This document shows, in pieces, positions 1 to 64,000 of a stretch of DNA of 64,000 nucleotides. Numbering within the stretch: position 1 is the first letter of the stretch; the number at the start of each line of letters is the position of its first letter. This DNA is from Gemmatimonadota bacterium (lineage in GTDB: Bacteria; Gemmatimonadota; Gemmatimonadetes; Gemmatimonadales; GWC2-71-9). Location of the stretch: the NCBI GenBank assembly GCA_039584325.1, contig JBDGYA010000004.1, positions 17,669 through 81,668 of the forward strand. The letters are read 5' to 3'. Below the pieces are notes generated by a model that saw only the letters and a program-made list of their open reading frames with translations, ran no database searches and was not told where the DNA came from. A program made the translations under genes and the position numbers.

Positions 1-1
1 G

Positions 2-163
2 CCCGACGGTCCGGTCATCGTGCGCGGACGGTTCCGCTTGGTGGACGGTCAGGGACGCGACCTGGGCGTACGCGAGAAGGCGGTGTTCTGTCGGTGTGGC
101 CGGTCGTCGAACAAGCCGTTCTGCGATGGCTCGCACGTGTCGGCCAGCTTCACGACCGACTGA
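2..163 (+). CDS. CDGSH-type iron-sulfur domain protein, C-terminal fragment (5' end outside window)
   Basis: Frame 2 reads ...REKAVFCRCGRSSNKPFCDGSHVSASFTTD and stops at TGA 161-163. The C-x-C-x2-S-x3-P-x-CDGSH string is the CDGSH 2Fe-2S signature. It is missing from the ORF track because it has no start inside the window. Confidence 0.75.
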   Translation, partial: PDGPVIVRGRFRLVDGQGRDLGVREKAVFCRCGRSSNKPFCDGSHVSASFTTD

Positions 164-177
164 GGGAGATCTCACGG

Positions 178-810
178 ATGTACGTGGGCAGCGAATGGGA
201 CGCGCGCTACGGCAAGTCGGGTTACACCTACGGCACCGAACCCAATGGCTTTCTCCGATCCGTGATCGACGCGATCCCTCTCGGGCGCATTCTGAGTCTC
301 GGCGAGGGAGAAGGCCGCAATGCGGTGTTCCTGGCCGAGCACGGATGCGATGTTCTAGGCGTGGATGCATCTTCGGTGGGACTCTCCAAGGCACAGTCGC
401 TAGCGAAGGAGCGTGGCGTCCACATTCGAACTGAGGTGCGCGACATCCGCGAGTATCCGATAGCTCCAACATGCTGGGACGGCATTCTCTCGATCTTCTG
501 TCACCTGCCGGCCAACGTGCGTCATACCGTCCATCAGCGTGTCGTGTCCGGTCTCAAGCCGGGCGGCGTATTCGTGCTCGAGGCCTATACCCCAAGGCAA
601 CTCGAGTACGGCACCGGCGGTCCCCCCGTGCGTGAGCTGCTCGTGACGCTCGACGAGCTCCGCGGCGAGCTGGAGGGACTACGGTTCGACATCGCACGGG
701 AGATCGAGCGGGAAGTACGCGAGGGACGACTCCACGGCGGGATGGGCGCGGTGGTACAGGTCTTCGCCGTCAAGCCACCGGACGACCGACCCCCCCAGAA
801 CCGATCGTGA
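178..810 (+). CDS. class I SAM-dependent methyltransferase (TehB-like)
   Basis: ORF 94..810 carries SAM motif I, ILSLGEGEGRNAVFLAEHGCDVLGVD. I prefer the ATG at 178 because 94-163 overlaps the CDGSH gene in another frame. Confidence 0.8.
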   Translation: MYVGSEWDARYGKSGYTYGTEPNGFLRSVIDAIPLGRILSLGEGEGRNAVFLAEHGCDVLGVDASSVGLSKAQSLAKERGVHIRTEVRDIREYPIAPTCWDGILSIFCHLPANVRHTVHQRVVSGLKPGGVFVLEAYTPRQLEYGTGGPPVRELLVTLDELRGELEGLRFDIAREIEREVREGRLHGGMGAVVQVFAVKPPDDRPPQNRS

Positions 811-1784
811 TCGTGTCGACGACGTGGATCTCGCTGCTCGTACTCGCCGCGATGCTCGCCGCCTGCACCGGCGAGCGTGGGGAATCTCTCGGGATTCCGC
901 TCGAGTGGACGGCCGTGGACTCGGTGAACGCGCAGCTGCCTAGCGGCATCCGGGTGTATGCCGGGCACAATGCTGCGCTCCCGCTCCGCGCGTGGTACGT
1001 GAGTATCGCGGAACGGCAGTCCGACCTGGAGACGCGGGTGGTGGTCTCGGACGATCCCGAGGACCGTCGCGAGACGGTGAGCAGTTTTGCCACGTTGCCG
1101 GATGCGTGCGTGGCGGCCAATGCCGGTTACTTCGCCATGAATCGCACGCCAGCTGTACATGCCGGCCTCCTGTTCGGCGACGGCGCTGTGCACACCCCGG
1201 CGACCCGCACCGTCACGCGGGATTCCGTTTCCTACCCAGTGGCCCGCGCCGCCATCGGGTTTGGCGACGACGACCGGGTCGAGCTGGCCTGGGTCACCAC
1301 GCGCAACGACAGCCTGTTCGCCTGGACCGCGCCACCCGACCATCGGCCCGGCCTCCCCGCCGAGCTCGCGGCGGCATGGCCGGAGGCGCCGTGGGACGTG
1401 CGCGATGCCGTGAGCGCCGGCCCCATGCTCTTGTGGCAGGGCGACGTACGGGTGACGGCGGATGAGGAGGTGTTCTTTGGTAGCGCCATCCCGGAGGTGC
1501 ACCCTCGCACTGCCGCCGGCCGGACCGTAGACGGCCAGCTCATCATCCTCGTGGTGGATGGCAGACAGCTCGAGAGTCGCGGCGTCAGTCTCGAGGAGCT
1601 GGCGGGTATCATGCGCGACCTGGGCGTCGTCGACGCACTCAACCTGGACGGCGGCGGCTCGTCGGCACTCGTCGTCGGAGGAACGCTGCTCAACCGGCCG
1701 ACCGGCAGGACCGCCGAGCGGGAGGTCATGTCTGCCCTGGTCACCTTCTGCTCCCGGACCCCCGACGCAGGCATGGCACCATGA
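807..1784 (+). CDS. phosphodiester glycosidase family protein (DUF2233/NAGPA-like), probable lipoprotein
   Basis: N-terminal signal peptide with an LAAC lipobox. The ALNLDGGGSSALVV motif is typical of the family. The GTG start overlaps the upstream stop (GTGA). Confidence 0.75.
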   Translation: MIVSTTWISLLVLAAMLAACTGERGESLGIPLEWTAVDSVNAQLPSGIRVYAGHNAALPLRAWYVSIAERQSDLETRVVVSDDPEDRRETVSSFATLPDACVAANAGYFAMNRTPAVHAGLLFGDGAVHTPATRTVTRDSVSYPVARAAIGFGDDDRVELAWVTTRNDSLFAWTAPPDHRPGLPAELAAAWPEAPWDVRDAVSAGPMLLWQGDVRVTADEEVFFGSAIPEVHPRTAAGRTVDGQLIILVVDGRQLESRGVSLEELAGIMRDLGVVDALNLDGGGSSALVVGGTLLNRPTGRTAEREVMSALVTFCSRTPDAGMAP

Positions 1785-3238
1785 GTGACAGTGCGCCGTT
1801 GCACATGAGTCCGGAGGAGTTCCGGCGGGCAGGGTATGCCGTGATTGACTGGGTTGCCCGCTACATGGAAGAGATCGAGCGCTTTCCAGTGCTCGCGCGA
1901 GTCGAGCCCGGGGATGTGCGGGCACGACTCCCCGCTGCGCCTCCGGCGTCGGGCGAATCGTGGAAGCGAATCCTCGAGGACCTGGACACCATCGTGTTGC
2001 CAGGCATCACCCACTGGCAGTCGCCCAACTTCTTCGGCTACTTCCCCGCGAACGCCTCTCCTCCGGCAATCCTGGGCGATCTCATCTCCTCGGGACTCGG
2101 CGTGCAGGGAATGATGTGGCTCACCAGTCCCGCGTGCACCGAGCTCGAGGCCCACGTCCTCGACTGGCTCGTCGACGTGCTCCGCCTTCCCCCGCGGTTC
2201 AAGTCCACGAGCACCGGCGGAGGCGTCATTCAGGACACGGCGTCTTCGGCGACGCTCTGTGCACTCCTGGCGGCCCGCGAACGCGCGTCCGATTACGCCA
2301 GCAACGACGCGGGACTGGACCGCCGGCTGACCGTCTACGCCTCGGCCCAGGCGCACTCGTCCATGGAGAAGGCGGTGGCGATCGCCGGCATCGGCCGCCG
2401 TCATCTCCGGCTCATCGACACCGATGCAGCTCACGCGATGCGGCCCGACCTCCTGACGACGGCCATCGCGGCCGACCGGGCGGCTGGCTGCTCGCCGTGC
2501 TTCGTCTGCGCGACGCTGGGTAGTACGTCCTCGACAGCCATCGACCCCGTTCCAGCCATCGGAGCGATCTGCCGCGAGCACGACCTCTGGTTACACGTCG
2601 ATGCCGCCCTGGCCGGGAATGCGGCCGTCTGTCCGGAGTTCCAGTGGCTCCATGACGGGATGGAGCTCGCCGACAGCTACTGTTTCAATCCCCACAAGTG
2701 GCTGCTCACCAACTTCGACTGCGATTGCTTCTACGTGGCCGATCGGGCGGCGCTCATCAATACCCTGTCGGTGCTGCCGGAGTATCTGCGCAATCGGGCC
2801 ACGGAGTCCGGCGCCGTGACCGATTATCGGGATTGGCACGTGCCCCTCGGACGCCGCTTCCGTGCACTCAAGCTGTGGTTCGTCATTCGGCATTACGGAG
2901 TGGATGGCCTGCAGCACCATATCCGGTCCCACGTCGCGCTCGCCCGCGAGTTCGCAGGCTGGGTGCAGGCCGACCCGGACTTCGAGGTCGTCGCGCCAGT
3001 GCCGTTGAACCTGGTGTGCTTCCGCCACCGGGCCGGTGACGCCATGAACGAGCGGCTGCAACAGACGGTGAACGCCTCCGGCGAGATCTTTCTCACGCAT
3101 ACCAGGCTCGACGGCCGCTGGGTCCTGCGCCTCGCGATCGGCGGGACGTATACCGAGCGGCGCCACGTCGAGACCGCCTGGGAGCTGCTGCGAACCGCAG
3201 CCGCGAACCTCGAGACCGACGGCCGGGAGGATTCCTGA
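1781..3238 (+). CDS. PLP-dependent group II decarboxylase (aromatic-L-amino-acid / tyrosine decarboxylase-like)
   Basis: 485 aa with HWQSPNFFGYFP, SSATLCALLAARE and the PLP-lysine motif NPHKWL. ATGA overlap with the upstream gene. Confidence 0.85.
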   Translation: MSDSAPLHMSPEEFRRAGYAVIDWVARYMEEIERFPVLARVEPGDVRARLPAAPPASGESWKRILEDLDTIVLPGITHWQSPNFFGYFPANASPPAILGDLISSGLGVQGMMWLTSPACTELEAHVLDWLVDVLRLPPRFKSTSTGGGVIQDTASSATLCALLAARERASDYASNDAGLDRRLTVYASAQAHSSMEKAVAIAGIGRRHLRLIDTDAAHAMRPDLLTTAIAADRAAGCSPCFVCATLGSTSSTAIDPVPAIGAICREHDLWLHVDAALAGNAAVCPEFQWLHDGMELADSYCFNPHKWLLTNFDCDCFYVADRAALINTLSVLPEYLRNRATESGAVTDYRDWHVPLGRRFRALKLWFVIRHYGVDGLQHHIRSHVALAREFAGWVQADPDFEVVAPVPLNLVCFRHRAGDAMNERLQQTVNASGEIFLTHTRLDGRWVLRLAIGGTYTERRHVETAWELLRTAAANLETDGREDS

Positions 3239-3633
3239 TGCGGCGCGTCGGCGGGACGCCGCGGCTCTACCGCTGGCTCCTCATCATCGGCACGGTGGCA
3301 CTCCTGGCCCCCGCCATGCTCACGTACTCGGCAGCCAGCACGGTGGCCGCACGCCGCGAGCGGGTCGACGGGCTCCAGCAGCAGGTCGACTCACTGGACA
3401 CGAGGCGAGCGGATGCCGAAGCGGACGACGATCCACGCCTGGCCGAATACGAGCGTGACCTCGCGCGGAGCACCGGCGCCCTCGAGCGTGCGCAGCAGCA
3501 ACTCACCCGAGCACAACGAGCACAGGACTCGCTGTGGCGACTCGACGGGCGTGGGCCCGTACTCCTCTTCGCCGCCATTCTGCTGCTCCTGCTGGGATAC
3601 CGCCTGCGCCGCTTCGAGCAGTTCGGCGAGTGA
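3238..3633 (+). CDS. hypothetical membrane protein with central coiled-coil segment
   Basis: 131 aa with hydrophobic helices at both ends flanking a charged Q/R/E/D-rich stretch. The ATG shares a base with the upstream TGA (TGATG). No family recognised. Confidence 0.5.
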   Translation: MRRVGGTPRLYRWLLIIGTVALLAPAMLTYSAASTVAARRERVDGLQQQVDSLDTRRADAEADDDPRLAEYERDLARSTGALERAQQQLTRAQRAQDSLWRLDGRGPVLLFAAILLLLLGYRLRRFEQFGE

Positions 3634-3657
3634 GCAGGGATCCACCGGAGGCCTGGC

Positions 3658-4182
3658 ATGTCATTCAGCGTCCTTGCAGCAACCGCGATCCTCCGTCGCA
3701 CTCCCCCCACCCTCGAGGCACTCCTGACCGGACTGCCGGCGGAGTGGTGGCAGGCTACCGAGGGGCGCGAGACGTGGAGCGCCTTCGATGTCGTGGGTCA
3801 TCTGATCCATGGCGAGCGGGCCGACTGGATTCCCAGGGCCCGCATCATTCTCGAGCACGGCGAGGCACACCCGTTCGAGCCCTTCGACCGGTTCGCTCAG
3901 CGCACGGCGTCACGTGGACTGTCGCTGGAAGACCTGCTCACGGAGTTTCGCCAGCTGCGCACGGACAATGTGGCCACCCTGGAGGCATGGCAGCTCACCG
4001 ACACCGAACTCGGCCGAACAGGTACCCACCCCGAGTTCGGTCGCGTCACGTTGCGACAACTTATCGCCACCTGGACCGTGCACGATCTCAACCACCTCGG
4101 CCAGATCGCGCGGACAATGGCCCGACGCTACGGGGAAGAGGTTGGCCCATGGGCGCGGTACCTGCGCATCCTGAGAGCGTAG
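3658..4182 (+). CDS. DinB family protein
   Basis: 174 aa. The histidine pattern WSAFDVVGHLIHGE ... HDLNHLGQI is typical of DinB/YfiT-like helical-bundle proteins. Confidence 0.7.
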   Translation: MSFSVLAATAILRRTPPTLEALLTGLPAEWWQATEGRETWSAFDVVGHLIHGERADWIPRARIILEHGEAHPFEPFDRFAQRTASRGLSLEDLLTEFRQLRTDNVATLEAWQLTDTELGRTGTHPEFGRVTLRQLIATWTVHDLNHLGQIARTMARRYGEEVGPWARYLRILRA

Positions 4183-4220
4183 TTGGCAGATCCTCGGTCC
4201 ACCGACCGCCGAGGTGGCCT

Positions 4221-4976
4221 CTAGGATCCAACCCGACGGCGTCGAAGTAGACGACCCGCCAGGTCCCACGGCCGTCGCAGCAGACGACCCGCGAGGTCCC
4301 GCAGCCGGCCCACAGCAGGGGAACGCGATTGGGACGGTGCGAGGCGCGCGATGTCCTCGTGCAGTTCCTCTCCCACGGCCTCCTGTCGATCAACCCACGC
4401 CGCGAGGGTGCGGCTGAGCCGCACCCGCTCATGCCGCGTCAATACCCCGGTGTCGAGCCAGGTCTCGATGACCGAGACCCACCGGCGCGCATCTGCATCC
4501 GATTGGAGCGATCCGAGGGGCAGTGCCAGCCGCCCGCTCGCTCCTTCATACTGCCTCAGGAACCGGCGCACCGAGCGAGGAGCAAGTAGGGCGAGCACCG
4601 CGATTCCCCAGGTCACGGCCGCCGTCAGGGCTGCGGTCAGCCACTCCCGATCGAGATCGGCGACGAACAGGAGCCACCCCGCGCCAGCCCCGTATCCGAG
4701 GACGGCCAGCCATCGTCGCCCCGGCACACCCGAGAACACGAGGCCACCGGCCACGAGGCTGAAGCCCACCAGCCCGAGCGGAGCCCACGCCGGCCCGAAT
4801 AACTCGAGCACGCCGTCTTCGAGGTCGTACTCGAGCGACACGAGCACGGCAACCAGCAGGACCGCGGCGCCGGCAGTGGCAAGCGCTACAGCCCCGGCGG
4901 CGATCCACCTTCCGGACGCATCTCGCTCTGCCCCATGGGCGACGGTGCGAACCTCGGACACTGAGCTTCCTCTCAT
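4221..4976 (-). CDS. hypothetical integral membrane protein
   Basis: 251 aa with several hydrophobic segments and an Arg-rich C-terminus containing a duplicated DLAGRLLRR motif. No family recognised. Confidence 0.5.
   Translation of the reverse strand: MRGSSVSEVRTVAHGAERDASGRWIAAGAVALATAGAAVLLVAVLVSLEYDLEDGVLELFGPAWAPLGLVGFSLVAGGLVFSGVPGRRWLAVLGYGAGAGWLLFVADLDREWLTAALTAAVTWGIAVLALLAPRSVRRFLRQYEGASGRLALPLGSLQSDADARRWVSVIETWLDTGVLTRHERVRLSRTLAAWVDRQEAVGEELHEDIARLAPSQSRSPAVGRLRDLAGRLLRRPWDLAGRLLRRRRVGS
4247..4312. repeat. imperfect 33-nt tandem duplication inside the 3' end of CDS 4221..4976
   Basis: Unit 1 is gtagacgacccgccaggtcccacggccgtcgca (4247-4279). Unit 2 is gcagacgacccgcgaggtcccgcagccggccca (4280-4312). 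They match at 26 of 33 positions and encode the duplicated DLAGRLLRR peptide on the minus strand. Confidence 0.7.
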
Positions 4977-5118
4977 GATCTCATCATAGTACGGCCCGGC
5001 CCGCTCGTCATACGTCCATTGGACAGATGCGGACGCGCGACCGATGGTTGCAGTGAGTCCCGTCCGGGATCATGAGCGCACGCGTGTGTTACCCAGAGGC
5101 TCCCGGCCTAGAGCGGAC

Positions 5119-5148
5119 TTGACAGATGACATATCACAGTGATATCAT
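5119..5148 (+). promoter_or_regulatory. sigma70-like promoter (TTGACA-N18-TATCAT) upstream of the SPFH gene
   Basis: TTGACA at 5119-5124 and TATCAT at 5143-5148, inside an AT-rich island of an otherwise GC-rich sequence. Sequence pattern only. Confidence 0.45.
5131..5145. promoter_or_regulatory. 15-bp perfect palindrome ATATCAC-A-GTGATAT overlapping the promoter spacer and -10 (operator candidate)
   Basis: Read directly from the sequence. The 7-bp arms are exact reverse complements around a single central base. Confidence 0.5.
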
Positions 5149-5174
5149 TCCGATACCATACACGGGAGACTTCA

Positions 5175-6044
5175 ATGATCCGAGAGAAGGCACGGCCTGC
5201 GGCATCCGGCTACATCGCTCTGGTCGGATTGCTCATTGCCCTCGCGGTGGTGATCTGGTGGTTCGTCGCGGCCATCACCGCAGAGAGTCCAGTACAGATC
5301 ATCGTCTCGACGGTGGCGGCGGTCATAGTGTTTTTCCTGATGGCGGGCCTCTTCGTGGTAAACCCCAACGAAGCCCGCGTGTTGCAGTTGTTCGGGGAAT
5401 ACGTGGGGACCGCGAAGACCATGGGATTGCGGTACGCCAACCCGTTCTACACGAAGCGCAAGATCTCCATCCGCGTCCGGAACTTCGAGACCGGCAAGCT
5501 CAAGGTGAACGACGTCCACGGCAACCCGATCGAGATTGCGGCGGTAGTCGTATGGCGGGTGATTGACACGGCCGAGGCCCTGTTCGAGGTGGACGATTAC
5601 GAGGAGTACGTGCACGTGCAGAGCGAGTCGGCAGTGCGCGGGCTTGCCACGCGGTACGCGTACGACGCCCACGACACCGACGAGATGGCGTTGACGACCC
5701 ACACGACCGAGATCGCCGAACAGCTGCTGACCGAGACTCAGGCGCGGCTGGACAAGGCTGGGGTCGAGGTGCTCGAGTCACGGATCAGCCACCTGGCGTA
5801 CGCTCCGGAGATCGCCCACGCGATGCTCCAGCGGCAGCAGGCGAGCGCGGTGATCGCGGCTCGCCGAAAGATCGTCGACGGCGCCGTCGGCATGGTGGAG
5901 ATGGCGCTGGAGCAGCTGTCCGAAAAGGCCATCATCCAGCTGGACGAGGAGCGCCAGGCCTCGATGGTCAGCAATCTCCTGGTCGTGCTCTGCTCCGATC
6001 GCGGTACGCAGCCCGTCGTGAACACCGGATCGCTCTACCAGTAG
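5175..6044 (+). CDS. SPFH/band 7 domain protein
   Basis: ORF 5139..6044 has an N-terminal TM helix followed by an SPFH-like core ([16 protein letters not shown]...[19 protein letters not shown]). I prefer the ATG at 5175, preceded by GGGAGA, because the GTG at 5139 lies inside the predicted promoter. Confidence 0.8.
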
Positions 6045-6051
6045 GGGTGAC

Positions 6052-6249
6052 GTGCCTGAGCGGAAGGCGTTTCTGCTGCGGCTGGACCCGCGGACCTACG
6101 ACGCACTCGAGCGGTGGGCCAAGGACGAGCTGCGCAGCGTGAACGGGCAGATCGAGTTTCTGCTCAGGCGGGCGCTGCAGGGAGCCGGGCGGGCAAAGGA
6201 GGACGCGGAGGATCGGAGGATTGTAGGCTCGGGGGATCGCGGGCAGTGA
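6052..6249 (+). CDS. Arc/MetJ-type ribbon-helix-helix DNA-binding protein
   Basis: 65 aa. [38 protein letters not shown] matches the RHH beta-strand/helix/helix pattern. It begins 8 nt after the SPFH stop. Confidence 0.6.
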
Positions 6250-6292
6250 CGTAGAGCAAAGCGCGATCGCTCGATCCTTCGATCCACCGATC

Positions 6293-6829
6293 CTACTTCA
6301 CCAGCGCTTCGATGTCCCCCACGGCCTGCTCGAGGATCTTGCGCACCTGTTTCTGTTTCGGCTCGTCTTCGCGGAGCTTCCACGTCGCGCGATACGCCTG
6401 TGTCACGAGACGTCCGACCAGTCGGGTCACCTCCGGCATCGGATCGCTCAACAGGCTATCGATCGTCTCCTCGACCCGGTCGAAGATGTCCTCGACCGTC
6501 GACTTGTGCTCGTCGAGGAACGCCTGGCCTGCGTCGGTGATGTGGTAGACCTTCTTGCCCTCCTGCTCCTCGCAGCGGACGAGCCCCTCATCCTCGAGCC
6601 ATTGGAGCGTGGGATACACGGTACCCGGAGACGGCTTGTAGCAGCCCTGGGTGTGCTCCTCCAGCGCCTTCATGACCTCGTAGCCGTGCATCGGCTTGTC
6701 ACGCAGGAGCTTCAGAATCACGTACTTCATGTCCCCAGGCTCGAACCAGACCCGTCGGCGACGCCCTCCTTCGCCCCGAAAACCCCAGAAGTTCGGGCCA
6801 AAGCCGAATTTCCATGCATTACCGCTCAT
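6293..6829 (-). CDS. PadR family transcriptional regulator
   Basis: The winged-helix core is DMKYVILKLLRDKPMHGYEVMKALEEHTQGCYKPSPGTVYPTLQWLEDEGLV. I chose the ATG at 6829 (MSGNAW...). The GTG at 6868 is an alternative. Confidence 0.85.
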   Translation of the reverse strand: MSGNAWKFGFGPNFWGFRGEGGRRRRVWFEPGDMKYVILKLLRDKPMHGYEVMKALEEHTQGCYKPSPGTVYPTLQWLEDEGLVRCEEQEGKKVYHITDAGQAFLDEHKSTVEDIFDRVEETIDSLLSDPMPEVTRLVGRLVTQAYRATWKLREDEPKQKQVRKILEQAVGDIEALVK

Positions 6830-6866
6830 TGCACACCTCTCGTCGAGACCTACCCGAAACATCGGC

Positions 6867-6899
6867 ACGTAACTTACGTTCCGTAATATCGCGCGATAT
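6867..6899. promoter_or_regulatory. two perfect palindromes upstream of padR (operator candidates)
   Basis: ACGTAA-C-TTACGT at 6867-6879 and ATATCGCGCGATAT at 6886-6899. Both lie in the divergent padR / M14 peptidase intergenic region. Confidence 0.4.
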
Positions 6900-7021
6900 G
6901 TCGTGGCGTCAACCCCTGGCTGGACTCGGGGCGGGTGTTGCGACTCGCGCGGGACCCTCCCGTCAGGTAGGTTTTGCCCCCGTCACCCTCAACCATCGGC
7001 CGTCTCCCAGGAATCGACCCC

Positions 7022-9760
7022 ATGCGCCAGTTGTGCACCCCGATTGCACTCTCCCTGCTCGCGTTGACGGCCAGCTCGGCCGCAGCGCAGGAAGCCTTCG
7101 ACTTCCATGGACGCGGCCCATTCCGGGACGCCGTCCCGCGCCCGGAGGCCCTGCTGGGGTACGGTCCCGGTGATCGTCACACGCAGTACGCCGAGCAGCA
7201 GGCCGTGTTGGACGCGATGGTGGCGGCGGCCGACGACCGGGTGCGAGTCGAGCAGATCGGCGTGACGGAAGAGGGACGTGCCATGCGCGCCTTGATCGTG
7301 TCCGCGCCCGAGAACATCGCACGGCTCGACGAGATCCGGCTCAGCCTCGCCCGGCTCGCCGACGCTAGTTCGACGAGCGCCGAGCAGGCCGTGGCCATCG
7401 CGTCCAGCACGCCGATCGCCGTCATGCTGACGTTTTCCATTCACGGAAACGAGCCCGCGGGATTCGAGGCGGCCATGTGGGTGGCCTACCAGCTCCTGGC
7501 CTCGGAGGAGCCCGCAACGGTCGAGATGTTGCGCAACGCGTTGGTGATCATCCTCCCCTCGGCCAATCCGGACGGTCACGAGCGCTTCGCTGTGTGGTAC
7601 AACTCCCTGGCCATCGGGACCGACGAGCCCTTTGCCTACGAGTGGAATGAACCCTGGGGCATTTGGGGTCGGTATGGTCACTACCGGTTCGACATGAACC
7701 GCGACTTCATCGCACTCTCCCAGGCGCCGACCCGCGCGATGCTTGGCGCACTGCTTCGCTGGCACCCCCAGGTGTACGTCGACCTGCACAGCACGACCGA
7801 GCAATACTTCTTTCCGCCGCCGGCGTCGCCCGTGAACCCCAACCTCCCCGCACACGCGACGACGTGGCTCGAGGTCTTTGGCCGCGGGAATGCCGCCGCG
7901 TTCGACCGATACGGGTGGCAGTACTACACGCGGGACGTATTCGATCTCTTCTACGCCGGCTATTTCGACACAGGCCCGTCCCTGTACGGCGCCACCGGAA
8001 TGACGTACGAGTCGGACGGCGGCAAGGCACTCCAGCGGAGGCGCGAGGACGGCACGGTCATCACCTTCGAGGAGGGTATCGCGCACCACTACGTGGCGGC
8101 GCTCGCGACTGTGGAAACAGCCGCCGCCAATCGGGAAGCGAGACTCCGCGACTACTACGAGTTCCACCGAACGGCCATCGAAGAAGCCCGCAGTAGCAGC
8201 ATGCGCCGCGTGATCGTCGATCCGCAGGCGGATCCGACCAACGCCGCCCGCCTGGTCGCGCTCCTGCTCCAGCACGATGTGCAGGTCTCCCGACTGACCG
8301 CTCCCTATGCGGCGTCCGCGCACGACTACCTGGCCGGCCCTGCAGCGCGGCCCGCCCGGCGGACGTTCCCGCCCGGGAGCTACGTCATCGATCTGGCTCA
8401 GCCCGAGGGGCGCATCGCCCTGGCACTGCTCGAGCCGCGCACCGAGATGGATCCCGAGTTCTACGAGCGGCAAGTGGAGAAATTCGAACGAAACCGGCGC
8501 CGTGGTCCTGCAGCCACCAGCGAGCGCTACGAGTTCTACGACCTGACTGCATGGTCATTGCCGCTCACGATGGGGCTGCAGGCGTACTGGACGGACGATG
8601 GCGGTGCGCTCGAGGCCGATGTGCTCGCGCTCCCCGACGAGGGCGACCCGGTGCGTGCGCTCGCTCCGACCGGCGGTTCGCCCGATCGTGCTCGGTCCGC
8701 GTACGTCTTCCCGAACGATCGGCAGGCCGCTGCCGAGTTGGCGTTCGCCTTGGCCGATGAGGACTTCACGGTCAGTGTGAGTACCGAGCCGCTGCGTGCC
8801 GATGGGGTGTCGTACCCACGCGGTACGTTCGTCGTCCGCGCGTCACGTAACCCGGCCACATTGCACGATCGCATGCCCGACCTCGCGGCCGAGATCGGCG
8901 CACCGGTCACGGCGGTGCAGTCGGCGTTCCCCGATTCCGGACAAGTCGGCATCGGATCGAACGCCGTGGACCCGGTCTTCCGCCCGCGTATTCTCGTCGC
9001 GGCGGGTGATGGGATCTCCATCACGAGTTACGGGGCCCTGTGGCACTTCCTCGAGCGGGAGCTGCGGTATTCGTTCGTTCCGGTGTCCCTGGAGTCGGTT
9101 GGGCGCATGCACACGCTTCCCGACTACAACGTGCTCATCGTCCCGAGTGGAAGCTCTTCGGCGATCCGACGCGCGCTGGGTGTGGGCGGTATTGAGCGTC
9201 TCAAACGGTGGGTGCGAGATGGCGGAGTGCTCATCGCCTACGACGACGCAGCGCTCTTTCCCGGACACGAGGACGTCGGTCTGAGCTCGGTCAAGGCGCT
9301 CGGCGAGGAGGAGGAGGAGGAGGAAAAGAAGGGTAGTACGCCGGACAGTCTCCCCTCGGCACCGGAGCTGACACCCCCGCTCGCATCACCCGAGGCCGAT
9401 CCTGACCGCCCGGAGTACGTGCCCGGATCCATCTTCCGAGCCACGCTCGACCTCACCCATTGGCTGACGATGGGCTACGGCGGGAAGACGCTCCCGGTCA
9501 TGCTGCGCGGCAGGACGATGCTGGCACCGTCGACGCGGGGAGACAATCCGGTCGTGTTCGTGGGTGACTCGCTGCTGCTCGCCGGTTTCGCCTGGCCGGA
9601 GAACACGGAGCAGTCGCTGCAGAAGACGGTGTGGGCAGCGGTCGAGCGGCAGGGCCGTGGGAATGTCGTGGTGTTCGCCGACGACCCGCTCTATCGCGCC
9701 TTCTGGCGTGGCCCGGCGCGTCTCCTCACCAACGCGATCCTCTTCGGGACGGGACGCTGA
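7022..9760 (+). CDS. M14 family zinc carboxypeptidase-like protein, large secreted form
   Basis: Signal peptide MRQLCTPIALSLLALTASSAAAQ. M14 motifs FSIHGNEPAG and NPDGHE, and a later HS..E region. Long C-terminal extension with a poly-Glu linker. The ATG at 7022 is preferred over the TTG at 6974. Confidence 0.8.
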   Translation: MRQLCTPIALSLLALTASSAAAQEAFDFHGRGPFRDAVPRPEALLGYGPGDRHTQYAEQQAVLDAMVAAADDRVRVEQIGVTEEGRAMRALIVSAPENIARLDEIRLSLARLADASSTSAEQAVAIASSTPIAVMLTFSIHGNEPAGFEAAMWVAYQLLASEEPATVEMLRNALVIILPSANPDGHERFAVWYNSLAIGTDEPFAYEWNEPWGIWGRYGHYRFDMNRDFIALSQAPTRAMLGALLRWHPQVYVDLHSTTEQYFFPPPASPVNPNLPAHATTWLEVFGRGNAAAFDRYGWQYYTRDVFDLFYAGYFDTGPSLYGATGMTYESDGGKALQRRREDGTVITFEEGIAHHYVAALATVETAAANREARLRDYYEFHRTAIEEARSSSMRRVIVDPQADPTNAARLVALLLQHDVQVSRLTAPYAASAHDYLAGPAARPARRTFPPGSYVIDLAQPEGRIALALLEPRTEMDPEFYERQVEKFERNRRRGPAATSERYEFYDLTAWSLPLTMGLQAYWTDDGGALEADVLALPDEGDPVRALAPTGGSPDRARSAYVFPNDRQAAAELAFALADEDFTVSVSTEPLRADGVSYPRGTFVVRASRNPATLHDRMPDLAAEIGAPVTAVQSAFPDSGQVGIGSNAVDPVFRPRILVAAGDGISITSYGALWHFLERELRYSFVPVSLESVGRMHTLPDYNVLIVPSGSSSAIRRALGVGGIERLKRWVRDGGVLIAYDDAALFPGHEDVGLSSVKALGEEEEEEEKKGSTPDSLPSAPELTPPLASPEADPDRPEYVPGSIFRATLDLTHWLTMGYGGKTLPVMLRGRTMLAPSTRGDNPVVFVGDSLLLAGFAWPENTEQSLQKTVWAAVERQGRGNVVVFADDPLYRAFWRGPARLLTNAILFGTGR
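9305..9322 (+). repeat. (GAG)6 trinucleotide run encoding a poly-Glu linker in the M14 protein
   Basis: Six consecutive GAG codons followed by GAA AAG AAG, giving the peptide EEEEEEEKK. Confidence 0.9.
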
Positions 9761-9774
9761 CGAGCCATGTGATC

Positions 9775-9803
9775 GGGGGTCGGCGGCACCGCCGCCGACC
9801 CCC
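9775..9803. terminator. GC-rich 13-bp hairpin between convergent genes (bidirectional terminator candidate)
   Basis: GGGGGTCGGCGGC-acc-GCCGCCGACCCCC, located 15 nt after the M14 stop and 26 nt after the PDZ gene stop. There is no U-tract. Confidence 0.5.
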
Positions 9804-9828
9804 GCCTCCCACAAGCCGCTGCCGGACA

Positions 9829-10908
9829 CTACCTGCGGTACTGCTCAAACAGGTAACCGCTCTCCCGTTCGGGGATCGTCACCGTCAGCGTCTGACGGCG
9901 CTTATCGCGCATGATCTCGACGTTCATGCTCTCGCCAGCCTCGTACGACCGGATGATTCGGAGGGCATGTGACGGATTCGTCGGCTCGCGGCCGTCGATG
10001 CTCAGTATCACGTCCCCGCTCTTGAGCTTGAAATCATCTCCTTCCGGTGCCCGGACCACGAGAATGCCTTCGGTGGTTCCGAAGTATGCCCCGAGATCGG
10101 GGTTCAGCTCCACCAGCTCCATGTCGAACCAGTGGAACGGCATGAAGGACGAGAGGACTCCAGGGGACCCGGAACGCAGCCGTGCGACGCCCAGTGGCGG
10201 CTCACCCTCGTACGTCCATGCCAGCTCGGGTCGCTCCATCCGGAAGTTGTACCGCCCCGAGTCGCCCGCGAACGAGTAGGCGAACGCCGCGGGTTCCATC
10301 TTCCGGACGGCGACGTCCGTCATTGCTCGCGAACCATCCCGCAGGTACTCCACCGTGAGCGTGTCACCCTCCTCCAGCTCACCGATGATCTCCACGAGCT
10401 TCTGGTTAGGCGCCTGGCCACGCCGATCCGCGCGTCCAAGGGCCTGTCCGTTCGCGCTCACGATGATATCGCCTGCTTTGAGACCGGCCTCCTCCGCCGG
10501 CCCACCGGGAGTCACCCCGCTGAGCTTGGCTCCGAGCGAGTCCCACTCGGTACGGCGGTTCGTCTCCTCGAGCAGCACACCCATCTTCGGCCGGTCTTCC
10601 GATACGAACACGCTGACGTTGCCTGGCTCGACGAACTTCAGTCGGGTGATCAGGTCGCGGTACTCACCCGTGCGCAGCTCCCGCTGAGCGAGCCGCAGTG
10701 CCTCCATGGCCTCGCGCAACGCCTGATTGGCCTCGTCACTCTGCGACTTGCGCAACTGTTCGATCGCCTGCCGCAGCGCCTCCTGCGCCTCTTGCGTGCG
10801 CCGTTGGGCCGCCTGGAGGTCGGGCTCTTCCTTCTCCTGGGCCGTCACCCCTACCGGCACGGCCAGTAGCAGGGCGAGGAACAGCGGAATGTGTGATAGC
10901 CGTCTCAT
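9829..10908 (-). CDS. secreted protein with two PDZ domains
   Basis: Signal peptide MRRLSHIPLFLALLLAVPVGVTAQ. PDZ-like GLKAGDIIVSANGQALG and LKSGDVILSIDGREP. The ATG at 10908 is preceded by AGGAG with a 7-nt spacer. Confidence 0.75.
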   Translation of the reverse strand: MRRLSHIPLFLALLLAVPVGVTAQEKEEPDLQAAQRRTQEAQEALRQAIEQLRKSQSDEANQALREAMEALRLAQRELRTGEYRDLITRLKFVEPGNVSVFVSEDRPKMGVLLEETNRRTEWDSLGAKLSGVTPGGPAEEAGLKAGDIIVSANGQALGRADRRGQAPNQKLVEIIGELEEGDTLTVEYLRDGSRAMTDVAVRKMEPAAFAYSFAGDSGRYNFRMERPELAWTYEGEPPLGVARLRSGSPGVLSSFMPFHWFDMELVELNPDLGAYFGTTEGILVVRAPEGDDFKLKSGDVILSIDGREPTNPSHALRIIRSYEAGESMNVEIMRDKRRQTLTVTIPERESGYLFEQYRR

Positions 10909-10980
10909 GATGTCACTCCTTACCGACCGGTGTATGCCGTGCTCGACCGTCCCAGTCGTCGTTGATCGTCGTCGTCTCAC

Positions 10981-11577
10981 TCACTGACCTACGTATGTCA
11001 CCTGCTGCACGTGTGTGCTCACGAGCCGATCCATGAGAACCACACGCTCACGCCACAGATCGGCCATCGCATCGGTCGACACGGCGACTTCCTGCGCACG
11101 GGTGATCCCGAAATCGACTGCGGCGATGCGGTCTTCGAGATCGGCGACGGCCGCGGCCGTCATGCCGTTCACGACCCGTCCCGGCCGCTGGAACGACGCG
11201 AGCAGCTGTTCCAGCTCCTGTGACTCCTCGACGAGCGCCTCGACCTCCCGGGTGGCAAGGTCCTGGGCCGGGGCGGCCGTCGGGATCGCCTGGAAGCCAA
11301 TGACGCCCACGATCGCGGCCGCGGCGGCGAGGCCCACCCAGCGTAGCCGTGACCGCTGCGCCTGTCGCTGCTCGGCCTCCAGTGCGTCTCGAACCGGCGG
11401 CCAGCGGTCGCGCGGCGGGGAGAAGGCCGACAGCGCCTTCAGCGCCGCCGTCCGCTGGTACAGCCGCTCCAACTCGGCGCTGCACTCCGCGCACGCTGCG
11501 ATGTGCGACCGCGTCGTCGTGCTGCCCTCACCATCCCGCAGCGCCAGCAGCTCAGCCATCGTGCAGTGCATCAACAT
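10981..11577 (-). CDS. anti-sigma factor (zf-HC2 type, single TM)
   Basis: N-terminal H-x3-C-x2-C motif (HIAACAECSAEL), a central hydrophobic helix, and an overlap with the upstream ECF sigma gene. Confidence 0.7.
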   Translation of the reverse strand: MLMHCTMAELLALRDGEGSTTTRSHIAACAECSAELERLYQRTAALKALSAFSPPRDRWPPVRDALEAEQRQAQRSRLRWVGLAAAAAIVGVIGFQAIPTAAPAQDLATREVEALVEESQELEQLLASFQRPGRVVNGMTAAAVADLEDRIAAVDFGITRAQEVAVSTDAMADLWRERVVLMDRLVSTHVQQVTYVGQ

Positions 11578-12122
11578 CTGTCCTCCTCGCCGAGCAGCTT
11601 CCGCAGCCGCGCATGGGCGCGTGACAGCTGGGACTTCGAGAAGCTCACGGTCTTTCCCATCAGCTCGGCAATCTCCTCGTGCGTATATCCCTCAACGTCG
11701 TGGAGCCACACCACGGCACGCGACGTTTCTGACAATCGGGCGAGCGCGCTCTCGAGATCCATCTGCAGCGCCACATCGCCGTCCCGGCGTCCGGCCCATC
11801 CGCTCTCCTCCTCGAGTTGCTCGGTATCGCGGTACTTCTCGTACCGGATCCGAATCAAGGCCTTGCTCGCAGCGACCCGCTTGATCCAGGCCGTGAGGCT
11901 GCCGGCACCCGTGCCGCGAAAGCGCTTCATCGAGCGGCAGACTTCCAGGAAGGTCTCCTGGAGCGTCTCCTCGGCCTCCTCGGGCGTCCGGCAGATCCGG
12001 CGTGCGAGCGTGTACACGGTTCCTTCATAGGCGCGGTACACCCGCTCGAGTGCCTCGAGGTCACCCGTCTTCGCCCGCTGGATGGCGAGGTCGTCCAACG
12101 CTGCAGCCGTCAGTTCAGCCAT
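11571..12122 (-). CDS. ECF (group IV) RNA polymerase sigma-70 factor
   Basis: 183 aa. Region 2 is YRAYEGTVYTLARRIC...AEETLQETFLEV. Region 4 HTH is HDVEGYTHEEIAELMGKTVSFSKSQLSRA. Confidence 0.9.
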   Translation of the reverse strand: MAELTAAALDDLAIQRAKTGDLEALERVYRAYEGTVYTLARRICRTPEEAEETLQETFLEVCRSMKRFRGTGAGSLTAWIKRVAASKALIRIRYEKYRDTEQLEEESGWAGRRDGDVALQMDLESALARLSETSRAVVWLHDVEGYTHEEIAELMGKTVSFSKSQLSRAHARLRKLLGEEDRC

Positions 12123-12218
12123 TGCCCGAATGTATAGATGCGTTCAGGGGAGAGAGGGTCGCAGCCAGGGCGCCCGGTGCGAGTTCACCGCTCCACGAAG
12201 GTGATTCACAGACAGCTA

Positions 12219-12419
12219 ATGACAATCATGACAAGAGCTTATGGAATTCGACGCCGATGGTGTCGCAACGGCGCACTGGAGGGGCGGGGAATCGGTGCGG
12301 CCCTGGCGCGGTCGGGCCTGCATTTCGCACAGGCCCAGGGTCTGGCAGTGCGACCGCTGTGCCCCTTCGTCGCCGCGTACTTCGCGAAGCACCCGGAGTA
12401 CGGGACGCTGGTCCGGTGA
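12219..12419 (+). pseudogene. probable remnant of a small GNAT-like (YjdJ / Acetyltransf_CG type) acetyltransferase
   Basis: The C-terminal half, LEGRGIGAALARSGLHFAQAQGLAVRPLCPFVAAYFAKHPEY, matches the family. A candidate N-terminal strand, MEFDADGVATAHW, sits in a different frame (ORF 12241..), and the HTEV-type segment between them is missing. An AT-rich patch lies at the junction. Confidence 0.4.
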
Positions 12420-12467
12420 CCTGTTGCCGCCGGGTCGCCGAACGGTGACCGAAGACGTCCCGTCCGT

Positions 12468-14942
12468 CTAGACGACGAGATTGACCAGCCGGTTCTCCAC
12501 GAAGATCGTCTTGCGGAGCGGCTTGTCCTCGACGAACCGTCGAACGCTCTCGACCTGAAGCGCCCGGTCGACCGCTGCCTGCTGTCCGATGCCCGCGGGC
12601 ACCAACACGCGCCCCCGGACCTTACCGTTTACCTGCACGACGAGCTCGATCTGGTCTTCCTCGGCGAGCGACGCTTCGAACGCCGGCCACGACGCATCGA
12701 AGACGCTCGTCTCGTGACGCAGCCGTTCCCAGCACTCCTCGGCGAAATGCGGGGCCAGCGGTGCCAGCATGATGACGAGCGGCTCGAGCAGCTCGGTGCA
12801 GACATCCGGCACAGCGGAGTCGTCCGAGCCTCTGCCCCGTAGCACGTTCACATACTCCATGAGCTTGGAGATGGCCGTGTTGTACCGGAGGTCCTCGAGA
12901 TCCTCCGCGACCCCGCGGATCGTCTGATGCAGCTTGCGCATCGTGGGCGCGGTGATCTCGCCACCCTCGAACGTCGCGACGTTTACCAGGCCCCACACCT
13001 TGTCGAGGAAACGGCGGATCCCCGAGATCCCCTCGTCCCGGAAGTCACCACCCTCCTGATACGGGCCGAGGAACATGAGATACATCCGGAACGTGTCGGC
13101 GCCCCACTTGGCGATGTACTCGTCCGGGATGACGACGTTCCCGCGAGACTTCGACATCTTGGCCCCGTCCTTTACGATCATGCCGTGAGCCCGGAACCGC
13201 GTAAACGGCTCCTCGAAATCCAGGTGACCGAGGTCATGCAGCGCCATCGTGATGAACCGGGAGTACATCAGGTGCAGCACGGCGTGCTCGTTCCCGCCGA
13301 TGTACGAATCCACGGGTAGCCACTTCTTCGTGAGGGCCGGATCGAACGGCCGATCGTCGCACCCGGTGGACGGGTAGCGCAGATAGTACCACGCCGAATC
13401 GAGGAACGTGTCGGAGACGTCTGTCTCCCGGCGGGCGTCTCCGCCGCACGCGGGGCACGGCGCCTGGTACCACTCTTTGGCGCGGGCGAGCGGCGATACT
13501 CCGCTCTCGTCCGGCCGAAAGTCTTCGAGCGGGGGTAGTACGACCGGCAAGTCCGACTCCGGCACGGGCACCGTGCCGCACCGGTCACAGTAGATGACCG
13601 GGATAGGCGGCCCCCAGTACCGCTGACGCGAGATACACCAGTCGTGCAGGCGGTACTGGACCTGCCGCGAGGCGGCGTCCTTCGACTCCAGCCATTCCGT
13701 AATCGCGCGAACGGCGTCCTGCGGTGCCATCCCGTCGAACGTTCCGGAATGGACCATCGTCCCGTCCCACCCGGTATAGAGTGGCGGCACATCCGGGCGC
13801 GGCGCGGGCGCGTCGACTTCCGCTCCGTGGGGCGGCCTCACCACCTGCCTGATCTCGAGGTCGAACTCCAACGCGAAGGCGTAGTCCCGCTCGTCATGGG
13901 CCGGCACCGCCATGATCGCGCCCGTGCCGTACTCCATGAGCACGTAGTCCGCAATCCAGATGGGCACCCGCTCCTCGGTTGCGGGATTCACGCAGTAGGC
14001 GCCCGTGAAGACCCCCGTCTTCTCCTTGTCACCGACCCGCCGGCTTACCAGGTCCATCGACGCCGCGTGCTGCCGGTAGGCCTCGACCTCCGCCCGCTGT
14101 GCGTCGGTGGTGAGGTCCTCCACCAGCGGATGCTCCGGGGCGAGCACCATGTAGGTGGCTCCGAACACGGTGTCGGGTCGGGTGGTGAACACGCGGATCG
14201 GTGTGCCGCTCTCGGTGCGGAAGACGAGGTCCGCTCCTTCGGACCGCCCGATCCAGTTGGTCTGCATGAGGCGGGTCGACTCGGACCAGTCGATGCGCTG
14301 GAGATGCTCGAGGAGGCGCTCGGTGAACTCGGTAATGCGGAAGAACCACTGCTCCAGGAACCGCTGGGTCACCGCGGTATCGGGATGTCGCTCGCACATC
14401 CCGTTGATCACCTGCTCGTTGGCGAGCACGGTCTTGCACTCGGGGCACCAGTTGACGGGTGCCTCCTTCTTCACCGCGAGCCCCGACCGGAACAACTGCA
14501 AGAAGATCCACTGCGTCCACTTGTAGTACCGCGGATCGGTGGTCTGTACCTCGTGGCCCCAATCAAACATGAGCCCGATGCGCTGCAGCTGTTCGCGGAA
14601 CCGCACGATGTTACGGGGGATCAGTTCCGCCGGGTGCGTGTTGACCTTCAGCGCGTAGTTCTCGGAGTGGATGCCGAACGCGTCGAACCCAATCGGCTCG
14701 AACACGTTCCACCCCTGCAGCCGGCGAAACCGGCCGTGGACGTCGCTGCCCACGAAGGCAAAGACGTTCCCGACGTGCAGCCCCTCGGCGGAGGGGTACG
14801 GGAACATCATGAGATTGAAATAGGGCCGCCGGGCGCCCTCGAGGTCGGCGGCGTTAGTACGGCGCTCATCCCAGCGCCGCTGCCACTTCACCTCGACAGT
14901 CTCCGGGTCGTACCGCTCGGGGGATGTCGTCGTGTCTACCAT
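12468..14942 (-). CDS. leuS: leucine--tRNA ligase
   Basis: 824 aa. Class I HIGH-type motif (PYPSAEGLHVGN) and KMSKS (GAKMSKSRGN), with a LeuRS-type editing domain and zinc-binding inserts. Confidence 0.97.
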   Translation of the reverse strand: MVDTTTSPERYDPETVEVKWQRRWDERRTNAADLEGARRPYFNLMMFPYPSAEGLHVGNVFAFVGSDVHGRFRRLQGWNVFEPIGFDAFGIHSENYALKVNTHPAELIPRNIVRFREQLQRIGLMFDWGHEVQTTDPRYYKWTQWIFLQLFRSGLAVKKEAPVNWCPECKTVLANEQVINGMCERHPDTAVTQRFLEQWFFRITEFTERLLEHLQRIDWSESTRLMQTNWIGRSEGADLVFRTESGTPIRVFTTRPDTVFGATYMVLAPEHPLVEDLTTDAQRAEVEAYRQHAASMDLVSRRVGDKEKTGVFTGAYCVNPATEERVPIWIADYVLMEYGTGAIMAVPAHDERDYAFALEFDLEIRQVVRPPHGAEVDAPAPRPDVPPLYTGWDGTMVHSGTFDGMAPQDAVRAITEWLESKDAASRQVQYRLHDWCISRQRYWGPPIPVIYCDRCGTVPVPESDLPVVLPPLEDFRPDESGVSPLARAKEWYQAPCPACGGDARRETDVSDTFLDSAWYYLRYPSTGCDDRPFDPALTKKWLPVDSYIGGNEHAVLHLMYSRFITMALHDLGHLDFEEPFTRFRAHGMIVKDGAKMSKSRGNVVIPDEYIAKWGADTFRMYLMFLGPYQEGGDFRDEGISGIRRFLDKVWGLVNVATFEGGEITAPTMRKLHQTIRGVAEDLEDLRYNTAISKLMEYVNVLRGRGSDDSAVPDVCTELLEPLVIMLAPLAPHFAEECWERLRHETSVFDASWPAFEASLAEEDQIELVVQVNGKVRGRVLVPAGIGQQAAVDRALQVESVRRFVEDKPLRKTIFVENRLVNLVV

Positions 14943-15005
14943 AACCGTGGGAATGTAACCGGGGCCGGGGGGCGTCAGGAATCTGCGGTCATCCGAGGTT
15001 CAGCG

Positions 15006-16595
15006 TCACCTCAACCGCGCCACCCGCACATCCAGCACCTCGGGTATCGCCTGGAGGGCTCGGACCACCTCCGGCCCGGGCATCTGATCCACCACGATGG
15101 CCGCGAGCGCGTCGCCGGCCTCTCGCGTACCGCGCGACTGGTGATACGAGGCGATGTTGATGGCGGCATCACCGATCTCTTGCCCGACCTTGCCGATCAC
15201 TCCCGGGACATCCCGATTCCTCAGTACGACGATATGGCCCTCGGTGGGCACGTCGACAGTGAAGCCATCGATTCGGATCAGTCGACCGCCGAGGTCTCCG
15301 AGGACCGCACCCGTGACACTCACCTTCCGCTCCTCGGAGGCAACCGTCACCCCGATCGTCGACTCGAAACCGCGCATTGGCCGGCCCACCTGGCGGGTGC
15401 ACGGGATGCCGCGCTGCCGGGCAAGCTCGCCCGCATTGACCAGGGTCACCCGCTCCAGCCCCATCGCCGTGAGCACCCCCTCGACCGCCGCCAGCATCAC
15501 CGGCCGCGGCGCCGCCTCGTCCTGGCCACCAAAGACGACCTCGATTGAGGTCGCGCGGCCGGCGGCGAGCCCGGCGGCGAGCCGGCCGAGCTGGCGCGCG
15601 AGGTCCAAGGGCCCGGATAGCCGCACGAGCACGTCACTGGAGACCCCCGGCAGGTTGACCGCACCCCTGAGGGAACCGGTGAGCAGCGCGTCCCGCACGA
15701 AGCTGCAGATCTCCACCGAGACGCGGTCCTGGGCCTCCGACGTCGACGCCGCCAAGTGGGGAGTCAGCAGGAGCCGGTCCGACCGCCGGAGCGGTGAATC
15801 CGCCGACAGGGGCTCCGGGTCGAACACGTCCAGTGCCGCCGCCGCCAGCGGCCCGGACTCCACGGCCTCCAGCAGTGCCTCGTCGTCGATCAGCCCGCCG
15901 CGCGCGGCGTTCACCAGCACCGAGCCGGGCTTCATCGTAGCGAGCCGCTCCCGGTTCATCAGATGCCGTGTCTCCTCTGTCAGCGGCAAGTGGAGGGTGA
16001 CAACGTCGGCGGTGGCGAGCACGTCCTCCAGCGGGAGGAGCTCGGTACCGATCTCGTCCGCGCGGTCCACGGGCAGGTAGGGATCGTACGCCACGACCTT
16101 CATCCCAAACGCCTTGGCGACGCGCGCCACCCGGATGCCGATCCGTCCGAGCCCGACGATGCCCAGGCGCTTGCCGAACAACTCCGTTCCGGCAAACCGC
16201 TTGCGATCCCACCGACCATCCCCCATGCTGGCGGCGGCCCGCGGAATCCTCCGCAGCAGCGCCAGCAACAGGGCGACGGTGTGCTCAGCCGTGCTCACCG
16301 TGTTCGCCCCCGGGGCCGTGAGCACCGCGATCCCGCGGCGCGTGGCAGCATCGACGTCGATGTTGTCGACCCCCGTACCGGCTCGACCGATCACCATGAG
16401 GTGCGGAGCTGCATGGATCCGCTCCTTCGTCACCCGCGTATCCGAGCGGACCAGCAGCGCGTGGGCGCGTGGCAGCTCTGTGGCGAGCCGCTCGGGGTCA
16501 CCCGCAGCGACGACCACCTCCAGTGCGGGCTCGGCGCGCAACAGATCCAGTCCGGCCGGCGCGACCCGGTCCGCAACGACAACTACGTGACTCAT
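15006..16595 (-). CDS. serA: D-3-phosphoglycerate dehydrogenase (long form with ACT domain)
   Basis: 529 aa. NAD-binding loop GIVGLGRIGIRVA, the catalytic R/E/H pattern of D-2-hydroxyacid dehydrogenases, and C-terminal ASB plus ACT-like domains. Confidence 0.93.
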   Translation of the reverse strand: MSHVVVVADRVAPAGLDLLRAEPALEVVVAAGDPERLATELPRAHALLVRSDTRVTKERIHAAPHLMVIGRAGTGVDNIDVDAATRRGIAVLTAPGANTVSTAEHTVALLLALLRRIPRAAASMGDGRWDRKRFAGTELFGKRLGIVGLGRIGIRVARVAKAFGMKVVAYDPYLPVDRADEIGTELLPLEDVLATADVVTLHLPLTEETRHLMNRERLATMKPGSVLVNAARGGLIDDEALLEAVESGPLAAAALDVFDPEPLSADSPLRRSDRLLLTPHLAASTSEAQDRVSVEICSFVRDALLTGSLRGAVNLPGVSSDVLVRLSGPLDLARQLGRLAAGLAAGRATSIEVVFGGQDEAAPRPVMLAAVEGVLTAMGLERVTLVNAGELARQRGIPCTRQVGRPMRGFESTIGVTVASEERKVSVTGAVLGDLGGRLIRIDGFTVDVPTEGHIVVLRNRDVPGVIGKVGQEIGDAAINIASYHQSRGTREAGDALAAIVVDQMPGPEVVRALQAIPEVLDVRVARLR

Positions 16596-17683
16596 TGGGT
16601 CACCTCGGCCAGCGTCGCGAGCAACTCCGTCAGGCTGTCAGGCGAGTGGTCGCCCATGTGACCGATGCGGATGGTGGCCTGCTTCAGCGGCCCGTACCCC
16701 GACCCGATGATCCACCCCGCACGCTTCATCGACTGGACGAGGCTACGGCCGTTCTTTCCCTCGGGAACGGACAGACACGAGACGGTCCACGATCGTCGCC
16801 CCTCGTCCGGCAAGTACGTGTATCCCAGCTCGCCTCCGGGGCCCGCGATCCAGTCCTCCACCAGTCGCCGCATACCGTCGTGCCGCTTCCACCGGGCTTC
16901 GATCCCACCCTCCTGGGCGATCCGCTCCAGTTGCGCCTGCAGCGCGAACAGCAGAGGCAGGGCAGGGGTGTTGGTCGGCTGATGATTGGCGCTCGCTTGC
17001 TCGAAGGCGAGGACGTCGAAATACGCACCCCGCTCGGGTACCGTGCGCGCCCGTGCGATCATGCGCTCAGAGGCGACGCCAAGCGCGAGACCCGGTGGCA
17101 GCGCGAGCGCCTTCTGCGAACCGGTGAGTGCAAAATCGAGTCGCCAGGCATCCGTCTCCACCGGACTGCCACCGCACGAGGTCACGGCATCGACGAGCAG
17201 CACGACGTCGTCGAAGTCGTGAACGACCGCAGCTAGCTCTTCGAGCGGTACTAGCGCTCCGGTCGACGTCTCCGAATGCACGAGGGTGACGGCATCCACG
17301 TCGGAGCGCTTCAGCGCGTCGCGCAGCATGTCCGGCTCACAGGTCCGGCCCGGCTGCACGTCGAGGCGGACGACCTCCCGACCCGTCGCCGCAACGATGC
17401 CGGCGAACCGCTCGCCGAACGCACCGCCGACCAGTGACAGAGCGCGCCGCTGCACACCGGACCGAACCGCCATCTCCATGAACCCCGTCGCGGAGCACGT
17501 GCCCAGGTAGACGCGCCGCTCCGTGCGCCACATGCGCTGCAGCGGTTCGTCCATCGCGTGCAGCAGCTCGACCATGTCGGTGCTGCGATGCGGGATCATG
17601 GGACGGAGCATCGCCGACAGAACATCGGGATGGACTTCCGTGGGACCTGGAAGGAAGAAGCGTCCGAACGCGTTGGTGGTCAT
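16592..17683 (-). CDS. class V aminotransferase (serine-glyoxylate / non-canonical phosphoserine aminotransferase type)
   Basis: Starts MTTNAFGRFFLPGPTEVHPDV. PLP-lysine region is FALTGSQKALALPPG. Its TGA overlaps the serA ATG by 4 nt. The start was trimmed from the TTG at 17926. Confidence 0.85.
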   Translation of the reverse strand: MTTNAFGRFFLPGPTEVHPDVLSAMLRPMIPHRSTDMVELLHAMDEPLQRMWRTERRVYLGTCSATGFMEMAVRSGVQRRALSLVGGAFGERFAGIVAATGREVVRLDVQPGRTCEPDMLRDALKRSDVDAVTLVHSETSTGALVPLEELAAVVHDFDDVVLLVDAVTSCGGSPVETDAWRLDFALTGSQKALALPPGLALGVASERMIARARTVPERGAYFDVLAFEQASANHQPTNTPALPLLFALQAQLERIAQEGGIEARWKRHDGMRRLVEDWIAGPGGELGYTYLPDEGRRSWTVSCLSVPEGKNGRSLVQSMKRAGWIIGSGYGPLKQATIRIGHMGDHSPDSLTELLATLAEVTQ

Positions 17684-17735
17684 GCCAGGATGCGGTGTGG
17701 GAGAATGATGGTGGCCGACCGCCTCGAAGATTCCG

Positions 17736-18767
17736 TCATGCAGGAAGGCCTTCCCAGCTGCCGAGTGGCTCAGTGGAGCGGACGACGTGCACGCCCGCCT
17801 TGCCGAATCGTGCGAAAGCCTCGTCCGCCTGGTCGGTGAAGTCGACAAGGTCCGGGACGACGACCGGAGAGGTACAGTCTTCGAGCAGATAGACACGGCC
17901 TGCAAGCGCCGGGTCGCGCTCGCCAATCTCGGTCACCAGGTCATTGACGGACCAGGCGACGCAGTGACTCTTGGCCTGACCCGCAACGATCAAAGCGTCG
18001 AACGCGAGCAGGTGCTCGATACATGCGCTGTTCTTTTCCGCGATGGGATACCCACCCGGCCCGCGCAGCACCTCGGGACTCAGGACGGAGTAGTTCTCCG
18101 TGAGCGGGTTGTTCCCCTTCACCTCGAAGCGAGTGGCGGCACGCCGGGCGATGCTGTGAAAGAAGACCGCCTCCTCGACGGCCGACACGAGGGCGTGCCC
18201 GATGCCACCCAGCATCGCATGATACGGCCACACCATGAGCGGATATCGCGCTGCGGCCAGGGTGCGGACGTAGTGCAGCGCATACGTACACAACCAGTCG
18301 ACGTCACCGTCGGCCGCCGCCTCGGCCATCTCCGGATTCACGCGCCACCGTCCTGTTTCGACGTCCTCCACCGAGATGACCGTTGCCCCGCCATCCGGGT
18401 GGTCACCCTCTGCATCCAGCCAGAAGACCGGGTGAAAGATCTGGAAGGCCGTATGGGCGTCCAGGGTAGCGGTGATCTCCGTGAACACCCCGAGATTACG
18501 ATAGATGAAGGCGCAGAGGCGCGCGGAATCGTCGACCGCGCCGCGGCCCGACCGACCGGCCACGAACAGCTCGTGGCCCGGGATGCAGAACGTGTTCTGA
18601 CAATCCACCAGCAGAAGACCAATGCGCCGCTCATCTTCCGATGCCGGTCCGAGTCCGTGCTCTTCCGCCCACGATCTCGCCTCGGCAGCGCGCATGGCAT
18701 AGTCCACGCGCCAGACGGCGCCTACGCTGTCTGGATCGAAGTGGGAGGGGACGGGAAGCTCCGTCAT
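17736..18767 (-). CDS. isochorismatase-family hydrolase, nicotinamidase-like (unusually long)
   Basis: LLLVDCQNTFC (catalytic Asp region) and GQAKSHCVAWS (nucleophile Cys region). Sits next to a nicotinate phosphoribosyltransferase gene. The ATG at 18767 (MTELPVP...) was chosen. Confidence 0.7.
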   Translation of the reverse strand: MTELPVPSHFDPDSVGAVWRVDYAMRAAEARSWAEEHGLGPASEDERRIGLLLVDCQNTFCIPGHELFVAGRSGRGAVDDSARLCAFIYRNLGVFTEITATLDAHTAFQIFHPVFWLDAEGDHPDGGATVISVEDVETGRWRVNPEMAEAAADGDVDWLCTYALHYVRTLAAARYPLMVWPYHAMLGGIGHALVSAVEEAVFFHSIARRAATRFEVKGNNPLTENYSVLSPEVLRGPGGYPIAEKNSACIEHLLAFDALIVAGQAKSHCVAWSVNDLVTEIGERDPALAGRVYLLEDCTSPVVVPDLVDFTDQADEAFARFGKAGVHVVRSTEPLGSWEGLPA

Positions 18768-18820
18768 TGATCGGTTCCGATGCGCCAAGCGGATCTCTTC
18801 CGGGAAGCTAACAGGCCTGC

Positions 18821-19885
18821 TCACTCTACGAGCGCGAGCCGGTCGTCTGGCCGATGCCACCGCCCGACCTTCCCGCAGGGCTTGCCGTTCACCAGCACGA
18901 CATCTGCTGTGAAGTCGTACTTGCCATGGCCGCGGAACAGTGACGACCCCACGCCATACGCATCCACCGGCACACCGGTCTCCTCGAAACGGCGGATCTT
19001 CTCGACGGTAAACCCACCGGACACGACGATCTTGACGTGGTCGAACCCTTCCGCATCGAGGGCATCCCGCACATCGTGCACCAGACGAGGGTTGACCCCG
19101 CGCGGATCGAAGTCGCCCATCTCGGAACAGATGGACTTGTCCACCATGGTGCTCGAGGTATCCAGGCGCACGCCATAGAGCTTGTCCCGCAACGCCCGGG
19201 CGACTTCCAGGCTGGTCCGCACACTGTCATTCTCGAAGTCCACGAGACAGATGAGCTTCACGTCGTCCGGCATGTACTCCGCGAACTTGGCAGCCGCCTG
19301 TACCGTATCGCCCCCGTACGCCGCGATGATCGCGTGCGGCACCGTTCCGACCCCCTCGCTACCCCACCACGACGCCTGGGCATCGGTGGAAACGCCGATA
19401 GCCCCGGCAATGTGGGCGGCATAGCCATCACCGGTCTGCACCAGCCAGTGATCGTGCCGCGCCGGAAAGAACATCACTTCCTTCGGGCTGGCGGCTTCCA
19501 CGACCAGTCGCGTGTTGGTACCGACCCGGGTACGCCTCGCCAGCACACCGACGTAGAGCGTCTCGAGATGCGCGAAGGCGTCGTACGGCCCTTCGATCGT
19601 CAACACGGTCTCCCACGGGGAGACCTCGTCCCCGTCGTACAGCGCGCGCACGGTCAGATCGTCCCACGAATGGGAGCAGAGCTTGAGGATCGCGATCGCT
19701 TCGTCGATGCCGCCGAGAAACGCGTGCGTCTTGGTGAAGACCTGCATGAGCACCCGTGGCCGATGGCGATCCGCAAGGAGGACTTCGCGGGCACGAACGA
19801 AGTATTTGTCCGTGTAGTAGCCCGACTGCATCTTGTCCACGGGCAAGTGGAAGATCGACGGATCGAGTCGCTTGCGGCGAGGCAT
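18821..19885 (-). CDS. pncB: nicotinate phosphoribosyltransferase
   Basis: Starts MPRRKRLDPSIFHLPVDKMQSGYYTDKYF, the typical N-terminus of the archaeal/bacterial NAPRTase subfamily. The TIM-barrel region contains VRLDTSS and VVSGGF. Confidence 0.85.
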   Translation of the reverse strand: MPRRKRLDPSIFHLPVDKMQSGYYTDKYFVRAREVLLADRHRPRVLMQVFTKTHAFLGGIDEAIAILKLCSHSWDDLTVRALYDGDEVSPWETVLTIEGPYDAFAHLETLYVGVLARRTRVGTNTRLVVEAASPKEVMFFPARHDHWLVQTGDGYAAHIAGAIGVSTDAQASWWGSEGVGTVPHAIIAAYGGDTVQAAAKFAEYMPDDVKLICLVDFENDSVRTSLEVARALRDKLYGVRLDTSSTMVDKSICSEMGDFDPRGVNPRLVHDVRDALDAEGFDHVKIVVSGGFTVEKIRRFEETGVPVDAYGVGSSLFRGHGKYDFTADVVLVNGKPCGKVGRWHRPDDRLALVE

Positions 19886-19886
19886 G

Positions 19887-20597
19887 TCAGCCGATGTCCT
19901 CCATGATGGCATACTGCAGCGCGCGGCGCCGATACCACCGCACGCCCAGGGCATCCACGAGCCCGCGCACGGCTCGATCCCACATCCCGTACTTCGAGCG
20001 GCCCGCCAAGCGGGGCCGGTGGGTGACCGGCACCTCCCGCACGGCACCCCCGCCGGCCTGGATGAGCGCCGGCAGAAAGCGGTGCATGCCGTCGAACTGC
20101 GGCAGCCCGACGAGCGCCGACCGGCGCACCGCCTTGAGCGGACAGCCCGTATCCCGCATGCCGTCCCGGGTGATCCAGCTGCGAACGCGATTCGCGATGC
20201 GGCTCTGCAGGCGCTTCCACGCGCAATCCGCTCGGCGCACCCGGTATCCCACTACGGCAGCAAGGGAGGGGTCACGGGCCAGCACCTCGAGCAACACCGG
20301 AATCTCGGCGGGATCATTCTGCCCGTCCGCGTCGAGCGTCACCACGACGTCGCCGCGGGCCGAGGCGAAGCCGGCCGCCAGGGCGGCACTCTGTCCCGAG
20401 CGGGCCGCGAGCCGCAGGACCCGGAGCCGCCCATACCTGCCGGCGAGCCGCCGCAGCTCTGCACTTGACCCATCGGTCGAACCGTCGTCCACCGCCACGA
20501 TCTCATGCTCGATTCCCGCGAGCGCCTCGACGAGGTCCTCGAGGACTGGTGCGAGATTCGGCTGCTCGTTGAAGACCGGCAGGACAATGGAGACCAC
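19887..20597 (-). CDS. family 2 glycosyltransferase (polyprenyl-phosphate sugar transferase-like)
   Basis: VSIVLPVFNEQPNL, the D-x-D region VAVDDGSTDGS, and TLDADGQNDP. Its stop lies 1 nt from the pncB start. Confidence 0.85.
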   Translation of the reverse strand: MVSIVLPVFNEQPNLAPVLEDLVEALAGIEHEIVAVDDGSTDGSSAELRRLAGRYGRLRVLRLAARSGQSAALAAGFASARGDVVVTLDADGQNDPAEIPVLLEVLARDPSLAAVVGYRVRRADCAWKRLQSRIANRVRSWITRDGMRDTGCPLKAVRRSALVGLPQFDGMHRFLPALIQAGGGAVREVPVTHRPRLAGRSKYGMWDRAVRGLVDALGVRWYRRRALQYAIMEDIG

Positions 20598-20703
20598 GAC
20601 CGACGACCACCTCGTAGCGGCATGAAACGCGGACCCGGGGGCGTGCCGCCCCTACGGCGCGACCTGAGCCGGGAACGTAGGGCCCGGAGGTACTTCCGGC
20701 AAG

Positions 20704-20733
20704 TTGACAGACCCTCGCGCCACGGGGTTATTT
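20704..20733 (+). promoter_or_regulatory. sigma70-like promoter TTGACA-N18-TTATTT
   Basis: TTGACA at 20704-20709 (its TTG is the start that the ORF track used) and TTATTT at about 20728-20733. Sequence pattern only. Confidence 0.4.
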
Positions 20734-20781
20734 CGCCGTGCTCGGCTCGACCCAGGCATCGTCCTCCGAGGAGGTGTGACC

Positions 20782-21831
20782 GTGTCCGACTCGCTCTCCC
20801 GCCGTGACTTCATCGGCGCCGCTTCGGGAATGGCCGCCGGTGTGGCTCTAGTCCCCGGCATCGGACCCGTGACCGGTGGCCCATACGTGCACGTTCGTCC
20901 CCAGGGCAGGAACACGGTCGTCGCGTCCGCGAACGGGCTTCGCGGCGTGCAGCGTGCCGGCGAGCTGATGACGCAGGGGATGGACACCCTCGATGCCGCC
21001 ATCGAGGGCGTGAAGATCCAGGAACTCGATCCCGACGACTCCTCGGTCGGCTACGGGGGGCTCCCCAACGAGGAGGGCGTCGTCCAGCTCGATGCGGCGT
21101 GCATGCATGGACCCACCAATCGGGCGGGCGCGGTGGCGTCGCTCGAGAGCATCAAGACCCCCAGCGTCGTCGCCAAGTACGTGTTGATGTACACCGACCA
21201 CGTCCTGCTGGTCGGGCCCGGCGCCAGACGTTTCGCCCTGTCGTACGGACTCAAGGAAGAGAACCTGCTGACGGAGAGGTCCCGCGAGGCGTGGCTGCGC
21301 TGGCGGGCGCGGCGCGGACCGAGCGACAACTGGCTCGAAGTGCCGGACGACGAGATGCTATCGCGGGAAGAGCACGGCACGATCAACGTGAACGCCGTCA
21401 ACGCGCGCGGTGATGTGTCTTCCGTGACCACCACCAGTGGCCTGGCCTGGAAGATCCCGGGACGCGTCGGCGACTCGCCGATCGTCGGGGCAGGCCAGTA
21501 TACCGACAATGCCGTCGGTGCCGCCGGGTCCACGGGGCGCGGCGAGGCCTGCATCAAGGCATGCGGCGCGTTTCTCACCGTCGAGTTCATGCGACGGGGC
21601 CTGAGCCCCACGGATGCCTGCCTCGAGACGCTTCGGCGCGTCGTGGCGACGACGGAAGCCCGCCTCCTCGACGAGGAAGGCAGGCCGACGTTCGGGCTCA
21701 ACTTCTACGCTGTGAACAAGGCGGGCGAGTTTGGAGGCGCTGGGATGTTCTCCGGTGCGCGCTACGCAGCCTGGGATGGCGCCGAAGCCCAGCATCACGA
21801 CTCGGCATACCTCTACGAGCGCAGTCGGTGA
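20782..21831 (+). CDS. N4-(beta-N-acetylglucosaminyl)-L-asparaginase / isoaspartyl peptidase family (Ntn hydrolase), Tat-exported
   Basis: Twin-arginine signal SRRDFIGAASGMAAG. Autoprocessing site HGTINVNAV and TTTSGLAWKIPGRVGDSPIVGAG. The GTG at 20782 is preceded by GAGGAGG with a 7-nt spacer. Confidence 0.85.
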   Translation: MSDSLSRRDFIGAASGMAAGVALVPGIGPVTGGPYVHVRPQGRNTVVASANGLRGVQRAGELMTQGMDTLDAAIEGVKIQELDPDDSSVGYGGLPNEEGVVQLDAACMHGPTNRAGAVASLESIKTPSVVAKYVLMYTDHVLLVGPGARRFALSYGLKEENLLTERSREAWLRWRARRGPSDNWLEVPDDEMLSREEHGTINVNAVNARGDVSSVTTTSGLAWKIPGRVGDSPIVGAGQYTDNAVGAAGSTGRGEACIKACGAFLTVEFMRRGLSPTDACLETLRRVVATTEARLLDEEGRPTFGLNFYAVNKAGEFGGAGMFSGARYAAWDGAEAQHHDSAYLYERSR

Positions 21832-23012
21832 CACGTCTCCGCCTCGTCTGCCTGTTGCTGCTCGTCTGTGCCGGGCCGGGAAAGGCGCAACTCGTCGACT
21901 TGCCGACGTTCGGCGAGGATTGGATCACCTTCGCTACACCCAAGCTGTACTACACTGGCCCCGACGGTGTCGGCTTCGGACTGTTCTACGCTCAGATCAA
22001 CCAGCTCGGGTTCGACGAGTGGGACGCACCGCCGCCCTATCGCACCATGATCTCGCTCGACGCCAACATCACCACGAGCGGGACCAAACGCCTGGAACTG
22101 GCACTACGCGCCCCGCAGTGGGTGGACGGATGGCGCTTTGTCGCGAGCCTCGAGGGACGTCGCGATGCGCGGCAGCGCTATTTCGGGATGGGGAACGGGT
22201 CCGTCTATGACAAGGACCTCGAGACCGACGCAGCCGAGTTCTTTTATCGCTCGAAGAACACCCGGTGGATCGGCCGGGGCGAGGTGCAGCGCCGCATCGT
22301 CGGGGGTCTCAGGCTGCTCGCCGGGCTCCACGCCGAACACTGGACCATCGATACGCTGCCGGGTCCGAGCCAGTTGGCTCTCGACCTCGCCGCCGGGGTA
22401 GATCCCACCATCGCCAGGGGCACGGCTGATATATCCGGACGCCTCGGCCTCGTTTTCGACACCCGCAATGACGAGCCCGCCCCGACGAAGGGGGTTTTGC
22501 TCCAGGGTATCGTGAGCTTCGCCGATTCTGGGATCGCCGGCCACCTGAGCTACACGCGCGCCACGCTCTCCGCCGCCGGCTATGTGCCGCTCGCCACCAG
22601 GGTACGCGTGGCCGCCCGGGTCGCCGGGGAGTCCACATGGGGGTCGCCTCGGATCGGCACCTACTATCGGATCGAGGCCAGCGACCGGTTCTTCCGCGGC
22701 ATCGGAGGCTCGGAGTCGCACCGGGCCCTTCCCCCGCAGCGCCTGCTCGACGCCGACAAGCTGCTGGGCAACCTGGACCTGCGCTACGACCTCTTCGCCT
22801 ACCCCACGCTCGTCCGGGTCACGGGGGTGGCCTTCCTGGATGCTGCACGAGTCTTTCCGCCGGGGGAACTCGAGATCACCACCTCCGACTTCGCGGTCGG
22901 CGGCGGCCTCGGGCTGATCCTCCAGTTCTTCCGGACGGGAATCCTCGGCACCTCAGCCGGCGTCGGGCCGGACGGCTTGGTCTGGTCATTCCACACGTGG
23001 TGGCCGTTCTGA
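21828..23012 (+). CDS. outer-membrane beta-barrel protein (Omp85 / surface-antigen-like)
   Basis: Signal peptide VTRLRLVCLLLLVCAGPGKAQ, alternating beta-strand pattern, and an aromatic C-terminus ...WSFHTWWPF. The GTG start overlaps the asparaginase stop (GTGA). The family call is tentative. Confidence 0.55.
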   Translation: MTRLRLVCLLLLVCAGPGKAQLVDLPTFGEDWITFATPKLYYTGPDGVGFGLFYAQINQLGFDEWDAPPPYRTMISLDANITTSGTKRLELALRAPQWVDGWRFVASLEGRRDARQRYFGMGNGSVYDKDLETDAAEFFYRSKNTRWIGRGEVQRRIVGGLRLLAGLHAEHWTIDTLPGPSQLALDLAAGVDPTIARGTADISGRLGLVFDTRNDEPAPTKGVLLQGIVSFADSGIAGHLSYTRATLSAAGYVPLATRVRVAARVAGESTWGSPRIGTYYRIEASDRFFRGIGGSESHRALPPQRLLDADKLLGNLDLRYDLFAYPTLVRVTGVAFLDAARVFPPGELEITTSDFAVGGGLGLILQFFRTGILGTSAGVGPDGLVWSFHTWWPF

Positions 23013-23020
23013 CCTCCATC

Positions 23021-23055
23021 GGGACCGGAGTTGGCATTCTGTCGGCTCCCGGTCC
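23021..23055 (+). terminator. imperfect hairpin after the OMP gene
   Basis: GGGACCGGAG ... CTCCCGGTCC with one bulge and a 15-nt loop, starting 9 nt after the stop. No clear U-tract. Confidence 0.3.
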
Positions 23056-23297
23056 GCGTCCACGCGAACCCGCAGTTGGCATTAGATTTTGACCATGTGC
23101 AGCATGGCCCCCGCCCCTCGTCAACTCCCGCGCAACGCCCGTCCGGGCATCTTCGCACCACCCAACCGGTAGCCGATCGGGCGCGTCCCCGTCGGAGGCC
23201 GGCCCAGCCAGCCATCCGCATCCGGACGCCTTCGAACCACGAGAGGAAAGACGGCCACCCAGTCGCCGTCGGTTCGTTCTAGTTGCAGGAGTAGACC

Positions 23298-24608
23298 ATG
23301 CCTGAAATCACGGTACCCTCGGACCAGGTCTTCGGTATTCTCAGGAGCAACATCCTGGTCGACGGCTTTCATCTGGTTCTGGATCTGCAGGAGTCCCACG
23401 GCTCCGTCATGCACGGCGCGGTGTCGGGGAAGGATTATCTCGACTGCTACACGTACTTTGCGACTCTGCCGCTGGGACACAATCACCCTGGCCTGGACGA
23501 TCCGGGCTTCCGCGAGTCGCTCATGGTGGCCGCGATCGCGAATCCGGCCAACGCCGACGTGTATACCCGGGAGTACGCCGGCTTCGTGAAGACGTTCCGC
23601 GAGCTCGCCGTGCCCGACGGATTCCGGTACCTCTTCTTCATCGCTGGCGGTGCGCTCGCGGTTGAGAACGCCATGAAGGCAGCGTTCGACTGGAAGGCGC
23701 AGAAGAACCGCGCCAGGGGAATCGACGGAGGCGCCGACAAGATCCTGCACTTCCGTGAGGCATTTCACGGGCGCAGCGGCTACACCCTCTCGGTAACAAA
23801 CACGGAACCACTGAAGGTTGCGGACTTCCCGAAGTTCCCGTGGCCCAGGATCGCGAATCCGAAGATCACGTTCCCGCTCGACGAGCAGGCCGTCATGGCC
23901 GCCGAGCGTCAGTCGATCGCCGAAATCGAGGAGGCGTTCGACACCGATCCACACGGTATCGCGGCCATCCTCGTCGAGCCAATCCAGTGTGAGGGAGGAG
24001 ACAACCACTTCCGGCCGGAGTTCCTTCAGGCACTCCGTCGGATCGCCGACGAGCACGACGCCCTGCTGATCTTCGACGAGGTGCAGACGGGCATGGGCGT
24101 GACGGGAACCATGTGGGCCTTTCAGCAGATGGGCATGGCTCCCGATCTGGTCGCCTTCGGCAAGAAGACCCAGATCTGCGGCATCATGGCGGGGCCTCGC
24201 ATCGACGAGGTCGAGAAGAACGTGTTCCACGTGTCCTCGCGTATCAACTCGACCTGGGGCGGGAACCTCGTCGATATGATTCGCTGTGCGCAGTACTTGA
24301 AGATCATGCGCGACGAGCGGCTCGTGGAGAACGCGGCGAAGGTCGGGGAGATGTTTCTCGAACACCTCAAAGGGCTGCAGCAGGAGTATCCCCTGGTCAC
24401 GAACGCCCGCGGCCGCGGACTGCTGCTGGCGTTCGATCTGCCCGATTCGGAGACCCGTAACCAGCTACGGCAGGAATGCTGGGACGCAGGCTTCGCGACG
24501 CTCCCGTGTGGCCCCCGGTCGATCCGGTTCCGCCCAGCACTCGTCTTCAGTGAGGCAGATGTCGAGCGGGGAATCGATATCCTGCGTCAGGTGCTAGACG
24601 CTCGATAG
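23298..24608 (+). CDS. lat: L-lysine 6-transaminase (class III aminotransferase)
   Basis: 436 aa. The N-terminus LVDGFHLVLDLQESHGSVMHGAVSGKDYLDCYTYFATLPLGHNHP and the later FDEVQTGMG and AFGKKTQ (PLP-lysine) match the Lat subfamily pattern. Confidence 0.8.
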   Translation: MPEITVPSDQVFGILRSNILVDGFHLVLDLQESHGSVMHGAVSGKDYLDCYTYFATLPLGHNHPGLDDPGFRESLMVAAIANPANADVYTREYAGFVKTFRELAVPDGFRYLFFIAGGALAVENAMKAAFDWKAQKNRARGIDGGADKILHFREAFHGRSGYTLSVTNTEPLKVADFPKFPWPRIANPKITFPLDEQAVMAAERQSIAEIEEAFDTDPHGIAAILVEPIQCEGGDNHFRPEFLQALRRIADEHDALLIFDEVQTGMGVTGTMWAFQQMGMAPDLVAFGKKTQICGIMAGPRIDEVEKNVFHVSSRINSTWGGNLVDMIRCAQYLKIMRDERLVENAAKVGEMFLEHLKGLQQEYPLVTNARGRGLLLAFDLPDSETRNQLRQECWDAGFATLPCGPRSIRFRPALVFSEADVERGIDILRQVLDAR

Positions 24609-24665
24609 ACCTACGGTGATGCGGTACGGGGGGCGGGGCGACACCGCCCTTACGCTGTCTCGACG

Positions 24666-25220
24666 CTATCCACTGACGTCGGTGGGTCGGGCCTCGACTA
24701 TGTCCAGCACCTCCCTCAGTACCGAGGAGCCGCGGTCCCGCACCATCCAGCGCTTCATCTGGGCGTAGAAGTCTTCCTTGGAGAGGAGGGCCCTGTTCGC
24801 CAGGGCCCACGCCTGCAGCTCGCGCGGCCGCGGACCCCAGTGGCCGATCTCGTTGAACACCGCATCCAGCGCGATCACGACGGGAATCGCCCGTGCTCCG
24901 TTCGTGAGATACCGGTCCATCACCTCCAGATGTTCGTCCCGACAGATCACCCGAATCGGCAGCGTATCCGTCTGGTCGCTCAGCTTCGCCAGGAGTGGCA
25001 GGGTATTGGCCGCATCCCAGCACCAATCCTCGGTGATCGCGAGCAGCGACACCCCCCGACCGGACGCGTGCGCCCGCTCGAGCGCCCACTCCGGAATCCG
25101 CGCCGTCCGATACACGCCCCGCCAGAGTCCGTCGAACTTCTGGACCCCATCCACGAATTCCGCATAGGGAATGGCGGTCTCCCACACCGTCCTGAGATCG
25201 ATGTCGGCGTGCGCGGTCAC
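24666..25220 (-). CDS. thioredoxin-fold family protein
   Basis: LAITEDWCWDAANTLPLLAKL is a thioredoxin-like motif region but with only one Cys. The start is uncertain: the GTG at 25220 (AAGGAG 8 nt upstream) is preferred over the GTG at 25226 or the alternative start at 25340. Confidence 0.6.
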   Translation of the reverse strand: MTAHADIDLRTVWETAIPYAEFVDGVQKFDGLWRGVYRTARIPEWALERAHASGRGVSLLAITEDWCWDAANTLPLLAKLSDQTDTLPIRVICRDEHLEVMDRYLTNGARAIPVVIALDAVFNEIGHWGPRPRELQAWALANRALLSKEDFYAQMKRWMVRDRGSSVLREVLDIVEARPTDVSG

Positions 25221-25366
25221 GGTCACGACTCCTTCCAACGTGATACACCGTGGTGAAAGGTAGCCACTCCAGAGCCTGAACGGCGGCGGCGCCCGGCGGG
25301 TTGCCTCTGGACATCCGATCGGTAGGGCATATCCTTTCACGACCTTCGAAACTGAGGACTCCTCCC

Positions 25367-26743
25367 ATGGCCATGGCTTCCGCCTCGGCCCGGGGCGCGT
25401 GGAAGTCGCGTTTCGGGTTCATACTCGCCGCGGCAGGATCGGCAATCGGACTCGGGAACATCTGGCGGTTCCCCTACGTGGTCGGCGAGAACGGCGGCGC
25501 AGCGTTCGTGCTCGTGTATCTCGGCTTCGTGTTCCTGATCGGCGCTCCCGTGATGCTCGCCGAGCTGTCCCTGGGCCGGCACACCGAGCGCAATCCCGTG
25601 GGGGCGTTCAGCGCGCTGGCTCCGGGCACCGTCTGGAAGTTCGTGGGGCTGCTCGGCGTGATCACGGGTGTGGGAATCCTCTCCTTCTATGGGGTCATCG
25701 CCGGGTGGACCTTCGGCTACTTCGTCAAGACGGTGACCGGGGGCTTCAACGAGGCGATGAGCGCTCAGCAGTCAGAGCAGGTCTTCAGCGACTTCGTCTC
25801 CAACTGGCGGGTCGCCGTCGGACTTCTGATCACGTTCCTGCTGTTGACGGCCCTCATCGTGTGGCGGGGGGTCTCCGATGGCATCGAGCTGATGTCCAAG
25901 ATCCTGATGCCTGTGCTCCTGTTCCTGCTGGTGATCCTGGCCGTCCGCTCGGTCACGCTCTCGGGTGCGGGAGACGGACTGCGCTTCTACCTGGCACCTG
26001 ACTTCTCGAAGATTCGTCCACAGACGGTGCCGACGGCGCTGGGGCAGGCGTTCTTCTCGCTCAGTCTCGGCATGGGCGCGATGATCACCTACGGGAGCTA
26101 CATCGGAAAGCGTGAGAATCTGGTGACGTCGGCGGGAATCGTCTGCCTGTTCGATACGACGATCGCGCTCCTCGCTGGCCTCATTATCTTCCCAGCGCTG
26201 TTCCACGCAGGGCTCGACCCCGCATCGGGCGTCGGACTGGTGTTTCAGGTGCTCCCGCCCCTCTTCGCAGCGCTCCCGGCCGGTCAGCTATTCGGGTCGG
26301 CGTTCTTCCTCTTGCTGACCATTGCCGCGCTCACCTCGACGATCTCGCTCCTCGAGGTTCCGGTCTCCTATCTCATCGACGAGTGGAAGTGGACCCGAGG
26401 GAGGGCGGTGGTGGTCACCACTGCCGGTACCATGCTCCTCGGATTGCCCTCGGCGCTGGCGTTCGGCGCGGTTGGACTGTTCACACAGGTGCCGGGTGCC
26501 AGCATCGATTTCCTGACGCTCATGAGCATCATCTTCGGCAACTACTCACTGTCGGTGGGCTCGCTGGCGCTGGCGGTCTTCGTCGGCTATCGCTGGGGCG
26601 TGGCCGGTGCATCCCGGGAGATCGAGATGGAGGGTGTCAGGTTCAGACTCCGCCCGGCATGGGCGTTCCTGCTCCGGTTCCTCTGCCCCGTCGCGGTCGC
26701 CGTGATCATCGTATACATCGTCTGGACGGGGAACTACTTCTAG
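25367..26743 (+). CDS. sodium-dependent transporter, neurotransmitter:sodium symporter (SNF) family
   Basis: Signature SRFGFILAAAGSAIGLGNIWRFPY, followed by about 11-12 TM helices. Confidence 0.9.
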   Translation: MAMASASARGAWKSRFGFILAAAGSAIGLGNIWRFPYVVGENGGAAFVLVYLGFVFLIGAPVMLAELSLGRHTERNPVGAFSALAPGTVWKFVGLLGVITGVGILSFYGVIAGWTFGYFVKTVTGGFNEAMSAQQSEQVFSDFVSNWRVAVGLLITFLLLTALIVWRGVSDGIELMSKILMPVLLFLLVILAVRSVTLSGAGDGLRFYLAPDFSKIRPQTVPTALGQAFFSLSLGMGAMITYGSYIGKRENLVTSAGIVCLFDTTIALLAGLIIFPALFHAGLDPASGVGLVFQVLPPLFAALPAGQLFGSAFFLLLTIAALTSTISLLEVPVSYLIDEWKWTRGRAVVVTTAGTMLLGLPSALAFGAVGLFTQVPGASIDFLTLMSIIFGNYSLSVGSLALAVFVGYRWGVAGASREIEMEGVRFRLRPAWAFLLRFLCPVAVAVIIVYIVWTGNYF

Positions 26744-26748
26744 AATAG

Positions 26749-26826
26749 CCAACATTCAATGGGGGAATGTTCAACATCCAAGCGTCCGTTCACTTGAACA
26801 TTGAATATTCCCCCATTGGACATTGG
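26749..26826. repeat. 78-nt AT-rich imperfect inverted repeat (long hairpin) between convergent genes
   Basis: Arms 26749-26781 and 26794-26826 pair at 26 Watson-Crick plus 2 G-U of 33 positions. The contiguous 20-bp core is TTCAATGGGGGAATGTTCAA / TTGAACATTGAATATTCCCCCATTGGA. The loop is about 12 nt. Confidence 0.65.
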
Positions 26827-26833
26827 ATATGGG

Positions 26834-27919
26834 CTAGGCGTACACGTCATCCAGTGCCGACGCGGGGGGCGGCATGCTGGTGCGGCGGCTTTCCAGCGCC
26901 TCGTCGGCTGCGCGATCGACTTCGGCCGTCACCTCCGCTTCGATCCGTTCCAGTTCGGCCGCATCCACACCGGTCCCTTTGAGATACTCCTCGTAGAGAC
27001 CGATCGGGTCGCGCCGACCCCAGTGAGCGAACACCTCGGGCGGTACGAGGTCGCGGGCCTCCTGCTCGTCGTGGGTCGCATGCCCGCCCATCCGAAAGGT
27101 CTCCGCTGAGAGGATCACGGGACCGTTGCCGTCGCGGCACTGGTCCGCCGCCAGGCGGGTCGCCGCGTAGGCATCGACCACGTTGTTCCCATCGAATGGC
27201 CAGCCGGCACAGCCGTAGGCGCGGTGCACCTCGGAGAAGTCGCTATTCCGGTGATGGTCCGCGACCGGTGTGCCCAACGCGATCTGATTGTTCTGGATGA
27301 TGAAGACCGCGGGAAGGCGCTGGGCCGCGGCAAAGCTGAACGCCTCATGTGTGGGGCCGGATTTGACCGATCCGTCGCCGACCCAGGTGAGCGCCACGCC
27401 GGGTTCGGCCCGCAGCCGAAATGCCAGGGCGATGCCGACGGTCACTGCGGGCATGTTGCCGATGTTCGAGATGGGTTGCAGTACCCGGTGGGCGAGGCTG
27501 CCCACGTGACCGTCCCGGCCCTTCGACGGAGAGTCGTAGGTCCCAAGGTAGCCACGAAGCATGTCGGCAACCGACATGCCCATCTCGCAGCATGCGCCGG
27601 CGTTGCGGATCATCGGAGCAACCACGTCTCGCGATCGATCGAGTGCATGGACGGGCCCCACGGTGCTGGCTTCCTCTCCGGTGCCGAGCCAGGCCTTCGA
27701 GATCACGCCCTGCCGGACCCAACGCTTGAGCATGATGTCGTGCAGTCGGGTACGCAGCATGCCGCGATAGAGATCGAGCGTCGTTTCCCGGCTGAGCGTT
27801 TTCACGATTCCGACCCGCGTGGGATCAGCGGCCCACACGGAGGGGTACGCGTTGACCAACGCTGGGTCGGGCTTCCACTCGACGTATTCGGGTGGATCGT
27901 ACGCTGGAAACCGCTTCAT
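26834..27919 (-). CDS. thiamine-diphosphate-dependent 2-oxoacid dehydrogenase E1 component, alpha subunit
   Basis: 361 aa. TPP motif region VGDGSVKSGPTHEAFSFAA...FIIQNNQIALGT. No E1-beta gene is adjacent. Confidence 0.85.
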   Translation of the reverse strand: MKRFPAYDPPEYVEWKPDPALVNAYPSVWAADPTRVGIVKTLSRETTLDLYRGMLRTRLHDIMLKRWVRQGVISKAWLGTGEEASTVGPVHALDRSRDVVAPMIRNAGACCEMGMSVADMLRGYLGTYDSPSKGRDGHVGSLAHRVLQPISNIGNMPAVTVGIALAFRLRAEPGVALTWVGDGSVKSGPTHEAFSFAAAQRLPAVFIIQNNQIALGTPVADHHRNSDFSEVHRAYGCAGWPFDGNNVVDAYAATRLAADQCRDGNGPVILSAETFRMGGHATHDEQEARDLVPPEVFAHWGRRDPIGLYEEYLKGTGVDAAELERIEAEVTAEVDRAADEALESRRTSMPPPASALDDVYA

Positions 27920-28001
27920 CGGATACCGAGTTGCTCGAAGTGCATGGAGCGCCTAATATCCCCGGCCGGGCCATACCGAGCAAGAGAACGGGAGCAGAGC
28001 G

Positions 28002-28844
28002 ATGACGATGACCAAGTGCCTGCTGCGTGTCCGGGCCGCCATCCTGGTACCACTGCTGTTGGCCGTCTCGGCAGGGAACCTGCTCGCCCAGGATCCCGTT
28101 GCAGACTCTCTCATCGGAGCGTGGATCGACGCCGTCGGGGGCATGTCGACCTATGAGCGCTTCACGTCAGCGTCGTTTACCGTTACGACGACGCTGTACG
28201 ATACCCTCACGGGTCGGGTGAAGCGCAGCCGGCCGCGCTACGCCCACATTCAGAAGACACCGCGTGGCGAAGCAACCCGGGTGGAGCGTTGGGAGGGTGA
28301 TCGGTTCATCCAGCAGGGGTTCGACGGCCGCGGACCGGCGTGGGCGGCGCTGGCTGGCATCCTCCTTCCCGATACCGCCAAGGACGCGACGGAAGCACTG
28401 TACGTCGCACGTGACCTGTTCTACTGGCTGGGCCTTCCATTCAAGCTGCGGGATCCGGGTGTCTACGTGCGGTATCTCGGTCTCGTGACGCGGCCGGGAG
28501 CGGCATGGGAGGGTGAGCACGGTTCGCCCAGTCTGGCTGCGGACGGACGATACCACGGAGTAGGTGTGTCCTTCGGTGAGGGCGTCGGCGAACACCAGGA
28601 CACGTGGACGTACTACTTCGCACCAGGTCATCCCTTCCCGCACGAAGTGACCTACGTCGAGGAGGGCAAGACGAACGTGAACCGGCTGCTCTGGGGACCG
28701 ACGGAGCGGGGGGGTGAGATCCGGTATCCTTCCGTCGTGCGGCGCGACTGGATCACGGCGTCGGGCAAGCGCACCAAGGCGCTCGTGATCTCCGACGTCA
28801 CGATCAACGACGACGTGCCGATCGAGCGGTTCGAGCGGCCGTAG
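28002..28844 (+). CDS. hypothetical secreted protein
   Basis: 280 aa with signal peptide LLRVRAAILVPLLLAVSAGNLLAQ. No family recognised. Codon usage is consistent with coding. Confidence 0.55.
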   Translation: MTMTKCLLRVRAAILVPLLLAVSAGNLLAQDPVADSLIGAWIDAVGGMSTYERFTSASFTVTTTLYDTLTGRVKRSRPRYAHIQKTPRGEATRVERWEGDRFIQQGFDGRGPAWAALAGILLPDTAKDATEALYVARDLFYWLGLPFKLRDPGVYVRYLGLVTRPGAAWEGEHGSPSLAADGRYHGVGVSFGEGVGEHQDTWTYYFAPGHPFPHEVTYVEEGKTNVNRLLWGPTERGGEIRYPSVVRRDWITASGKRTKALVISDVTINDDVPIERFERP

Positions 28845-28867
28845 CGCAGTGCGGGCGGCGCCCGTCG

Positions 28868-29956
28868 CTACCGGAGCAACCGACTGGCGGTGGGGCGGTG
28901 CTCCGCATCGAGAGCGTCGATGAGGGATTCTCCAAAGTCCCACGCCGTCGCGTACCGACTACCGGGTTCGGTGGCCATCGATGTCATGAGGACCGCCTCG
29001 AGCGCCTTGGAGAAGTCCTTGCGAACCGCTCGGAGCGGAACGGGCTTCCCCCTGAGCCGTGCGATCATCATCTCCTGCGGGGTACGGCCCTGGAACGGGA
29101 GTTGAGTCGTGAACATCTCGTAGCCGACGATGCCCAGAGAGTACACATCGCTGCGACGGTCGAGGGTCTTGCCACGGATCTGTTCGGGACTCATGAACTC
29201 CGGTGTTCCGAGAATGATGCCGGTCGCCGTGAGCTTTGCCACGCCCGGACTCGCCCGCCGCTCCTTGGCCAGGCCGAAGTCCATGACCACCGCGGTTTCG
29301 CCACCGTCCGCATTCTTGACCAGCATGATGTTCTCGGGCTTGAGGTCCCGGTGCACGATGTTCATGTCATGGGCGTGATGCAGACCCGCACAGCACTGCA
29401 CCAGGATCTCCACACCTCGGACGGGATCCATCGGACCGATGGCGACTTCGCGGTCGGACAGGAGCTCACCCCGCAGGTACGGCATGATGAGGTAGATGAG
29501 GCCGTCTTCGGTCTCCCCGAGACGGAGAATGCGGCAGGCGTTGGGATGCTCGAGTCGCATCGCCAACCCCGCCTCTCGGCGCAGGCGCTCGATGGAGCTC
29601 TGGTCGCGTCCGAGCTTGGGGCTCAGCACTTTGATGGCGACCGAATCCCCGGTCGCGAGGTCACGCGCCTCGTAGACGAAGGCCATGCCACCCTCGCCGA
29701 GCTTCCGCTGAATCTCGTACCTTCGATCGATCACCTCGTCCGTGAGCGAGGCCGCGCGACTCGCTCCGACACCCGCGGGAGACTTGAAAGCCTGGCGGAC
29801 GAGCGTCTTCCCTTCCGGCTGCGCAACGGGGCCATCCTTCCCGCCGATCGCCTTGCCGCCCGATCCAGCGACGTCTACGAGCGGACTGCCGTCCTTTGGG
29901 CAGAACCGCGCTTCACCCGCATACACGGTCTTGCATCTCGGACACCGGCGACTCAT
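28868..29956 (-). CDS. serine/threonine protein kinase with N-terminal zinc ribbon
   Basis: Zinc ribbon CPRCKTVYAGEARFCPKDGSPL, then Hanks kinase motifs VAIKVL, HRDLKPENIM, DFGLAK and GTPEFMSPE. ATGA overlap with the upstream GGDEF gene. Confidence 0.9.
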   Translation of the reverse strand: MSRRCPRCKTVYAGEARFCPKDGSPLVDVAGSGGKAIGGKDGPVAQPEGKTLVRQAFKSPAGVGASRAASLTDEVIDRRYEIQRKLGEGGMAFVYEARDLATGDSVAIKVLSPKLGRDQSSIERLRREAGLAMRLEHPNACRILRLGETEDGLIYLIMPYLRGELLSDREVAIGPMDPVRGVEILVQCCAGLHHAHDMNIVHRDLKPENIMLVKNADGGETAVVMDFGLAKERRASPGVAKLTATGIILGTPEFMSPEQIRGKTLDRRSDVYSLGIVGYEMFTTQLPFQGRTPQEMMIARLRGKPVPLRAVRKDFSKALEAVLMTSMATEPGSRYATAWDFGESLIDALDAEHRPTASRLLR

Positions 29957-31401
29957 GTGCGCACCACGTTGCGGCCCTCGTCCTTCGCACGGTACAGGAT
30001 GCGATCCACTCGGTTCAGGACGGCTTCGGGCTCGTCCACGTCGTCGGCGGCAATCACCGTGACGCCGAATGAGGCGGTCAGACGGACCCCGGAACCGTCG
30101 TCGGAGAAGTCGGTGTTCGCGATCCGCTCGCGGATACGATCGGCCAGCGCGCGAGCTCCGGCGAGGGACGTCTCGGGCAGCAGCATGATGAACTCGTCCC
30201 CCCCGAAACGCGCGACCGTATCGACGGCCCGCAACTCACTGCGCAGCAGGACACCCACCTGATGCAGCACGGAGTCTCCCGCAAGGTGCCCATGGGTGTC
30301 GTTGACATGCTTGAAATAGTCCAAGTCCACCATCAGCACGCTGACGGCCTGTCCGTACCGGCGTACCCGCTCAGTCTCCGTCTCGAGTTGATCGAGCAGG
30401 GCACGGCGGTTGAGGCACCCCGTCAGGGCATCCACGGTCGCGAGCCACTCGTAGCGGTCCTTTGCCGACTGCACGTCCTCGAGCTTATATGCCTTCTCGA
30501 TCACGCCCACGCAGCTGTCAATGACCTTCTCCGCGAAGACCAGATCCTCGTCTCCCAAGGACGGGTCACCCTCCAGCGTGCGCAGGAAGAACACACCCCG
30601 GTTCTTCTCCGTCATCGTAAACGGCACGGCAATGGCCGAATGGGTCGCAATGTTCACTCCCCGCTCTTGCCACTCGCTGCGCACGTCCGCAAACAGGGGG
30701 TCACGGTGGACGTCGCGCACGAGGACCGGTCGCTGCTGCTCGATCGCGCGGCAGATCTCCGGGTAGTCCGCGAGCCGGATCTCCAGATTCGTGAGATCCG
30801 GGTTCTCGGCTGCCACCACCACGACCGCCATTTCCTCGCCAGGCCGGATCAGCACGATCGAACACCGGGCGATCCCGAGGGCATGGCGCACGCGATTGGC
30901 GAGCACCCGGTAGATCTCCTCTGGGGCGAGTTGCGCCGTCACCTCGTGCAGGATGTCCAGCATCTCGGAGCGCGTCGTCGCCTCGACCGCCGCGTGACGC
31001 GCGTCGAGCCGGGCCTGGCGTAGCAGGCGTCCCGCACGGAGCTGTGCCTCAACCCGCGCACCGAGCTCCTTGGCCCGAAACGGCTTCGCGACGAAATCGG
31101 CCGCACCAAGCCCCAGCGACGTGACGGCGGCTTCCTCCGGGGAGAGTACCGAGATCATGAGGATCGGCAGGTCGCGCCACCGCTCATCCGCCTTGATCTG
31201 GCGAAGCAGCTCCAGGCCGTCGACCTTCGGCATCAGGATGTCGAGCATCAGCAGATCCGGCTCCTCCTGCGCCAGCGTCGCCAGGACCTCCGAACTCTCC
31301 TGCACCGGGATCACCTGATACCCCTGTCGCTCGAGCGTCAGGGTGAGCGCCGTGAGCTGGATTCGGTCGTCGTCGACCACCACGATCTTCGCAGGCGTCA
31401 T
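29953..31401 (-). CDS. response regulator receiver - GAF - GGDEF diguanylate cyclase
   Basis: REC domain (KIVVVDDD...DLLMLDILMPKVDG). Central GAF-like domain. GGDEF domain with an intact RFGGDEF motif and an RxxD I-site (RAVD) five residues upstream. Confidence 0.9.
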   Translation of the reverse strand: MTPAKIVVVDDDRIQLTALTLTLERQGYQVIPVQESSEVLATLAQEEPDLLMLDILMPKVDGLELLRQIKADERWRDLPILMISVLSPEEAAVTSLGLGAADFVAKPFRAKELGARVEAQLRAGRLLRQARLDARHAAVEATTRSEMLDILHEVTAQLAPEEIYRVLANRVRHALGIARCSIVLIRPGEEMAVVVVAAENPDLTNLEIRLADYPEICRAIEQQRPVLVRDVHRDPLFADVRSEWQERGVNIATHSAIAVPFTMTEKNRGVFFLRTLEGDPSLGDEDLVFAEKVIDSCVGVIEKAYKLEDVQSAKDRYEWLATVDALTGCLNRRALLDQLETETERVRRYGQAVSVLMVDLDYFKHVNDTHGHLAGDSVLHQVGVLLRSELRAVDTVARFGGDEFIMLLPETSLAGARALADRIRERIANTDFSDDGSGVRLTASFGVTVIAADDVDEPEAVLNRVDRILYRAKDEGRNVVRT

Positions 31402-31422
31402 CGTCTTCGCTCGCCGGATCCC

Positions 31423-32367
31423 TTAGGCCGCAGCCAGTTCATCGATGGTCTCCGGGTCGACGTTGCCACCACTCACAACCAGCGCAGTGGGCCCGCTCGC
31501 CTGGAGCACACCAGACCGCAACGCCGCCGTGGTCGCGGCGCCAGAAGGCTCCGCATGCACTCCCCCTTCCCGATGTAGCCACACCGTCGCCTCACGTATT
31601 GCCTCGTCGGACACCTGCACCGCAGACACGCGGTCCCGTACGTGTTCGAAAGTCACCGTCCCGACCGCCAACGGCAAGAGCCCGTCGGCGATGCTGCCCG
31701 TACGGTCGAGCCGCACGGGTCGACCCGCCGCGAGGGCGGCGGCGAGCGTGGCGGCCCCGTCGGGCTCGACGCCCACCATCGTGGCTGCCGGTGTGAGGCT
31801 CGTCAACGCGGTCGTGATCCCGGCAAGCAGACCACCCCCGCCGACCGGTACCGCGACACACGCGACCTCCGGAAGATCCTCGGCGATCTCGAGTCCGATC
31901 GTCCCCTGGCCCGCGACGATGTCCGGATCGTCATACGGGGGAACGACCGCCAGGTCTTGTGCCTGAGCGATCACGAGCGCCCGGGTATAGCGGTCTTCGG
32001 ATGTGCGACCGGCGAAGACCACCTCTGCGCCCCAGCGCCTCACGCCCGCGACCTTCGTCCGTGGTGCCATCTCCGGCATCACGACGACCGCCCGGATGCC
32101 CATGCGCTGGGCAACGTGGGCGACCGCCTGGCCATGGTTCCCACTGGAGTAGGTGACGATCCCCCGCCCGCGCCGCTCGGCATCGAGGCGGCTGATGTAT
32201 GTCCAGGCACCGCGGAGCTTGAACGCGCCGGTGGGCTGCTCGTTCTCGAGCTTGAGAAAGACCGGAGCGCCAAGCCGCTCGGAGAGCGCAGGCATCTCAC
32301 GCAACGGGGTGCGCACGGCCACGTCGGCGAGGCCACGCGCCGCGGCGCGGATGTCGTCGAGCGTCAC
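31423..32367 (-). CDS. PLP-dependent threonine/serine dehydratase (threonine ammonia-lyase-like, no ACT domain)
   Basis: KLENEQPTGAFKLRGA (PLP lysine), SSGNHGQAVA and the glycine loop VPVGGGGLLAG. Confidence 0.8.
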   Translation of the reverse strand: MTLDDIRAAARGLADVAVRTPLREMPALSERLGAPVFLKLENEQPTGAFKLRGAWTYISRLDAERRGRGIVTYSSGNHGQAVAHVAQRMGIRAVVVMPEMAPRTKVAGVRRWGAEVVFAGRTSEDRYTRALVIAQAQDLAVVPPYDDPDIVAGQGTIGLEIAEDLPEVACVAVPVGGGGLLAGITTALTSLTPAATMVGVEPDGAATLAAALAAGRPVRLDRTGSIADGLLPLAVGTVTFEHVRDRVSAVQVSDEAIREATVWLHREGGVHAEPSGAATTAALRSGVLQASGPTALVVSGGNVDPETIDELAAA

Positions 32368-32402
32368 GTGTCGAGGCGTTTTGCCACTCCTGACGGGGTC
32401 TG

Positions 32403-34904
32403 CTAGATCTCCATCTCGCGCTGATCCCGACCGGGCACCACCACCTGAGCGGCGTCCGGCTCCTCTTCCTCGTCCTCTCGCACGACGCGTGCCACGTCCA
32501 TCACCGAGTCACCCGTGTCGAGATTCATCACCTTGACGCCCTGCGTATTCCGCCCGATCACCCGAATGCCCTCCACCGGGAGCCGGATGATCACGCCATG
32601 ACGCGTGACGAGCATCAGCTCGTCGTCGGGTAACACCTCCTTCAGGGCCACCACCGCTCCGGTCTTCTCCGTGCGCTTCACGGTGATAATGCCCTTCCCG
32701 CCGCGCTTCTGGACACGGTAGTCGGACAGCTGCGACCGCTTGCCGAGCCCGCGCTCCGAGACGACCAGCAGCGTCGCATCCCTGCGGATTACTACCATGC
32801 CGATCACACGATCGTCCGTACTGAGCTGAATACCCCGGACCCCAGTCGTGGCCCGGCCCATTTCCCTCACTCCCTTCTCACTGAACCGAATGCTCATTCC
32901 GTTCCGAGTCGCGAGTACCACATCGTTGGTGCCATCGGTGATCTGCACCTCGATCAGCTCGTCACCGTCGTCGATGTTGATCGCGTTGATCCCGGACGAG
33001 CGCGGGTTGCCGTAGGCCGACAGCGCCGTCTTCTTCACCATGCCACTCGCGGTGGCAAAGACGAGGAACTGATCGTCCGCGAACTCACGAACCGTGACGA
33101 ACGCCGCGATCCGCTCCTGAGCGTTGATCTGAATAAGATTGACGATGGGCTTGCCGCGCGCGGCTCGACCGCCCTGGGGAATGTCGTACACCTTGAGCCA
33201 GTACACTTGGCCATTGTCCGTGAAGAACAGCACATAGTCGTGCGTCGACGCCACAAACAGGTGCTCGACCCAGTCGTCCTCCTTCATCCCGACCCCGTTC
33301 AGCCCCCGACCGCCTCGACGCTGACGCCGGTACGTCGTCACCGGAATGCGCTTGATGTAGCCGGACCGAGAGATCGTCACGACCATGTCCTCCTCGGCGA
33401 TGAGATCCTCAATCGAGAAATCCCCCTCGTCGGCCACGATCTCGGTGCGGCGCACGTCGCCGAACTTCGCGACCACCGCGTCCAACTCGTCCTTGAGGAT
33501 GCCCATCCGCTTCTCGCGGGAGGCAAGGATGCTCTTCAGCTCCTTGATGAGCGCACGCACCTCCTTCAGCTCGGCCTCGAGCTTGTCGATCTCGAGCGCC
33601 GTGAGCCGGGCCAGGCGCATGTTCAGGATTGCCTCGCTCTGCTTTTCGGTGAGCCCGAACCGCTCACGGAGGGCCGTGTCCGCCGATGGCACGTCCGGGG
33701 CCTTCCGGATGAGCTGCACGACCTCGTCGATATTGTCGACCGCGATCTTGAGGCCTTCGAGAATATGCTCGCGTGCCTGCGCCTGGCCGAGGTCGAACTC
33801 CGTGCGCTTGGTGATGACATGGTGCCGGTGGTCCACGAAGTGCTGCAGGATCTCTTTGAGGGGCATTACCTTCGGCTGCCCGTCGACCAGCGCGAGCATG
33901 ATCGCGCCGAAGGTGGTCTGCATCTGCGTGTGCTTGTACAGCTGGTTCAGCACGACCGTAGGATTGCCGTCGCGCTTCAGCTCGATCACGATGCGCATGC
34001 CGTCCCGGTCGGACTCGTCCCGTAGGTCGGAGATGTCCGGCACCTTCTTCTGGCGCACCAAGTCCACGATCTGGACGATGAGCCGGGACTTGTTCACCAT
34101 GAACGGAATCTCGGTCACGACGATCTGGGACTTCCCCGAAGACTCCTTTTCCTCAACCTGCGCCCGGGCCCGCATCACAATGCGGCCGCGACCTGTCTCG
34201 TAGCAGTCGCGAATTCCCTCGCGGCCGTAGATGAACCCGCCCGTCGGAAAATCTGGGCCGTGGACCAGCCGTCGGAGATCCTTGGTCTCGCAGTCCGGGT
34301 TGTCAACGAGGTGCTTCGACGCCTCCGCCACCTCGCCGAGATTGTGGGGCGGCACGTTTGTCGCCATGCCCACGGCGATCCCGGACGACCCGTTGATCAG
34401 GAGGTTGGGAACCTTGGCCGGCAGGACGGTCGGCTCCTGGAGACGGTCGTCGAAGTTCGGGACGAAGGACACCGTCTCCTTGTCGATGTCCTCGAGCATT
34501 GCGACCGCCATCTGCGTGAGGCGCGCCTCCGTGTACCGGTATGCCGCCGCGCTGTCCCCGTCGACCGAGCCGAAGTTCCCCTGTCCGTCGACCAGGGGAT
34601 ACCTGAGCGAGAAATCCTGCACCATCCGCACCAGGGCGTCGTACACCGCCATATCACCGTGCGGATGGTACTTGCCCAGCACGTCACCGACGACCGTCGC
34701 GCTCTTCTTGTACGGACGGCCGGGCTGCAGCCCGAGCTCATGCATGGCATAGAGGATTCGCCGGTGAACCGGCTTCAGCCCGTCGCGGACGTCGGGGAGC
34801 GCACGCTGGACGATGACGCTCATCGAGTAGTCGATGAACGACTCCTTCATCTCGTCCTCGATGAGACGGGGCAGAATACGCTCGCGCTGATTCGGTGCGG
34901 TCAT
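32403..34904 (-). CDS. gyrA: DNA gyrase subunit A
   Basis: [40 protein letters not shown], the catalytic Tyr region [10 protein letters not shown], and C-terminal beta-pinwheel repeats. The ATG at 34904 is preferred because the upstream GTG at 34985 would translate through a terminator-like hairpin. Confidence 0.97.
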
Positions 34905-34926
34905 GGTCGCTCTGTGTTGAGCAATG

Positions 34927-34952
34927 AAAAAAGGGGCCGGCGCCGACCCCTT
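34927..34952 (-). terminator. intrinsic-terminator-shaped hairpin (minus strand) 23-48 nt upstream of the gyrA start
   Basis: The minus-strand RNA reads AAGGGGUCGG-CG-CCGGCCCC UUUUUU: a stem of 7-8 bp (including one G-U), a small loop and a run of six U. There is no U-run on the plus strand. Confidence 0.55.
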
Positions 34953-34966
34953 GCAGAGGTCTGATA

Positions 34967-34995
34967 AATATACCCCGACTCGCACTGAAAATCAA
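34967..34995 (-). promoter_or_regulatory. sigma70-like promoter TTGATT-N17-TATATT (minus strand) upstream of gyrA
   Basis: Plus-strand AATCAA at 34990-34995 and AATATA at 34967-34972, with exact 17-nt spacing, inside an AT-rich island. Confidence 0.45.
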
Positions 34996-35248
34996 CGAGC
35001 CGGAAGTCATCTAAAATATTACAAGCAAACGATTTACGCGAACGGGCCGGCCGCTTCCAGCCGGCCGATCATCCGCCCGTTCAGGCAACCGGACTCACCG
35101 CCCCCAGGCCAGTGTCACCGGTCCTCGAGCCCGAGCTGCAACCCTCCGCGACGGAAGTGCATCTAAGAGCAGTGAAGGCAGCCATTCCGGCCGGCGAATC
35201 CTGCGGCACGCGACGTTCGTAGTAGAAAGGGAAGGGAGTGAGGACAGT

Positions 35249-35485
35249 ATGGCACATCCAGCGGCGATTCTCCCCTGGGCGGCAACCGGGGCGCGACCTG
35301 TCTCGCTACCACGGTGGAGCCGCTCGCCCCGCACCTCGGGGGCGCGGACCATCCGAACGCGCTTGGGCTTCGCCCTATTCGACGAACTCGGACACTACGT
35401 CGGCGTGGTGAGCCCGGACGACCACACGCCTGCGTTCGGGCCGGGCGCCGACACGGTCCTGCTGAAGCGGGAGGGCGCGCTGTAG
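35249..35485 (+). CDS. hypothetical small protein (78 aa), doubtful
   Basis: The ATG is preceded by a purine-rich AAGGGAAGGGAGTGAGGA. The second half has high third-position GC. No family recognised, and it could be a gene remnant. Confidence 0.25.
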   Translation: MAHPAAILPWAATGARPVSLPRWSRSPRTSGARTIRTRLGFALFDELGHYVGVVSPDDHTPAFGPGADTVLLKREGAL

Positions 35486-35564
35486 AACGTCGTCGCCCCG
35501 TGTTGTCCCGCCTGGTCACCCACATCTTGGTGGGCCCCGGGTCGACCGTGGATCTCCGAGTCGG

Positions 35565-36620
35565 TCACTCCTCTATTGCTACCGCGATTTTCCCGAATTG
35601 CGTCCCCTGCTCGAGCCGCTCAAACGCCTCCCTGGTGCGCTCCAGCGGGAAAATGCAATCGACAACCGGCCGCAGTAGCCCCTGACCAAGGAGCTCCACT
35701 ACCTGCCGATAGTCTTCCGCGCCACCCATCGTCGAGCCCATAATGGTCCACTGATACCAGAACAGCCGGCGTAGATCGACCTGAACGTTGCGTCCCGTCG
35801 TCGCGCCGCAGGTCACCAACCGACCCCTGCGCGCGAGCAATCGCAGCGAATCGGCCCACGTTGCCTCCCCAACGCTGTCGACGACCACGTCGACCCCTCG
35901 CTTCCCCGTGACTGCCCGGACCTCTCTGACGACGTTCCCCGAGGCGTGATTGATCCCCACGTCTGCTCCGAGGTCCCGCGCTTTCGCGAGTTTCGCATCA
36001 CTCGACGACGTGACGATGACGCGGGCACCACACACCTTGGCAATCCGGAGTGCGGTGACCGACACGCCACCACCAACTCCCCAGATGAGGACCGTCTCAC
36101 CCGGCCGCACGCGTGCCTTCGTCACCAGCATCCGCCACGCGGTGAGCGAGACGAGCGAAAAAGCTGCGGCTTCGGCCCATGTCACCATAGGCTCGCCGCC
36201 GGGCCCCACCGGGATCGTCGCGAGGTTCTGCTCCGGCACGACGACGGACTCGGCCAGGGTACCCGAAACATGCTCGCCGAGGAGGCGGTAGCTATCGCAC
36301 AGGGAGTGATCGCCGCTCAGACAGTGCGCGCAGCGATAGCACGAGACACCGGGATTGATCATGACGCGGTCGCCGGGCCGCACCCGCTTCACGTCGCCGC
36401 CGACCTCTTCGACGATCCCGGCACCGTCGCCTCCGAGTACATGCGGGAAGCTCAGCGACAGCCCGGGTAGTCCTCGCAGCGTCCACAGATCCAGATGATT
36501 CAGGGCAGATGCCTTGAGGCGGACACGCACATCGCCGGACCGGGTCACGTCGGGTGTGGGCACGTCGGCGAGCGCCAGCTGTGACAGGCCGCCGTGCCCC
36601 TGCATGACGAAGGCCCTCAT
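35565..36620 (-). CDS. zinc-binding alcohol dehydrogenase / quinone oxidoreductase (MDR superfamily)
   Basis: Starts MRAFVMQGHGG. GroES-like domain with the Cys cluster CYRCAHCLSGDHSLC. Rossmann loop IWGVGGGVSVTALRIAK. Confidence 0.85.
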   Translation of the reverse strand: MRAFVMQGHGGLSQLALADVPTPDVTRSGDVRVRLKASALNHLDLWTLRGLPGLSLSFPHVLGGDGAGIVEEVGGDVKRVRPGDRVMINPGVSCYRCAHCLSGDHSLCDSYRLLGEHVSGTLAESVVVPEQNLATIPVGPGGEPMVTWAEAAAFSLVSLTAWRMLVTKARVRPGETVLIWGVGGGVSVTALRIAKVCGARVIVTSSSDAKLAKARDLGADVGINHASGNVVREVRAVTGKRGVDVVVDSVGEATWADSLRLLARRGRLVTCGATTGRNVQVDLRRLFWYQWTIMGSTMGGAEDYRQVVELLGQGLLRPVVDCIFPLERTREAFERLEQGTQFGKIAVAIEE

Positions 36621-36624
36621 CGTG

Positions 36625-38847
36625 TCACGGCAACCGGGCCCGACGCCGGAACGCGGGACGCACCAACTGCTCATACTCGCCCTGCCGCGGCACTTCAGTG
36701 ACTAGGCCGCCGGCGACGGGCACGAGGTGGACCGTACGTAGCGTTCGCGAAGACGAAATTCGGGATTCCGTGGCCACGGCCAGGAGATTCGCATCAGACG
36801 ACACGGCGAAGTCGTTGACCACCATCGTCGGATCGGTGAGCACCTCCGGCGATGCTTGCAGTGGATGGCGCACCACGACCCACGTGGCGCTGCGTCCAGA
36901 CCGTTCCTCACGAACATACGCCAGCGTCCCGTCGTCGATCCACGCAGGAACCCGTTCGTGCGCCGAGCTGCTCTCCGTGAGGTTGCGCTGGTTCGAGCCG
37001 TCGAGCTCCATCACGTAGATCTCGTAGTTGCCATCCCGGATCGTCGAGAAGGCAATCGTACTCTCGTCCGGCGATACGGCCGGCTCCATGTTGGCCGGGC
37101 CCTCGGTGAGTGCCTGCTGGCCGGCTCCGTCCGCATTCATGACCCAGATCTGCGGTGCGCCCGAGGCATCTGATTGGTAGGCGAGGCGTCGGCCGTCGGG
37201 AGTCCACGCGGGCTCGGTCTCGTTCGCCGGAGTCGACGTGATCCTCGTGGCGTTCCCGCCATCCGCATCCGCCACGTAGATCTCGAAGTTGCCGTCGCGA
37301 TTGGACGCAAAGGCGATGCGCGACCCGTCAGGTGAGTAGGCTGCACCGATGTCGTCTCCCGGACCGCTCGTGACAGCGATGAATCGGTCCGGATTCGCCC
37401 GATCGAAGGCGAACAGATCCGCCGTCCCCTCCCGGGTCGACGTCACGAGGATCTCCCCCTGCACAAACACGACAGCCGTGTCCGCCACCCCCCACGGGGT
37501 CGACGCCACGATGGTCGATCGTCCATGGCCCACCGGATCGAGCGATCCATCCACCCCGACCCTGACCACCTGAAGGTTGGAGGAGGTCCAGCTGACCTCG
37601 CGGGCGGGAGCCAGCGGTGTAGCGGCGGTGTCCGCGAAGAAGGCCCGTAGCGTATCTCTATCCGTCAGCCCCATGCCAAGTCGGGGGTGGTTCAGCACGA
37701 GCCCCGTGGCAACTACGTTCACCGTCCACGTCGCGTCCGCAAAGCCTCGCGAGCGCATCGTGAGGGAGGTCATCCCGATCTCCCGGCCGACCAGCCGCAG
37801 ACTGTCGGCGTCGAAGACGGCGATCGTCGTGTCGGACACACTCCAGAGCAGCACCGCCTCGGGAACCGGAGTCGAGTCCTCCGCAAGGGCGAGTGCCTCG
37901 AACGCAACCGTGCCACCAAGCGGCACGAGCGTTTCTCCCGGGCGGGGCCGGACGACGATTTCTTCGACCGTCCGATGGATGTTCACCGTCACTCGGTCGC
38001 TACGACCGAACCCGACTGCCTCGATCTGCGCGGTGCCGGGGGAGAGCCCCGTGATCTCCCCGATCGGCGATACCGCCACAATGTCGGGGTTCGACGTGCG
38101 CCAAGATACCAACTGCCTGGGGTCGAGAACGCGGTTCCCCTGGGACGGGACCACGACTCGCACCGTGTCCGATTCCAGGGGGCCCAGCGCATAGACCGGT
38201 CGCTCGAATCCCCAATCCGCAGCTGCGACCTCGACCAGCACCCGGCGACTGAGCCCGGTCTCGGTGCGGACCTCAAGGACCGTGCGTCCCGACTCAAGTG
38301 CGGCCACCATCCCACCCTGATCCACGGTCGCGATCTCAGGTCGCATCGACGTCCAGGTGACGGGGCTGTACGCTGCCAGCGAGCCATCGTCCTTGAGGAA
38401 CTTCGGTCGCAGCTGCACCTGTTCGAGCGGGAACAGCTGGACCTCGGAGGGCTCGACCTGGAGGATCGTCGCCACGCCCGTGCCACCCGCGATTGCTCCT
38501 CCGGAAACGGTGACCCTCACCGACTGTGATTTTCCGCCCGCCGTGATCCGGAGCGTCGTGGTGCCGGCCCCGACGCCGACCAGATAGAACACCCCCGGGG
38601 GGGAGGTCGGATCGGTCTCGACCTGTACGATGGTGGTGTCGACCTGCGCCCAGCGGAACGCGACGTCGCTGAGATAATCGCCCGATGCGCTGTAGGCAGA
38701 GGCGAGGATCTCCTCCCGCTGGCCCACCGCCAGCTCGACCGATGCAGGAAACACCTGGAGATCCGCGACCTGCGCAGCCCCATCGCGGACGCCGCCCGCA
38801 GCCATCAGGGCGGCGACACATCCGATCTGAATGGCGTGTCGATGCAT
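36625..38847 (-). CDS. secreted protein with Big_2 Ig-like domains and a TolB-like (PD40) beta-propeller
   Basis: Signal peptide, then repeated Ig-like segments (V.V.P....L.VG....L.A). The C-terminus has repeated PD40 motifs (AYSPDGSRIAFASNRDGNFEIYV, PAWTPDGRRLAYQSD, PAVSPDESTIAFSTIRDGNYEIYV). Confidence 0.8.
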   Translation of the reverse strand: MHRHAIQIGCVAALMAAGGVRDGAAQVADLQVFPASVELAVGQREEILASAYSASGDYLSDVAFRWAQVDTTIVQVETDPTSPPGVFYLVGVGAGTTTLRITAGGKSQSVRVTVSGGAIAGGTGVATILQVEPSEVQLFPLEQVQLRPKFLKDDGSLAAYSPVTWTSMRPEIATVDQGGMVAALESGRTVLEVRTETGLSRRVLVEVAAADWGFERPVYALGPLESDTVRVVVPSQGNRVLDPRQLVSWRTSNPDIVAVSPIGEITGLSPGTAQIEAVGFGRSDRVTVNIHRTVEEIVVRPRPGETLVPLGGTVAFEALALAEDSTPVPEAVLLWSVSDTTIAVFDADSLRLVGREIGMTSLTMRSRGFADATWTVNVVATGLVLNHPRLGMGLTDRDTLRAFFADTAATPLAPAREVSWTSSNLQVVRVGVDGSLDPVGHGRSTIVASTPWGVADTAVVFVQGEILVTSTREGTADLFAFDRANPDRFIAVTSGPGDDIGAAYSPDGSRIAFASNRDGNFEIYVADADGGNATRITSTPANETEPAWTPDGRRLAYQSDASGAPQIWVMNADGAGQQALTEGPANMEPAVSPDESTIAFSTIRDGNYEIYVMELDGSNQRNLTESSSAHERVPAWIDDGTLAYVREERSGRSATWVVVRHPLQASPEVLTDPTMVVNDFAVSSDANLLAVATESRISSSRTLRTVHLVPVAGGLVTEVPRQGEYEQLVRPAFRRRARLP

Positions 38848-39045
38848 GCGACTCAGCCTACGTAAGAGACGCGTAACTCACTATCGCAACATGAGATATG
38901 AAGCGAACGTAAGGGACCCCGAAAGCGGGTGTCAAGCGATGACCGGCCCTGCACATGGCGCAGGCAGGCACCACCCCCTTGCGAACCCTCCTCCCAACGG
39001 CGGAAACTAGGGGAGCGTACGCTCGCGTCTGAAGGAGATTGGCTC

Positions 39046-39375
39046 ATGTCCGCACCGTTCGATTCCGCCAGCAAGGGTCCGGGGGGACCGGGAATGTGGG
39101 ACCCCATGCCATTGGTGCCCCCTGTGACTCCACCGACTCCCCCCAAGCCAGAAGAGTTCGTCTGGTCCAAGCCGGAAGAGCTGAAGGAGCCTGCCGAACA
39201 GGTGCCAGGCGAAGCCGACAAGCCCAAGCGCCCAGCTCGCGCGCGGACCGCACGCAAGTCCAGTGGGCGGCCCGTCAAGAAGTCGGCGAAGAAGACAGCG
39301 ACCCGCAAGGTGACCGGCCGCCCAGTGAAGAAGGCCGCCCGCAAGAAGACCTCGAAACGCACGACGCGCCGCTAG
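39046..39375 (+). CDS. histone H1-like / Lys-Ala-rich basic protein
   Basis: 109 aa with a Pro-rich N-terminal half. The C-terminal tail is KPKRPARARTARKSSGRPVKKSAKKTATRKVTGRPVKKAARKKTSKRTTRR, with GRPVKK repeated. GAAGGAG lies 8 nt upstream of the ATG. Confidence 0.6.
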   Translation: MSAPFDSASKGPGGPGMWDPMPLVPPVTPPTPPKPEEFVWSKPEELKEPAEQVPGEADKPKRPARARTARKSSGRPVKKSAKKTATRKVTGRPVKKAARKKTSKRTTRR

Positions 39376-39432
39376 GTGGCCCGAGCGAAACGCGCCAGGC
39401 AGTCCAACTCGGAGACAGACGGGGACATCGGG

Positions 39433-39903
39433 ATGAGGGGAGCGACGGTCCGATTCGACCTGCGAGGGACGACCCTAGTGACACTTGGCCTGCTGGCGGC
39501 CGGGTGTCGTGTCCCGGACACGACCGCCGAGGATCCCACCCCCGCCATACGGGAGATGCTCGCGCGCTCAGCGGAGGCCTGGAACGCGGGTGATCTGGAC
39601 CGATTCGTCTCCGACTACGCGGACGACCCTTCCACCACCTTCATGTTCGATGGCCGGCCGCGGCACGGCCTCGCATGGATCCGATCCCATTTCGCTCCTC
39701 GGTTCGCCCCGGGCGCCGACCGCAAGTCCCTGCGCTTCGAGAGTGTCGAAGCCCGGGCTCTCGGTCGGGATCATGCGATGGCGACGGCTCGCTTCGTGCT
39801 GTTCGCCCGGGACTCGATCACAGCGTCCGGTCCGTTCACCCTCGTGCTGCATCGGACGGGCGGGCAATGGAAGATCATCCATGACCACACCTCGAGCGAC
39901 TAG
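39433..39903 (+). CDS. SnoaL-like / DUF4440 (NTF2 fold) protein, probable lipoprotein
   Basis: LGLLAAGC lipobox, then AEAWNAGDLDRFVSDY ... GPFTLVLHRTGGQWKIIHDHTS, typical of the NTF2-like fold. Confidence 0.7.
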   Translation: MRGATVRFDLRGTTLVTLGLLAAGCRVPDTTAEDPTPAIREMLARSAEAWNAGDLDRFVSDYADDPSTTFMFDGRPRHGLAWIRSHFAPRFAPGADRKSLRFESVEARALGRDHAMATARFVLFARDSITASGPFTLVLHRTGGQWKIIHDHTSSD

Positions 39904-41236
39904 GCTCGCCGTCGTACTTGCACTCGCGGTCGTTGGCTGCGAGACGGGGAGCACCAAGACCGCGTACGTCGGGGCAGAGATCTTCGACGGAACGGGTGCA
40001 CCGTTGCTGCTCGATGGCGTCATCCTGGTCGACGGAGCACATATCGAAGCCATCGGCCCAGCGGGCTCCGTGGACGTGCCCGGGGGTGCGACAGTCATAC
40101 CACTAGATGGCAAGTGGATCGTCCCAGGCCTGATTGACGCTCACACCCATGTGGAGCGGTGGACACTGCGACCGTTCCTCGCGTACGGCGTCACGAGCGT
40201 CCGGGACGTCGGGGGCACGATCGATTCGGTCTTCGCGCTGCGCGAGGAGACGGTGCTCGGTTCGACCCTCGGGCCGCGCATGTTTGTCGCTGGTGCCATG
40301 ATCGACGGTGCCCCGGCCACGTGGACAAACGCCATAGAGGTCACGACCACGGCCGCAGCCCGTCAGGCCATCGACCGGCTCACGCTGCGGGAAGCAGCCC
40401 TGGCCAAGCTCTACACGCGGATCGACCGCTCGCTGATGGAGGCGATTCTGGATGAAGCCCGGGCATTGAGTCTCCCCGTCACGGCGCACCTGGGCTTGGT
40501 CGATGCCGTCACGGCTGCAGAACTCGGCCTCGGGGCCATCGAGCACCTGACCGGCATCATCGAAGCGAGCGTCAGAAACGGAGCGCGCTACTTCGCCGCG
40601 CACGAGCTCGACTTCTTCACCGGCTGGAACCTCACCGCGCGCAGCTGGCACACTGTGGATTCAACGTCACTGCAGCGAACCGTCGACCGGCTCGTCGAGG
40701 CGCGTGTGGTTCTCGTCCCGACACTCGCCCTGCACGAGAGTTGGGCGCATCTGAGGGACTCGGCCTATGTCGACGGCCTCGACCTGTCGATCGTGCCGCA
40801 GGCCGTGCTTCAGGCCTGGGACGTCCCCGACCTGATTCACCGCGCGGGTCTCACAGAGGAGGACTTCCGAGCCTTCCGCCGGTCGCGCCCGTACCAGGAC
40901 CGCTTCGTGCGGATGTATTACCGATCTGGAGGCACCGTCATCGCGGGCACGGACGCGCCGAACCAGCTGCTCGCACCCGGAGCGAGCCTCCACGCCGAGC
41001 TGGAACACCTGGTTCGAGCCGGGCTTCTGCCGCGCGACGCGCTCCTGGCTGCTACTGGCACGGCGGCGCGCCTGCTCGGTGCCGACTCCGTGGGCACGCT
41101 CAAGCCAGGCGCGCTCGCGGATTTCGTCGTGCTCGACGCCAATCCACTCGCGGACATCCGAAACACGCAAGCGATCCATCGCGTCGTCTTTCGGGGCACC
41201 GCCTACGATCCCGCGACGCTGAGGGGACAGCCATGA
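39881..41236 (+). CDS. amidohydrolase family protein (metal-dependent, secreted/lipoprotein)
   Basis: Lipobox ALAVVGC. VPGLIDAHTHV metal-binding motif and a later AGTDAP motif. The start was trimmed from ORF 39485.., and the gene overlaps the upstream gene by 23 nt. Confidence 0.8.
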   Translation: MTTPRATRLAVVLALAVVGCETGSTKTAYVGAEIFDGTGAPLLLDGVILVDGAHIEAIGPAGSVDVPGGATVIPLDGKWIVPGLIDAHTHVERWTLRPFLAYGVTSVRDVGGTIDSVFALREETVLGSTLGPRMFVAGAMIDGAPATWTNAIEVTTTAAARQAIDRLTLREAALAKLYTRIDRSLMEAILDEARALSLPVTAHLGLVDAVTAAELGLGAIEHLTGIIEASVRNGARYFAAHELDFFTGWNLTARSWHTVDSTSLQRTVDRLVEARVVLVPTLALHESWAHLRDSAYVDGLDLSIVPQAVLQAWDVPDLIHRAGLTEEDFRAFRRSRPYQDRFVRMYYRSGGTVIAGTDAPNQLLAPGASLHAELEHLVRAGLLPRDALLAATGTAARLLGADSVGTLKPGALADFVVLDANPLADIRNTQAIHRVVFRGTAYDPATLRGQP

Positions 41237-42915
41237 GCTGGCGCATCCTGCTCGGTTTCGCTGCACTCGTGCTCGCCGCGTGCGGCGGTGATCGCTTCGA
41301 CGTCCTGATCGAGAACGGCTGGGTCGTCGACGGTGCTGGGAATGCCAGGTACCGCGCAGACGTCGGGGTCGTCGACGGGCGCATCGCGGCGATCGGCCAG
41401 CTTTCAGATGCGTCGGCGCGGAGCCGGATCGATGCTTCCGGGCTGATCGTCGCCCCCGGATTCATCGACATGCTCGGCTGGTCCGAGCTGAAGCTGCTCG
41501 CAGACGGACGGGCGCTGAGCAAGATCTCACAGGGCATCACGACCGAAGTGACAGGGGAAGGCACGTCGGTCGCTCCGCAGACCCCGGAGACGATCGCCGA
41601 GGATGCGGAGTATCACGCATCCTTGGGCGTGACGGTGGACTGGACGGATCTCGACGGCTATTTCCGGCGTCTCGAGGCGTCCGGGTCGACCCTAAACGTC
41701 GCGACCTTCGTCGGTGCGACGCAGATACGGAAGATTGTGCTCGGGAACGAGGATCGTGCGCCCACCGAGTGGGAGCTCCAGCGGATGGCGGCCCTGGTCG
41801 ACAGCGCCATGCTGCGAGGGGCGCTCGGCATTTCCAGCTCCCTCGTGTATGCGCCGGCGTTCTACGCCACCACAGCCGAGCTCGTGGCGCTCGCGCGGGC
41901 AGCGGCGCGCCACGGTGGCATCTACGCCACGCACCTCCGGAATGAAGGCGCGGGATTCGACGAGGCCTTCGAGGAAGCGGTACGCATCGCCTCGGCAGCT
42001 GAGATCCCGGTCGAGATCTGGCACCTCAAGCGCGCGGGCGACGACAACTGGGGCGATATGGCTCGGGTGCTGCAACGCATCGACTCCGCCCGCGCGGCCG
42101 GCCTCGACATCACCGCCGACGTCTATCCGTATCAGGCCTCGGCAACCGGACTCGCCGCCAGCATCCCCCAGTGGGCACACGAGGGTGGCACGGACTCGCT
42201 CATCGCGCGTCTGCGCGACCCGACGGCCCGGGCCCGCGTTCGAGCCGAGTTGACACGGGGGACAGGTAGTGCAGAGAGCTTCTACCGTGGTGCTGGCGGC
42301 GCACGGGGTGTGCTCGTCGCGGGCGTACTGGCGGATTCCCTCGAATACCTCGAAGGGAAGACCGTGGCGTCGATCGCCGCTCTGTGGGGCATGGATCCGA
42401 TCGACGCCCTGTTCGATCTCGTGATCAAGGATCGGGCGAATACCGGCGCCATCTACTTCAGTATGAGCGAAGTGGACGTGCGTGCCGCGATTGCGTACCC
42501 GTGGACCAGCTTCTGCACCGATTTCGGGGCCGTGGCCCCAGATGGCATTCTGTCGCAGGACCAGGTGCACCCACGTGTCTATGGGAGCTTTGCGCGGATT
42601 CTTGGACGCTACGTGCGTGAACACGGCCTGCTGCACCTCGAGGAGGCCATCCGCAAGATGACGTCGCTGCCGGCGCAGCGTGTCGGCCTGCTGGACCGCG
42701 GACTGCTGCGGCCCGGCATGGCCGCCGACGTCGTCGTCTTCGACCCGGACTCCATCATCGACGTGGCGACGTTCGAGGACCCTCACCAGCTCTCGCGTGG
42801 CGTGCAGTACGTGGTAGTGAACGGTGAGATCGTGCTGAGCGACGGTGAGATCACGCCGGCGCGGCCGGGACGGGGCCTCCGGGGTCCAGGCTGGCACGAC
42901 GAGGCGCGGGACTGA
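41233..42915 (+). CDS. N-acyl-D-amino-acid deacylase (D-aminoacylase) family amidohydrolase
   Basis: Lipobox LAAC. IENGWVVDGAGNARYRADVGVVDGRIAAIG, VAPGFIDMLG and GIYATHLRNEG match the family pattern. ATGA overlap with the upstream gene. Confidence 0.85.
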   Translation: MSWRILLGFAALVLAACGGDRFDVLIENGWVVDGAGNARYRADVGVVDGRIAAIGQLSDASARSRIDASGLIVAPGFIDMLGWSELKLLADGRALSKISQGITTEVTGEGTSVAPQTPETIAEDAEYHASLGVTVDWTDLDGYFRRLEASGSTLNVATFVGATQIRKIVLGNEDRAPTEWELQRMAALVDSAMLRGALGISSSLVYAPAFYATTAELVALARAAARHGGIYATHLRNEGAGFDEAFEEAVRIASAAEIPVEIWHLKRAGDDNWGDMARVLQRIDSARAAGLDITADVYPYQASATGLAASIPQWAHEGGTDSLIARLRDPTARARVRAELTRGTGSAESFYRGAGGARGVLVAGVLADSLEYLEGKTVASIAALWGMDPIDALFDLVIKDRANTGAIYFSMSEVDVRAAIAYPWTSFCTDFGAVAPDGILSQDQVHPRVYGSFARILGRYVREHGLLHLEEAIRKMTSLPAQRVGLLDRGLLRPGMAADVVVFDPDSIIDVATFEDPHQLSRGVQYVVVNGEIVLSDGEITPARPGRGLRGPGWHDEARD

Positions 42916-42941
42916 CCGCGCACCGCGGCGAGGGAGGTACT

Positions 42942-43841
42942 ATGGGTGGGGAGGCGATACGCGAGGCCCTGGAGCGCGCCGCCACGTTCTTCGCTGAACG
43001 AGAGACTCGTGCGGGAATCCTCGGGCGCCGGCTCACCGGCCACACGCGACCGGACGACAAGGACCTCGCAGAGCATCTCATCCGCGAGCTGCGCCGTCGG
43101 ACCCGGATCGACGGGAGCATCGGTGGCTCACTCGTCGACACCGCCTGGGCAGCCTGGGAACTCATGGACCTGGGTTGTGCAGAGGACTGTGCCGGCCTGG
43201 TGCGTGTCCTCGGCTACCTCCTGGCTCAGCAGGACAAGCCGGGACACTTCGCCGAGGGATGCTCCCCGGAGCGCCATGCGGCACGCCGCTGCCACCATGC
43301 GATGCAGGGCTTCTTCTCGCCTGGCGGCCGGGACGAATCTCTCGCGCCCGTCACCCTCCCGACGGGTGCGACGTTCGCGGATGAGGAGGAGGCTCGGCTC
43401 GCAGCGAGTTGTCTCGCGCTCCGCAGTGTCCTGCGCGCCGGTGAGGACCGCCGCGAGGCGGTCCGCCGGCACATCGCCTCCCTGCTCGATTCAGACCTCG
43501 TCGCCGGTGCCTGGTCCGCCGGAAACCCCGATCTCCCCTTCCTGGTGATCGGGGCGGCCGGCCACGGTCCGATGAAGACTCGCACCCGCCTCGGGCCCCT
43601 GCTCGACGAGACCCTGGCACACCAGGGAGGGGATGGCACTTGGCCGAACGCGCATACCTTCCATGCGCTTGCGATGCTCGCACGACTGACGGACCCTCGG
43701 ATCGGGCAAGTGGCGTCCACCATCGCCGGCCACCTGTGCGCGCTGCAACACCCGTCGGGGGCGTTCGACCCCACTGGAAACGAGGAGTGGGCACTGGTGT
43801 CGACTCGGACACTCACGGTCGCGCACACACCGTACGCCTGA
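42942..43841 (+). CDS. prenyltransferase / squalene-oxidase repeat (alpha-alpha toroid) protein
   Basis: 299 aa with QW-like repeats (IDGSIGGSLVDTAWAAWEL, QGGDGTWPN, QHPSGAF). The family call is tentative. Confidence 0.5.
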   Translation: MGGEAIREALERAATFFAERETRAGILGRRLTGHTRPDDKDLAEHLIRELRRRTRIDGSIGGSLVDTAWAAWELMDLGCAEDCAGLVRVLGYLLAQQDKPGHFAEGCSPERHAARRCHHAMQGFFSPGGRDESLAPVTLPTGATFADEEEARLAASCLALRSVLRAGEDRREAVRRHIASLLDSDLVAGAWSAGNPDLPFLVIGAAGHGPMKTRTRLGPLLDETLAHQGGDGTWPNAHTFHALAMLARLTDPRIGQVASTIAGHLCALQHPSGAFDPTGNEEWALVSTRTLTVAHTPYA

Positions 43842-43954
43842 GCGGCTCACTCAACGGTCCTGCGCCATCCTCGCCGCGCGACCTGCTACTTTTAGGCACG
43901 AATGGCGGCACGACGGCTCAACTGCGAGCCAGCGGGCCTTCGGCTTTGCCCACG

Positions 43955-45043
43955 ATGGAGGCACCTCCGATGGCGGACGTTCCGCGCGATCAGCGGCCAC
44001 GTATCCGGCTGACGAGCCTATCGCATGGCGCTGGTTGAGCGTGCAAGCTCGGCTCGGCCGAGCTGGCGCAGGTTCTGCGCCACTTGCCGCCCGTGGAGGA
44101 CCCCCGCGTGCTGGTCGCCGCACTCTCGCGGGACGACGCCGCCGTGTATCGCATCACGGACGATCGCACGGTCGTCGTGACCGTCGACTTCTTCACCCCG
44201 ATCGTGGACGATGCGTACACCTTTGGCGCCATTACCGCCGCTAATGCCCTGAGCGATGTCTATGCCATGGGCGCAACTCCCCTGTTCGCGCTCAACCTCG
44301 TGGCCTGGCCGAGAGATCCGAACATCCTACCGCTCGTGGAGGACGCCGTCCGGGGCAGCGCGGACAAGATGCGGGAGGCGGGTGGCTTCATCCTCGGAGG
44401 ACACTCGATCGAGGACCGGGAGCCAAAGCTCGGCATGGTGGCGGTGGGCGAGGCGCATCCGGACGCCCTGCTGACCAACGCCGGAGCGCAGGCAGGCGAT
44501 CGACTGGTGCTGACCAAACCGATCGGTACGGGCATCCTCGCCACCGCCCTAAAACGGGAAATCCTCTCCGAAGCGGACATGCAGGATGCAATCCAAAGCA
44601 TGATGGCGCTCAACCGGGCCCCCCTGGCTGCCGTCCGACGCGTGGGCATGGCGGTGCACGCGGCGACCGACGTCACGGGGTTCGGCTTGCTCGGTCACCT
44701 GCAGGAGATGGTGGCTGCCAGCGGCGTTGCCGCGCAGGTGACGGCATCCCGGGTACCCTTCTTTCCGGGTGTGCGCGAGCTCGCGGCAGCCGACACCATT
44801 CCCGGTGGAACGACCCGGAACGTCGATGCCGCCGCCGATTACACGACCTGGCACGAGGACATCGACGGCCTGGTGCGGAGTGTTCTGTGCGACGCCCAAA
44901 CATCGGGTGGCCTCTTACTCTCCGTCGCGGCGCCGGATGCCCAGGACCTGATCGCCGCGCTGGAGCGTGAGGGTACTCCGGCGGCCGCAGACATCGGCGA
45001 GGTCGTCGCAGGGCCGGCAGGCACGATCGAGGTGGTCGCGTGA
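43955..45043 (+). CDS. selD: selenide, water dikinase (selenophosphate synthetase) with in-frame UGA = selenocysteine at 44036-44038
   Basis: ORFs 43640..44038 and 44084..45043 share one frame. Read-through gives RIRLTSLSHGAG-U-ACKLGS, the SelD catalytic loop (E. coli SHGAGCGCK), followed by the AIR-synthase-like SelD body (DDAAVYRI...VTVDFFTPIVDD...NALSDVYAMGA). The start is the ATG at 43955 or at 43970. Confidence 0.85.
44046..44064 (+). promoter_or_regulatory. candidate SECIS hairpin downstream of the selD UGA
   Basis: AGCTCGGC-tcg-GCCGAGCT, a perfect 8-bp stem starting 8 nt after the UGA. This is where bacterial SECIS elements lie. Confidence 0.5.
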
Positions 45044-45651
45044 CACCGCGCCGGGAACCGGATTTCGTGCTGGTGCACGCGGACGAGAGCTGCCTTGGCA
45101 ACGGGCGCGAGGGCGACAATCCCGGCGGCGCAGGATCCCTGCTGGAGGTCGAGACCCCCGACGGTGTCGCGCGCCGCGACGTGTCCATCTCCGCTCCGGC
45201 CACGACGAACAACCGCATGGCCCTCGCCGGTGCCATCGCCACGTTCGCGCTCCTGTCGGCGAAAGGGAGTCGGTTCCGGGTGACCTACGTGTCCGACTCG
45301 ACGTACCTGGTCAAGGGAATGACGGAATGGGTGCCCGGCTGGAGACGCCGCGGCTGGCGGCGCAAAGGTGGCGCGATCGAGAACCTCGAGTTGTGGCAGA
45401 AGCTCGTTCAGGCCGTCGAGGGGCATGTCGTACAGTGGACGTGGGTCCGCGGTCACGCCGGCCACGCGAAGAACGAGTACACCAATCACCTCGCGATCAC
45501 GGCCGCGAGAGAGCAGATCCACTCTCATGGGGCGGTGCCATCGCAATTCGAGGAATGGCTCGCGGCGTGTCAGGCGCGTGGCCAGTTCACCGACTACGAC
45601 CCGGATATCGAGTTCGCCGAGCACGCGACGCACCACTCGGACGGGACATGA
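45040..45651 (+). CDS. ribonuclease HI family protein with an apparently degenerate active site and a C-terminal extension
   Basis: HADESCLGN, TTNNRMAL, YVSDSTYL and WVRGHAGHAKNEYTNHLA align with the E. coli RNase HI motifs TDGSCLGN, TTNNRMEL, STDSQYV and GHAGHPENERCDELA. GTGA overlap with the selD stop. Confidence 0.8.
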   Translation: MTPRREPDFVLVHADESCLGNGREGDNPGGAGSLLEVETPDGVARRDVSISAPATTNNRMALAGAIATFALLSAKGSRFRVTYVSDSTYLVKGMTEWVPGWRRRGWRRKGGAIENLELWQKLVQAVEGHVVQWTWVRGHAGHAKNEYTNHLAITAAREQIHSHGAVPSQFEEWLAACQARGQFTDYDPDIEFAEHATHHSDGT

Positions 45652-46148
45652 CGGAATACAAGGACGGCGTGCCCGCAAACACACACCCGCTCAATGTGCT
45701 GCCGGACGGGGCAGAGTCTCAGCTCGACCGGATCCCCCTATACGAAGTCTACATGCGTATGGCGGAGGAGCTGGCGAAACGCTCCACCTGCGTGCGGCTG
45801 CAGGTGGGAACGGTCGTCACCGATGCACGACTGGAGAATGTGCTCGCCATCGGATACAACGGGAACGCTCGGGGCCTCCCCAACCGCTGCGATTCCGCCG
45901 CCCCGGGGAGCTGCGGCTGCATTCACTCCGAGGTGAACGCGCTGGTGAAGGCGCCCGGGGCACAGCGGGACAAGGTCCTGTTCGTAACGGACAGCCCGTG
46001 CGTGGCGTGCGCCAAGCTGATGATCAACTCGGGCGCCACGCATGTCTTCTACCGCCGACCGTACCGCGATCCGAGCGGAGTCGAGTTGTTGGCAGCCTCC
46101 GGAATCACGCCCGTGCACTACGATCGCTGGGTAGACGCCTGGAGATGA
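45648..46148 (+). CDS. deoxycytidylate (dCMP) deaminase / ComEB-like cytidine-deoxycytidylate deaminase
   Basis: Zinc motifs CIHSEVNAL (H-x-E) and SPCVACAKLM (PCxxC). ATGA overlap with the upstream gene. Confidence 0.85.
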   Translation: MTEYKDGVPANTHPLNVLPDGAESQLDRIPLYEVYMRMAEELAKRSTCVRLQVGTVVTDARLENVLAIGYNGNARGLPNRCDSAAPGSCGCIHSEVNALVKAPGAQRDKVLFVTDSPCVACAKLMINSGATHVFYRRPYRDPSGVELLAASGITPVHYDRWVDAWR

Positions 46149-46900
46149 ATCCGACCATGAACGATGTCGATCGACTGTTCCAGTATCTCGTGAGCCACCT
46201 GGCCAAGGACGCCCCAGACTATCTCGAGCGTCCGTTTCAGGTCTCGGAGCTGTACCAGCGGCTGATTCCCTATCGCTATCACCGGGACGGGCTGGGCTTC
46301 GATACGATCGAGGACTACGATGCAGCGATTCTCCGGCTACTCGCCGGCGAACGTGGCTACGCGACGGTCGAGCCTGAGGACGCCCAGCGTGCGATGGCGG
46401 AGGAGATCACCTTGCCCAATCCGACGCCAGGCGCCTTTCGCGAGTATGCCGCGGCGACGATGACGCTCAGGCGCGAGGCCGTCCAGCGCTGCGTGGCACC
46501 GGAGGTCGCGTATGCCCCCCCAGGTTCCGAGCCGACCGCCTCGCCGTTCGCCCGGCCGGCCGAGCAAGACTCCGCCCCCGCGCACCCCGAACCGACCACA
46601 CCTCCCGCGCCTACACTAGCAGGGTCCCCATCAACACCACCTCCTCCAGTGACCGCGCTGCCCACGGATCCGACGTTACCCATGGCAGACGTGGGATCGT
46701 CCATGCCGCTGCCCTTCGAGCACGTCGAGGGTACCGCGGACTGCCCGGGGTGTGGCGAGCTGTTACCGGTCGACCGCGACGTGAGGTTCTGCCCGTTCTG
46801 CGGGCTGCGCATCGGTGTGGCCCCATGCCGGCAGTGCGGAGAGCCGTTGCAGCCCGATTGGCGCTTCTGCGTCGCGTGCGGTCGACCACACGATGCCTGA
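46145..46900 (+). CDS. double zinc-ribbon protein with unknown N-terminal domain
   Basis: An N-terminal globular part of about 110 aa, a Pro-rich linker, and the C-terminus CPGCGELLPVDRDVRFCPFCGLRIGVAPCRQCGEPLQPDWRFCVACG (four CxxC pairs). ATGA overlap with the upstream gene. Confidence 0.6.
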   Translation: MNPTMNDVDRLFQYLVSHLAKDAPDYLERPFQVSELYQRLIPYRYHRDGLGFDTIEDYDAAILRLLAGERGYATVEPEDAQRAMAEEITLPNPTPGAFREYAAATMTLRREAVQRCVAPEVAYAPPGSEPTASPFARPAEQDSAPAHPEPTTPPAPTLAGSPSTPPPPVTALPTDPTLPMADVGSSMPLPFEHVEGTADCPGCGELLPVDRDVRFCPFCGLRIGVAPCRQCGEPLQPDWRFCVACGRPHDA

Positions 46901-47999
46901 GCCGGTTCGACACCGGCACCGGGTTGCACTGATTCCGGGCGACGGTATCGGGCCCGAGGTCGTCGACGCTGCCGCTCCAGTCATCGCGGCGGCCGCAGCC
47001 CTCGATGGTGCCGAGCTCGTGTTCGAGCACCTCCCCTACGGTGCCGAGCACTTTCTCACCACAGGCGAGACGCTGCCCGACGAGGCCTGCGCGCATCTCC
47101 GTGATGACGTGGACGCGATCCTGGTCGGCGCACTGGGGGACCCGCGTGTGCCTGGGAACGAGCATGCCCGTGACATTCTGCTGGGCCTGCGCTTCCGGCT
47201 CGATCTCTACGTCAACTTCCGGCCGTGCCGCCTGCTCCATCCTGATCTGTGCCCGTTACGCCCACCCGAGTCCGCGAATGCCCCCAGGACCGCGGCGACG
47301 CCGGGCAGGCAAATCGAATTCGTGATCTTCCGGGAGAACACGGAGGGTGCCTACCTTGGCAAGGGCACGTCCGAGCATGTCGGGACGGCATCCGAAATCC
47401 AGATCGCCCACGAAGTACACACCGCCCCGGGCGTCCGACGCATTCTGCTGGCGGCCCTGGAGTGGGCGCGACGGCACGGGTGCTCTCGCGTGACGATGGC
47501 GGACAAGTCAAATGCGGTACCGGCACATCGACTCTGGCGCCGGCTGTTCGAGGAAGTCGGCGGGTCATTCCCGGACATCGAGCGCGAGCATCGGTATGTG
47601 GATGCCCTCGCCATGGAATTGGTGCGCGCCCCCGAGCGATTCCAGGTCATCGTGACCAGCAACCTGTTCGGAGACATCCTCTCGGACCTGGGGGCGGAGC
47701 TCGTCGGCGGGCTGGGGCTCGCCGCCAGCGCGAACCTGCATCCCGGTAAGGTGAGCCTGTTTGAGCCCGTCCACGGTTCCGCACCGCCTCTGGCGGGCAA
47801 GGGAGTCGCCAACCCGCTCGCGACGATCCTCACCGGTGCGCTGATGCTGGATCACCTCGGGCTTTCCCGCGGGGCGGACGCCATTGACGCCGCCGTGCGC
47901 GACGCCTTGCAGGCCGGAACGACGACGCCGGACCTTGGAGGAGCACTCTCCACCGCCGACGCGGCCTGGCATATCGGGGAACGTCTTCCCGACGCCTGA
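46893..47999 (+). CDS. isocitrate/isopropylmalate dehydrogenase family protein (3-isopropylmalate / tartrate / D-malate dehydrogenase-like)
   Basis: VALIPGDGIGPEVV, YVNFRPCR and SNLFGDILSDLGAELVGGLGLAASANL. 8-nt overlap with the upstream gene. Confidence 0.85.
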   Translation: MPEPVRHRHRVALIPGDGIGPEVVDAAAPVIAAAAALDGAELVFEHLPYGAEHFLTTGETLPDEACAHLRDDVDAILVGALGDPRVPGNEHARDILLGLRFRLDLYVNFRPCRLLHPDLCPLRPPESANAPRTAATPGRQIEFVIFRENTEGAYLGKGTSEHVGTASEIQIAHEVHTAPGVRRILLAALEWARRHGCSRVTMADKSNAVPAHRLWRRLFEEVGGSFPDIEREHRYVDALAMELVRAPERFQVIVTSNLFGDILSDLGAELVGGLGLAASANLHPGKVSLFEPVHGSAPPLAGKGVANPLATILTGALMLDHLGLSRGADAIDAAVRDALQAGTTTPDLGGALSTADAAWHIGERLPDA

Positions 48000-48210
48000 C
48001 CGAGACCTGCGGTGCAAAGAGCGGTGGGGGCTCCGCCGGCAGCAGCACTGGATACATGTTGCGCCTCACCGCCATACTTTACGGTGAGTGGGCGATCCGC
48101 GGGCTGCGGTCCGCTGCAGACCCGCATGACTCGGCGGGAGATCGACCTGCACCCGAGGGTGCATGACCAGCCGATCGACCGCGGATCGGGCCGGACTCCA
48201 GGTGAGGACG

Positions 48211-49038
48211 ATGAACGATCTCGTTCCCGACACGACGCGTATCGACCGGAACGCGCTCGAGCGGATCATCCAGCGTGCCGCGGAGCTCCAGGCAGGGGAA
48301 CGCGATATTGGGGACGGGCTCACCGAAGCGGAGCTGATGCATCTCGGCCGGGACGTCGGTATCCCCGTCCGGTACCTGCAGCAAGCCCTGGTGGAGGAGC
48401 GCACCCACTCGGTGATGCAGACCGAGCCGGGCCTGGCGTCGTGGCTCAGCGGCCCACGGTACGTCGTCGCTCAACGATCCGTGCCTGGCACGTGCGAGCG
48501 TGTGCACGCCGCGCTCGGCCGGTGGATGACCGAGAGTGAACTGCTCACCGTCAAGCGGCGCTTTCCCAACCGAACGTCGTGGGAACCCCGGCGTGACATG
48601 TTCTCGTCGATCAGACGTGAGTTCAACGTCGGGGGCCGCGCCTACCGGCTTGCGCGTGCACGTGAGATCGTCGGCCAGGTTTCTCCCCTCGAGGGAGGGC
48701 GCTGTCACGTCCAGCTTCTGGCGGATCTGTCCAATACCCGGCGATCGTACCTGAGCGGCGCAGCCACACTGGCGGGGAGCGGTGCCATCGCCACTACGAT
48801 CGGCCTCACGCTGGGCGTCATGGTGCCCGTGGCACTCCTCCCGGTGGGCATCGGCTTGGCGGCCGGGACCGTACTTGCCCGGAGACGGATGAGCAAGGTC
48901 GAGCAGATGCACGTGAGTTTGGAACAAGTGTTGGACCGCCTGGAGCACGGTGAGATCGATCTGGCCGACGGCGAGGCGAAGTCCGGCGGCACGATCGAGC
49001 GTCTCGCCGGAGAGATCCGTCGGAACCTGGGTTTCTAG
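48211..49038 (+). CDS. hypothetical membrane protein
   Basis: The ATG at 48211 is preceded by GGTGAGGA. Soluble N-terminal domain, then two hydrophobic helices (AATLAGSGAIATTIGLTLGVMVPVALLPVGIGLAAGTVLA). No family recognised. Confidence 0.5.
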   Translation: MNDLVPDTTRIDRNALERIIQRAAELQAGERDIGDGLTEAELMHLGRDVGIPVRYLQQALVEERTHSVMQTEPGLASWLSGPRYVVAQRSVPGTCERVHAALGRWMTESELLTVKRRFPNRTSWEPRRDMFSSIRREFNVGGRAYRLARAREIVGQVSPLEGGRCHVQLLADLSNTRRSYLSGAATLAGSGAIATTIGLTLGVMVPVALLPVGIGLAAGTVLARRRMSKVEQMHVSLEQVLDRLEHGEIDLADGEAKSGGTIERLAGEIRRNLGF

Positions 49039-49051
49039 GGCTGAGGACACC

Positions 49052-49606
49052 ATGAGAGTCAGCACCCACGGCAGCCGGACCGCACTTTGGCGCGCTCCGG
49101 CTCGGCATCCAGGTGCACCCTACCGGTACGGAGCAGCGGGCGTGGTGTTGCTTGGCGCGATCGCACTGACGAGTGCCTGTGGTTCGATCGGCGCCCGGCC
49201 CTACCTCGTGCCGCTCGCCGGAGCCGAGATCGACACCCTCAATGCCGAGCCGCACGTCGTGATCACCACGCTGCAGGACCTGGTCGTGGGTGAGGGACTC
49301 ACCGTCCGGGTGTCCAGCCCGCCGGAGGGCTATCTCGAGACTGACTGGTACGACACGGTCACGCAGACCCCTGGGGGCGGGTCGAGCCTCGACCCCCGAC
49401 GAGCGGTACGGCTGCGGTTCTTCGCCGACCGGCTCGGAGAGGACCGCACGAGACTGGCGTCGGAGGTCGTCATGCGCCGGGCCGTCGACCCGTCGCTGCC
49501 CGAGCGGGAAAACGAGATCATCGCACCGCCGGGGCATCCGGGAGCCGAGTTGCTCAACCGGATTCTGGCAGTGACGCGGGAGTCGCTGGGCTCCGGACCA
49601 ACGTGA
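49052..49606 (+). CDS. hypothetical lipoprotein
   Basis: Signal peptide with lipobox LTSAC. No family recognised. Its stop overlaps the next gene (GTGA). Confidence 0.5.
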   Translation: MRVSTHGSRTALWRAPARHPGAPYRYGAAGVVLLGAIALTSACGSIGARPYLVPLAGAEIDTLNAEPHVVITTLQDLVVGEGLTVRVSSPPEGYLETDWYDTVTQTPGGGSSLDPRRAVRLRFFADRLGEDRTRLASEVVMRRAVDPSLPERENEIIAPPGHPGAELLNRILAVTRESLGSGPT

Positions 49607-50820
49607 TTGACGCTACCTTCCCACCCGATTCGACACATCGCGTCCACGACAGGACGTGGGACGTCGTGGTCATCGGAGCCGGTCCGGCTGGTACCACGGT
49701 AGCGCGGATCCTCGCGGAGCGTGGGCACGCGACGCTCCTGCTCGACCGTCACCTGTTTCCGCGGGAGAAGGTCTGCGGCGACGCACTCATTCCCGATGCC
49801 GTCGACGCCCTCCGACGAGCGGGGCTGCTAGACACCGTCGAGGCCGAAGGGTATGGGAGCGATCGACTCTCGGTCTTCAGCCCCTCGGCGGTGCGTGTCG
49901 ATCTTTCCGGTCACTTCCTGACGCTGCGGCGCCGACGGCTCGACCATCTACTGCTGGAAGCCGCGCGTCGGCAGGGAGCCCGATTCCTCGCTGCGAAGGC
50001 GACAGCGATCACGTCGACCGCGCGGCAGGTCACAGTACGACTCGCAGGATGCGCTGATGCCGTCCGCGCCAGGTACGCCGTACTCGCGACCGGGACGGAC
50101 ACCAGACTTCGCGCGACCCCTCCCACTCCACCCGCGGCAAGCGCGGTTGCGTTACGCTGCTACGTCGCATCGCCGATCGAGATCCCTCAGCTGGTGATCT
50201 CCTTCGACCAGTCCGTGCTCCCCGGATACGCATGGGTGTTCCCGCTCGGTAAGGGCTGGTACAACATCGGTTGCGGTGTGTTTCGTCGCGACCGAAGGCA
50301 GGGCCAGCGTAACCTGCGGCAGGTCTTCCAGGCGTTCACTGCGGACTTCCCCATAGCGCGCAGCATCTGGGCGCGGCGCTCGGATGCGACACCGCTGGCA
50401 GGCGCGCGACTACTCTGTGGCCTCGAGCCGGGTGCGGCGTACGATGGCTGCCGGACTGTTGCCGTCGGTGAGACGATCGCTGCGACGTTCCCGTTCACCG
50501 GCGAAGGGATCGGGAAGGCGATGCAGACCGGTGAGCTCGCCGCGGAGGCCATCGATACTGCCCTCGAGTCCGACGATTCCGCGTCCCTCGCCAGCTACCC
50601 ATCGCTGCTCGAGCGCCGGCTGGAACCACGGTACACCGGCTACCGGGTGGCCGAGCGGTGGGTCCAATGGCCTCGCGTTACCGATTTCGTGGCCCGTCGC
50701 GTCGCGCGCAGCGAGCGCCTGCGTCATGCCGCCGCCGGTGTCCTGAGTGAGACCGCAGACCCACGCCAGGTCTTTTCTGCGCGCGCACTGGTCCCCGCCC
50801 TGCTGCCCTGGCGTTCCTGA
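49603..50820 (+). CDS. geranylgeranyl reductase family FAD-dependent oxidoreductase
   Basis: FAD fingerprint WDVVVIGAGPAGTTVARILAERGHATLLLDR followed by REKVCGDALIP, typical of the family. Confidence 0.8.
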   Translation: MIDATFPPDSTHRVHDRTWDVVVIGAGPAGTTVARILAERGHATLLLDRHLFPREKVCGDALIPDAVDALRRAGLLDTVEAEGYGSDRLSVFSPSAVRVDLSGHFLTLRRRRLDHLLLEAARRQGARFLAAKATAITSTARQVTVRLAGCADAVRARYAVLATGTDTRLRATPPTPPAASAVALRCYVASPIEIPQLVISFDQSVLPGYAWVFPLGKGWYNIGCGVFRRDRRQGQRNLRQVFQAFTADFPIARSIWARRSDATPLAGARLLCGLEPGAAYDGCRTVAVGETIAATFPFTGEGIGKAMQTGELAAEAIDTALESDDSASLASYPSLLERRLEPRYTGYRVAERWVQWPRVTDFVARRVARSERLRHAAAGVLSETADPRQVFSARALVPALLPWRS

Positions 50821-50829
50821 CAGAACCGC

Positions 50830-51900
50830 ATGTCGCGCACCATGACGACCGCCGCACAGTCGCCCGCCGACGACCGCGCGTTCTGCCATGCGATGCTGCC
50901 CAAGGTGTCCCGCACCTTTGCCATCTGCATTCGCCTGCTGCCCCCGGACCTGGAGCATCCGGTGCTCGTGGCCTACCTCCTGTGTCGTGTCGCCGACACC
51001 ATCGAGGACTCCACCGCCCTCTCGGCCGGGGACAAGGACCGTCTGCTACGGGCATTCGGCACTTCCCTCGACGATGACGGACCGGACGACAGCGGTCTCC
51101 GTGAGGTGTTTGCGTCGGCTGCCACGGATGAGGAGCTTCTCGCACGGAACGCGGAGGCGGTCATACGGGAGTTCCGCCGCTTCGTTCCGGCACAGCGCGC
51201 CGCGATCGCGCCCTGGGTCCAGGAGATGGCTGTGGGGATGGCCGAGTTCGCGGGGAAGAAGCGTGACGGGACGACATCACACATCGAGGCCCTCGCCACC
51301 GTCGAGGAGCTCGACCGCTACTGCTATTACGTGGCCGGGACGGTCGGGCACCTCCTCACGGAGCTGTTTCACCTCCACGCCGGCACGCGGCACCGAGCGC
51401 GGTACCGCACGCTGAAACGGCTCGCCACCAGCTTCGGCCTCGGACTGCAGCTGACGAACATCGTCAAGGACGTGGCGGACGACCGGCGCCGCGGTTGGAG
51501 CTTCGTTCCGCAGGAGCTCTGCCAGCTCGCAGGCATCACCCCGGACGAACTGCACGACGGCCGTCACGGCACAGCGGCACGCCAGGTGATGGTGGCGCTG
51601 ATCGCAAAGGCCAAGAGGCATCTCCTCGATGCGCTGGAGTACACGACGACGCTGCCCCGGCGGGAGTACGGTATCCGACTGTTCTGCCTCACCGCGCTCT
51701 ACTTCGCGGTGCAGACCCTCGAGCTGGCGGAGCGCGACGATCGGCTGCTGGATCCCGAACACAAGGTCAAGATCAGCCGTGCCGACGTTCTGCGCACAAT
51801 CGCCATGGCACGCCTCGTCGCCCCGAGCAACACGCTGGTCCGGTACTACTTCCGCCGCCTGGCCCGTGGTACCTGGGCAGCGGACGACTCCAGCGTCTGA
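50830..51900 (+). CDS. squalene synthase-type farnesyl-diphosphate farnesyltransferase (squalene/phytoene synthase family)
   Basis: KVSRTFAICIRLLPPDLEHPVLVAYLLCRVADTIEDS (a DTxED-type first Asp-rich motif as in eukaryote-like SQS), YCYYVAGTVGHLLTELF, and LQLTNIVKDVADD. Confidence 0.8.
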   Translation: MSRTMTTAAQSPADDRAFCHAMLPKVSRTFAICIRLLPPDLEHPVLVAYLLCRVADTIEDSTALSAGDKDRLLRAFGTSLDDDGPDDSGLREVFASAATDEELLARNAEAVIREFRRFVPAQRAAIAPWVQEMAVGMAEFAGKKRDGTTSHIEALATVEELDRYCYYVAGTVGHLLTELFHLHAGTRHRARYRTLKRLATSFGLGLQLTNIVKDVADDRRRGWSFVPQELCQLAGITPDELHDGRHGTAARQVMVALIAKAKRHLLDALEYTTTLPRREYGIRLFCLTALYFAVQTLELAERDDRLLDPEHKVKISRADVLRTIAMARLVAPSNTLVRYYFRRLARGTWAADDSSV

Positions 51901-51901
51901 A

Positions 51902-53524
51902 ATGGTCCCTCTGCAAACACCACCCGGGTTCTCGGGCCGGTTCGTCACCGACCACCGGACCCGGTGCGCGTACGCCGAAGCCGCCGGGCCGTATCGCATC
52001 GTGCCGGCGGCCGTGGCGCTCCCACGCGACGCCGACGACGTGACAAGGCTGGTGCACGCCGCGGCGGAGAGCGGCTGGACACTGACCCCGCGAGCGGCGG
52101 GCAGTGGCATGCCGGGAGGCAACGTCGGCCCCGGCGTGATCGTGGACCTTCAGGGATTGCGTCACCCATTGACAGTCCATTCGGACGACCGGCGTGCCGT
52201 GGCCGGTGCCGCCATCACCTGGCGGCAACTCGATCAGGCTGCCGGAGCCGTCGGGCTGCGACTCCCACCAGATCCATCGAGCGGTGCGTTCTGCACAGTG
52301 GGGGGCATGGTGGCAACGAATGCGGCAGGATCGCGGTCGGTGCTGCACGGTCCCATGCGACCGTGGGTGGCATCGCTCGACCTGGTCACCGGTCGGGGGG
52401 AATCCATTCGGCTGACGCGGGCCGCACCACCATCGGGAGGCATGCAGGAGGGACTCAGCACGATCGATCGGGAGATCCGTACCGGCGCGGAGGTCATCCC
52501 GGCCCGCTTCCCTCGCACTCGGAAGAACTCCTCGGGGTACGCGCTGGACGTCTACCTTCGCTCCGGCGACGTGATCGATCTGGTTATCGGCTCCGAAGGT
52601 ACGCTCGGCATCATTACCGAGGTCGGTCTGCGCCTCGCACCGCGCCCGTCTGCGGTGGCCGGTCTGCTCGTGGTCCTGCCCGAGGTCGCAGCCCTCAGTG
52701 CGGCAATCAGCATCCTGCTGCCGTTCGCACCGGCGGCACTCGAGCTGCTCGACCGCTCCTTCCTGCGAATCGCCGAGTACGATCGCGATCTCCCCATCGA
52801 GGACTCTGCCGCGGTCCTGCTGGTCGATTTTGAGGGGACGGCGGCGGAGGTCGAGGACACGGTACGCTCAGCGAGCGACGCCGTTGGCCGGACTGCAATG
52901 CATACCCGGACGGCACTGGACGAGGAGGAGTACTCGGAGTTGTGGGCCGTGCGCCACGCCGCCAGTCCCGTACTCGCCCGGCTGCCGAATACCCGCCGCT
53001 CGCTGCAGGTCATCGAGGATGGATGCGTTCCGATCGACCGGTTGAGCGACTATCTGGCAGGCGTGCACCGTGTGGCTGCCGACGTCGGTGTTGAGATCGT
53101 CGCCTTCGGGCACGCTGGAGACGGACACCTGCACGTCAACGCGCTTGCCGACACGACCGACCGCTACTTTGAGGCGACGCTCGAGGAGCTGCTCGAGCGA
53201 ACGACGGATCTGGTGCTCGAGCTTGGCGGCACGCCGAGCGGCGAGCACGGTGACGGTCGGCTGCGGACCCGGGCCGTGGCCCGTCTTTACGGACCGGAGC
53301 TGCTCGCGCTCTTCCGGCAGGTCAAGACCGCGTTCGATCCGTCCGAGGTGCTCAACCCGGGCGTCATCGTCCCCGCGGGGGATCCTCCGCTGGACCAGCT
53401 CAAGGTGGGCAGACGGGCCGTGGCCATCCCGGACGACATCGCCCTTGCCCTGCGGCGCGTGGAGCAAGCGGGAGACTGGGGCCTTTCGCGATTGGAGTTG
53501 CCCGATGACCCCTGGCCTCGCTAA
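51902..53524 (+). CDS. FAD-binding oxidoreductase (FAD-linked oxidase, GlcD / vanillyl-alcohol-oxidase fold)
   Basis: FAD-binding PCMH region VALPRDADDVTRLVHAAAESGWTLTPRAAGSGMPGGNVG and C-terminal GTPSGEHGDGRLR. The start was trimmed from ORF 51629.. and lies 1 nt after the SQS stop. Confidence 0.8.
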   Translation: MVPLQTPPGFSGRFVTDHRTRCAYAEAAGPYRIVPAAVALPRDADDVTRLVHAAAESGWTLTPRAAGSGMPGGNVGPGVIVDLQGLRHPLTVHSDDRRAVAGAAITWRQLDQAAGAVGLRLPPDPSSGAFCTVGGMVATNAAGSRSVLHGPMRPWVASLDLVTGRGESIRLTRAAPPSGGMQEGLSTIDREIRTGAEVIPARFPRTRKNSSGYALDVYLRSGDVIDLVIGSEGTLGIITEVGLRLAPRPSAVAGLLVVLPEVAALSAAISILLPFAPAALELLDRSFLRIAEYDRDLPIEDSAAVLLVDFEGTAAEVEDTVRSASDAVGRTAMHTRTALDEEEYSELWAVRHAASPVLARLPNTRRSLQVIEDGCVPIDRLSDYLAGVHRVAADVGVEIVAFGHAGDGHLHVNALADTTDRYFEATLEELLERTTDLVLELGGTPSGEHGDGRLRTRAVARLYGPELLALFRQVKTAFDPSEVLNPGVIVPAGDPPLDQLKVGRRAVAIPDDIALALRRVEQAGDWGLSRLELPDDPWPR

Positions 53525-53601
53525 TTCCTCTATATAAGGAACGCGCGAACCGGGGCTCGACGCCCCCGGGGTGAACGCTCCCCCTCCACGACTGCCTGGC
53601 G

Positions 53602-54396
53602 ATGCGACCATATCTCGACCTCCTACAACACATCCTGGATCACGGTCACGCGAAGGAGGATCGCACGGGCACGGGCACCTCCAGCATATTTGGCCATCAG
53701 ATGCGGTTCGACCTGGCGGACGGCTTCCCCCTCGTCACGACGAAGAAGGTCCATCTCAAGTCGATCATCCACGAGCTGCTCTGGTTCATCCAAGGCGACA
53801 CCAACGTCCGATACCTCCAGGAGCACGGGGTCCGCATCTGGGACGAGTGGGCCGATGACCGCGGGGACCTCGGTCCCATCTACGGCGCACAGTGGCGCTC
53901 GTGGCCCGCACCCGATGGCGGCACGATCGATCAGCTGACCCGGGTCGTCGAGCAGATCCGCACGGACCCCGACTCACGACGCCACGTCGTGAGTGCGTGG
54001 AACCCTGCCGCCTTACCGGCCATGGCGCTACCACCATGCCACATCCTCTTTCAGTTCTACGTGGCGGACGGACGGCTGTCGTGCCAACTGTACCAGCGCA
54101 GCGCGGACGTCTTCCTCGGCGTTCCATTCAACATTGCCTCGTACTCGTTGCTCACGATGATGGTCGCCCAGGTCACGGATCTGGCGCCGGGGGACTTCGT
54201 GCACACGTTCGGGGACGTCCATCTGTACCGGAACCACCTCGACCAGGCGCGTCTCCAGCTGTCGCGGGCGCCGCGGGCACTCCCGACGATGTACCTCAAC
54301 CCCGCCGTCCAGTCGGTCTTCGACTTCACCTACGACGACTTCCGGCTGGAGGGGTACGACCCATATCCGCGAATCGCCGCCGAGGTGGCGGTATGA
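53602..54396 (+). CDS. thyA: thymidylate synthase (ThyA type)
   Basis: 264 aa. [27 protein letters not shown], the catalytic LPPCH, and DVHLYRNH. Confidence 0.97.
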
Positions 54397-54899
54397 TCGT
54401 CTCGCTCATCGCCGCGATGAGCGAGAATCGTGTGATCGGGCGCGACGGCGACCTGCCCTGGCGCCTGCCGCGCGACATGCACCGCTTCAAGACACTGACG
54501 ACAGGTCATCCGGTCATCATGGGCCGGAAGACGTTCGAGACCCTCACCAAGCCGCTGCCGAACCGGCACAACATCGTTGTCACCGCCAACCGCTCGTACG
54601 TCGCCGTGGGGGCGGACGTCACCCACTCCCTCGACGCGGCGCTCGCCCTGGTCGAGGACGACGCGGAAGTCTTCATCGCTGGCGGCGGTGAGATTTACCG
54701 ACTGGCTCTGCCGATCGCCGATCGCATCTATCTCACGGTCGTGCACGGCACGTTCGAGGGGAATGCGCGCTTCCCGGAGTTCTCGATGGAGGCGTGGCGC
54801 CTCGCCGAAGACATTCGCTACGAGTCGGACCAGCGTCACGCGTATCCCTTCAGCTTTCGCCTCTACCTCCGACGCACAAGCGAGCCCGAGAAGCGCTGA
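54393..54899 (+). CDS. folA: dihydrofolate reductase
   Basis: [53 protein letters not shown] overlap with thyA. Confidence 0.93.
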
Positions 54900-54981
54900 C
54901 TGGTCCGTCGAAGCGCGTGCCGATCGTGTGGTGACGCGGGTCAAGTCGCGCGCCCGCAACGCGATCCGCTCAAAAAACCTA

Positions 54982-55042
54982 TTGCGTATCTCACCATCAT
55001 TTCGTATCGTGTTGCGCAACACAAACTCCAAACGGAGTTCAC
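54982..55042 (+). promoter_or_regulatory. AT-rich leader of the ATP-grasp/GNAT/KamA operon: promoter-like hexamers, 14-bp perfect palindrome and an SD-sequestering hairpin
   Basis: TTGCGT (54982-87)-N17-TATCGT (55005-10). The perfect palindrome GTGTTGCGCAACAC at 55009-55022 overlaps the -10. The hairpin AACTCC-aaac-GGAGTT at 55024-55039 contains the only GGAG, 5 nt before the TTG start. Confidence 0.35.
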
Positions 55043-56122
55043 TTGCGCATAGGGCTCGCTTTCAACCAGCGACCGGACGATGCCGTCGTCGATAGCGAGG
55101 GCGATCGTCGCACCACCTTCGAACCAGTCACCGATGCCTTCGTCGAATGGGATGACGCGGAAACCATCGCGGCAGTTCGTGATGCGCTCAGCTCCTTCGG
55201 CGAGGTCGTCCTGCTCGAGGCGGTCGACGATTTTCCGAAGCGGCTTGGCAGCGCCCGGGTGGACCTCCTCTTCAACATGGCCGAGGGGCTGCACGGCCCG
55301 AACCGCGAAGCACACGTGCCGGCCATCGCGGAGTTCCTCGGCGTCCCCTACCTCGGCAGCGACCCGCTGACCCTCGCGCTGTCGCTGCACAAGGTCCGCG
55401 CCAAGGAGGTGTTCCGTCAGCGCGGCGTCCCGACGGCGCCGTTCTCCTGGATCGAGACCCTCGACGACCTGCCGATGCTCGCGAACGGGCAGCGCTATCC
55501 CGTATTCCTGAAGCCGGTCTGGGAGGGCTCGTCCAAGGGTGTCGCCGAAGCGAACTACGTCGAGGGTCCCCGGCAGGCACAGGACCGGACCCGGCATCTG
55601 CTCGCCACCTACGACCAGCCGGTCCTCGTCGAGGCATTCCTACCAGGCGACGAGTTCACGGTCGCGATTCTCGGCAACGGGCAAGACGCGCGGGCGCTGC
55701 CCCTGATCCGGTATCGCTTCGAGGGTCTGCCGGCCGACGCCTTGCCGATCATCGGCTACGAGGCGAAGTGGACGTGGGACGTGCCCGACAACCCGCTCGA
55801 GATCCTGGAGTGCCCGGCGCAGATCGACGAGACGCTCGCGTCCCGCATCCGGGAAACTGCGCTCGGTGCGTACCACGCGCTGGGCTGCCGGGACTGGGCG
55901 CGCGTCGACGTCCGGCTCGATGCGGACAGAGTTCCGAACGCGCTCGAGGTCAATCCGCTGCCCGGCATCATCCCGGATCCGGTTGCCAATAGCTGCTTCC
56001 CGTGCGCGGCCCGTGCGGCCGGCATGTCATACGATGAGCTCATTCAGTCCGCCGTGCGTGTGGCGTGGCGGCGGATCACCGGGCACGACCTGTTGCCCGC
56101 CACCGAAGGAGTCGCGAACTGA
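55043..56122 (+). CDS. D-alanine--D-alanine ligase-like ATP-grasp enzyme (paralogue 1)
   Basis: 359 aa with a TTG start. RIGLAFN..., DLLFNMAEG, PVFLKPVWEGSSKG, EAFLPGDEFTVAILG, IGYEAKW and ARVDVRLD...ALEVNPLPG show the ATP-grasp layout of the Ddl family. Confidence 0.8.
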   Translation: MRIGLAFNQRPDDAVVDSEGDRRTTFEPVTDAFVEWDDAETIAAVRDALSSFGEVVLLEAVDDFPKRLGSARVDLLFNMAEGLHGPNREAHVPAIAEFLGVPYLGSDPLTLALSLHKVRAKEVFRQRGVPTAPFSWIETLDDLPMLANGQRYPVFLKPVWEGSSKGVAEANYVEGPRQAQDRTRHLLATYDQPVLVEAFLPGDEFTVAILGNGQDARALPLIRYRFEGLPADALPIIGYEAKWTWDVPDNPLEILECPAQIDETLASRIRETALGAYHALGCRDWARVDVRLDADRVPNALEVNPLPGIIPDPVANSCFPCAARAAGMSYDELIQSAVRVAWRRITGHDLLPATEGVAN

Positions 56123-57114
56123 AGATCGCGGTCATCTACGACAGCGGCGCCGAGAGCTGGACGCCGGAGGATATCCAGGCCGTGCTGGAGTCCGTGGAGG
56201 GCGTGTGCCGCGTGCTGACATCCGCCGGACACGAGGTCGGCCGTGTTCCGGTGCATGACGATCTGGCGTGGTTCGAAACGGTGCGGGCGGCCGACCTGGT
56301 CTTCAATCTCTGCGAGGGAGTGGGGGGCGTGAGCCGCCTGGAGTATCCCGTCGCCTCCGCCATCGAGCTGATGGGCACTCCGTGCACCGGGACCTCATCC
56401 TGGACGATGACGATCTGTCACCGGAAGCCTGTGCTCAACGCGGTCCTGCAATCGCGCGGGCTTCCGGTACCCGGCTGGACCGTACCGACCGAGCGCGGCG
56501 ATCTGCCAGCCGCGCTGCTTCCGGCCATCGTGAAGCCGGCGGCCGAAGATGCCAGCATCGGGATTGAGCAGGCCTCCGTCGTCGCGACGCTCGACGCACT
56601 GCACCGGCGCGTACACGAGATGGGCTCGCGGCATGGGCTCCTGATGGTCCAGCAGTACGTTCCGGGCCGGGAGTTCAACGTCGGGTTCGTCGGCGAGCAC
56701 GTGCTCCCGATCTCGGAGATCGACTTCTCGGAGATGCCGAGTGGTGCCTGGCCGATCGTGTCGTTCGCGGCGAAATGGCACTCCGACAGCCCGGAGTACA
56801 CTGGCACCCAACCGGTCTGTCCCGCTCCGATCGATCATGCCCTCCGTTCCCGTCTCGTGGATACCGCCGCCGCCGCGTGGCGAGCTGTCGAGGGACGGGG
56901 GTACGGACGAGTCGACCTGCGCGTCGACCGCGAGGGGCAGCCGTGGGTCCTCGAGGTCAATCCGAACCCCGACCTCTCCACGGATGCCGGACTTGCCAAC
57001 ATGGCGCTTGCGTACGGCTGGACTTACGACGACCTCGTCCTGCACATCGTCGAGGCGTCCCTTCCCGAGCGCTCGGCCCAGGCATCACCCCGTCGGGAGG
57101 CGTCGGTCGCGTGA
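56065..57114 (+). CDS. D-alanine--D-alanine ligase-like ATP-grasp enzyme (paralogue 2)
   Basis: KIAVIYD..., DLVFNLCEG, AIVKPAAEDASIG, QQYVPGREFNVGFVG, FAAKW and GRVDLRVD...VLEVNPNPD. The start is ambiguous: either the GTG at 56065 (58-nt overlap with the upstream gene) or the CTG at 56119, preceded by GAAGGAG with a 7-nt spacer. Confidence 0.8.
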   Translation: MAADHRARPVARHRRSRELKIAVIYDSGAESWTPEDIQAVLESVEGVCRVLTSAGHEVGRVPVHDDLAWFETVRAADLVFNLCEGVGGVSRLEYPVASAIELMGTPCTGTSSWTMTICHRKPVLNAVLQSRGLPVPGWTVPTERGDLPAALLPAIVKPAAEDASIGIEQASVVATLDALHRRVHEMGSRHGLLMVQQYVPGREFNVGFVGEHVLPISEIDFSEMPSGAWPIVSFAAKWHSDSPEYTGTQPVCPAPIDHALRSRLVDTAAAAWRAVEGRGYGRVDLRVDREGQPWVLEVNPNPDLSTDAGLANMALAYGWTYDDLVLHIVEASLPERSAQASPRREASVA

Positions 57115-57632
57115 GCGCCGCCGATGCGGTCGTGACGCTCGGGCCGCTTGCCGCGGTCGACCGGAACCGGGTCCGAGCCATGGTCACTGCGACCGGGGTG
57201 TTCCGTCCGGACGAAGTCGCGGTTGCGGTGGAGGTGTTCGACGACGCCACCACTCGCCCGGGGGCGGACTACTATGGCCTCGGAGCCTACGAGGCCGACC
57301 GGCTCATCGGGTTCACGCTCTACGGCAGGACACCCTGCACCGTGGCGACCTGGGATCTGTACTGGATCGTCGTCGATCCATCGGTACAGCGGGGCGGGGT
57401 CGGGCGACAGTTGATGGCTGCCACTGAGCAGGACATCGCCGACCACGCCGGTCGCCTCATCGTGGTCGAGACCTCCTCACGGGACGACTATGGTCCGACC
57501 AGAATGTTCTACGAGTCGCTTCGCTACGACCGGGCTGCGCGGATTCCCGAATACTACGGGCCCGGCGACGACCTGATCGTCTACACCAAGCTCCTTGATC
57601 CTCCCGAGACAGCGGCGAGGCACCATGGCTGA
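57111..57632 (+). CDS. GNAT family N-acetyltransferase
   Basis: 173 aa. The acetyl-CoA loop is IVVDPSVQRGGVGRQLM. The GTG start overlaps the upstream stop (GTGA). Confidence 0.8.
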   Translation: MSAADAVVTLGPLAAVDRNRVRAMVTATGVFRPDEVAVAVEVFDDATTRPGADYYGLGAYEADRLIGFTLYGRTPCTVATWDLYWIVVDPSVQRGGVGRQLMAATEQDIADHAGRLIVVETSSRDDYGPTRMFYESLRYDRAARIPEYYGPGDDLIVYTKLLDPPETAARHHG

Positions 57633-58812
57633 GTGGCAGAAACTCCTCCACGACCGAAGCGTGCGGACGCTCCAGCAACTGGTGGATAAGTTCGGGGCCG
57701 AGCAGTTCCCCGATCTCGACCGGTTGCAGGAGGCCGTCGACAACTTCGAGTTCCGGATCTCGCCGGCGATGGTCGACCTGATCCAGGAACCGGGCGATCC
57801 GATCTGGCGGCAGTACGTCCCGGATCTCCAAGAGCTGGAAGTGGTCGACGGCATTCTCGACAGCCTGGACGAGGAGGGGGACAGCCCGGTCCCGAACATC
57901 ACGCACCGCTATCCCGACCGTGCCTTGTTCCTGGTGAGTGCGGTCTGCGCGGCGTACTGCCGGTTCTGCACGCGGCGGCGCAAGGTCGGGGATCCCGAGA
58001 AGATCCCCATGGCCCAGCTGGAGAGCGGATTCCGGTATCTCGAGGAACACCCGGAGATAAGGGACGTCATTCTCTCGGGGGGCGATCCGCTGTTGCTCTC
58101 CGACCGGCGGCTCAACGCCATTCTCTCTCGCTTGCGCAAGATCCCCCATCTGGAGGTCATCCGGATCGGGTCGCGCGTGCCGTGCCATTTGCCGGAGCGG
58201 ATCACGCCGGAACTGTGCAACGTGTTGCGCAAGCATCACCCGCTGTACATCAATACCCACTTCAACCACCCAGCTGAGCTGACGCCAGCGGCGGTGAGGG
58301 GACTCGGCATGCTGGCCGATGCCGGCGTACCGCTCGGATGCCAGACAGTCCTGCTCAAGGACGTGAACGACGATGTCACCGTCATGAAGGATCTCATGAA
58401 GGGGCTGCTCCGGGCCCGGGTGCGCCCCTACTACATCTTCATGTGCGACAATGTCGCGGGTGTCGAGCACTTCAAGGCCACCGTCCAGAAGGGACTCGAG
58501 ATCATCCGTGGCCTCAGAGGCTGGACGAGCGGACTCGCCGTTCCGCACTTCGTCATCGATGCCCCTGGTGGCGGCGGCAAGATCCCGCTGCTTCCCGAGT
58601 ACCTCGAAGAGATCACCGAATCCGAAGTCGTGCTGCGGAACTACGAGGGAGATCGGTACACCTATCCGCAGCCGCGGAAGGAGGTCCTCGTGGCAGCCGG
58701 CATCGCCGAGCCGGAATACGACCTCATCCCGGTCGCTGCGGGCAATGCGGCAGCATCGCGCGCGAAGTCCAAAAACGGAAACCGGAAGGCCCGGAAAGGC
58801 AAGCGGGCCTAG
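57625..58812 (+). CDS. lysine 2,3-aminomutase family (KamA/AblA-like) radical SAM protein
   Basis: 395 aa. Radical SAM cluster CAAYCRFCTRR. Also DVILSGGDPL, IRIGSR, YINTHFNHP, YYIFMCD and VPHFVIDAPGGGGKIP. 8-nt overlap with the GNAT gene. Confidence 0.9.
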   Translation: MAEWQKLLHDRSVRTLQQLVDKFGAEQFPDLDRLQEAVDNFEFRISPAMVDLIQEPGDPIWRQYVPDLQELEVVDGILDSLDEEGDSPVPNITHRYPDRALFLVSAVCAAYCRFCTRRRKVGDPEKIPMAQLESGFRYLEEHPEIRDVILSGGDPLLLSDRRLNAILSRLRKIPHLEVIRIGSRVPCHLPERITPELCNVLRKHHPLYINTHFNHPAELTPAAVRGLGMLADAGVPLGCQTVLLKDVNDDVTVMKDLMKGLLRARVRPYYIFMCDNVAGVEHFKATVQKGLEIIRGLRGWTSGLAVPHFVIDAPGGGGKIPLLPEYLEEITESEVVLRNYEGDRYTYPQPRKEVLVAAGIAEPEYDLIPVAAGNAAASRAKSKNGNRKARKGKRA

Positions 58813-58865
58813 GGGCGTCTCCACGCCCCCGGCCCACCATACCATCCGCCGGCCGCCGCGGCGGC
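58812..58865. terminator. two GC-rich hairpins between convergent kamA-like and EF-G genes
   Basis: GGGGCG-tctcca-CGCCCC at 58812-58829 and the palindrome GCCGCCGCGGCGGC at 58852-58865. There are no U-tracts. Confidence 0.4.
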
Positions 58866-58866
58866 G

Positions 58867-60966
58867 TTACCTGGCGTTCTCTTCCTCCAGCTCCTTTGCC
58901 CGCTGCTCGCGGACCTTCTCCGCGGCGTCGGGCGGAACTTCCTGGTAGCTCGAAAACGACCACCGGAAGCTTCCGCGACCGTGGGTCATCGAGTGCAGGT
59001 GCGTGGCGTACCGGTACATCTCGGCTTCCGGTACATACGCCTTCACTTTCGTGAGTCGCCCACCTGCCTCGCTCCCGAGGATCTGTCCGCGCCGCGAGGA
59101 GAGATCGCCCATCACCTCGCCGAGATTCTCATCCGGCGTCCAGACTTCGATGTCGAGAATCGGCTCGAGCAGGATCGGCTTGGCTTTCGGGGCCACGTTC
59201 CGGAAGGCGAGGATGCCCGCCATCTTGAACGACTGCTCCGAGCTGTCAACGTCGTGGTACGAACCGTCGTAGCACTCGACCTTGAAGTCCACGACCGGGT
59301 ATCCCGCGGTCACGCCGCGTGCGGCGGCCTCCCGCACCCCCTTGTCCACCGCTGGGACGTACTTGCTGGGGATCACGCCGCCCTTGATCTGGTCCGCGAA
59401 CACGTATCCCTCGCCCCGCGGCAGCGGCGAGATCCGGATCCAGCAGTCACCGAACTGTCCCCGGCCCCCAGTCTGTTTCTTGTGGCGTCCCTGACCATCA
59501 CCCTTGCCCTTGAACGTCTCCCGGTACGCGACCTTGGGTTGCCCCAGCTCCGCGTGAACACCGAACTTCCGTTCGAGCCGACCGACGACGATCTCCAGGT
59601 GCCGCTCGCCGCGGCCCCCGATCAGTGTCTGCCTCAGCTCCGCGTTGTATTCGTGCTGGAAGGTCGGATCCTCTTCGTGCAGCTTGTGCAACCCCGTGGA
59701 GAGCTTTTCCTCCTCGCCCCGCTGTTTGACCTCGACCGACAACACGGTGAGCGGCTCCGGGAACGGGATCTTCGGCAGCACGACCGCCAGCCTCGATGTG
59801 GACAGCGTGTCATTCGTGTGCGTGTCCTTCAGCTTGGCCACTACCCCGATGTCGCCGACGTGGAGCCTCGGCACCTCGGTGCGGTCCTTCCCCTGAGCGA
59901 TCGAGAGATGATTGAGCTTCTCGCTCGCGTTGCGGGGGGCGTTGTACACGTCCGCACCGTTGCTGAGACTGCCGGAGTAGATCCGGAAGAACGTCACGTC
60001 GCCGACGTGTGGTTCGGACACCGTCTTGAAAACTTGCACTACCACCGGGTCCCCCTCGCCCGGCGTCAGCTCCACCGGCTCCGCCGAACCCCATTTCTCC
60101 GCGGCTGCCGGGGGGCGTTCCGTCGGTGCGGGGACCAACTCGGTCAATTTCGAGAGGAGTGCACGCGTGCCGTAGGTCAGCGTCGCCGATCCGCAGAGCA
60201 GCGGGCAGATGTCGCCTGATGCCACGCCCTGCTTCATCGCCTCGATGGCTTCCTCCCGCGTGATTTCCTCGCCACCGAGATACCGCTCGAGCAGGACATC
60301 GTTCGTCGTCGCGATCGTCTCCACTAGTTCCTGGGAGTATTGCTCGAACCGCGTCTGGTACTCGTCCGGGATGTCGACTTCGTCGTACTCCCCCGTCTTC
60401 GTGCCCTTCTTGAACAGGTGGCACTTCCGAGAAAAGAGATTGATGATTCCGTGGAAGTCCGGTCCCTCGCCCACCGGGATTTCGATCGGCACGACCTTCG
60501 GGGTCAGGTGCTCCTTGATGTCGGCAAACACCTTCTCGAAATCGGCGTTGTCCTTGTCCAGTTGGGACAGGAAGAAGAGCCGGGGAATGCCGCGGTCCGT
60601 GGCGTATTCCCAAGCCTTCTCGGTCCCGACCTCCACGCCGGATGTGGCACTCACCACGATGAGCGCGGCGTCCGCCGCGGAGATCCCCGCCAGGGCATCG
60701 CCGACGAAGTCGAGGTATCCGGGAGTGTCGATCAGGTTGATCTTGACGCCGTTCCACTCGGCATAGGCGAGGGCGAGGTTGATGGAGTACTGCCGTTCGA
60801 TCTCGTCGGGGGTGTAGTCGGTGAGGGCGGTTCCCTGCTGTACGGATCCATGTCGGGTACTGCTGCCGGCCACGAACGCAAGAGCGTCGACCAATGTCGT
60901 CTTTCCGCTTGCGCCGTGGCCGACGACCGCCACGTTCCGGATCTTATCTCCTGTATAGACCTTCAC
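58867..60966 (-). CDS. elongation factor G paralogue (EF-G2-like translational GTPase)
   Basis: The GTG at 60966 is preceded by AGGAGG with a 7-nt spacer. G1 VVGHGASGKTT and G3 DTPGYLDF. G4 reads SQLD instead of NKxD. EF-G domains II-V follow (e.g. HKKQTGGRGQFG). Confidence 0.9.
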   Translation of the reverse strand: MKVYTGDKIRNVAVVGHGASGKTTLVDALAFVAGSSTRHGSVQQGTALTDYTPDEIERQYSINLALAYAEWNGVKINLIDTPGYLDFVGDALAGISAADAALIVVSATSGVEVGTEKAWEYATDRGIPRLFFLSQLDKDNADFEKVFADIKEHLTPKVVPIEIPVGEGPDFHGIINLFSRKCHLFKKGTKTGEYDEVDIPDEYQTRFEQYSQELVETIATTNDVLLERYLGGEEITREEAIEAMKQGVASGDICPLLCGSATLTYGTRALLSKLTELVPAPTERPPAAAEKWGSAEPVELTPGEGDPVVVQVFKTVSEPHVGDVTFFRIYSGSLSNGADVYNAPRNASEKLNHLSIAQGKDRTEVPRLHVGDIGVVAKLKDTHTNDTLSTSRLAVVLPKIPFPEPLTVLSVEVKQRGEEEKLSTGLHKLHEEDPTFQHEYNAELRQTLIGGRGERHLEIVVGRLERKFGVHAELGQPKVAYRETFKGKGDGQGRHKKQTGGRGQFGDCWIRISPLPRGEGYVFADQIKGGVIPSKYVPAVDKGVREAAARGVTAGYPVVDFKVECYDGSYHDVDSSEQSFKMAGILAFRNVAPKAKPILLEPILDIEVWTPDENLGEVMGDLSSRRGQILGSEAGGRLTKVKAYVPEAEMYRYATHLHSMTHGRGSFRWSFSSYQEVPPDAAEKVREQRAKELEEENAR

Positions 60967-61076
60967 GGTCACACCTCCTCGTACGGGGACCCGGAACATG
61001 CGCCGAGGGGAGGTGACGCCGCAAGGGTACGCGCACGGCCTCGCCCATCCCGGGTCCGAGCCGCTAGTTTGCGACC

Positions 61077-61790
61077 ATGGAACTCGAGAAACGGACCTGT
61101 GTCGTGACCGGGGCCACCGAAGGGATCGGGCGGGCGATAGCCGTCGCCCTGGCGGCCAACGGCGCCCGACTCGCCCTCTGTGCACGAACCGGAGCGGCCG
61201 TCGACGCACTCGCCGGGCAGCTGCGCGAGGACGGAGCAACGGTCGCCGGTGCCTCGTGCGACGTGAGCGATGAGGCTGCCGTCCGGGCATTCGCAACCGT
61301 CGTGCGCGATCGGTTGGGCCCCGTGGACGTACTCGTGAACAACGCCGGGCTCGCGCACTTCGGGCCGGTCGCCGAGATGTCCGTTGAGGACTTCGACGAG
61401 ACGATGGCCGTGAACGTGCGGGGCACGTTTCTCATGACGCGGGCGTTCCTGCCAGACATGCTGGAGCGGCGGGATGGTCACATCATCAACATCGCGAGTC
61501 TGGCGGGCCGTAATCCCGTGCCCCAGGCGGCTGCCTACTCGGCTGCGAAGCACGCCGTGCTCGGGCTCTCGAAGTCCGTATTCGGGGAGGTGCGGAAGCA
61601 GGGGGTCCGCGTGACCGCGATCTGTCCGGGATCCGTCGTCACACCGTTCTTCGAGAAATCCGGCGCCACGATCGAGAACCCCGACGCGAAGCTGCGGCCG
61701 GAGGACATCGCAGAGACCGTGCTGGCCGTGCTTCGGCTGCCGCCGCGGGCGCTGCTGTCGGAGCTGGACATCAGGCCGTCCAACCCCTGA
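61077..61790 (+). CDS. short-chain dehydrogenase/reductase (classical SDR)
   Basis: TGATEGIGRAIA cofactor loop, NNAG, and catalytic YSAAKHAV. Confidence 0.9.
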   Translation: MELEKRTCVVTGATEGIGRAIAVALAANGARLALCARTGAAVDALAGQLREDGATVAGASCDVSDEAAVRAFATVVRDRLGPVDVLVNNAGLAHFGPVAEMSVEDFDETMAVNVRGTFLMTRAFLPDMLERRDGHIINIASLAGRNPVPQAAAYSAAKHAVLGLSKSVFGEVRKQGVRVTAICPGSVVTPFFEKSGATIENPDAKLRPEDIAETVLAVLRLPPRALLSELDIRPSNP

Positions 61791-61796
61791 CGTCGA

Positions 61797-63164
61797 TCAC
61801 TTCACGTAGACCGTCTTGACGTTCACGAACTCGCGGATGCCGAATGCCGCTAGCTCGCGGCCGTAACCGGACTCCTTGATCCCCCCGAAAGGCAGGCGTG
61901 GGTCTGACTTCACGAAGGCGTTCACGAAGCAGGCCCCTGCCTCCAGCTCGTCCCGGGCAATGCGCTCGCCGCGTTCCACATCACGGGTGAACACGGCGGC
62001 GCCCAACCCGAAAGACGAATCATTAGCGATCCGGATGGCATCGCTCTCGTCCTGCGCCCCGATGATCGCCGCCACGGGCCCGAACAGCTCCTCATCGTAC
62101 GCCGGCATGCCGGGACGGACGCCGGCGAGCACCGAGGGCGGATAGAACGCACCTGACCCGTCCGGCACGGTTCCACCGAGCAGGACGCGCGCACCACCGT
62201 CGATCGATCGGACGACCTGCTGGTGGAGCTCGTCCCGCAGGTCGGCGCGTGCCTGCGGCCCGAGATCCACGCCCGGCTGCTTCGGGTCTCCCATGCGTTT
62301 CGTCGCCATCAACTCGACGTACCGACTCTCGAACTCGGCCCGCACCCCGTCGACCACGATGAACCGCTTGGCCGCGATGCAGCTCTGGCCGCTGTTGATG
62401 AGGCGCGAATTCACGCACGTGGCGACGGTCTCCTCCAGATCCGCGTCCTCCAGCACGACGTAGGGATCGCTGCCCCCGAGCTCGAGCACGGTCTTCTTGA
62501 GGTGCGCACCGGCGGCCGATGCGACGGCGCGACCCGCGCGCCCGCTCCCCGTGAGCGTCGCTGCCCGCACTTCCGGCGCCTCCAGGACCGCTCGCACGAG
62601 CTGCGAGCCGATCACGAGCGTTCGGAACAGATGCTCGGGGAATCCCGCCTCCCGGAACACCGACTCGATCGCGAGCGCGCACCCCGTCACGGTCGACGCA
62701 TGCTTCAGCACACCGGCGTTGCCAGCCATGAGCCCAGGTGCCGCGAACCGAAAGACTTGCCAGAATGGGAAGTTCCAGGGCATCACGGCGAGGATCACTC
62801 CAAGCGGACGGTACGCTACGTAGCTTCGCGTCGCGTCCGTCGCAGCGGGCTCGTCGGACAGGAACTCCTCGGCGTGGTCGGCGTAGTACTCACACACCCA
62901 GGCGCACTTCTCGACCTCGGACCGCCCCTGCCCCAGGGGCTTGCCCATCTCCAGTGCCATGAGCCTGGCGAACTCATCCACCCGCCGCCTGAGCACCGCG
63001 GCGGCTTCGCGCATCCGGTCTGTACGGTATGCGAATCCCGTCCGGGACCACGCTTCGAGACTCCGGTGAGCGAGACCGATGATCTCCCGAACTTGGGTAG
63101 CCGACATCTCCTCGTAGCGCTCGATCGTCGCTCCGGTACTGGGGTTGACCGTCTCGATCGCCAT
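61797..63164 (-). CDS. NAD(P)-dependent aldehyde dehydrogenase (succinate-semialdehyde dehydrogenase-like)
   Basis: Starts MAIETVNPSTGATIERYEE. Catalytic LELGGSDP (Glu) and NSGQSCIAAKR (Cys). AAGGAG lies upstream of the ATG at 63164. Confidence 0.9.
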   Translation of the reverse strand: MAIETVNPSTGATIERYEEMSATQVREIIGLAHRSLEAWSRTGFAYRTDRMREAAAVLRRRVDEFARLMALEMGKPLGQGRSEVEKCAWVCEYYADHAEEFLSDEPAATDATRSYVAYRPLGVILAVMPWNFPFWQVFRFAAPGLMAGNAGVLKHASTVTGCALAIESVFREAGFPEHLFRTLVIGSQLVRAVLEAPEVRAATLTGSGRAGRAVASAAGAHLKKTVLELGGSDPYVVLEDADLEETVATCVNSRLINSGQSCIAAKRFIVVDGVRAEFESRYVELMATKRMGDPKQPGVDLGPQARADLRDELHQQVVRSIDGGARVLLGGTVPDGSGAFYPPSVLAGVRPGMPAYDEELFGPVAAIIGAQDESDAIRIANDSSFGLGAAVFTRDVERGERIARDELEAGACFVNAFVKSDPRLPFGGIKESGYGRELAAFGIREFVNVKTVYVK

Positions 63165-63388
63165 CGCTGTTCTCCTTGACCGATCTCCACGGCGCGCGGG
63201 TCCCGGCGCCATGTGGTCGCGTGTGGAGGCCCGTGGCCGCGGGCCTGCAGCACCGTCGAATCCTGACGGGTGGAAACTACCGCTGGGAGCGCAGGGCAGC
63301 GACGAGTCGGCCGTCGTACACCAGGAGCAGGACGGGAACGCCGTGGGTGGTTCACAGGTGGGCGCGGGACTCCGTCACGGTCACGGGT

Positions 63389-63595
63389 CTACTGGGCCTT
63401 GTTGGTCCGGATACGGAAGATCGAGTACGCGGGGCACCAGCCTACGAGGCCGGTGACCAGCGGTAGGAACCCGAGGAACCTGAAGACGGTGCCGAGCGCA
63501 CCCGTCACGAAGCCGCCCCATCCGACACAGAGTAGAGCGATGCCGAGGATCACGCGAAGCACACGATCCCATCCGGCCTCATTGATGAATGACAT
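63389..63595 (-). CDS. DUF2892 (YgaP-like) small membrane protein
   Basis: 68 aa. MSFINEAGWDRVLRVILGIALL...LVGWCPAYSIF is typical of the family. GGAGGAA lies upstream of the ATG at 63595. Confidence 0.75.
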   Translation of the reverse strand: MSFINEAGWDRVLRVILGIALLCVGWGGFVTGALGTVFRFLGFLPLVTGLVGWCPAYSIFRIRTNKAQ

Positions 63596-63796
63596 GAGCG
63601 GTTCCTCCAGTATCGACGGTTGATCTCCAGTTGCCGCCGCCCGTGCGAGCGATCTCATTCGCATCGAGCGTAACACAGGCAAGAACGCGCCGTCCAGTAC
63701 TCCGCTTCCGTGACATCGTCACACATAACCTGCCAGCATCCACCATACCCCCGTCGACCTTGCGGGGCCTGCTCGTGCCAGCCATACTCGGCGACC

Positions 63797-64000
63797 ATGT
63801 CCGCGCCCGTTTCCTCATCCTCGAGGTCCGTCGGGTACGTCCGCCGACTCGGCCTGTTCGACGCCACCATGTTGGTGATCGGCGGAATCGTCGGTGCCGG
63901 CATCTTCCTGAACCCCGCGGTGGTGGCGCAACGGGTACCCACGGCGGCCGTGGCCATCGGCGCGTGGGTGCTCGGGGGTGCCGTGGCGCTTGCGGGAGCC
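63797..64000 (+). CDS. amino acid permease (APC superfamily), N-terminal fragment running off the window
   Basis: From the ATG at 63797 the frame is open to the window end: MSAPVSSSSRSVGYVRRLGLFDATMLVIGGIVGAGIFLNPAVVAQRV..., the APC TM1 signature. It is not in the ORF track because it has no stop in the window. Confidence 0.7.
   Translation, partial: MSAPVSSSSRSVGYVRRLGLFDATMLVIGGIVGAGIFLNPAVVAQRVPTAAVAIGAWVLGGAVALAGA

Follow-up and report, generated by a model that had tools for sequence, protein, structure and literature searches.

Related Systems

Several described systems share parts of their logic with the locus considered here. In the AblA/AblB pair of methanogens, found in Bacillus as yodP-kamA, a lysine-type 2,3-aminomutase and a GNAT acetyltransferase are encoded in one operon. 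In the modification of EF-P by EpmA/EpmB, a KamA-family enzyme feeds beta-lysine to an ATP-dependent ligase, which is aaRS-like. The Ddl/VanA ligases provide the three-domain ATP-grasp fold. The Ngg/AsnO system combines GNAT and ATP-grasp activities to make N-acetylglutaminylglutamine amide (NAGGN), an N-acetylated dipeptide compatible solute produced in the cytoplasm without an NRPS. Finally, in glutathionylspermidine/trypanothione synthetase and carnosine synthase, an ATP-grasp enzyme couples a polyamine amine with a carboxylate, or a beta-amino acid is activated.

The present locus matches none of these. Unlike AblA/AblB, it includes two additional ATP-grasp ligases as obligatory partners, in some cases fused to the aminomutase; unlike EpmA/EpmB, its ligases are of the ATP-grasp type. 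Ngg/AsnO resembles it in logic; it uses other building blocks, has no aminomutase and relies on one ligase instead of two. No specific sequence relationship to glutathionylspermidine/trypanothione synthetase or carnosine synthase was detected among the PDB matches, although the chemistry of these enzymes corresponds to the alternation between beta-lysine and homospermidine supply genes described below. Literature searches retrieved neither a description of this four-gene architecture nor an assigned product, the latter in line with what had initially been stated from the sequence.

Layout of the Operon

The locus lies in the core chromosome of a Gemmatimonadales bacterium, within the 64,000-nucleotide stretch of DNA that was analyzed (hereafter the window). 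It consists of the following features:

54900-55042, + strand: leader and probable promoter region, 143 nt between folA and AG1
55043-56122, + strand: AG1, ATP-grasp amide ligase with the Ddl fold, from a separate family outside Ddl
56119-57114, + strand: AG2, Ddl-fold ATP-grasp ligase, paralogue of AG1 with a different pocket
57111-57632, + strand: GNAT, 2R7H-family acetyltransferase, distinct from the AblB type
57625-58812, + strand: KamA, radical SAM/PLP lysine 2,3-aminomutase family, sister clade to AblA

The original prediction of four coupled genes on one strand at 55043-58812 is borne out by the open reading frames, their overlaps and their Pfam domains. The genes overlap or abut, neighboring ones by 4 or 8 nt, and a single upstream gap is common to all; they form a single operon. 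This 143-nt leader is the sole sizeable intergenic gap of the + strand in this region, and searches of it for a sigma-70 consensus and for Rfam riboswitches or leaders were negative. The operon is flanked upstream by thyA-folA and downstream, at 54 nt, by a convergent EF-G paralogue.

AG1 starts with TTG, preceded 5-9 nt upstream by GGAG. Two starts had been proposed for AG2. The CTG at 56119, which overlaps the AG1 stop (CTGA) and is preceded by GAAGGAG, is probably the correct one, since 53 of 56 orthologues have ATG, GTG or TTG at this codon; CTG itself is confined to the window and to three close relatives. The GTG at 56065 appears less likely. The GNAT start overlaps the AG2 stop in a GTGA at 57111. 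For KamA, the ATG at 57625, within an 8-nt overlap with the GNAT gene end, is preferred over TTG 57595 since the closest homologue has 395 aa and aligns at 100% coverage.

Two Ligases Remodeled Away from Ddl

The two ligases are paralogues, as anticipated, with 31% identity and a Pfam Dala_Dala_lig_C domain in both (112.6 bits for AG1, 88.6 bits for AG2). Their best NCBIfam Ddl scores, 157.7 and 128.9 bits respectively, fall far below the cutoff of 243. The AlphaFold2 model of AG1 (pLDDT 85.8, pTM 0.87) retrieves only Ddl or VanA among its top 50 Foldseek matches in the PDB, at 21-28% identity, and the common fold is reflected in TM values of 0.7-0.8. All significant PDB matches of both ligases are indeed Ddl/VanA, save one weak match of AG2 to an L-amino acid ligase.

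Across 86 AG1 and 74 AG2 orthologues, none of the ATP/Mg residues varies. The conserved Ddl positions include K97, K144, E180 (Q in AG2 of the window), E187, K215, R255, D257, E270 and N272, and an acyl-phosphate mechanism would thus be expected. In contrast, the N-terminal GGxSxEREVS motif of Ddl is replaced, and the substrate pockets look different from that of Ddl and from each other. In AG1, every orthologue shows the changes H63->E and E68->R, Y216 is replaced by W in 77 of 86 orthologues, and S281 is kept. In AG2, S150->A, Y216->W (74/74), G276->D (72/74), S281->A and L282->G are observed. In the predicted second-substrate site of AG2, the carboxylate-binding Ser is gone and an Asp has appeared, a change that would suit a cationic amine nucleophile. 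Both enzymes therefore seem catalytically competent without being Ddl ligases, and their genes are always paired and never found in a cell-wall context.

The Aminomutase and the Acetyltransferase

KamA contains the Pfam Radical_SAM and LAM_C domains and the expected CAAYCRFC motif, scores 283 bits against TIGR00238 (cutoff 199) and is 51% identical over 321 aa to the Clostridium subterminale lysine aminomutase (2A5H). Among specific aminomutase models, AblA (TIGR03820) scores best, with 437.8 bits, under its cutoff of 525.4, followed by the glutamate (388 bits) and arginine (318 bits) aminomutases and by EpmB (224 bits, cutoff 369). The same holds for module KamAs from six phyla, for which AblA is the best model with 438-499 bits, all below cutoff. 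The lysine-binding pair D293 and D330, retained in the window, is kept in 69/69 module KamAs together with C125, C129, C132, R134 and K337. Given these residues and the AblA scores across six phyla, KamA is assigned by homology as a probable lysine-type aminomutase, sister to the AblA clade. Neither C268, the Zn ligand, nor the Cys residues of the C-terminus are present, and the protein ends in a K/R-rich tail.

The GNAT (Pfam Acetyltransf_7/_1/_10) is a different matter. It does not match the NCBIfam AblB model (TIGR03827), and its best model there, RimI, reaches 34.8 bits (cutoff 86.4). It belongs to the same subfamily as PDB 2R7H (E = 1e-28), an entry matched by 76/76 module GNATs, with 39-49% identity for the best matches. 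This structural-genomics entry without demonstrated function, probably from a Desulfovibrio, is the only characterized relative. Its title, "putative D-alanine N-acetyltransferase of GNAT family", appears to be drawn from adjacent "Ddl" annotations. The weak next-best relatives, tabtoxin resistance protein and AAC(6'), are both small-molecule amine acetyltransferases. The parallel initially drawn with AblA/AblB does not extend to the acetyltransferase, which is unrelated to AblB at the family level; "AblAB plus two ligases" can only be an analogy.

Public annotations ("D-alanine--D-alanine ligase (family)" and "lysine 2,3-aminomutase") would still allow a more ordinary combination, namely an N-epsilon-acetyl-beta-lysine pair of the AblA/AblB type lying by chance beside two cell-wall D-Ala-D-Ala ligase genes, all the more as the Abl pathway consists of the same two activities, KamA and GNAT. 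This is extremely improbable, being contradicted by the ligase scores, far under every Ddl cutoff, by the remodeled D-Ala pockets, by the GNAT family and by the fusions and cross-phylum co-conservation detailed below.

Conservation and Gene Fusions

Of 73 untruncated genome loci, 62 carry the full module in the same order, as do 34 additional metagenome loci, so that the arrangement is far beyond chance. AG1-family genes are present in at least 584 species-level genomes. The hosts belong to at least five named phyla and include Gemmatimonadota, Ignavibacteriota/Melioribacter, Kryptonia, Acidobacteriota and Desulfuromonadales. The flanks are unrelated between phyla, for example recG and NAD kinase in Ignavibacteria as against thyA-folA and EF-G here. 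Conservation of the neighborhood is reinforced by fusions: KamA~AG1 in other phyla (P0139, P0189 and P0267; loci L004, L005 and L007), AG1~AG2 (P0129 and P0134), and the order KamA / AG1~AG2 / GNAT in a Myxococcota locus (L093). These fusions, together with the cross-phylum co-conservation, show a single pathway. The AlphaFold2 model of one tandem ligase fusion has no defined packing of its two halves (pTM 0.55), a point that speaks against the pathway proposed below.

Streptothricin-class and tuberactinomycin antibiotics contain beta-lysine, GNATs detoxify them by acetylating it, and several peptide antibiotics are built by ATP-grasp ligases. A secreted beta-lysine peptide antibiotic, with the GNAT as self-resistance enzyme, has therefore some precedent. 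It is nevertheless very improbable, since the module occupies a syntenic core-genome position, its KamA is 75-92% identical across Gemmatimonadales, and it is inherited vertically over whole orders instead of being patchily distributed. A conserved carrier protein, precursor peptide, exporter, regulator or resistance transporter was looked for around the core, and none was found.

A Polyamine Variant of the Ligase Core

In at least 22 loci, AG1-AG2 are accompanied by arginine decarboxylase, SpeY and ureohydrolase genes instead of KamA, which is not found nearby. The order is (SpeY)-SpeB-PvlADC-AG1-AG2, with 4-nt overlaps. This gene set directs homospermidine synthesis (PMC13625781). Hybrid loci combine polyamine genes with AG1-AG2 and keep the GNAT; the tailoring enzymes found with the core are this GNAT and a SAM methyltransferase. 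Amine supply thus seems to come from either of two interchangeable cassettes, KamA being one of them; the variant goes beyond the initial reading of the sequence. As AG1-AG2 also pair with polyamine-synthesis genes replacing KamA, the ligases may take beta-lysine as an amine building block without being specific for it. They may even need no beta-lysine at all, given this variant and six Gemmatimonadota loci with AG1-AG2-GNAT and no adjacent KamA, unless KamA sits elsewhere in those genomes.

The variant also bears on the possible ligation of beta-lysine or a polyamine to a protein or to a cell-envelope carboxylate or lysine, as in an EF-P-like or ribosomal-protein modification (compare EpmA/EpmB and hypusination) or an amidation of the peptidoglycan stem peptide. 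A deoxyhypusine-synthase homologue is present in the variant operon, KamA is paralogous to EpmB, RimI is the best (sub-cutoff) model of the GNAT, Ddl relatives work on cell-wall precursors, and convergent EF-G paralogues adjoin the module not only in the window and 15 Gemmatimonadota loci but also in the unrelated L090. A structural or macromolecule-modifying role would also suit a core-genome site among housekeeping genes. Such a modification is, however, quite unlikely. The SpeY homologues are by experiment homospermidine synthases and not protein modifiers (PMC13625781), KamA is far nearer to AblA than to EpmB, and EF-G is not adjacent in Ignavibacteriota, Kryptonia, Acidobacteriota and other phyla. 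No candidate target gene is conserved beside the module, and the scanned genes of the window include neither efp nor epmA, as originally noted for the immediate neighborhood.

A Proposed Pathway

We lean, with moderate confidence, toward a self-contained cytoplasmic route, independent of the ribosome and of NRPS, leading to a small acetylated beta-lysine amide (pseudopeptide or conjugate). The computational tests run on clade, pockets and neighborhood support this type of beta-lysine conjugate, which had been predicted at the outset. The first step, which is well supported, is the radical SAM/PLP conversion of L-lysine into beta-lysine (3,6-diaminohexanoate) by KamA. The anciently diverged ligases AG1 and AG2 would then each form one amide bond via an acyl-phosphate intermediate. 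AG1 probably takes the KamA product directly, since the KamA fusions of other phyla involve this ligase, and AG2 probably acts next, in view of the AG1~AG2 fusions. The GNAT would finally acetylate a remaining free amine. Beta-lysine would serve as an aliphatic di-amine building block, because the AG1-AG2(-GNAT) core is wired elsewhere to genes leading from agmatine to homospermidine. The assignments of substrates to AG1, AG2 and GNAT come from residue patterns and fusion logic. The expected product would be an acetylated pseudo-di- or tripeptide, or a conjugate, of beta-lysine, with a function close to that of a compatible solute or a modified polyamine. That it is a small molecule is suggested by the GNAT/SAM methyltransferase tailoring, the lack of a conserved carrier, precursor peptide, exporter or regulator, and the weak next-best relatives of the GNAT.

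An oligomer or polymer would likewise accord with the peptidases that accompany sister architectures. In a cyanophycin-like scheme, AG1 and AG2 would be the two polymerase active sites, one for backbone extension and one for adding a cationic side group, beta-lysine here and polyamine elsewhere, in a nitrogen-rich storage or protective polyamide remobilized by dedicated peptidases. Two ligase activities are always present, as in CphA, and the module lies in the core genome without an exporter. A triple fusion, S51 peptidase~AG1~KamA (P0279), has cyanophycinase as the best NCBIfam match of its peptidase part (34 bits, under cutoff). Moreover, S58 peptidases (DmpA/BapA family) lie directly downstream of AG1-like tandem fusions in three of six contexts examined; S58 beta-aminopeptidases cleave amide bonds of the beta-amino acid/polyamine type (PMC9235088). 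This scheme remains unlikely: the peptidase is absent from the window and from the 62 canonical loci, the S58-linked tandems form a sister branch with both halves AG1-like in sequence, a Mur-ligase-type domain is absent, and the solved relatives are all single-turnover dipeptide ligases. Tailoring by GNAT and methyltransferase better fits a small molecule.

The module, which recurs in hundreds of species over many phyla, in some of them as fused proteins, thus probably makes an undescribed small molecule containing beta-lysine.

The operon and its genomic surroundings

The original prediction of four co-directional, tightly coupled genes at 55043-58812 is borne out by ORF reading and Pfam family assignments. 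The genes are listed below, together with the gene that converges on them.

AG1, 55043-56122, plus strand: Ddl-fold (D-Ala-D-Ala ligase-fold) ATP-grasp ligase; TTG start with GGAG just upstream; Pfam Dala_Dala_lig_C
AG2, 56119-57114, plus strand: paralogous ATP-grasp ligase; CTG at the conserved start position; Pfam Dala_Dala_lig_C
GNAT, 57111-57632, plus strand: acetyltransferase; GTGA start/stop overlap with AG2; Pfam GNAT
KamA, 57625-58812, plus strand: lysine 2,3-aminomutase family radical SAM protein with a CAAYCRFC cluster; ATG start, 8-nt overlap with the GNAT stop; Pfam Radical_SAM and LAM_C
EF-G paralogue, 58867-60978, minus strand: NF009381, 867 bits; converges on the operon

Two starts, 56065 and 56119, had been considered for AG2. 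The second is the conserved start position, because the homologous codon is a canonical start (ATG, GTG or TTG) in 53 of 56 orthologues; the GTG at 56065 is left as a formal alternative. In the window this codon (56119-56121) is CTG, embedded in a CTGA that overlaps the AG1 stop and preceded by the strong Shine-Dalgarno sequence GAAGGAG. Among the orthologues compared, the window shares CTG at this place only with its close relatives L008, L009 and L012, and its position behind a strong Shine-Dalgarno sequence may reflect non-canonical or coupled initiation.

The window is core chromosome with a GC content of 65-68%; it is assigned to the Gemmatimonadales or Gemmatimonadota, as the closest homologues of its KamA are annotated so. 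The operon is preceded by thyA, folA and a 143-nt gap, and followed by the convergent EF-G paralogue; the other genes are housekeeping ones (leuS, serA, gyrA, an isocitrate/isopropylmalate-type dehydrogenase and others). No canonical ddl, efp or epmA was found among the about 30 window genes scanned, in line with the earlier statement that no epmA-like gene or efp is adjacent. No Rfam match for a riboswitch or leader was obtained at E <= 1 over 53000-61500, and a promoter scan gave no sigma-70 site. The sole terminator-like hairpin of the region (58782-58794, minus strand) lies 73 nt beyond the EF-G stop codon, within the 3' part of kamA, and probably serves the EF-G gene; the two convergent genes may share a terminator region. 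A minus-strand ORF antisense to kamA (57457-58845, 462 aa), longer than the gene it overlaps, was discarded as a typical high-GC artefact, of a kind that also deceives longest-ORF gene calling in related loci.

The EF-G paralogue was considered as a functional partner and rejected, being a neighbour only in Gemmatimonadota (15 loci) and at one other, unrelated locus, where an EF-G-like gene 35% identical to it (L090:3453-5528) converges on a tandem ligase and S58 peptidase pair. The adjacency in L090 and in the window is probably a coincidence.

Two side observations concern the upstream region. A thyX gene (Pfam Thy1) lies directly upstream of the module in certain Gemmatimonadota (L014:4970-5722 and L040:7042-7794), where the window has thyA-folA (53602-54899), and an unannotated ORF of the same size occupies the thyX position at L020:6875-7627; this looks like in-situ non-orthologous replacement of the thymidylate-synthase type. 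Upstream of thyA, a geranylgeranyl-reductase-like flavoprotein, a squalene/phytoene synthase and an FAD-linked oxidase stand in a row (49603-53524) that may be a carotenoid or hopanoid-related cluster; the SQS_PSY gene keeps its position in the 77%-identity relatives L001-L003.

Conservation of the module and gene fusions

An exhaustive search with AG1 gave 886 clusters (50% identity) at E < 1e-30. Many of them are 600-790 aa long, with the query matched in two stretches, and correspond according to Pfam to tandem ligases or to KamA-ligase fusions. A genome scan, using one genome per species and a query alignment of 7 sequences, showed that at least 584 species-level genomes contain a relative of AG1. 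Among its best 80 loci, 62 carry AG1-AG2-GNAT-KamA in this order and 7 are truncated, the remainder being 6 Gemmatimonadota loci without an adjacent KamA, 3 loci without a detectable GNAT and 2 others. The full module is thus present in 62 of the 73 untruncated loci of this best set, to which 34 metagenome loci are added. The six loci lacking an adjacent KamA show no replacement for it, only unrelated genes (such as an amidohydrolase and a TonB receptor).

The carriers belong to at least five named phyla: Gemmatimonadota, Ignavibacteriota/Melioribacter, Kryptonia, Acidobacteriota and Desulfuromonadales, together with unclassified bacteria. Flanking genes differ by phylum (recG, NAD kinase and similar genes in Ignavibacteria), and in the flanks of the loci examined the module has no constant companion among transporters, regulators, carrier proteins or small precursor genes. 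A secreted antibiotic, with the GNAT conferring self-resistance, is very unlikely in view of the core-genome location and of the lack of an exporter. A locus labelled Bacillota (L045, JBLMWC010000013.1) encodes a KamA 74% identical to that of the window among Gemmatimonadota-type neighbours, and is probably mis-binned or mislabelled.

Fusions between the components are found in several arrangements. KamA is fused to AG1, next to AG2 and GNAT, in Candidatus Magnetoovum and an Omnitrophota MAG; a deltaproteobacterium combines a KamA-AG1 fusion with a second AG1 and AG2, and one metagenome contig encodes an S51 peptidase-AG1-KamA triple fusion. True AG1-AG2 fusions are represented by the proteins P0129 and P0134, and a Myxococcota locus (L093) has the order KamA, AG1-AG2 fusion, GNAT. 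Fusion variants extend to Nitrospirota, Omnitrophota, Myxococcota and Archaea. Among the Archaea, a Nitrososphaerales MAG encodes an AG1 homologue, and a MAG labelled 'archaeon' a KamA-ligase fusion. Co-occurrence in distant taxa with different flanks, combined with these fusions, strongly supports AG1-AG2-GNAT-KamA being one functional unit; the four-gene neighbourhood singled out in the original prediction is indeed conserved in relatives, across phyla.

On three unrelated contigs, a gene for a Peptidase_S58 protein, of the DmpA/BapA beta-aminopeptidase family, starts 0-4 nt after a tandem fusion of two AG1-like domains (L088:9001-10119, L089:9001-10092 and L090:2144-3445). Such a pair may provide synthesis and hydrolysis of a beta-peptide. 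An AF2 model of a tandem ligase that is AG1-like in both halves, made to see whether the halves pack as a heterodimer, is confident for each half, but its overall pTM is 0.55. The S58 link is evidence on a sister branch, not on the window module. A cyanophycin-like oligomer or polymer as the product could be read from the S51 and S58 peptidase partners of these sister architectures, cyanophycin synthetase-like enzymes being expected to combine an ATP-grasp with a Mur-ligase-type domain and to have an associated cyanophycinase. However, the S58-linked tandems are AG1-like in both halves, the canonical module is without peptidase, the S51 peptidase occurs only in the rare triple fusion and no component contains a Mur-ligase domain, which makes a polymer rather improbable.

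Two ATP-grasp ligases with remodelled substrate sites

In public annotation the proteins of the module go only by the names 'D-alanine--D-alanine ligase (family)', 'ATP-grasp domain-containing protein' and 'KamA family radical SAM protein'. Pfam PF07478 matches both ligases, and their matches among solved structures are mainly Ddl and VanA (E = 1e-29 for AG1, 1e-22 for AG2). A model of AG1 (pLDDT 85.8, pTM 0.87) has the Ddl fold: its best 50 structural matches are all Ddl or VanA, with 21-28% identity and TM 0.7-0.8. A functional Ddl is expected to reach at least 243 bits in the NCBIfam Ddl models and to have the D-Ala1 triad E15/S150/Y216 with H63, and S281/L282 for D-Ala2. AG1 scores 157.7 and AG2 128.9 bits against this cutoff of 243, and both stay far below all Ddl cutoffs.

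The active site of E. coli DdlB, checked against 2DLN, was mapped onto 86 AG1 and 74 AG2 orthologues. An ATP-grasp enzyme with a Ddl-like fold is expected to show three domains, Lys and Glu residues that bind ATP, the Mg ligands D257, E270 and N272, and the catalytic R255 and K215. The ATP, Mg and catalytic residues K97, K144, E187, K215, R255, D257, E270 and N272 are invariant in both families, and E180 is kept, or replaced by Gln in many AG2; AG1 and AG2 should therefore be active ATP-grasp amide ligases. In their substrate sites the two proteins depart from DdlB, each in its own way.

Substrate-site positions (E. coli DdlB numbering) in AG1 and AG2 orthologues
H63: AG1, E (86/86); AG2, variable
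E68: AG1, R (86/86); AG2, variable
S150: AG1, retained; AG2, A
Y216: AG1, W (77/86); AG2, W (74/74)
G276: AG1, retained; AG2, D (72/74)
S281: AG1, retained; AG2, A
L282: AG1, C; AG2, G

The Ddl N-terminal motif GGxSxEREVS is also replaced in both, AG1 having instead an invariant E-W/F-D...T motif followed by FNxAEG..G..RE. Scores and residues together strongly support, at the level of sequence, that neither is an ordinary cell-wall D-Ala-D-Ala ligase, in keeping with the original prediction; the fold was compared through a model of AG1, and the pockets through residue alignments of both families. An AblA/AblB pair (the enzymes of N-epsilon-acetyl-beta-lysine synthesis) standing by chance beside cell-wall Ddl genes is contradicted by these pocket residues and by the fusions, and appears very improbable. 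AG1 and AG2 are 31% identical and each is orthologous across phyla, so they are two old, distinct enzymes rather than a recent duplication.

The aminomutase and the acetyltransferase

The window KamA passes the generic KamA model TIGR00238 (283 bits against a cutoff of 199.2), and AblA is the best of the specific models, with a score below its threshold.

NCBIfam scores of the window KamA
AblA, TIGR03820: 437.8 bits, cutoff 525.4 (best model, below threshold)
Glutamate 2,3-aminomutase, TIGR04368: 387.9 bits, cutoff 650 (below)
Arginine 2,3-aminomutase, TIGR04468: 317.8 bits, cutoff 600 (below)
EpmB, TIGR03821: 224.1 bits, cutoff 369.3 (below)

Placement in the clade of EpmB, the aminomutase of EF-P beta-lysylation, which had been left open, is thus not what the scores indicate; an EpmB would also be expected to have epmA and efp as partners, and neither was found among the window genes scanned. 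Full-length module KamAs of Nitrospirota, Omnitrophota, Ignavibacteriota, Acidobacteriota and Desulfuromonadales score 444-499 bits against AblA with the same ranking of models, as does a truncated Kryptonia sequence. Since AblA is the best model yet always sub-threshold, the module KamAs form a coherent sister clade of AblA/KamA, distinct from EpmB.

The window enzyme shares 51% identity with the C. subterminale lysine 2,3-aminomutase (LAM) of crystal structure 2A5H, and its C108, C112 and C115 correspond to C125, C129 and C132 of the CxxxCxxC [4Fe-4S] motif. These cysteines, R134, D293, D330 and the PLP-binding K337 are kept in the window and in 69/69 aligned module KamAs. Following Ruzicka and Frey, we take D293 and D330 (C. 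subterminale numbering) to bind the lysine epsilon-ammonium and R134 the carboxylate; both aspartates are reportedly replaced in glutamate 2,3-aminomutases. Because D293 and D330 are invariant, we conclude that the window KamA is, on present residue evidence, a lysine-type aminomutase predicted to make beta-lysine.

Module KamA lacks C268, a Zn ligand in the clostridial enzyme, as well as the C-terminal cysteines. The window protein ends (58750-58809) in a lysine/arginine-rich tail ...SRAKSKNGNRKARKGKRA. A comparable tail, K or R making up 8-14 of the last 40 residues, is seen repeatedly in module KamAs that stand alone, in both Gemmatimonadota and Ignavibacteriota. The site of this tail is occupied by the Zn-binding C-terminal domain in clostridial LAM and by AG1 in the fused versions.

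For the acetyltransferase, the AblB model TIGR03827 matches neither the window protein (E <= 0.01) nor two orthologues (E <= 1e-5), and the best NCBIfam match is RimI, below its cutoff; that the module GNAT is not AblB is strongly supported. PDB 2R7H, which structural genomics deposited as a 'putative D-alanine N-acetyltransferase', matches it at the level of an orthologue (E = 1e-28). This entry belongs to the module GNAT family, because it matches 76/76 module GNATs, with 39-49% identity for the best matches, from several phyla. No functional work on 2R7H was found in the literature.

A polyamine variant of the ligase core

In a Thermodesulfobacteriota MAG (L061, 2837-7449) and a deltaproteobacterial MAG (L071), KamA and GNAT are absent and AG1-AG2 follow, with 4-nt overlaps, three genes for a deoxyhypusine-synthase homologue, an arginase-family protein and a pyruvoyl arginine decarboxylase. 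This trio is the SpeY route from agmatine to homospermidine, whose characterisation is published (J Biol Chem 2026, PMC13625781), so that a complete homospermidine pathway is coupled in translation to AG1-AG2. When metagenomes were scanned with the AG1 of L061, 22 loci (including L096 and L101) were found to read (SpeY)-SpeB-PvlADC-AG1-AG2, and four hybrids (L117, L120, L131 and L132) to have SpeY and/or PvlADC and AG1-AG2-GNAT, without KamA; another four loci have nothing but KamA-AG1, and 34 have the canonical module. As this variant recurs with KamA swapped for the arginine decarboxylase (ADC)/SpeY/ureohydrolase set, AG1 and AG2 are the invariant core, and KamA and the polyamine genes behave as alternative supply cassettes. 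Beta-lysine, agmatine and homospermidine have in common an aliphatic chain bearing primary amines. A class-I SAM methyltransferase gene follows the ligase genes in three variant loci examined (L071, L096 and L120), and GT4 glycosyltransferase genes follow them in L061 and L096. The variant with its tailoring genes points to a derivative of homospermidine, acylated or methylated, that has yet to be described.

The KamA/EpmB and deoxyhypusine-synthase/hypusine parallels, with the EF-G neighbour, could also evoke a role in modifying a protein or the cell wall. This looks unlikely, since the EF-G adjacency is limited to Gemmatimonadota and one further locus, and SpeY is a proven small-molecule enzyme.

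Proposed pathway and relation to known systems

In the pathway proposed here, AG1 would take the KamA product, beta-lysine, as acyl donor, because it is the ligase to which KamA is fused. Invariant acidic residues line its first-substrate site, which would suit a dicationic donor, and it keeps the Ser expected to hold the incoming amino acid by its carboxylate. AG2, found fused to AG1, is for this reason expected to carry out a second ligation; having lost the Ser and gained an Asp, its nucleophile site would suit a cationic amine without adjacent carboxylate. The GNAT would cap a free amine. The expected product is a cytoplasmic acetylated beta-lysine pseudo-di- or tripeptide or conjugate, which might function much as a compatible solute or a modified polyamine does. 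We hold this overall scheme to be somewhat more probable than not, and any specific product structure to be much less so. A wider reading, in which AG1-AG2 form the core of an unrecognised, widespread ATP-grasp class acylating interchangeable cationic scaffolds, beta-lysine through KamA and homospermidine or agmatine through ADC/SpeY, to give aliphatic polyamines conjugated to amino-acyl or peptidyl groups, is put forward tentatively.

The module would work like AblA/AblB extended by two Ddl-fold ligases. In its logic it resembles NAGGN synthesis, where a GNAT is likewise combined with an ATP-grasp enzyme, as well as carnosine synthase and glutathionylspermidine synthetase. By curated thresholds, its proteins are not members of the AblA, AblB, EpmB or Ddl families. 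The openly accessible full-text literature yielded no description of the four-gene architecture and no mention of a lysine 2,3-aminomutase together with a D-alanine ligase, in agreement with the earlier remark that no product has been assigned. Two literature leads were set aside: PMC11237513 concerns unrelated fusions, and PMC3543383 a plain ablA/ablB pair in Pelobacter. The module brings known enzyme superfamilies together in a pathway that is widespread and uncharacterised.

Gemmatimonadota rank with the most abundant phyla of soil, their small-molecule physiology is barely known, and the operon is core-genomic there, with AG1 and AG2 mislabelled in public annotation as cell-wall D-Ala-D-Ala ligases. 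Identifying the product, which is within reach because an operon of just 3.8 kb can be expressed directly in a heterologous host, would reveal a class of beta-amino-acid metabolites made without NRPS. It would also show what two large ATP-grasp families and the GNAT family of the orphan structure 2R7H do, correct a systematic mis-annotation and join beta-lysine metabolism with that of polyamines (homospermidine) by way of a common ligase core. If the cationic-scaffold reading is true, the window would encode a new beta-lysine 'pseudo-polyamine' family, or even a cyanophycin-like polyamide, and this product would serve Gemmatimonadota, Ignavibacteriota and further little-studied phyla as a major solute of the cytoplasm or as a store of nitrogen.
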